Source of the DNA: Paludibacteraceae bacterium
GTDB lineage: Bacteria > Bacteroidota > Bacteroidia > Bacteroidales > Paludibacteraceae
Assembly (NCBI GenBank): GCA_017450685.1
Contig: JAFSTB010000032.1
Coordinates: 1-24,000 of the forward strand
DNA length: 24,000 bases
Direction of reading: 5' to 3'
Part shown: positions 1 through 24,000 of the stretch, piece by piece
How positions within the stretch are numbered: the first letter of the stretch is position 1
Layout of the letters: every line of letters starts with the position of its first letter
Notes under the pieces: generated by a model
Told to the model about the DNA's origin: nothing
Databases searched by the model: none
What the model saw: the letters and a program-made list of their open reading frames with translations, nothing else
Made by a program: the position numbers and the translations under genes

Positions 1-129
1 GAGATGGATGTTGATGCTGACGGTGACATCTCTGTTCCAAGCGACACTCGCAAGTACATAGAGAACGGCGTGTTGATTATCGAGCGCAATGGCGTGAGGT
101 ATGACGCCACAGGTAATGTGATTAAATGA
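1..129 (+). CDS. 3' end of an unidentified CDS (partial; start lies outside the window)
   Basis: Frame 1 is open from the window edge to TGA at 127-129 (...DGDISVPSDTRKYIENGVLIIERNGVRYDATGNVIK*). No family is recognisable from 42 residues. Confidence 0.45.
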   Translation, partial: EMDVDADGDISVPSDTRKYIENGVLIIERNGVRYDATGNVIK

Positions 130-152
130 GGAATTAGGAATTAGAAGTGTTC

Positions 153-326
153 AGAGTATTCTGAATAATCGGAATACTCTATGGGTACGCAGGCGTGCCG
201 CCTGCGGCAACATCAAGGTTGGTAGCCGTAAATGCCTAACCGCAGCCAACCGCAGGTGACACACCTGCGTACCCGACATTCACTTTTTAGGGGTTAAATA
301 CAAAAGTAGCGGCCGAGTGTGGCTGC
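153..326 (+). other. Cluster of strong inverted repeats / RNA hairpins; function unknown (structured 3'UTR, sRNA or palindromic repeat element)
   Basis: Three hairpins paired by hand. (1) Perfect 9-bp hairpin AGAGTATTC 153-161 / GAATACTCT 172-180. (2) Long imperfect hairpin 183-207 / 250-274, about 22 of 25 positions paired, including a perfect 11-bp base GGGTACGCAGG / CCTGCGTACCC. (3) Hairpin GCGGCC 309-314 / GGCTGC 321-326. Confidence 0.6.
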
Positions 327-331
327 CCATA

Positions 332-371
332 GAGGTAAGTGCGTCGAGAGGCGTACTTACCTCCTTTTTTT
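332..371 (+). terminator. Rho-independent terminator
   Basis: 12-bp stem GAGGTAAGTGCG 332-343 / CGTACTTACCTC 352-363 (one G-U pair), 8-nt loop, then C plus T7 (365-371). Confidence 0.8.
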
Positions 372-401
372 GACAAATAGAACTTACAATATTATCAAAA
401 A

Positions 402-433
402 TTTGTCTAATTGAGTGATTTATCCTACCTTTG
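402..433 (+). promoter_or_regulatory. Bacteroidota-type promoter for eno (-33 TTTG, -7 TACCTTTG)
   Basis: TTTG at 402-405, a 20-nt spacer, TACCTTTG at 426-433, 75 nt upstream of the eno ATG. This matches the known Bacteroides consensus TTTG / TAnnTTTG. Confidence 0.55.
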
Positions 434-499
434 CGGCGTTACTTGGTGTTGTGTATCGAAAGCAGACACAAATAAATACATATTTCTAATCTTAACTAA

Positions 500-1816
<1,317 letters not shown>

Positions 1817-1828
1817 TAACAATCACTC

Positions 1829-1870
1829 GTAGAGCCATAGCGTCAAACACTATGGCTCTACTTCTTTTCT
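1829..1870 (+). terminator. Rho-independent terminator after eno
   Basis: Perfect 12-bp stem GTAGAGCCATAG 1829-1840 / CTATGGCTCTAC 1850-1861, 9-nt loop, followed by TTCTTTTCT. Confidence 0.8.
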
Positions 1871-1877
1871 TACGCTT

Positions 1878-2816
1878 ATGGCAACCAACCCTCTCTTTAT
1901 CTTTGTCGCTGCCGTACTTCCCGCTTTCCTGCTCTTCGCTTTCATCTATTGGAAAGATAAGTATCAGCGCGAACCTATCGGACAACTGCTTCTGGGATTC
2001 TTCTTCGGTATCCTCTCTTGCTTCCTCTCTCTGTCCATATCACAACCACTCAAGTTTTTGGGTTTCTTCCCCGATGAGCCTACCACTATATATGGTGCCA
2101 TTGCCTCTGCCTTTTTCGGTGCAGGCATACCCGAAGAAGGTGCCAAACTGCTGATGCTGTGGCTGCTCGTGAATAGAAATAAGTACTTCGACGAACATTT
2201 CGACGGTATAGTCTATGCCGCCACCATCGGACTGGGTTTTGCCACTTTCGAGAATATCCTTTATCTCGTCTCTAATATCGATACATGGCAAACAGTGGCT
2301 ACCACACGCGCTATGTTCTCCGTTCCCGGACACTTCTTCTTCGCCGTCATAATGGGCTATTTCTTCTCTTTGGCTTACTTCGGCAAAGGTGGGTGGCGAC
2401 AATACGCAAGAGCATTCTATCTTCCAGTATTGCTGCATACCACATACGACGCTCTGCTCTTCGTCGGCCGCGTTTTTGCAGATAATCAAGCGATACAAGC
2501 ACTGCTGCTCATACTCTTCTATGTCTTCTTTATCAAGATGTGGCTCCAGGTGCGCCGACGTATGAGTATGCACCTCGACAAAGACTTGCAAACAATAGCC
2601 GAACACGGCTCTTTCAAAGTCAACCTGCCCGAGAATCCGGCAGCACCACAACCTATGCCAACCTCTGACTCCGCCGACATCACACCATCTTTAGACCCCT
2701 CACAAGATACGCACCCTACACTTAAACCTATCACCTACAACGAACAAGACTATATGCCGCAACCAACCGACGCTGTCACCAACAACCCATCAACGAAACT
2801 GACAGATGAAGAATAA
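1878..2816 (+). CDS. PrsW-family intramembrane protease
   Basis: 312-aa polytopic membrane ORF with ATG at 1878. It carries IPEEGAKLL (EE pair), GLGFATFEN and LLHTTYDAL motifs typical of the PrsW family. The C-terminal ~75 aa are a Pro/Thr/Asp-rich low-complexity tail. Confidence 0.8.
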   Translation: MATNPLFIFVAAVLPAFLLFAFIYWKDKYQREPIGQLLLGFFFGILSCFLSLSISQPLKFLGFFPDEPTTIYGAIASAFFGAGIPEEGAKLLMLWLLVNRNKYFDEHFDGIVYAATIGLGFATFENILYLVSNIDTWQTVATTRAMFSVPGHFFFAVIMGYFFSLAYFGKGGWRQYARAFYLPVLLHTTYDALLFVGRVFADNQAIQALLLILFYVFFIKMWLQVRRRMSMHLDKDLQTIAEHGSFKVNLPENPAAPQPMPTSDSADITPSLDPSQDTHPTLKPITYNEQDYMPQPTDAVTNNPSTKLTDEE

Positions 2817-2919
2817 TCCCAAAAACAAAGATTAACATATCATAGCGTAAGAGAAATCTATAAAAATTAAATTTTTAATACTACTGATTATCAGTGGGTT
2901 GGTAAAAATCTATCAAAAA

Positions 2920-2964
2920 AATTGTGCAAATATTTGCACAATTAAAAATCTCGCCGTACCTTTG
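2920..2964 (+). promoter_or_regulatory. tRNA-Val promoter: 24-bp perfect palindrome overlapping -33, plus -7 box TACCTTTG
   Basis: AATTGTGCAAATATTTGCACAATT at 2920-2943 is a perfect palindrome; its 20-bp core is 2922-2941. The internal TTTG at 2934-2937 lies 19 nt from TACCTTTG at 2957-2964. The tRNA starts at 3007. Confidence 0.6.
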
Positions 2965-3006
2965 CACCCGCTGTCAAGGAAGAATGCTTGTTCTTTCAGC
3001 GGCAAC

Positions 3007-3081
3007 GGGCGAATAGCGCAGCTGGTTTAGAGCATCTGCCCTACAAGCAGAGGGTCGGCGGTTCGAATCCGTCTTCGCCCA
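3007..3081 (+). tRNA. tRNA-Val (anticodon TAC), CCA not encoded
   Basis: Manual cloverleaf. Acceptor GGGCGAA/TTCGCCC is perfect. Anticodon stem is TCTGC/GCAGA with loop CCTACAA. T arm is GGCGG-TTCGAAT-CCGTC. Discriminator is A. Two deviations: C at position 33 and a G12-A23 mismatch in the D stem. Confidence 0.9.
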
Positions 3082-3095
3082 CAACAGAAAATCAA

Positions 3096-3126
3096 GGAGT
3101 TACGTAAACAAACGTACTCCTTTTTT
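3096..3126 (+). terminator. Rho-independent terminator after tRNA-Val
   Basis: GGAGT(T)ACGT 3096-3105 pairs with ACGTACTCC 3112-3120 (9 bp, one bulge), followed by T6 at 3121-3126. Confidence 0.75.
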
Positions 3127-3197
3127 GCTTTTAGTCAGCCTTGTGCTACATTTTTGCTATATCTGCAAAATGCTGAAAATCAAATTTCGGCACGATT

Positions 3198-3242
3198 TTG
3201 TTGCAAATCTTTGCATAAATCAAATTTTTTAGTGTACCTTTG
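3198..3242 (+). promoter_or_regulatory. Promoter for the candidate Y RNA / rsr unit
   Basis: TACCTTTG at 3235-3242. Upstream, TGCAAATCTTTGCATAA at 3202-3218 is a degenerate copy of the TTGTGCAAATATTTGCACAA palindrome, 16 nt from the -7 box. No other -7-like box lies between here and the rsr ATG. Confidence 0.5.
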
Positions 3243-3248
3243 CAGCAC

Positions 3249-3300
3249 AAAGTTGCAAGGACGCAGGCAAACATTGCCGTGTGATAAATAACACAACTTT
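3249..3300 (+). other. 5' hairpin module at the predicted start of the Y-RNA transcript
   Basis: AAAGTTG 3249-3255 pairs with CAACTTT 3294-3300 (7 bp). Inside it is the inner hairpin GGCAA 3266-3270 / TTGCC 3274-3278. The module begins about 7 nt after the -7 box. Confidence 0.4.
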
Positions 3301-3304
3301 ATTT

Positions 3305-3421
3305 AGGAATGGTTGCCGTAGTGAAGAGTTTCATCGGAATTACTGAATCCTTAGTTCGTCAGAACGTCAGGCTAACAACCTGAATCACTCTCTTCACGAT
3401 TGTTGCACCATTCCTTTTTTT
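3305..3421 (+). ncRNA. Candidate Y RNA (YrlA-like) adjacent to the Ro60/TROVE gene
   Basis: The 5' and 3' ends pair into a long bulged stem: AGGAATGGT 3305-3313 with ACCATTCCT 3407-3415; bulged T3314; GC 3315-3316 with GC 3405-3406; three weak pairs; a GAU bulge at 3398-3400; and GTGAAGAG 3321-3328 with CTCTTCAC 3390-3397. The stem encloses about 61 nt with small hairpins, for example TCAGG 3367-3371 / CCTGA 3379-3383 with a 7-nt loop. It ends in T7 (3415-3421), 27 nt before the rsr ATG. Confidence 0.6.
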
Positions 3422-3448
3422 ATTGACCGACCTTTAACCACTGTCCTT

Positions 3449-4987
3449 ATGAACTTCAATTCGCAGTTAAAGCCGCAGGATGTGACGCGCAACCACGAAG
3501 GTGCGATTGCCTACACTATGACCCCGGAGATGGAACTCTATACTGCCATTGTCACCTCTATGCTTAACGACACCTACTATGAGTCGTCCGACGAGCGCGT
3601 AAAACGCATACAAGAACTGGTGGGAAAAGTCAGTCCCCTCTTCGTGGCACAACTTGCCGTCTATGCCCGCAGGGAGATGAACTTACGTTCAGTGCCGCTG
3701 TTGCTGCTCACGCTCTTAGCCAAGGTGAACAGTACCGACACCGCCGATTGGCAGCCTTCTATGTTAGCGCGTGCCATTGAAATGACAGTACTTCGCGCTG
3801 ACGAGATAAGCGAACTGTTGGCGTGCTACCAACTGCTTAATCCGCGTCAGGGAAGGAAGCAACTATCGGGTCTGTCGCATCAGGTGCAGAAAGGTTTGCA
3901 GACATCGTTCAACCGTTTAGACGAGTATCAGTTTGCCAAGTACGACCGTTCCTCGCAGACTGTACGGTTGCGTGACGCACTCTTCCTCGTTCACCCCAAA
4001 GCCAAAGACGAGGCACAACAGCAACTCTTCAATAAGATCGCTTCCCAATCGCTTCAGACACCTTATACTTGGGAAACGGAACTCTCAGAACTGGGAAAGC
4101 AGCCCTTTGACACACCCGAGCAGAAGCAGGCAGCAGTTCGAGCCAAATGGGAAGAACTCATCGACAGCGGCAAACTGGGCTATATGGCACTGCTGCGCAA
4201 CCTAAGAAATATCGTTCAGTCGGAAGTGTCGAAAGAGCGTATAGACAGTATATGTGCGCGGTTAAGCAATAAAGACGAAGTGGCACACAGTAAGCAACTG
4301 CCTTTCCGTTTCTTCTCCGCCTACAAAGAGATGCTGCAAGTGATGTCACCCTACACCTCGCTTATACTCACAGCCTTGGAAGAGGCTGCTAAGGCTTCTG
4401 CACCCAATACCGACCTCTTCGGCAAGAACGACCGTATTCTGCTTGCCTGCGATTTGTCAGGCTCAATGCAACATTCGCTCTCACCTAAAAGCAAAGTGCA
4501 ACTATACGAAGTGGGCATACTGCTCGCTATGCTTATGCAAAACACCTGCCAACAGGTGCAAACAGGCTTGTTCGGGGATATATGGAAACCGGTAAACTTG
4601 CCGCAAACCAATATATTGCAGAATACCAACGATATACGCAAACGCATAGGCGAAGTTGGGTATTGCACCAACGGTTATATAGTGATAGATTGGCTCATTG
4701 AGAACAAGCAGGTGGTGGACAAAGTGATGTTCTTCACCGACTGCCAACTATGGGACGACACTTATACTATTAAGACTGTCGCCAAATCGTGGCAACAGTA
4801 TAAACAGATTGCTCCCGATGCGCGACTCTATATGTTCGATCTTGCAGGCTATGGCGAGAGTCCGCTGCGCTTGATAGGAAAAGATGTGTGCCTCGTTGCA
4901 GGGTGGAGCGAACGTATCTTCCAAATGGTAGAGACAATGGAAAAAGGTGAAGATATAATGACGAAAATAAAACAAGTAAAGATATAA
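3449..4987 (+). CDS. rsr: Ro60-like TROVE domain protein with C-terminal vWA domain (bacterial Rsr ortholog)
   Basis: 512-aa ORF with ATG at 3449. The N-terminal part (TRNHEGAIAY...LNDTYYESSDERV...FVAQLAVYARREMNLR) reads as a TROVE domain. The C-terminal part has a vWA MIDAS motif DLSGS (nt 4451-4465, LLACDLSGSMQ). Confidence 0.85.
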   Translation: MNFNSQLKPQDVTRNHEGAIAYTMTPEMELYTAIVTSMLNDTYYESSDERVKRIQELVGKVSPLFVAQLAVYARREMNLRSVPLLLLTLLAKVNSTDTADWQPSMLARAIEMTVLRADEISELLACYQLLNPRQGRKQLSGLSHQVQKGLQTSFNRLDEYQFAKYDRSSQTVRLRDALFLVHPKAKDEAQQQLFNKIASQSLQTPYTWETELSELGKQPFDTPEQKQAAVRAKWEELIDSGKLGYMALLRNLRNIVQSEVSKERIDSICARLSNKDEVAHSKQLPFRFFSAYKEMLQVMSPYTSLILTALEEAAKASAPNTDLFGKNDRILLACDLSGSMQHSLSPKSKVQLYEVGILLAMLMQNTCQQVQTGLFGDIWKPVNLPQTNILQNTNDIRKRIGEVGYCTNGYIVIDWLIENKQVVDKVMFFTDCQLWDDTYTIKTVAKSWQQYKQIAPDARLYMFDLAGYGESPLRLIGKDVCLVAGWSERIFQMVETMEKGEDIMTKIKQVKI

Positions 4988-5075
4988 GCACCTGTAACCA
5001 TATTCGGGCGAACAATTGGCATAATTTTTGTCTGATAAGAACAAGAGACCTATAATATTTAGCAAGGAAAAGAAG

Positions 5076-5435
5076 ATGTTATTGCATATAGTGCGACATA
5101 TGGTCAAATGTGTACTGCCATTGCTTACTATGCTCTTTTTATGCGTATTAGCAGTGGATGAGAGTCGCGATTTTGCGCGTGCTATGCAGGATGTGAGTAT
5201 GGAGATGGCAACAGAGTTGGAGCAATACGATTTAGAGTGGGACGAGGAGAATGATTTGCAAGACGCATCTCAATCTGTCTTTTTTGCAGGTAAACCTTTG
5301 GCAGGTGATATGCATACCAATAATCATCTTCTGTGTACTGACGCCAAGCAGTCGGATAGTCTTAAAAGGGGACAGGTGAGGCGTTATGCACCACGACAAA
5401 TGACCCCAAACAACTATAACTATATCCTTATTTGA
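5076..5435 (+). CDS. Hypothetical small protein with an N-terminal hydrophobic segment and an acidic region
   Basis: The ORF-track start at 5028 is a TTG. The first ATG is at 5076 (MLLHIVRHMVKCVLPLLTMLFLCVLAV..., 119 aa). It is on the same strand as rsr, and the stop codon is embedded in the 5' arm of a strong terminator. No family recognised. Confidence 0.5.
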   Translation: MLLHIVRHMVKCVLPLLTMLFLCVLAVDESRDFARAMQDVSMEMATELEQYDLEWDEENDLQDASQSVFFAGKPLAGDMHTNNHLLCTDAKQSDSLKRGQVRRYAPRQMTPNNYNYILI

Positions 5436-5475
5436 ATGATAGTGCCGTTAGCGCGAGCACTATCATTCTTTGTTT
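5434..5475 (+). terminator. Rho-independent terminator closing the rsr / small-ORF unit
   Basis: Perfect 12-bp stem GAATGATAGTGC 5434-5445 / GCACTATCATTC 5457-5468, 11-nt loop, followed by TTTGTTT. Confidence 0.8.
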
Positions 5476-5497
5476 AATAACTAATATTCAAATCATT

Positions 5498-5932
5498 ATG
5501 AAGAATCAATTTTATCTTGTGCTTTTAGCACTCTCTATGTCGTTGGTGGCATGTGCCAAGGACGAAGTGATTACTTATGACCGTCTTCCTCAGGCAGCCA
5601 AAGCCGTGGTGGAGGCACATTTCGATGCCTCACAAGTGTCGTATGTAACCTTAGACAAAGACCTCTTGAACTGCGAATATACGGTTAAGTTCAATGATGG
5701 TCGTTCTCTGGAGTTCGACAAGGCGGGTGAGGTAAAGAAGGTGGATTGCAAGACAGTAGAAGTGCCTGCCGCGTTAGTACCCGAACCGGTGCGCGAATAT
5801 GTGAAGGCACATTTTGCCAACGCTTTCATCACTGAATGGGGCAAAGACGACCGTGGTTATAAGGCAGAGTTGAACAACGGTTTGGATTTGGAGTTCAACC
5901 GCAAGTACGAGTTTGTGCGCATTGACGACTAA
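5498..5932 (+). CDS. PepSY-like (DUF2874-type) lipoprotein
   Basis: The ORF-track start at 5432 is a TTG inside the terminator. ATG at 5498 gives MKNQFYLVLLALSMSLVACAKDE, a lipoprotein signal with Cys. Repeated ...EYTVKFNDGRSLEFDKAGEV... / ...GYKAELNNGLDLEFNRKYEF... units are typical of the Bacteroidota PepSY-like family. Confidence 0.75.
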   Translation: MKNQFYLVLLALSMSLVACAKDEVITYDRLPQAAKAVVEAHFDASQVSYVTLDKDLLNCEYTVKFNDGRSLEFDKAGEVKKVDCKTVEVPAALVPEPVREYVKAHFANAFITEWGKDDRGYKAELNNGLDLEFNRKYEFVRIDD

Positions 5933-5935
5933 AGT

Positions 5936-7612
5936 ATGACTTTTTCGACTATCTTAACCGCCATCCTCACTCTTTTAGCAGGCATAGGTGTCTTTCTTAT
6001 TGCCTGCACTATGATGAGTAGCAACTTAGAGTCGGCTTCATCCAAGAGGCTCAAAAGGCTGTTTGCCAAGACGGGTGACAGTCCATGGTTAGGCGTTGCC
6101 ATAGGTACGGTCGGCACTGCTGCTATACAGAGTAGCGGTGCCGTCACCGTTATGGTCATCGGTTTCGTTAATGTGGGGATAATGACACTACGGCAGGCCG
6201 CTACTATCATCTACGGTGCTAACATCGGCACAACCGTCACAGCACAGTTGGTGGCGTTGGGAATGTTCGGCAGTAACACTATATCCACTACCATTATCTT
6301 CAGTGCTTTTGCCGGTGTAGGTGCTTTCATAACACTCTTCACCAAAAACAACACATGGAAGCAGATAGGTGGTGTGCTGACCGGTTTCGGAATGTTGTTT
6401 GTCGGACTCAGTATGATGGCTAATGCTATGGATGAGTTCGCTGCTTTGCCGTCAGTCAAACTCTTCCTCGCCTCTATTAGCAACCCGATACTGTTAGTGG
6501 TTATAGGTGCTTTGCTGACTGCTGTCATACAGTCATCATCGGTGATGACCTCTATCGCCATTACGATGGTGGTGACGGGGTTAATAACACTCAACCAAGG
6601 TATTTATCTCACTATGGGTAGTAATATAGGTTCGTGTGTTGTAGCCGTAATTGCCGGTCTGACCAGTGGTACCGCTGCTAAACGTACAGCATTGATTCAC
6701 CTTAGTTTCAATATTATGGGCGTAGTGCTGTTTATGTTAATAGCAGGGTTGATGACCTTGTTGTCAGGTAGTGTTCTCAGTTTTGAAACAATCTTTGAGC
6801 GTCTCTTACCGTCAGCGCCGCAACTGCAATTGGCTATGTTCCATACGGTCTTTAACATCTGTACTATGCTTGTTGCTTTGCCGTTAACCAATGCATTGGT
6901 GTCGCTTGCTTGCAGCATCGTAAAAGAACAGCCACAGGCTCAAACAGATAAACCGCACCTCTATTTTCTTGACGAGCAGATGCTACGCACACCGGTGGTG
7001 GCTGTCAGACAACTGAAGACGGAAATAGAACACATGGCTCAATTGGCTATCGACAATTTCAGCAGGGCTATCAACACCGTCGTAACACTCAATTTTACCA
7101 ATCAAGACACTTTTAACAAGACGGAGGAAGAACTTAATTACCTCAATCGTGAATTGGTGCAATATGCAGTGCGGCTGTCGGATAACCAACTCAATGCGTT
7201 TGACCACCAATATTTAGCATCCACCATACGCACCGTTAGTGACCTTGAACGTATAGGTGACTATGCCACTAATATCGTGGAATATGCAGAGAGCCTTCAG
7301 CAACAGGATGTGCGCTTCTCTCAGTATGCTCTAAAAGAGATTCAGCAAATGGAGCAACTGATAGTGTCGCTATATAAGGCATCCATGCAAGCCTATCATA
7401 AGATGGATATGGAAGCACTCGGAATAGCCAACCAAATAGAAGACCAAGTGGATCAACTCACCGACGAGATGGAACGCAATCATATACAGCGACTATCGTT
7501 AGGTATATGCCAGCCTAAAGCCGGAACGGAATATATATCCTTAGCGCAAAACTCCGAACGTGTGGCTGACCATCTGATCAATGTGGCTAAAACGATAAGA
7601 CAACTCAAGTAG
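5936..7612 (+). CDS. Na/Pi cotransporter family protein with C-terminal PhoU-like domain
   Basis: 558-aa ORF. The membrane half has duplicated QSS motifs (AIQSSGAVTVM, VIQSSSVMTS). The soluble helical C-terminal half resembles PhoU repeats. The ATG lies 4 nt after the upstream stop. Confidence 0.85.
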   Translation: MTFSTILTAILTLLAGIGVFLIACTMMSSNLESASSKRLKRLFAKTGDSPWLGVAIGTVGTAAIQSSGAVTVMVIGFVNVGIMTLRQAATIIYGANIGTTVTAQLVALGMFGSNTISTTIIFSAFAGVGAFITLFTKNNTWKQIGGVLTGFGMLFVGLSMMANAMDEFAALPSVKLFLASISNPILLVVIGALLTAVIQSSSVMTSIAITMVVTGLITLNQGIYLTMGSNIGSCVVAVIAGLTSGTAAKRTALIHLSFNIMGVVLFMLIAGLMTLLSGSVLSFETIFERLLPSAPQLQLAMFHTVFNICTMLVALPLTNALVSLACSIVKEQPQAQTDKPHLYFLDEQMLRTPVVAVRQLKTEIEHMAQLAIDNFSRAINTVVTLNFTNQDTFNKTEEELNYLNRELVQYAVRLSDNQLNAFDHQYLASTIRTVSDLERIGDYATNIVEYAESLQQQDVRFSQYALKEIQQMEQLIVSLYKASMQAYHKMDMEALGIANQIEDQVDQLTDEMERNHIQRLSLGICQPKAGTEYISLAQNSERVADHLINVAKTIRQLK

Positions 7613-7682
7613 AATTGCCAAATGAGCCAATCACGATAAGTCGCCATTGAGGAAATACAAACATAACAGTTATGAAAAGAGA

Positions 7683-7717
7683 AAAGACACCTTATAAGTA
7701 AGGTGTCTTTTCTCTTT
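7683..7717. terminator. Bidirectional hairpin terminator (Na/Pi gene on +, tRNA-Ala on -)
   Basis: AAAGACACCTTA 7683-7694 pairs with TAAGGTGTCTTT 7699-7710 (12 bp, 4-nt loop). It is flanked by an A-run upstream and TCTCTTT downstream, so either strand sees a stem followed by a T-rich tail. Confidence 0.75.
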
Positions 7718-7744
7718 GTTGCTGCGGCTTATGTCCGCTTTGTG

Positions 7745-7817
7745 TGGAGCATAGGAGACTCGAACTCCTCACCTCAACAATGCCATTGTTGCGCTCTACC
7801 AGATGAGCTAATACCCC
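7745..7817 (-). tRNA. tRNA-Ala (anticodon GGC), CCA not encoded
   Basis: The reverse complement folds canonically. Acceptor GGGGTAT/ATGCTCC has the alanine identity pair G3-U70. Anticodon stem is CAACA/TGTTG with loop ATGGCAT. T arm is AGGAG-TTCGAGT-CTCCT. Confidence 0.93.
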
Positions 7818-7849
7818 AAATAGATTTGCAATCGTCACGATTGCGGGTG

Positions 7850-7892
7850 CAAAGGTAGGGCATTGTGAGCAATTGTGCAAATAGTTGCGCAA
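7850..7892 (-). promoter_or_regulatory. tRNA-Ala promoter: -7 box TACCTTTG plus a degenerate palindrome
   Basis: On the minus strand, TACCTTTG occupies 7857-7850. TTGTGCAAATAGTTGCGCAA at 7873-7892 is 18/20 identical to the tRNA-Val palindrome and lies exactly 15 nt from the -7 box. Confidence 0.6.
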
Positions 7893-7950
7893 TTTTTTTT
7901 GTGTATTTATGCGCAATATATGTCGTTTTGCTCACAACTGTGTCTGTTTG

Positions 7951-8397
7951 CTACCATTTATCTGCATTTTGAGTGAGGAAGATGCGCACTGCGTTCTCCA
8001 CCATTTCGGCACACGGTGTCTTTTGCGTTTTTTGTGTTGGTTGGTGTGTTGTCAAGCCGAGCAGTTCGGCGCAGATAAGGCTGCCGTGTTGTTGTTCAAA
8101 GGCTTGTGCTAACTGCCTTACTTGGTTGTAGTTATACATTTTGCCTTGTGTGTCGCCTTGCTTATTGGTGCCGCTTTGCAGTCCTTCCAGTAGGAACATC
8201 CCTGACGCGGCTCCGCATACGGAGTGCATTCTGCCTATGCCGCCACCAAAAGAGGCAGCTATGCGCAGGGCTAAGTCTTCGCTTATGCCATAGAGAGGTG
8301 CGCAAGCGGCATAGACGGCTTGTGAGCAGTTGAAACCGCTGTGGAAAAGCGATCGAGCACGCTCTACATATTGCTCTATCTGTATGGTGTCTAACAT
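7951..8397 (-). CDS. C_GCAxxG_C_C family putative redox protein
   Basis: 148-aa ORF with ATG at 8397. The Cys pattern FNCSQAV ... GGGIGRMHSVCGAASG ... LICAELLG ... PCAEMV fits this family. Confidence 0.75.
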   Translation of the reverse strand: MLDTIQIEQYVERARSLFHSGFNCSQAVYAACAPLYGISEDLALRIAASFGGGIGRMHSVCGAASGMFLLEGLQSGTNKQGDTQGKMYNYNQVRQLAQAFEQQHGSLICAELLGLTTHQPTQKTQKTPCAEMVENAVRIFLTQNADKW

Positions 8398-8408
8398 AAT
8401 GAAAAGGG

Positions 8409-8444
8409 TAGGGACTCCCGAAAAAAGGCTTTCAGAAGTCCCTA
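8409..8444 (-). terminator. Possible weak terminator after the MFS gene
   Basis: TAGGGACT 8409-8416 pairs with AGTCCCTA 8437-8444 (8 bp), but the loop is 20 nt and only a short T4 tract follows on the minus strand. Weak. Confidence 0.3.
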
Positions 8445-8456
8445 TTATCGCTTGTG

Positions 8457-9749
8457 TTATTCGGTGGGAATATCAGTATTAACGTTTTTGCTTCCCCACG
8501 CACCATAGAAGAGAATGTAGGCGACGCAAATAAGCGGTACGATATACGAGAGCAGGTAGCCCTGTCCGCCTGTTTGTGCGCATGCATCAGAGACGGCACT
8601 TTGTATCAGAGGCACGATGCCGCCGCCTACCACCATCATCATGAAGATGCCGCTGGCAGCAGCCGTATATTTGCCTAATCCTTCGATGGAGAGGTTGAAG
8701 ATGGAGCCCCACATGACGCTGGTGCATAGTCCGCAAAGGACAAGTAGCAAGGCAGCCATAGGCATAGGTGCCATCTGCAGTGACCAGTTGATAGGCATGT
8801 TGACGCTTGTGTTATTGCCTACGAGCATAGCGCAGATGATGAGGATGATGGCCGCAATAGAGACGCAAGTCACCATTGCTTTTGACGACACTTTGCCACC
8901 AATGGCACTGCCAATGAAGCGACCCACTAACATCAGCAGCCAATACAGTCCGGCTATGAATCCGGCTGTCTCAAAACTGATACTCAAGCCGTATTGAGTG
9001 TTTGACAGGTAGGAGATGAGAGTGGCAGGGATGCTTATCTCCACTCCCACATAGACGAAGATGGCGATGGTGCCTAATACGAAGTGTCGGAAAGCCCATG
9101 GTGAGCGTTCATAGACGGTGTTAGCATCTGTTCGTTGGGGTTCGGCGATAGGCATAGCCCAGATGATGAGAAAGACCACCACAAAGACAGCCATAGCTAT
9201 ATAGAGTACGAGGTTGACATCGGCTATTGTTTTGCCGGCGAGTGAACTACCCACGAGTGCGCCTACGAGCATAGGTGTGAGAGAGGCTGAGAGTGAGTTG
9301 ATGGTGCCTCCTATGAGGTTCAGTTGGTTACCCTTATTGCCGCCACCGCCGAGCAAGTTAAGCATAGGGTTGACCACCGTGTTAAGCATACAAACGGAGA
9401 AACCGCCGATGAAAGCGCCGATAAGATAGACGATAAAACTGGTGGTTACACCTGAGAGGTATTGCACCAGTACGCCGCAGAATCCGACGGCGATGGCTGT
9501 CAGAGCCGTCTTTTTGTAGCCTACGCGGGCTAACATCTTGCCGGCGGGAATACCCATACACAGGTAGGCAAGGAAGTTCATCATATTGCCCAGCATACCA
9601 AGTAGTGACGCATTAGCACTACCTTCAAAACTGTTTTCCCAGATCTTGCCAACGGGGGCTGCCAGATTAGTAACGAACGCAATCATTGCGTATAGAAACA
9701 TCATTGCAAGTATGGTGATGATGTTCAGTGTCCTGTTTGTGTTTGACAT
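8457..9749 (-). CDS. MFS sugar transporter (FucP / glucose-galactose transporter-like)
   Basis: 430-aa ORF with about 12 hydrophobic segments. The segment NFLAYLCMGIPAGKMLARVGYKKTA resembles the FucP-family loop motif. Confidence 0.85.
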   Translation of the reverse strand: MSNTNRTLNIITILAMMFLYAMIAFVTNLAAPVGKIWENSFEGSANASLLGMLGNMMNFLAYLCMGIPAGKMLARVGYKKTALTAIAVGFCGVLVQYLSGVTTSFIVYLIGAFIGGFSVCMLNTVVNPMLNLLGGGGNKGNQLNLIGGTINSLSASLTPMLVGALVGSSLAGKTIADVNLVLYIAMAVFVVVFLIIWAMPIAEPQRTDANTVYERSPWAFRHFVLGTIAIFVYVGVEISIPATLISYLSNTQYGLSISFETAGFIAGLYWLLMLVGRFIGSAIGGKVSSKAMVTCVSIAAIILIICAMLVGNNTSVNMPINWSLQMAPMPMAALLLVLCGLCTSVMWGSIFNLSIEGLGKYTAAASGIFMMMVVGGGIVPLIQSAVSDACAQTGGQGYLLSYIVPLICVAYILFYGAWGSKNVNTDIPTE

Positions 9750-9816
9750 AAAGGTTGAATGATAATTGGATAAATATTATTGTTTTTGCTAAATGAATAT
9801 GGAGAGTAGGAGCAAG

Positions 9817-11904
9817 TTATTTTCCGCCTTTCAGTTCTTCGTTGAGGAAGCGTAGCAGTCGTTGGTGCAGGTGTAGGTAGTTGTTTCTTTTACGCAGGAA
9901 GTGGTTATCGTCGGGGTATAACTGCATATCATATTGTTTGCCTGCTTGTGTTAGTGCGTTTATATAAAGCAGTGTGTTTTGTGCGTGCACATTATCGTCG
10001 GCCAGTCCGTGAACGATGAGCAGTCTGCCGTTGAGGTCCTTAGCGTGTTTGATGAGGTTGGCATCGTCGTAGCCTTTTTCGTTCTCTTTGGGCTGGATCA
10101 TATATCTTTCGGTATATCCTGTGTCGTAGAGGTTCCAAGAGGTGACGGGTGCGATGGCGAAACCGCATTTGAAGGGGCTTTGTTTTCGGCTCATGGTGGT
10201 GATGGCTTGGAAGCCGCCATAACTCCAGCCGCCGATGCACATACGCTGTTGGTCGATGTAGGGCAGTGAGGCGAGGTAGAGTGCTGCACTTATATGGTCT
10301 TGTGCTTCTTTTTGTCCGAGTTGCATATATGTCTCGTTACGCCATTGTCTGCCTCGGCAGTCGGTGCCTCTCGGGTCCACAACGGCCACTATATATCCTT
10401 CTTCCGCCAGCGCATATTCCCATCGTGTGTTCCAGCGGTTGAGCACTCGTTGTGAGGCAGGTCCGCTGTATTGCAGCAGTACAAGAGGATAGAGGTGATT
10501 ATCGTTGAAGTGGGATGGACGGATTATATATCCGTTGAGTGTGTCGCCGCGTTCGGTGGCGAAAGAGAAGAAAGAGTGTTGTCCTCTTGGCAGCGATTGC
10601 CATATAGCGTTGATAGAGTCGTTGTTAAGCAGAGTCTGTGCTGAGGTCAGTTGTTGTTTTTGCAGAGAGTAGAGTGTATATGTCGGTGGTGTGGAAGTGG
10701 ATTGGAAGATGTCGATGGCGTGTCTGTTGTCGCGAGCAATGATAAGGCGGTGTGTGCCTTCTTCGTGTGTGAGGGCGGTGAGTAGGTCTTTCTTATATTG
10801 CAGTGAGTATGCTTGTCGTGTGAGAGGTGTGTCGGCTGCTTCGAAGTAGATGATTTGGTTTTTGGGGTCGATACTGATAACACGGTTGATGTCTCTTTTT
10901 TGTGGTGTAAGGCAACGCACGGGTGTGCCGTCTTGTTGGTGCAGGAAGAGTTGTCTGAAACCGTCTCTTTCGCTAAGGACGATGAACTGTCCGTTGTCGA
11001 GGAAGAGCCATTGGTCGAAGAGCGAGTAGTCGATGAAATAGTTTTCCGTGTGTTCGCGGTAGATAGTGTGGCAGACGGTTGAGCGGGGGTTGCAGGCTAT
11101 GATCTCCAACTTGTTTTGGTCGCGATTGAGCCGTTCCACTATCAGTTCGTAGGTCTGTTTGGGTTCATCTTTCTTTGCTTTGGGGTTGGGTAGTGTACGC
11201 CAGCAAATACGCGGGATGTAGTCATCTTCTTCGCTGTTGATTTTCATTGTCTGGATGGCTTTGGTCTGGATGTCATATACGCAGACCGAAGCGTGTGCGT
11301 TCATCTCACCTGCTTTGGGGTAGCGCAGTGATTGCGATATGGGATAGAAAAGGTCGTTGCCTTCCGTGTCAAGATATTCTTGCCAAGTGAAGGTAGGCAC
11401 CGGCGTTTCGTCTAAGCGTATGAATGCCACCATACGTGAGTCGGGTGAGAAAGCGAACATGCGTGTTACGCCGAACTCTTCTTCGTATAGCCAGTCGGAA
11501 GCACCGCCATACACTTCTTCGCTGTCTTCGTGAGTCATTACCACCTCGGTCTTGAAATCCACTTTGTATATCCACGGGGTCTTGTCTTTCACATAGACCA
11601 CATATTTGCCGTTGGGTGACATTTGTGCGTCTCTGCCTCGACCTATATTGATGCGTGCGTTCTTTTTCTCTGTGTCGATTAGGTACCAGTCGGCTTCTTT
11701 GGAGCGTCTGAAGCGTGTCGTTGCGTTTTCGGAGCGCAACAGATAGCGGTCGGTTGGTGTGCCGTTGAGAACGCTGTCTATATAGGCGTTAGTGAGAGTC
11801 TTAGGGGCGTACTTGTTGTTGAGCAGGTCTTGCATAAGATCTGCACGAGAGGTGATAGACAAGGCGGCTATCGCTATAAGAAGGATATATCTGGCGTTTT
11901 TCAT
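9817..11904 (-). CDS. Dipeptidyl-peptidase IV family serine peptidase (S9B)
   Basis: The ORF-track start at 11910 is a TTG. ATG at 11904 gives MKNARYILLIAIAALSITSRA (signal peptide). It has an N-terminal DPP-IV beta-propeller-like region, the catalytic GGWSYGG motif and a C-terminal VHGLADDNVH. Confidence 0.9.
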   Translation of the reverse strand: MKNARYILLIAIAALSITSRADLMQDLLNNKYAPKTLTNAYIDSVLNGTPTDRYLLRSENATTRFRRSKEADWYLIDTEKKNARINIGRGRDAQMSPNGKYVVYVKDKTPWIYKVDFKTEVVMTHEDSEEVYGGASDWLYEEEFGVTRMFAFSPDSRMVAFIRLDETPVPTFTWQEYLDTEGNDLFYPISQSLRYPKAGEMNAHASVCVYDIQTKAIQTMKINSEEDDYIPRICWRTLPNPKAKKDEPKQTYELIVERLNRDQNKLEIIACNPRSTVCHTIYREHTENYFIDYSLFDQWLFLDNGQFIVLSERDGFRQLFLHQQDGTPVRCLTPQKRDINRVISIDPKNQIIYFEAADTPLTRQAYSLQYKKDLLTALTHEEGTHRLIIARDNRHAIDIFQSTSTPPTYTLYSLQKQQLTSAQTLLNNDSINAIWQSLPRGQHSFFSFATERGDTLNGYIIRPSHFNDNHLYPLVLLQYSGPASQRVLNRWNTRWEYALAEEGYIVAVVDPRGTDCRGRQWRNETYMQLGQKEAQDHISAALYLASLPYIDQQRMCIGGWSYGGFQAITTMSRKQSPFKCGFAIAPVTSWNLYDTGYTERYMIQPKENEKGYDDANLIKHAKDLNGRLLIVHGLADDNVHAQNTLLYINALTQAGKQYDMQLYPDDNHFLRKRNNYLHLHQRLLRFLNEELKGGK

Positions 11905-11906
11905 AG

Positions 11907-13565
11907 TCAAAAAGTAAAGGTGGGTATATCTGAGTCAGGTGTTGGTTGCAGCCATTGCAGGAACTCTTCGGGTTTGGTGGAGAAGAAGAAGGGTTGTGCT
12001 GACTGTATGCCGTCGGGTGTGAGTTGCAGGAACTGTGGTTGTGCGTTGGAGCCGAACTGTTGTCGTTGCAGCAGTGAGTACTCGTCGCCGTCGGCAATGC
12101 CGTTGTTGTTCTCGTCGCGTCGTGAATCGACGTAGAGGGTGATACAAACGAAGCGGTTCAAGGCTTGTTTCACTTCTTCGTTGTCGAGGACGGAGGCTTC
12201 CATCTGTCGGCAGTTGACGCAGCCATAACCGGTGAAATGCAGCAGAATGGGCTTGTTCTCTTGTCGTGCAAAGAGCATTCCTTCTTCGTAGTTGGTGAAG
12301 ATGTTCTGTGCTTTTATCTGTTGTGGCGGTGCGAAGGCAGCAATGGCTTTGACCGGTGCTCCTCGTAATCCTGGGATGAGATAGAAGGCAAAAGCAAAAG
12401 AGAGTAGGGCTGCGCACAGAAGTGATAAGGTATAGATGACTGAGCGTTGGCTTTGCCACTGTTTGGCGGCTTGTATGCCTTTCGTTGTCAAATAAATACC
12501 GAGTGCTACGGCGCATATTATCCACAGGGTGATGAACAGCCATCGAGGCAATATGCCCCAACCGTATGCCATATCCGCCACGGAGAGAAACTTCAAAGAG
12601 AAGGCGAGTTCCACAAAGGCGAGGGTCACTTTTATTGTCTGCATCCATTCACCTGAGCGTGGCATCTGTTTCATCCATTGCGGGAAGAGTGAGAACAGAG
12701 TGAAGGGGATGGCGAGTGCTATGGCAAACCCCAACATCCCTATTGCAGGTGCTAACAGACTGTTGGAAGCCGCTTGAACGAGCAGTGTGCCGATGATTGG
12801 ACCGGTGCAGGAGAAAGAGACGATGACGAGTGTGAAAGCCATAAAGACGATGCTCATCCACCCAGAAGCGGTGCGTGCTCGCTTGTCCAAGACCGTGGAC
12901 CAAGAGGCGGGTAAGGTGAGGTCGAAGAGTCCGAAGAACGACAGCGCAAACACCACCAACAGAAGGAAGAAGAAGATGTTCAGCGGTGCGGATGTGGATA
13001 TGGCATTTAGGGCAGAAGCGCCGAAGAGTAGTGTCACTATCAGTCCTAACCCTACGTAGATGACGATGATGGATAAGCCGAAGAGGAGTGCCTCTTTCAG
13101 TCCGCCTCCGCGTTTGAGGAAGAGGCTGACCGTCATAGGTATGATAGGCCAAACGCAGGGTGTGAAGATGGCTATCAGTCCGCCTAATAGTCCCATCAGC
13201 AGCAACCACCAAAGGGAGGTGTCGTTGCTTTCAGTGTTAGGGTTGTATGTTAAGCCGTTGGTCTGTAAGGGGAAAGTGAAGGTCTCAGGCGAGGTGCATT
13301 GTTCGTCGTCGCAGGCGTTGTATCTGACCCGGGCATATCCTTGTGCGTCGGGTGCGAGGGTGAGAGAGCAGCCGCCGACATATTCCTGTAGCACTTCTTG
13401 TTCGTTGATGGCGAGGATGGTCAGGTGCCATCCGCTGTCAACGGTGGCAGTCAGTAGCAGACTGTCGCCTACTTTCTCGCCTGTCCAATGAACGGGTTGC
13501 CATACATGTGCCAATGCCGTTAAAGACAGACACAGACAGGTTATTATGCCCAATACATGCCTCAT
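11907..13565 (-). CDS. dsbD: DsbD-like thiol:disulfide interchange protein (three-domain)
   Basis: Signal peptide; N-terminal domain with CDDEQC; membrane core with FTPCVWP and FSCTGP; C-terminal thioredoxin fold with GYGCVNC. Confidence 0.85.
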   Translation of the reverse strand: MRHVLGIITCLCLSLTALAHVWQPVHWTGEKVGDSLLLTATVDSGWHLTILAINEQEVLQEYVGGCSLTLAPDAQGYARVRYNACDDEQCTSPETFTFPLQTNGLTYNPNTESNDTSLWWLLLMGLLGGLIAIFTPCVWPIIPMTVSLFLKRGGGLKEALLFGLSIIVIYVGLGLIVTLLFGASALNAISTSAPLNIFFFLLLVVFALSFFGLFDLTLPASWSTVLDKRARTASGWMSIVFMAFTLVIVSFSCTGPIIGTLLVQAASNSLLAPAIGMLGFAIALAIPFTLFSLFPQWMKQMPRSGEWMQTIKVTLAFVELAFSLKFLSVADMAYGWGILPRWLFITLWIICAVALGIYLTTKGIQAAKQWQSQRSVIYTLSLLCAALLSFAFAFYLIPGLRGAPVKAIAAFAPPQQIKAQNIFTNYEEGMLFARQENKPILLHFTGYGCVNCRQMEASVLDNEEVKQALNRFVCITLYVDSRRDENNNGIADGDEYSLLQRQQFGSNAQPQFLQLTPDGIQSAQPFFFSTKPEEFLQWLQPTPDSDIPTFTF

Positions 13566-13583
13566 GCCGTTTTTATGCCTGCC

Positions 13584-15518
13584 TCATCTCATCTCTTTGA
13601 CATCCGAAGGCATACGCCAGTCACCTTTAGGTGAGAGGCTGACACTGACCACTTTTGGTCCGTCGGGCATGCAAGAGCGTTTGAACTGGTTTTGATAGAA
13701 GCGTCGGTTGAAGACGTTGAGCCAATGGCGAATGACGGTCTCATCGTATTGGTCTTCAAATGCCATCGTTGCCATATAGGCTATCTTGTCGGTGGTGAAG
13801 CCATAGCGGAGGAAGTAGTAGAGGAAAAAGTCATGCAGTTCGTATGGTCCCACTTTGTCTTCCGTCACTTGTGCTATGTCGCCCGTTTGGGTAGTAGGCA
13901 GCAGTTCGGGGGATATAGGTGTATCCACAATGTCTGACAAAATCTGTCGCATATCGCCCGAATAGATATTCTCTGCCATATACTTGACCATATATTTGAT
14001 TAGTGTTTTGGGTACGGCGGCATTGATGCCGTACATCGACATCTGGTCGCCGGAGTAGGTTGCCCAACCCAGAGCCAATTCCGACATATCGCCGGTGCCT
14101 ACCACAATGCCGTTATGTTGGTTAGCCATATCCATCAGTACGAGTGTTCTTATTCGTGCTTGAGCGTTCTCGTAAGTGGTGTCTTGTTGTTCCATCGGGT
14201 GTCCTATATCTTTCAAGTGTGTTGTCACCACTTGGTCAATAGGTATCTCATATTGTGTTATGCCCAACTGTTTCATCAGTGCCAGAGCATTGAGCAGTGT
14301 GCGTTTGGAGGTGCCGAAGCACGGCATTGTCACTCCTATGATACGGCTATGGTCGTAGCCTAAGAGGTCGGCTGTCTGAACGGCAACGAGCAGTGCGTGT
14401 GTAGAGTCCAGCCCGCCACTCACGCCCACTATGAGTGTATCGGCATTGGTATGTTCCCAGCGTCGTGCCAAGCCGCTTGTTTGTATGGAGAGTACATCGT
14501 TGCAATAAGCGTCCTCGTCGGCATGTGAAGGCAGGAAAGGAGTGGTGGAGAAGGTGCGGTGTGCAGGTTCGGTCACTGCCTGATTGTCTTCTATCGGTGC
14601 CACATAGATATGGCGATAGTGACCGTGTTGATCTTTGGTGAAATTGGTGTTACGTTGCCGGTCGATGCGCAGTCTCTCTATGTCTATCTCTTGAATTATC
14701 ATTGAAGAGCGTCTGAGGAAGCGGTCGCCTTCAGCGAGCAGGTCTCCGTTTTCGGCTATGTAGGTGGAGCCTGAGAAGACCACATCGCTGGTGCTTTCAC
14801 CCACACCTGAGGATGTATATACATATCCGCAGTGTACGCGTGCCGACTGTTGTGTTATCATCTGTCGGCGGAAGGCGTTTTTGCCGGTGAGGCAGTTAGA
14901 GGACGAGAGGTTGAAGATCAGTTCGGCACCTTGGATGGCGAGTTGTGTGGACGGTGGCAATGGTGACCATAGGTCTTCACATATCTCAATGCCGAAGCAG
15001 TAGTCGCGTGTGTTGAAGAGCAGGTCCGGACCGAAAGGAACATCTCCGTTCCACAGTTCGATGGTGGGTATGCGCGGTTCGAGCCCTTTGTCGGTATGTT
15101 GGAGTGAGGCTCTGCCTGAGGTGAACCACCGTTTCTCGTAGAACTCGCCGGTGTTGGGCAGGTTGACTTTGGGAACGACACCTATCACATCTCCGTCGGT
15201 CATGACGAAAGCGCAGTTGTAGAGGTTGTTATCCACTTTGAGCGGTGCGCCGACAAGGACAATGATACTTTTGCCTCTTGTGAAAGCACATATCTCTTCG
15301 AGTGCAGACAGTGAGTTCTGCTGCAAACGGCGTGTGAAGAAAAGGTCGCCGCAAGTGTAGCCTACGGTACTCAGTTCGGGGAAGCATATCACTTCCACAC
15401 CTTCTTCCACCGCTTCGGTGATCTGCTCTTTTATTTGCTGTACATTAAAGTCGGCATCTGCCACGCGCATCATTGGTACGGCGGCTGCCACACGGACAAA
15501 ACCTAACGATGAATCCAT
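13584..15518 (-). CDS. nadE: Glutamine-dependent NAD+ synthetase
   Basis: 644-aa ORF. N-terminal CN-hydrolase/glutaminase domain (FGIEICEDLW) fused to an NAD synthetase domain with the PP-loop VSGGLDS. Confidence 0.92.
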   Translation of the reverse strand: MDSSLGFVRVAAAVPMMRVADADFNVQQIKEQITEAVEEGVEVICFPELSTVGYTCGDLFFTRRLQQNSLSALEEICAFTRGKSIIVLVGAPLKVDNNLYNCAFVMTDGDVIGVVPKVNLPNTGEFYEKRWFTSGRASLQHTDKGLEPRIPTIELWNGDVPFGPDLLFNTRDYCFGIEICEDLWSPLPPSTQLAIQGAELIFNLSSSNCLTGKNAFRRQMITQQSARVHCGYVYTSSGVGESTSDVVFSGSTYIAENGDLLAEGDRFLRRSSMIIQEIDIERLRIDRQRNTNFTKDQHGHYRHIYVAPIEDNQAVTEPAHRTFSTTPFLPSHADEDAYCNDVLSIQTSGLARRWEHTNADTLIVGVSGGLDSTHALLVAVQTADLLGYDHSRIIGVTMPCFGTSKRTLLNALALMKQLGITQYEIPIDQVVTTHLKDIGHPMEQQDTTYENAQARIRTLVLMDMANQHNGIVVGTGDMSELALGWATYSGDQMSMYGINAAVPKTLIKYMVKYMAENIYSGDMRQILSDIVDTPISPELLPTTQTGDIAQVTEDKVGPYELHDFFLYYFLRYGFTTDKIAYMATMAFEDQYDETVIRHWLNVFNRRFYQNQFKRSCMPDGPKVVSVSLSPKGDWRMPSDVKEMR

Positions 15519-15538
15519 AGTCTGAAAAATTTAACGTG

Positions 15539-15582
15539 CAAAGTTACGTATCAATTTCCGTTTGTGCAAATATTTGCACAAA
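15539..15582 (-). promoter_or_regulatory. nadE promoter: -7 box TAACTTTG plus a perfect palindrome identical to the tRNA-Val one
   Basis: On the minus strand, TAACTTTG occupies 15546-15539. TTGTGCAAATATTTGCACAA at 15562-15581 is a perfect palindrome, extendable to 22 bp (15561-15582). It lies exactly 15 nt from the -7 box. Confidence 0.6.
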
Positions 15583-15610
15583 ATAGCAATGTTATTGTCT
15601 GAATATGAGA

Positions 15611-16420
15611 CTATATGAAAAACATTTTTTCAAGTGTTTGCACACTTTTTTTGCTCCATTGAGAGCGGATGGAATGAGACACTTTCAGTGTGCTTACACC
15701 GCCGATATTGTATGCCGTCAATTGAGGATGGTAAACCACCTCAAGACGACTCTGTCTTACCAGCTCGGCGAAATAAATCTCCTCTCCGTACATGAAGTTG
15801 GGATAATGAAGGTGCTGATTCTGCTTAACAAACGCCGAGGTGAAGAGCATCAATGAACCATGACCTGCATATATCTGCTCTTGTTCCATCGTTTTCTTTT
15901 GTTTATGCGCAAGCCATTGATGATTCTTTACCGACAACCATTTATACACATTGTGTATAAGTGTGTTGCTGTAGATGATATTCCAAATAACGAAATTCCT
16001 TTTTTGTGGTCTATGCGTCATAAAAGGGTTCTCGTTGGTGTTGTTTTTTTGCGTTAATATAGACGGTGCCAACCACCCGATATCGGTAATATCAATATCA
16101 ATGAGGTTAGCGAAAAAATCTTCTTTCAGCCTTAAATCAACATTGGAGATAGATACAAAATCGTAGTTTTGAGCCCATTGGTTATACAGAGGCAGAGCAC
16201 CGCCAAGGTAACCTACATTGTCGTTTTTATGTATGTCTATGATTGATAGGTTGCGGTATGTGTTGTTGATTGGTTGTTTCTCAGGTGAGTTGTCTGCTAT
16301 AGCCACATCCGCTTTCATCTCTTCTTTCACCTTTTGGGCGGCATTATCCACTGACTGCAAAAAAGTTTGCAGTACGTCATAGGAGTTATAATTGACACAT
16401 ATAAGCAATATCTTTTTCAT
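15611..16420 (-). CDS. Glycosyltransferase (GT2 / rhamnosyltransferase-like)
   Basis: The ORF-track N-terminal extension to 16639 overlaps the upstream gene. ATG at 16420 gives MKKILLICVNYNSYD..., then ADNSPE and NVGYLGG, which resembles GT2-type enzymes of O-antigen/CPS loci. 269 aa. Confidence 0.65.
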   Translation of the reverse strand: MKKILLICVNYNSYDVLQTFLQSVDNAAQKVKEEMKADVAIADNSPEKQPINNTYRNLSIIDIHKNDNVGYLGGALPLYNQWAQNYDFVSISNVDLRLKEDFFANLIDIDITDIGWLAPSILTQKNNTNENPFMTHRPQKRNFVIWNIIYSNTLIHNVYKWLSVKNHQWLAHKQKKTMEQEQIYAGHGSLMLFTSAFVKQNQHLHYPNFMYGEEIYFAELVRQSRLEVVYHPQLTAYNIGGVSTLKVSHSIRSQWSKKSVQTLEKMFFI

Positions 16421-16437
16421 ATTCGGGTATAGAGAGG

Positions 16438-17361
16438 TTAGCCTAAAACATATTTTTTCACATAGTAGTACAGCATACTGCCTAACGATATGGGTAAAAG
16501 GCAGACGGCGAGGATAAGTGATACGCAGGCAGATGAGTCTTGGTACATCGGTTTGATGGTTGGCAGTGCGGCGAGGCTCCTGTATTTGACCATACGCATA
16601 AGCCACATCCACACTTCTTCGGATATGCGTAAACACCACAACGCTTTAGTCCAACCCTTAAACCGCCGGCACATATACGCCATAAAGATAAAATTGCCTT
16701 CTTGCATCTTCAAGTATGAACTTGTTTTGTTGCCTGTATGATGGAAATAGGTGGCACCGTTATATTCGGGTAAAGCCAGTGTCTTGGGATGGTAAGAGAA
16801 GACATTGATATGGAAGTGCCAGTCTTCGCGGAAACGGCATTGGGTGGAGAAATGTATATTATGCTGTTTGAGAAAAGCGGTGCGGTATAAAAAACTATTG
16901 ATAGGTGTGGATGCCCCCATACCCCACAGCAGTACTACACGATTGAAAGAGAGAGGATATGAAATGGCAGGACTTTTCCTGCCGTCGTCATATTCGTTGC
17001 AAAACGCTGTATAGCAAAGGTCAAATGACTCCTGTTGCATTATATGCACTTGCTTCTCAAACTTATCTGGTGCAATAGTGTCGTCTGCATCGAGGAATTG
17101 CAGGTATTGTCCTTGCACCTTTTCCAATCCCATATCTCGGGCAGAGGCACTGCCGCCGTTCTCTTTTTGCAGCAGATGAATGCGGCTGTCGGCCCGGGCA
17201 TAACGACCGACAATAGCGGCAGAGTCATCGCTTGAACCGTCATCCACCACTATACATTCCCATTCGCGCACGGTCTGTTGCTGCAAACAGAGAAAAGCTT
17301 TCGCTAAAAAGGCAGACTGGTTGTAGCAAGGGATGACAACAGAAACAAGAGGTTTATCCAT
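16438..17361 (-). CDS. Glycosyltransferase family 2
   Basis: MDKPLVSVVIPCYNQ, VVDDGSSD and the LDADD (DxD) motif. ATG at 17361 is preferred because it lies 2 nt after the upstream stop. The alternative ATG at 17397 would overlap the upstream gene by 44 nt. The C-terminus is hydrophobic. Confidence 0.85.
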   Translation of the reverse strand: MDKPLVSVVIPCYNQSAFLAKAFLCLQQQTVREWECIVVDDGSSDDSAAIVGRYARADSRIHLLQKENGGSASARDMGLEKVQGQYLQFLDADDTIAPDKFEKQVHIMQQESFDLCYTAFCNEYDDGRKSPAISYPLSFNRVVLLWGMGASTPINSFLYRTAFLKQHNIHFSTQCRFREDWHFHINVFSYHPKTLALPEYNGATYFHHTGNKTSSYLKMQEGNFIFMAYMCRRFKGWTKALWCLRISEEVWMWLMRMVKYRSLAALPTIKPMYQDSSACVSLILAVCLLPISLGSMLYYYVKKYVLG

Positions 17362-18595
17362 CGCTCTTTGAGAGGTTATGTTCGTGGGTATAGACATTAA
17401 GTACTAAAAATATGGTTATTCCAAACAGTGGTAGCAGAGCCAAGGTGCGCGAGAAAAGGCTGTACATCAACTGTTGCATATAAAGCATAGAGAGAAACAG
17501 ATATCTCTTATCGCGTTTGGCAAGAGCGAAAGCAGCATAGGTGATATAGATGAGTGAAACGGTGAAAGCCAATCCGCCGAAGATGCCGCAAGCCATAAAA
17601 CTCTCTAAGACACAGTTATGAACATACTTGCCGTTCTCAAGCAGGAAACCTTTGCCCAACAGCGGGTTATCGCAAAACGCTTCCCATCCTAATCTGTACA
17701 GTTTGTCGCGACCGGTGGAGAGGCCTGAGTCTAATTCGTTTTGAGAGAAGAGTGAGTTATAGAGTCGTTCCAAAGCTAAGTTACCGTTTTCGGTGGCTAT
17801 CTGATTGATAGTAGGGAAAAGGACTATGATAAGGACGAGCGAAGCAGCCATTATGGCAAAAGCCTTCAAGCCGATGCCGTAAGCGTATAACAGCACCAAG
17901 AGGCACACAGCGAGTGCTACCATCGGTCCGCGCGAACCTGCACCAAAGAGGCATACCGTTCCAACTATGACTGCCGCTGCCAGTGCAAGAGTGAACAACA
18001 GGTTTTGACGGCGACGAAATAGAGCAAGTGAAAGAATGATGATGGAGCAACCTAAATGACCGAACGCTATGGTATCAATATGTGCATTGCCCATAAAACG
18101 ACCATCGGAAAACATATATTCGTCAGATTTGCCTGTATAGATAAAGAACAGACTTGCCATCGCCATTGCCCCGTATGTGCAGAGAAGCATGATGTTCAAC
18201 TGCTTAAAACAGATGTTGTCAATGCGTATCAGTCGCGAAGAATATAGAGGTATAAGCATACCGTTGGCAAAGAGGAAAAGCAGAGTGGATGGGTTGACCA
18301 CTATCTCCGTTTGTATTCCCACCACTACAATGTCGTATATCATTCGGCACAGATACAGCCATATAAACAGAGTGAGAGGCAAACTGACGAATCCCCAATG
18401 GTAGTAGAATGTTTGCAGGTGTTTGGTGTTCTTGATAAACAGAGCAAGATAGCAGAGCAACAAAACGGCATAGTATGCCACTTTCATCATACTCATACTA
18501 ACCGACTCCGGCAGATAGGTCAGCATATCGTATGAAAAGAGTGTCCAAATGGTGAACATCTCTATGTTGATAGTTATTTTGTTGTTCTCTTCCAT
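17354..18595 (-). CDS. O-antigen/CPS polymerase-like membrane protein (Wzy / O-antigen ligase domain family)
   Basis: 413-aa polytopic membrane ORF. The segment FGAGSRGPMVALAV is typical of the Wzy_C/O-antigen ligase domain. Alternative ATG at 18559. Confidence 0.7.
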   Translation of the reverse strand: MEENNKITINIEMFTIWTLFSYDMLTYLPESVSMSMMKVAYYAVLLLCYLALFIKNTKHLQTFYYHWGFVSLPLTLFIWLYLCRMIYDIVVVGIQTEIVVNPSTLLFLFANGMLIPLYSSRLIRIDNICFKQLNIMLLCTYGAMAMASLFFIYTGKSDEYMFSDGRFMGNAHIDTIAFGHLGCSIIILSLALFRRRQNLLFTLALAAAVIVGTVCLFGAGSRGPMVALAVCLLVLLYAYGIGLKAFAIMAASLVLIIVLFPTINQIATENGNLALERLYNSLFSQNELDSGLSTGRDKLYRLGWEAFCDNPLLGKGFLLENGKYVHNCVLESFMACGIFGGLAFTVSLIYITYAAFALAKRDKRYLFLSMLYMQQLMYSLFSRTLALLPLFGITIFLVLNVYTHEHNLSKSDG

Positions 18596-20127
18596 AGATT
18601 ATCGGTAAGTAGTTTTTTTTCCTTTGTGCTCAAGGCAGTAAACCAGATAGTCCAACAGCCGCATAGTGTTGATAAAGTCAGTGTAAGCAGAAAACGATAC
18701 GGGATGGTTATATAAGTGACACAAATCCACGATACGAGCGCAATGGCTATAGTCGGCAATGCTATAGGCAGAAACACTTGTCGGCAGAAATGTCTAATGC
18801 TGATATGTGCTTGCCATTTCAGTAGCGGCAGTCGGAGTAGAGCGTCTATGAGTTCAATGACGACGTATGCCCACAGATAAAGCGAGATGCTGATGTTGCG
18901 AATCGCACATATCCATACAGCAATAATGGTGAGCAACTTAAAGGAATAAAAAATCAGTGTGTACCGTTTTATCTGTCCGATGGCTTGATTGGCAGAGGTC
19001 AGTCCCACAGTCAGTTGGTCGCAAAGGATAGCGAGAAGTGTGAGTCGGCAAAACGCCGTCGCATATTGAGGTACGCTGACTAACCATACTGACAGAATGT
19101 TGTTCATCTCCGCTATCAACGGTATAGCCACTAAAGACAGAAGAAGGAAAGAATACTTACTCTCTTGCTCTGCCAAATATATCATACGTTCTCTGTCACC
19201 ACTGCCTTCAGCCTTCATTATCTGCGGATTGATGGCATTAACGATGGATGAAGATACAAAAGTGATGGCACCTGACACTTGCATAGAGATGCCGTAGGCT
19301 GCATTAACCACAGTGCCGTGGAAGATATTGAGCAGCACCGCTAAACCTTGATTGCGAGTGATGATACAGAATGAAGCATATACCGTCCAGCCTAAAAAAG
19401 AAGACAGATCTTTGATATAGGACATGTCAAATTCCTGAAGACGCGGGAAATGACATTCCGTAAACTTCAGACCTGCATATAGACTCAATACAAAGAAGTT
19501 GAAGAACTGTATTGAGAGCAACATTCCCGAATAGCAAACCAGTTTGTCGGCTGTAACATGGAAAAGCAGAATGGCAAATACCAACTTTAATATGCCGTCA
19601 ATAACATCCACTACGGATATATATACTATGTTTTCTCTGGCTATGTACAACGCTCTAAAGGGAGAGATGATGAGTGTCATAGTCAGCATAACGGCAGACA
19701 GGATATAAACATACATCGCAGTCTGCTGGCGTACTATATCAATGTTAAGCAGATGATAGACAACAGGATATGCCAATAAAAGGAGTGCGGTTAGCAATAC
19801 AGCCCCGAGAAAGAGATGAATGAAAAGACTATTGGCGAAGATTTTTTTTATTTTGTCTTTATCTTTTTGTCCGTAATGGAAGGAGAGGTATCGTTGAGTG
19901 GTGGTTACTAATGCGTTAGTGAGGAACGAGAGCAATGCCACCACTCCGCCTATAACGGAAAAGATACCAAAGTCGGATTGCCCCAAAGCCGATAGCACCA
20001 GTCGCGTTGAATAGAGCGACAAGCACACATTGATGATAGTGCGGATGTACTGCGCACTTGTGTTGAGTATTATGCGTTGATGACTTTTCAATTTGAACGT
20101 AATTCTTTTATCACCACGCTGGGCCAT
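18574..20127 (-). CDS. Wzx-like polysaccharide flippase (MOP superfamily), copy 2
   Basis: Polytopic ORF. ATG at 20127 (MAQRGDKR...) is preferred over ATG at 20181. The segments YSTRLVLSALGQSDFGIFSVIGG and NIFHGTVVNAAYGIS...INPQI resemble oligosaccharide flippases. It overlaps the upstream gene by 40 nt. Confidence 0.75.
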   Translation of the reverse strand: MAQRGDKRITFKLKSHQRIILNTSAQYIRTIINVCLSLYSTRLVLSALGQSDFGIFSVIGGVVALLSFLTNALVTTTQRYLSFHYGQKDKDKIKKIFANSLFIHLFLGAVLLTALLLLAYPVVYHLLNIDIVRQQTAMYVYILSAVMLTMTLIISPFRALYIARENIVYISVVDVIDGILKLVFAILLFHVTADKLVCYSGMLLSIQFFNFFVLSLYAGLKFTECHFPRLQEFDMSYIKDLSSFLGWTVYASFCIITRNQGLAVLLNIFHGTVVNAAYGISMQVSGAITFVSSSIVNAINPQIMKAEGSGDRERMIYLAEQESKYSFLLLSLVAIPLIAEMNNILSVWLVSVPQYATAFCRLTLLAILCDQLTVGLTSANQAIGQIKRYTLIFYSFKLLTIIAVWICAIRNISISLYLWAYVVIELIDALLRLPLLKWQAHISIRHFCRQVFLPIALPTIAIALVSWICVTYITIPYRFLLTLTLSTLCGCWTIWFTALSTKEKKLLTDNLWKRTTK

Positions 20128-21443
20128 TCCCAGTTCTGGTAGGCTAATTGTGCCAATCCCGGGGCTAAAATCATTCCCCATATCCCCCAGTCAAAGACCG
20201 ACACAAAGAGCAACATCAGTACCAGTGTGGCGGCTCCGCTGATAAGTGAAGGAATAAAAAACGGTATGCGGTTGTCTGCCATAATAAACCCTGCGGCTAT
20301 GACATGGTTGAACTCCAAGAGATAGAAAAAGAGCAGCAAAGCGGTCATTGCGGTAGGCAACAACAGAGTCTGACTGCTAATCCAACCCAATATGGTGTTG
20401 CCCAACAAGAGTATGCCGCCACCACCCAAAAGAAAGACAATAACCAATGACAGAGTGGAATAGATATATGCTTTTTTCAATAGCGATATGTTCTTTTCCA
20501 CACGGTATTGTGCCAGTTTGGGCAGATAAGTGTTGTAGATAACCAAGCCGCAACGAGCCATCACTTCCACCACTTGGGTGGTTATGCCTAAACTGGCGGT
20601 AAGAGACAAGGGCAGATAGATCGAACCGATAAAAACAGCCGACTTATTTACTAAAAACCCGCCTACTGATGTCAGTCCGGATTTGACGGCATTGGGATAG
20701 ATGGCTTTCAATATAGGCTCAAAAGGCATAGTACCGGCCTGCGACAACTGCTTTTTCATCTCCCGATTGAAAAAGACACGATGACTGAGAATGCGACGAA
20801 TGAGTATGGATACGAATTGCGAAGCGATGATGGCACTCAGTCCTAATCCGCTGTAGATAAGTGCGATGGCCAATGTGATGTATATCAGATTTCCCAGCAG
20901 GTTAATCTGTTGCGATTGGCGTATATACCCTTTGCCTGTGAGCAATACATCGTAATAAAGGGTATAGAGATTGTAGCAGTTGATAAAGATGAGTATGAGC
21001 CAGGAGATGACTATATCCATTCTGTTGCCGGTGTATTTGCCAAGCAGGTAATACATATAAGCAGAACCGATAGTGCCGAGCAGCAGCAGTACCAAGAGTG
21101 CTATACGACTGTAGAACCAACGCATAGCCTTGAGTGTGCCGTTGAGCAATGCATAATCCACATCGCTATCATGCTCGGCAGTCTCCACCCCCTCCTTTTT
21201 CAATCGTTTAACGCCGGAAAAGATGTAACTGATATTGCGTGAGAAAGATGGTCGGAAGCCGAAGTCCAACATGATGACCAGCATATTGATGGTCTGGAAG
21301 ATGGTCCATATACCTATGGTCTCGGCAGGCAGTTTGTGCAGCATAAAGGGCAATAAGATCACCCCTGCTCCGATAGTAAAAAATGTGGCGGCATAACTCC
21401 ACGCCACATCTTGTTTACCTATGTTCTCAATACCTTTTGCCAT
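20088..21443 (-). CDS. Wzx-like polysaccharide flippase (MOP superfamily), copy 1
   Basis: 451-aa polytopic ORF with ATG at 21443. The N-terminal AWSYAATFFTIGAGVILLPFMLHKLPAETIGIW... is typical of oligosaccharide flippase family proteins. Confidence 0.75.
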   Translation of the reverse strand: MAKGIENIGKQDVAWSYAATFFTIGAGVILLPFMLHKLPAETIGIWTIFQTINMLVIMLDFGFRPSFSRNISYIFSGVKRLKKEGVETAEHDSDVDYALLNGTLKAMRWFYSRIALLVLLLLGTIGSAYMYYLLGKYTGNRMDIVISWLILIFINCYNLYTLYYDVLLTGKGYIRQSQQINLLGNLIYITLAIALIYSGLGLSAIIASQFVSILIRRILSHRVFFNREMKKQLSQAGTMPFEPILKAIYPNAVKSGLTSVGGFLVNKSAVFIGSIYLPLSLTASLGITTQVVEVMARCGLVIYNTYLPKLAQYRVEKNISLLKKAYIYSTLSLVIVFLLGGGGILLLGNTILGWISSQTLLLPTAMTALLLFFYLLEFNHVIAAGFIMADNRIPFFIPSLISGAATLVLMLLFVSVFDWGIWGMILAPGLAQLAYQNWEWPSVVIKELRSN

Positions 21444-21504
21444 CTTTTTCGGCTCTTTATCCCTTTAGGCAGATGAACCGTGAGGGTTGTAAGGCATGGT
21501 TTTT

Positions 21505-22779
21505 TTAGTCGCGAAGGAAAATATCGCGGGTATAGACTTTCTGCTTCACATCGTCTAAGACAGGGTCGTAACGGTTGGCTATGATGGCTTGACTGAGTTG
21601 CTTGAAGCGGCTCAAGTCATTAACCACCTCACTGCCGAAGAAGGTGGTGCCGTCTGCCAAAGTAGGTTCGTAAATAATCACTTTTGCCCCTTTGGCTTTC
21701 ACGCGTTTCATTATGCCTTGTATTGACGACTGACGGAAATTGTCGGAATGAGATTTCATTGTCAGTCGATACACGCCTATGGTAGGTGCTTGTTTGCCGG
21801 CTTCCAGTTGCAACGAACCGTATTGGTTATTAGTGGAATAGGCGTAATAACCTGCTTTCTGCAACACACGGTCAGCCACGAAGTCTTTGCGCGTGCGATT
21901 GCTCTCCACAATGGCTTCTATTAGGTTTTCGGGCACATCCTGATAGTTGGCAAGCAACTGTTTGGTATCTTTGGGCAGACAATAACCGCCGTAACCGAAA
22001 GAAGGGTTGTTATAGTGGTTGCCTATACGCGGGTCAAGGCATACACCGTTGATGATATCCTCTGTGCTAAGACCTTTCATCTCAGCGTAGGTGTCCAACT
22101 CGTTGAAGTAACTGACGCGCAATGCCAAATAGGTGTTGGCAAACAGTTTGACGGCTTCGGCTTCCGTCGTACCCATAAAGAGGGTAGGTATATCTTGTTT
22201 GATAGCACCTTCTTGCAGCAGTTGTGCGAAGAGTTGTGCGCGCCGGGCAAGCATACTACCCTTGTCGGCGCAATAACCGATGATAATACGCGAAGGATAG
22301 AGGTTGTCATACAAGGCTTTTGACTCGCGCAAGAACTCAGGAGAGAAGATGATATTGCAGTTTTTCTTTTTCTGTATCGCCTGTGTGAACCCGACAGGTA
22401 CGGTGGATTTAATCACCATCACGGCTTGCGGATTGACTTCTAAGACGAGGTCAATGACCGTCTCCACGGCTGAGGTGTCAAAATAGTTGCGCTGTGAGTC
22501 GTAGTTGGTGGGTGCGGCAATCACAACAAAGTCGGCACTACGATAAGCGGCACGAGCATCCAAGGTGGCTGTCAGGTGCAACTCAATAGGTTCACCATTA
22601 GCATCTTGCCCCGATAGGTAACGCTCTATATATTCGTCTTGAATAGTGGATTGACGGCGATTGATCATCTCCACCCGTTCGGGCAATATATCCACTGCCA
22701 CCACATCGTTATGTTGGGCTAACAAAGTGGCAATGGACAATCCTACATACCCTGTTCCTGCAACGGCAATCTTGGTCAT
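21505..22779 (-). CDS. ugd: UDP-glucose 6-dehydrogenase
   Basis: 424-aa ORF. N-terminal Rossmann motif [15 protein letters not shown] and the catalytic-Cys motif [10 protein letters not shown]. Confidence 0.9.
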
Positions 22780-22825
22780 AACATTTAGGTTTGGTTAGAC
22801 TCTCTGTTTGGCTGTGACCGACCGC

Positions 22826-24000
22826 TTACAGTCGTCCGTCAACAAGCGAGCGGTCAACGAAGTTCTTCACATCAAAGATAACAGCACCTTTGTCGTGATA
22901 CTTCTTGAAATCGAACTCCTTAAACTGATTATGACTCACGCATGCTATGATGGCACTATACTGTTTGTCGGGGTCGATCTTATCGAGCAACTCTTTGCCG
23001 TATTCGTGGCGTATGACGGCTTTGGAAGCCCACGGATCATAGATATCCACTTTGCAGCCGAACTCTTCCAGTTCGGAGGCTATATCCACCACCTTGGTGT
23101 TGCGGCAGTCAGGACAGTTCTCTTTGAAAGTGACACCAAGCAACAGAACATTGGAGTCTTTGATCTTGTGGTCTTTCTGAATCATCAGTTTGAGCACTTT
23201 GTCGGCAATGAACTTCGCAATGGAATTGTTCACGGCGCGTCCCGAAAGGATGACGTGCGGCTCATATCCCAGTGCTTTGGCTTTGTGTGCCAGATAGTAA
23301 GGGTCAACCGATATGCAGTGACCGCCCACTAATCCCGGACGATACATACGGAAGTTCCATTTGGTGCCCGCTGCCTCTATCACATCGTTAGTGTCAATAC
23401 CCACACGGTCGCATATAAGTGCTAACTCGTTCATAAAAGAGATATTGACATCGCGCTGACTGTTCTCCACTGCTTTGGCTGTCTCTGCCACTTTGATGTT
23501 GGGCGCACGATGAGTGCCGTTCAATAGAATGGAATTATACAGTTTGTCCACTGTATCAGCCACTTCGGGTGTAGAACCGGAGGTAATCTTCTTTATCTTC
23601 GTCAGTGTATTAACCTTATCTCCGGGGTTGATGCGTTCGGGTGAATAGCCGCAGAAGAAGTCTTCGTTGTAGCTCAAACCGCTCACGCGCTCCAAAATAG
23701 GCACACAGTCTTCCTCCGTGCAGCCCGGATAAACGGTTGATTCATAGATGACGATGTCACCTTTGCGTAAGGTCTTGCCTATAATCTCTGAGGCTGAGAG
23801 CAGCGGCGTGAGATCAGGCATGTTGAAACGGTCGATAGGCGTGGGAACAGTGACGATATAAGTGTTTACTTGCTCTAACTCAGCAGGATCGGATGTGAAA
23901 GTGAGTCCTTTACTGCCTGTGGTGGCGAAGAGAGTACGAGCCTGTTGCATACCTTCAAGGTCGGCTTCCAAGGTGTGGTCTTCACCACGCTCCAATTCCT
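22826..24000 (-). CDS. UDP-N-acetyl-hexosamine 6-dehydrogenase (TviB/WbpO-like nucleotide-sugar dehydrogenase), 5' end outside the window
   Basis: The frame is open to the window edge, and the track's initial M is a TTG codon. LVGGHCISVDPYYL and the overall similarity to the neighbouring Ugd family point to the TviB/WbpO subgroup. The Rossmann N-terminus is missing. Confidence 0.85.
   Translation of the reverse strand, partial: ELERGEDHTLEADLEGMQQARTLFATTGSKGLTFTSDPAELEQVNTYIVTVPTPIDRFNMPDLTPLLSASEIIGKTLRKGDIVIYESTVYPGCTEEDCVPILERVSGLSYNEDFFCGYSPERINPGDKVNTLTKIKKITSGSTPEVADTVDKLYNSILLNGTHRAPNIKVAETAKAVENSQRDVNISFMNELALICDRVGIDTNDVIEAAGTKWNFRMYRPGLVGGHCISVDPYYLAHKAKALGYEPHVILSGRAVNNSIAKFIADKVLKLMIQKDHKIKDSNVLLLGVTFKENCPDCRNTKVVDIASELEEFGCKVDIYDPWASKAVIRHEYGKELLDKIDPDKQYSAIIACVSHNQFKEFDFKKYHDKGAVIFDVKNFVDRSLVDGRL

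What the first reader, a model, noticed from the sequence alone, without database searches (positions are those of the whole stretch)
3198..4987. Ro60/TROVE-vWA gene with a hand-foldable Y-RNA-like element immediately upstream, no RtcB/RtcA context
Seen in the sequence:
- ORF 3449-4987 has TROVE-like N-terminal sequence and a vWA MIDAS motif (DLSGS).
- Nucleotides 3305-3421 form a roughly 22-bp terminal stem from their 5' and 3' ends. It is interrupted by a single-nt bulge, a C-U mismatch and a 3-nt bulge.
- The stem encloses about 61 nt with several small, mutually exclusive hairpins and ends in T7.
- A TACCTTTG -7 box sits at 3235-3242, and rsr has no promoter box of its own.

Established: bacterial Ro60 orthologs (Rsr) bind Y RNAs that are usually encoded next to rsr. 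Y RNAs have paired termini forming a bulged Ro-binding stem. The bacterial YrlA class carries a tRNA-like second module and tethers Rsr to PNPase. In enterobacteria the locus sits with rtcB/rtcA.

Inference: this is a Bacteroidales Ro-Y RNA module in a different context, between a tRNA-Val gene and an unknown small ORF, with no RNA-repair genes. I could not convincingly fold the internal module into a tRNA-like shape by hand, so it may be a divergent Y RNA class. The alternative is that the element is a cis-acting leader/attenuator of rsr.
Basis: partly seen in the sequence, partly recalled or inferred. Interest (0 to 1): 0.72.

Follow-up and report, generated by a model that had tools for sequence, protein, structure and literature searches.

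The report
Short Y RNA gene leading rsr (Ro60)
The element is a genuine bacterial Y RNA, the small RNA partner of the Ro60-like protein Rsr, encoded in the leader of the rsr gene. It belongs to a large Bacteroidota family that public RNA libraries miss, so it is a solid find of a known kind, not a new kind of system.

Summary
ORF 3449-4987 is a TROVE + Ro60-vWA protein (Rsr). Nucleotides 3305-3415 close a 21-bp bulged stem around 61 nt and are followed by T7.

The stem is not chance. In 31 rsr-proximal elements, 90% of pair cells are paired and 15 of 21 pairs show compensatory changes. A covariance model built from them scores the window at 80 bits, with a next best of 12.5. It finds 222 copies in 80 Bacteroidota rsr loci, all on the rsr strand.

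The 5' strand carries an invariant UG(C/U)CGUA motif, one base off the YrlA Rsr-binding motif GNCGAA.

About half of the family has tRNA-like T and D arms and gives sub-threshold matches to Rfam YrlA. The window's copy belongs to the short, non-tRNA-like class that usually lies 14-41 nt before the rsr start codon.

A bipartite Bacteroidetes promoter (3210-3242) is the only one upstream, so Y RNA and rsr are probably co-transcribed.

Verdict: a new member of a known kind, closest in type to YrlB and Yrn2. The absence of rtcBA is confirmed. Rsr binding and a stable transcript remain untested.

The parts
3210..3242 (+). Bacteroidetes-type bipartite promoter (-33 TTTG at 3210-3213, 21-nt spacer, -7 TACCTTTG at 3235-3242). 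The predicted start site is near 3249.
   Evidence: The pattern TTTG-N18-22-TAnnTTTG matches 5 times in the window against 0.43 expected, and 0 of 100 shuffles reach 5. All five lie upstream of genes: enolase, tRNA-Val, this unit, tRNA-Ala and the NAD synthase gene. In 23 of 44 loci with Y RNAs upstream of rsr (window included) a TAnnTTTG box lies within 150 nt upstream of the first Y RNA my scan detected. Only one locus has a box between the last copy and rsr.
3249..3304 (+). Predicted 5' leader between the start site and the Y RNA. It can form a hairpin (CAAAGUUG...CAACUUUG) and is presumably trimmed off.
   Evidence: Fold of 3245-3425. No close relative was available to test conservation, because the other contigs carrying this gene are identical over the stretches compared. 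This part is inference.
3305..3415 (+). Y RNA of the short, non-tRNA-like class. The terminal Rsr-binding stem is closed by pairing of the 5' and 3' ends.
   Evidence: Model R1 scores 80.2 bits, E 5e-23, and the next best hit in the window is 12.5 bits. Fold z = -3.79. Covariation: 90% of cells paired, 15 of 21 pairs compensatory, 0 of 500 shuffles as high, slid controls 36-62%.
3314..3321 (+). Bulged U3314 plus GCCGUAG, the putative Rsr-contact motif on the 5' strand.
   Evidence: In 140 family members the bulged U, C, G and U positions are each 140/140, G is 138/140 and A is 133/140. The motif differs at one position from the YrlA motif GNCGAAN0-1G (PMC4201824).
3329..3389 (+). Variable apical module of 61 nt. 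It opens with the conserved single-stranded segment UUUCAUCG (family consensus UUACUUCG), followed by small hairpins at 3334-3345, 3353-3364 and 3366-3382.
   Evidence: MFE structures. Positions U29, C31, U33 and C34 of alignment A2 are kept in at least 139 of 140 members. The rest does not align between loci. There is no T- or D-loop motif and no Rfam YrlA hit.
3398..3409 (+). Conserved 3' strand of the Rsr-binding helix, GAUUGUUGCACC.
   Evidence: Alignment A1 has invariant G, T, G and C here. In A2, column 293 is U in 140/140 and G295/C296 are nearly invariant.
3415..3421 (+). U7 tract after the stem (its first U, 3415, is also the last stem pair). Probably a partial intrinsic terminator or the 3' end of the Y RNA.
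   Evidence: Read directly from the sequence. It is not a conserved feature of the class: only about 30% of rsr-proximal copies have at least 5 T in the 8 nt after the stem.
3422..3448 (+). A 27-nt spacer to the rsr start codon. It is too short to hold a bipartite promoter and contains TTTAAC at 3433-3438.
   Evidence: No TAnnTTTG box here. The distance from the last stem pair to the ATG is 34 nt; most sister loci fall in the range 14-41 nt. TTTAA or TTAAA lies within the 45 nt before the ATG, mostly at -25 to -16, in 54 of 79 loci against 25 of 79 in a control window.
3449..4987 (+). rsr, the Ro60 ortholog (TROVE ring plus vWA domain with a DLSGS MIDAS motif).
   Evidence: Pfam TROVE 2.5e-26 and vWA_Ro60 1.7e-10. 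PDB TROVE-domain proteins 9l5y and 9kop match at E 8e-31. At least 559 relatives were confirmed in Bacteroidota-dominated genomes. The N-terminus MNFN matches the conserved M(K/N)(F/Y)N start.
3007..3082 (+). tRNA-Val(TAC), a neighbouring but separate transcription unit. It has its own promoter at 2933-2964 and a terminator-like hairpin at 3090-3130.
   Evidence: ARAGORN and Rfam tRNA at 60.4 bits. Promoter pattern. Hairpin followed by a U run.

Best explanation
Nucleotides 3305-3415 encode a bacterial Y RNA, the small noncoding RNA partner of the Ro60 ortholog Rsr.

**Anatomy.** Its paired 5' and 3' ends form a bulged helix. The 5' strand (U-bulge, then GCCGUAG) is the presumed Rsr contact, as in metazoan Y RNAs and bacterial YrlA. 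The 61-nt apical part is a variable module without a tRNA-like fold, so this is a short Y RNA of the YrlB/Yrn2 type.

**Expression.** The gene sits in the leader of rsr. One Bacteroidetes promoter (3210-3242) most likely transcribes Y RNA and rsr together. The Y RNA would be released either by termination at U7 or by processing. Read-through transcripts would supply the rsr mRNA.

**Function.** The RNA is expected to bind Rsr and to stabilise or gate it, and possibly to link it to a partner.

**Shown:** the gene identity of rsr, the conserved and covarying stem, the conserved motif, the strict linkage to rsr in position and strand, and the lack of a tRNA-like domain.

**Inferred:** Rsr binding, a stable small transcript, co-transcription, and the role of U7.
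For: **Protein.** It is TROVE plus vWA_Ro60.

**Stem.**
- Fold z = -3.79.
- In 31 rsr-proximal elements, 90% of cells are paired and 15 of 21 pairs have compensatory changes. None of 500 shuffles reaches this, and slid controls give 36-62%.
- In 140 family members, 89.9% of cells are paired and 18 of 21 pairs are compensatory. There are 785 double-change cells against 219 +/- 14 in shuffles.

**Linkage to rsr.**
- Model R1 finds one strong hit in the window (80.2 bits).
- It finds 222 hits at E<=1e-3 in 544 kb of 80 rsr loci, every one on the rsr strand.

**Motif.** UG(C/U)CGUA is invariant or nearly so. It is one base from the published Rsr-binding motif GNCGAAN0-1G (PMC4201824).

**Relation to YrlA.**
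- Longer sister copies match Rfam YrlA at 25-41 bits.
- Known-type phage loci give 43-44 bits as a positive control.

**Precedent.**
- In M. smegmatis, YrlA and YrlB lie upstream of rsr and are processed from one precursor.
- Sera from lupus patients immunoprecipitated B. thetaiotaomicron Ro60 RNPs that included bacterial Y RNAs, as summarised in review PMC11277228.

**Promoter.** Evidence.
Against: - There are no expression or binding data for this organism.
- Rfam's Y_RNA and YrlA models do not match the element at all.
- The motif has U where YrlA has A.
- The apical module is hypervariable, which is odd for a specific tether.
- The U7 tract is not conserved in the class, so the way the 3' end forms is uncertain.
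- The CM-derived alignment A2 leans towards the modelled structure, although A1 is a plain MAFFT alignment.
Confidence: 0.85

Rival explanations
1. Dual role. The element is a Y RNA and also a cis-acting autoregulatory leader. Rsr would bind the Y-RNA stem in the nascent transcript and change termination at U7, or processing or translation of the rsr mRNA 27 nt downstream. This would set the Rsr to Y RNA ratio.
For: - In most of the 27 loci compared the short class ends 14-41 nt before the rsr ATG.
- Genomes with a single Y RNA keep exactly this rsr-proximal copy: the window, L004, L008, L019, L030 and L049.
- No promoter lies between the element and rsr.
- The window's stem plus U7 looks like an intrinsic terminator.
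Against: - The U tract is weak or absent in about 70% of proximal copies.
- In Flavobacteriia, Sphingobacteriia and Cytophagia the arrays lie downstream of rsr, so a leader position is not needed for the family's function.
- An alternative hairpin (alignment columns 20-24 with 30-34) is pairable in 86% of cells but shows no covariation beyond shuffles.
Confidence: 0.2
2. Purely a cis-acting leader or attenuator of rsr, with no stable trans-acting small RNA.
For: It lies in the 5' leader, 27 nt from the start codon, and has a stem followed by a U tract.
Against: - The same stem and motif occur in tandem arrays of 2-8 copies.
- They also occur downstream of rsr in other orders.
- The module is shared with tRNA-like YrlA-type copies.

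A dedicated leader would not behave this way.
Confidence: 0.06
3. A degenerate YrlA. On this reading the element is a tRNA-like Y RNA whose T and D arms have decayed, so it is a relic and not a distinct class.
For: - It shares the 5' motif and the UUACUUCG-type segment with the tRNA-like copies.
- There is a weak tRNA-model match of 13.2 bits at 3345-3414.
Against: - The short class is conserved as a class: 70 of 140 members lack both loop motifs, with a median length of 110 nt.
- It scores highest of all copies with R1, though R1 was built from this class.
- It is the only copy kept in single-copy genomes.
- The 13.2-bit tRNA hit has E of 4-8, which is chance level.
Confidence: 0.05
4. A chance hairpin, or simply the terminator of an upstream unit.
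For: A-U rich ends and a U tract.
Against: - z = -3.79.
- 80-bit CM hit.
- Covariation.
- tRNA-Val has its own terminator-like hairpin at 3090-3130, and a promoter lies between the two units.
Confidence: 0.01

Closest known systems
Short bacterial Y RNAs: S. Typhimurium YrlB, M. smegmatis YrlB, D. radiodurans Yrn2 (Chen et al. 2013, 2014; PMC4201824)
   Same: - Encoded next to rsr on the same strand.
- The 5' and 3' ends pair into a long stem that carries the Rsr-binding motif.
- No full tRNA-like module.
- M. smegmatis YrlB lies between YrlA and rsr and is cut from a common precursor. This matches the Bacteroidales layout of YrlA-like copies, then the short copy, then rsr.
   Different: [quoted passage not shown] Here the apex is a 61-nt multi-hairpin region.
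- YrlB homologs were found only within Salmonella. This class is conserved across Bacteroidales.
- The motif reads GCCGUAG, not GNCGAA.
YrlA (Rfam RF02553, 'Y RNA-like'; reported in more than 250 species and at least 10 phyla)
   Same: - Linkage to rsr and the same strand.
- Terminal stem.
- A 5' motif one base away from GNCGAAN0-1G.
- A pyrimidine-rich segment after the stem. The family UUAC fits the YUAY that opens the YrlA V loop, but the window has UUUC.
- Sister copies in the same arrays are YrlA-like.
   Different: - No T arm, D arm or acceptor-like stem.
- No RF02553 match at E<=10.
- About 110 nt long, against about 135-150 nt for the tRNA-like copies.
Metazoan Y RNAs (Rfam RF00019)
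   Same: - Overall architecture: a bulged terminal helix bound by Ro60, a variable loop region and a 3' U tract.
- A bulged pyrimidine, then a C-G and a G-U pair, as in the GGUCCGA helix (this comparison rests on my own knowledge of Stein et al. 2005).
   Different: - No RF00019 match.
- Transcribed by the bacterial polymerase as part of the rsr unit, not by Pol III.
- Two extra G-C pairs between the bulge and the CG step.

Membership tests
Y RNA (general: Ro60/Rsr-associated ncRNA) | The 5' and 3' ends pair into a long, bulged terminal stem. | tested here: met
   A 21-bp stem with bulged U3314. Covariation holds in 31 and in 140 homologs.
Y RNA (general: Ro60/Rsr-associated ncRNA) | A conserved Ro/Rsr-binding motif on the 5' strand (GGUCCGA in metazoa, GNCGAAN0-1G in bacteria). 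| tested here: inconclusive
   GCCGUAG at 3315-3321 has U where the published motif has A, matching 6 of 7 positions. That U is invariant in 140 of 140 Bacteroidota copies, which suggests a clade-specific variant. Binding was not tested.
Y RNA (general: Ro60/Rsr-associated ncRNA) | Encoded close to the Ro60 ortholog on the same strand (within 4 kb in Chen et al. 2014). | tested here: met
   The last stem pair lies 34 nt upstream of rsr on the same strand. All 222 family hits are on the rsr strand.
Y RNA (general: Ro60/Rsr-associated ncRNA) | Physically bound by Ro60/Rsr, with accumulation that depends on it. | not testable with these tools
   Needs co-immunoprecipitation or a Northern blot in a Δrsr strain. 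The only indirect support is a review statement that B. thetaiotaomicron Ro60 RNPs contained bacterial Y RNAs (PMC11277228).
YrlA (RF02553) | A tRNA-like effector domain with conserved T arm, D arm and acceptor-like stem. | tested here: not met
   No RF02553 hit at E<=10. The tRNA model gives 13.2 bits with E of 4-8. No T- or D-loop motif. The model does detect phage controls and Bacteroidota long copies.
YrlA (RF02553) | A score at or above the Rfam gathering threshold (69 bits). | tested here: not met
   No hit for the window. Even the tRNA-like Bacteroidota copies reach only 25-41 bits.
Short Y RNA (YrlB/Yrn2 type) | An Rsr-binding stem without a complete tRNA-like module, encoded beside rsr, often alongside a YrlA. 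| tested here: met
   The stem and motif are present and the T/D module is absent. In sister loci it follows YrlA-like copies. In this window it is the only copy.
Short Y RNA (YrlB/Yrn2 type) | [quoted passage not shown] | tested here: not met
   The apex is a 61-nt region with two or three small hairpins, not one long hairpin.
Rsr / Ro60 (the protein) | A TROVE HEAT-repeat ring plus a C-terminal vWA domain with a MIDAS motif. | tested here: met
   Pfam TROVE 2.5e-26 and vWA_Ro60 1.7e-10. DLSGS in the translation.

The most novel reading that the evidence does not exclude
The short rsr-proximal element defines a distinct Bacteroidales Y RNA subfamily with three features:
- a GNCGUA variant of the Rsr-binding motif;
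- a conserved UUACUUCG segment;
- a hypervariable apex with no tRNA mimicry.

It would also serve as an Rsr-responsive attenuator in the rsr leader, so that the protein controls its own synthesis through its RNA partner.
Probability: 0.2. Interest if true: 0.6.

Novelty: new member of a known kind. Interest (0 to 1): 0.42.

Why it matters
**Annotation gap.** Y RNAs next to bacterial Ro60 genes are established biology. Even so, no paper in the searchable library describes them for Bacteroidota. Rfam's YrlA model stays below its threshold on every Bacteroidota copy tested, so annotation based on Rfam's gathering thresholds will not call them.

**Usable products of this work.**
- A working covariance model (R1).
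- A clear family picture: 1-8 copies per rsr locus, in two structural classes.
- A clade-specific form of the Rsr-binding motif.

**Medical link.** Ro60 orthologs of gut Bacteroides have been linked to anti-Ro60 autoimmunity in lupus, and their RNPs are reported to contain Y RNAs (PMC11277228). Knowing which RNAs these proteins carry is therefore of practical interest.

**Open question made testable.** The short class occurs alone in some genomes, including this one. That offers a simple system for asking what a Y RNA does without a tRNA-like effector domain.

Tried and rejected
- **Rfam on the window.** Neither gathering thresholds nor E<=10 on 3083-3460 and 3243-3448 gave a Y_RNA or YrlA hit. 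This is not a library gap, because RF02553 exists and detects phage controls.
- **tRNA-likeness of the apex.** The only signal is a 13.2-bit tRNA match at chance E-value. Rejected.
- **Regex stem finders.** The first version ignored the bulge and gave messy results. It was replaced by a bulge-aware scan and then by the covariance model.
- **Alternative hairpin.** The 5' strand of the inner stem could pair with UACUUC. It is pairable in 86% of cells but shows no covariation beyond shuffles (174 of 500 shuffles as high). Inconclusive.
- **U tract as a class feature.** Not conserved.
- **Strain-level variation.** Two other contigs carrying the identical protein are 100% identical to the window over the stretches compared, including the Y RNA. 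They give no information.
- **An upstream in-frame start (ATGTTTAAC).** Rejected. The N-termini align at the annotated ATG.
- **Whether Chen et al. 2014 listed Bacteroidetes.** The supplement is not held. Greiling et al. 2018 (PMC5918293) is not held either.
- **Conservation of the apical module.** Even the most similar copies (L013, L061) do not align beyond the first 10 nt or so.
Full report
**1. Checking the observation**

ORF 3449-4987 encodes a 512-aa protein. It matches Pfam TROVE (E 2.5e-26) and the Ro60-specific vWA domain (E 1.7e-10). The MIDAS motif DLSGS can be read in the sequence. The nearest solved structures are the TROVE-domain proteins 9l5y and 9kop (E 8e-31).

Nucleotides 3305-3421 fold to -35.1 kcal/mol with z = -3.79, and none of 200 shuffles folds as well. 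The terminal stem has 21 pairs:
- 3305-3313 with 3407-3415
- bulged U3314
- 3315-3316 with 3405-3406
- 3317-3318 with 3401-3402, across a UU bulge
- a UA/GAU internal loop
- 3321-3328 with 3390-3397

The stem encloses 61 nt, and T7 follows at 3415-3421 (its first U, 3415, is also the last stem pair).

**2. Promoter and context**

TACCTTTG at 3235-3242 has a TTTG 21 nt upstream. The bipartite pattern TTTG-N18-22-TAnnTTTG occurs five times in the window against 0.43 expected, and 0 of 100 shuffles reach five. All five lie in front of a gene: enolase, tRNA-Val, this unit, tRNA-Ala and the NAD synthase gene. No -7 box lies between 3243 and the rsr ATG.

tRNA-Val (3007-3082) is a separate unit with its own promoter and a terminator-like hairpin at 3090-3130.

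The window also encodes enolase, a PrsW protease, a 119-aa ORF with no Pfam match, a PepSY-like protein, a Na/Pi cotransporter with PhoU domains, and polysaccharide-synthesis genes. It has no RtcB, RtcA or other RNA-repair gene among the ORFs submitted to Pfam.

**3. Comparative evidence**

A scan of one genome per species returned at least 559 Rsr relatives. The best 80 loci are nearly all labelled Bacteroidota, at 52-59% identity. The upstream regions of most Bacteroidales loci showed the same element at once: 5' GGTTGCCGTAGTGAAGAG, a variable middle, then CTCTCCACGCCTGTCGCACCGTTTTT.

I made a MAFFT alignment of 31 rsr-proximal copies, window included (A1). With the window's stem imposed:
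- 90.0% of pair cells are paired;
- 15 of 21 pairs carry compensatory double changes;
- no shuffle of 500 reaches the observed values for percentage paired, pairs and cells with double changes, or the covariation score;
- sliding the 3' partners by 1-3 columns drops pairing to 36-62%.

A covariance model built from A1 (R1) gave these results:
- In the window it finds one strong match, 3303-3421 at 80.2 bits, and nothing else above 12.5 bits.
- In the 80 loci (544 kb, both strands) it finds 222 matches at E<=1e-3, all on the rsr strand.
- On 140 of these aligned to the model (A2), 89.9% of cells are paired and 18 of 21 pairs are compensatory. There are 785 double-change cells against 219 +/- 14 in shuffles, and slid controls give 44-50%. 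A2 is fitted to the model, so it leans towards the structure. A1 is not fitted.

**4. What the family looks like**

Layout differs by order. Bacteroidales carry 1-6 copies upstream of rsr, and in most loci the last copy ends 14-41 nt before the ATG. Flavobacteriia, Sphingobacteriia, Cytophagia and Chitinophagia carry 2-8 copies directly downstream of rsr.

Conserved positions across the 140 members:
- Bulged U, 140/140.
- Then G (138), C or U, C (140), G (140), U (140), A (133) and G or A. This gives UG(C/U)CGUA(G/A).
- After the inner stem, U-A-C-U-U-C-G, with U, C, U and C kept in at least 139 of 140.
- The 3' strand is also conserved (...CG..UGU.GC).

There are two structural classes:

| Class | Members of 140 | Median length | Rfam YrlA |
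|---|---|---|---|
| T-loop and D-loop motifs both present | 43 | 149 nt | those tested score 25-41 bits, below the 69-bit gathering score |
| Neither motif | 70 | 110 nt | the rsr-proximal short copies tested give no match |

The window's copy belongs to the short class. It is the only copy in the window. Five other loci show the same single-copy state within the 3 kb flanks fetched: L004, L008, L019, L030 and L049.

**5. Controls on the negative Rfam result**

Rfam 15 does contain YrlA (RF02553). In Gordonia phage Trax and Streptomyces phage Kradal it matches just upstream of the annotated Ro-like genes, at 44.1 and 43 bits. The absence of any match in the window at E<=10 therefore reflects a real absence of the tRNA-like module, not a missing model. 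The 13.2-bit tRNA match at 3345-3414 has E of 4-8 and is chance.

**6. Comparison with what is known**

Chen et al. 2014 (PMC4201824) established the following:
- Bacterial Rsr binds Y RNAs encoded within a few kb on the same strand.
- YrlA carries a GNCGAAN0-1G motif and a tRNA-like domain.
- In M. smegmatis, YrlA and YrlB lie upstream of rsr and come from one precursor.

YrlA-like RNAs were reported in more than 250 species of at least 10 phyla. I could not verify whether Bacteroidetes were among them, because the supplement is not held. A review reports that lupus sera immunoprecipitated B. thetaiotaomicron Ro60 RNPs that included bacterial Y RNAs (PMC11277228). The primary paper is not held. 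No paper in the searchable library combines YrlA with Bacteroid*.

The window's element meets these Y RNA criteria: terminal bulged stem, linkage to rsr and same strand. It nearly meets the motif criterion, with GCCGUAG against GNCGAAG. It fails the YrlA-specific criterion of a tRNA-like domain. It is best filed as a short Y RNA of the YrlB/Yrn2 type, although its apex is a multi-hairpin region and not a single long hairpin.

**7. How it most likely works**

*Shown:* the conserved, covarying Rsr-type helix next to rsr; one upstream promoter; no room for a promoter in the 27-nt spacer.

*Inferred:*
- Transcription starts near 3249 and a leader of about 55 nt is removed.
- The Y RNA ends at or near U7, by termination or processing.
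- Read-through yields the rsr mRNA.

The hypervariable apex argues against a sequence-specific tether. It suggests that the conserved UUACUUCG-type segment and the helix carry the function.

A dual role as an Rsr-responsive attenuator is possible, and I put it at about 0.2. For it: the copy position is tightly fixed, and this is the copy retained in single-copy genomes. Against it: the U tract is not conserved, other orders place their arrays downstream of rsr, and the candidate alternative hairpin shows no covariation.

**8. Verdict**

The element is a real Y RNA of a known kind in a lineage where such RNAs are not modelled by Rfam. It is a new member, not a new system. Interest is moderate. 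The value lies in the family-wide picture and the working model, not in a surprise about mechanism.

Noticed in passing
L067 about 2863-2883 (87 nt upstream of its corrected rsr ATG), and the equivalent position in L029, L031, L046, L051, L059, L063-L066 and L069-L080. Absent from the window.: A perfect inverted repeat, CTGCGCA-N7-TGCGCAG, lies 60-190 nt upstream of rsr in at least 25 non-Bacteroidales Bacteroidota loci. It sits just 5' of the xCTTTG -7 box. It looks like the operator of an unidentified repressor of rsr.
   Followed up: partly
window 3433-3438 (TTTAAC), and -25 to -16 relative to the rsr ATG in the loci: TTTAA or TTAAA, usually within a (G/C)TTTAAC motif, lies in the 45 nt before the rsr start codon, mostly at -25 to -16, in 54 of 79 loci against 25 of 79 in a control window. 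It occurs whether the Y RNAs are upstream or downstream. It is non-coding. Its function is unknown, and AT-richness is a partial confound.
   Followed up: partly
L002 2652-2725, L011 236-310, L013 2442-2518, L015 2698-2772, L020 2566-2643, L023 2695-2769, L032 2500-2572, L036 2508-2580, L040 2667-2741, L044 1884-1956: A standalone tRNA-Met(CAT) gene sits among or beside the Y RNA copies near rsr in at least 12 Bacteroidales loci, in several within a few nucleotides of a neighbouring Y RNA. This suggests tRNA and Y RNA are co-transcribed and processed together. In the window the neighbouring tRNA is Val(TAC) with its own promoter.
   Followed up: partly
L082 (Bacteroides phage crAss001) 4443-4538, 4539-4626, 4624-4767: Directly downstream of the phage TROVE gene gp96, in a 900-nt stretch with no annotation, R1 gives 25.8 bits (E 5e-6) and 15.5 bits. 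These hits carry a UUACUUC segment. Rfam's tRNA model matches a 144-nt stretch at 46.6 bits. These are candidate crAss-like phage Y RNAs.
   Followed up: partly
L081 2571-2687; L083 2731-2839; L012, L013, L015, L028, L068, L075: Rfam's YrlA gathering score (69 bits) misses every YrlA-like RNA seen here. Actinophage copies score 43-44 bits and Bacteroidota tRNA-like copies 25-41 bits. Annotation based on Rfam's gathering thresholds will not call them.
   Followed up: yes
window 2925-2966 and 3202-3244: The tRNA-Val promoter and the Y RNA/rsr promoter are near-copies of each other: TGCAAAT(A/C)TTTGCA, an AT-rich spacer, then TACCTTTGCA. This suggests a strong tRNA-type promoter drives the Y RNA.
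   Followed up: no
L021 about 2800-2960 and L014 about 2900-2960: Tandem repeats of CTAGAA(C/T)TTC fill the space between the last Y RNA and rsr in two Prevotella-type loci. They take the place of the short Y RNA.
   Followed up: no
window 5076-5435: A 119-aa ORF directly downstream of rsr has no Pfam match. Gene callers call it in the other contigs that carry this locus. Any link to rsr was not examined.
   Followed up: no
L068 4974-6056; L043 4545-5895; L013 2125-2992 and 4542-4807: Some genomes carry very large Y RNA arrays, with 7 or 8 R1 hits beside one rsr. L013 and L042 embed them in long tRNA gene arrays.
   Followed up: no
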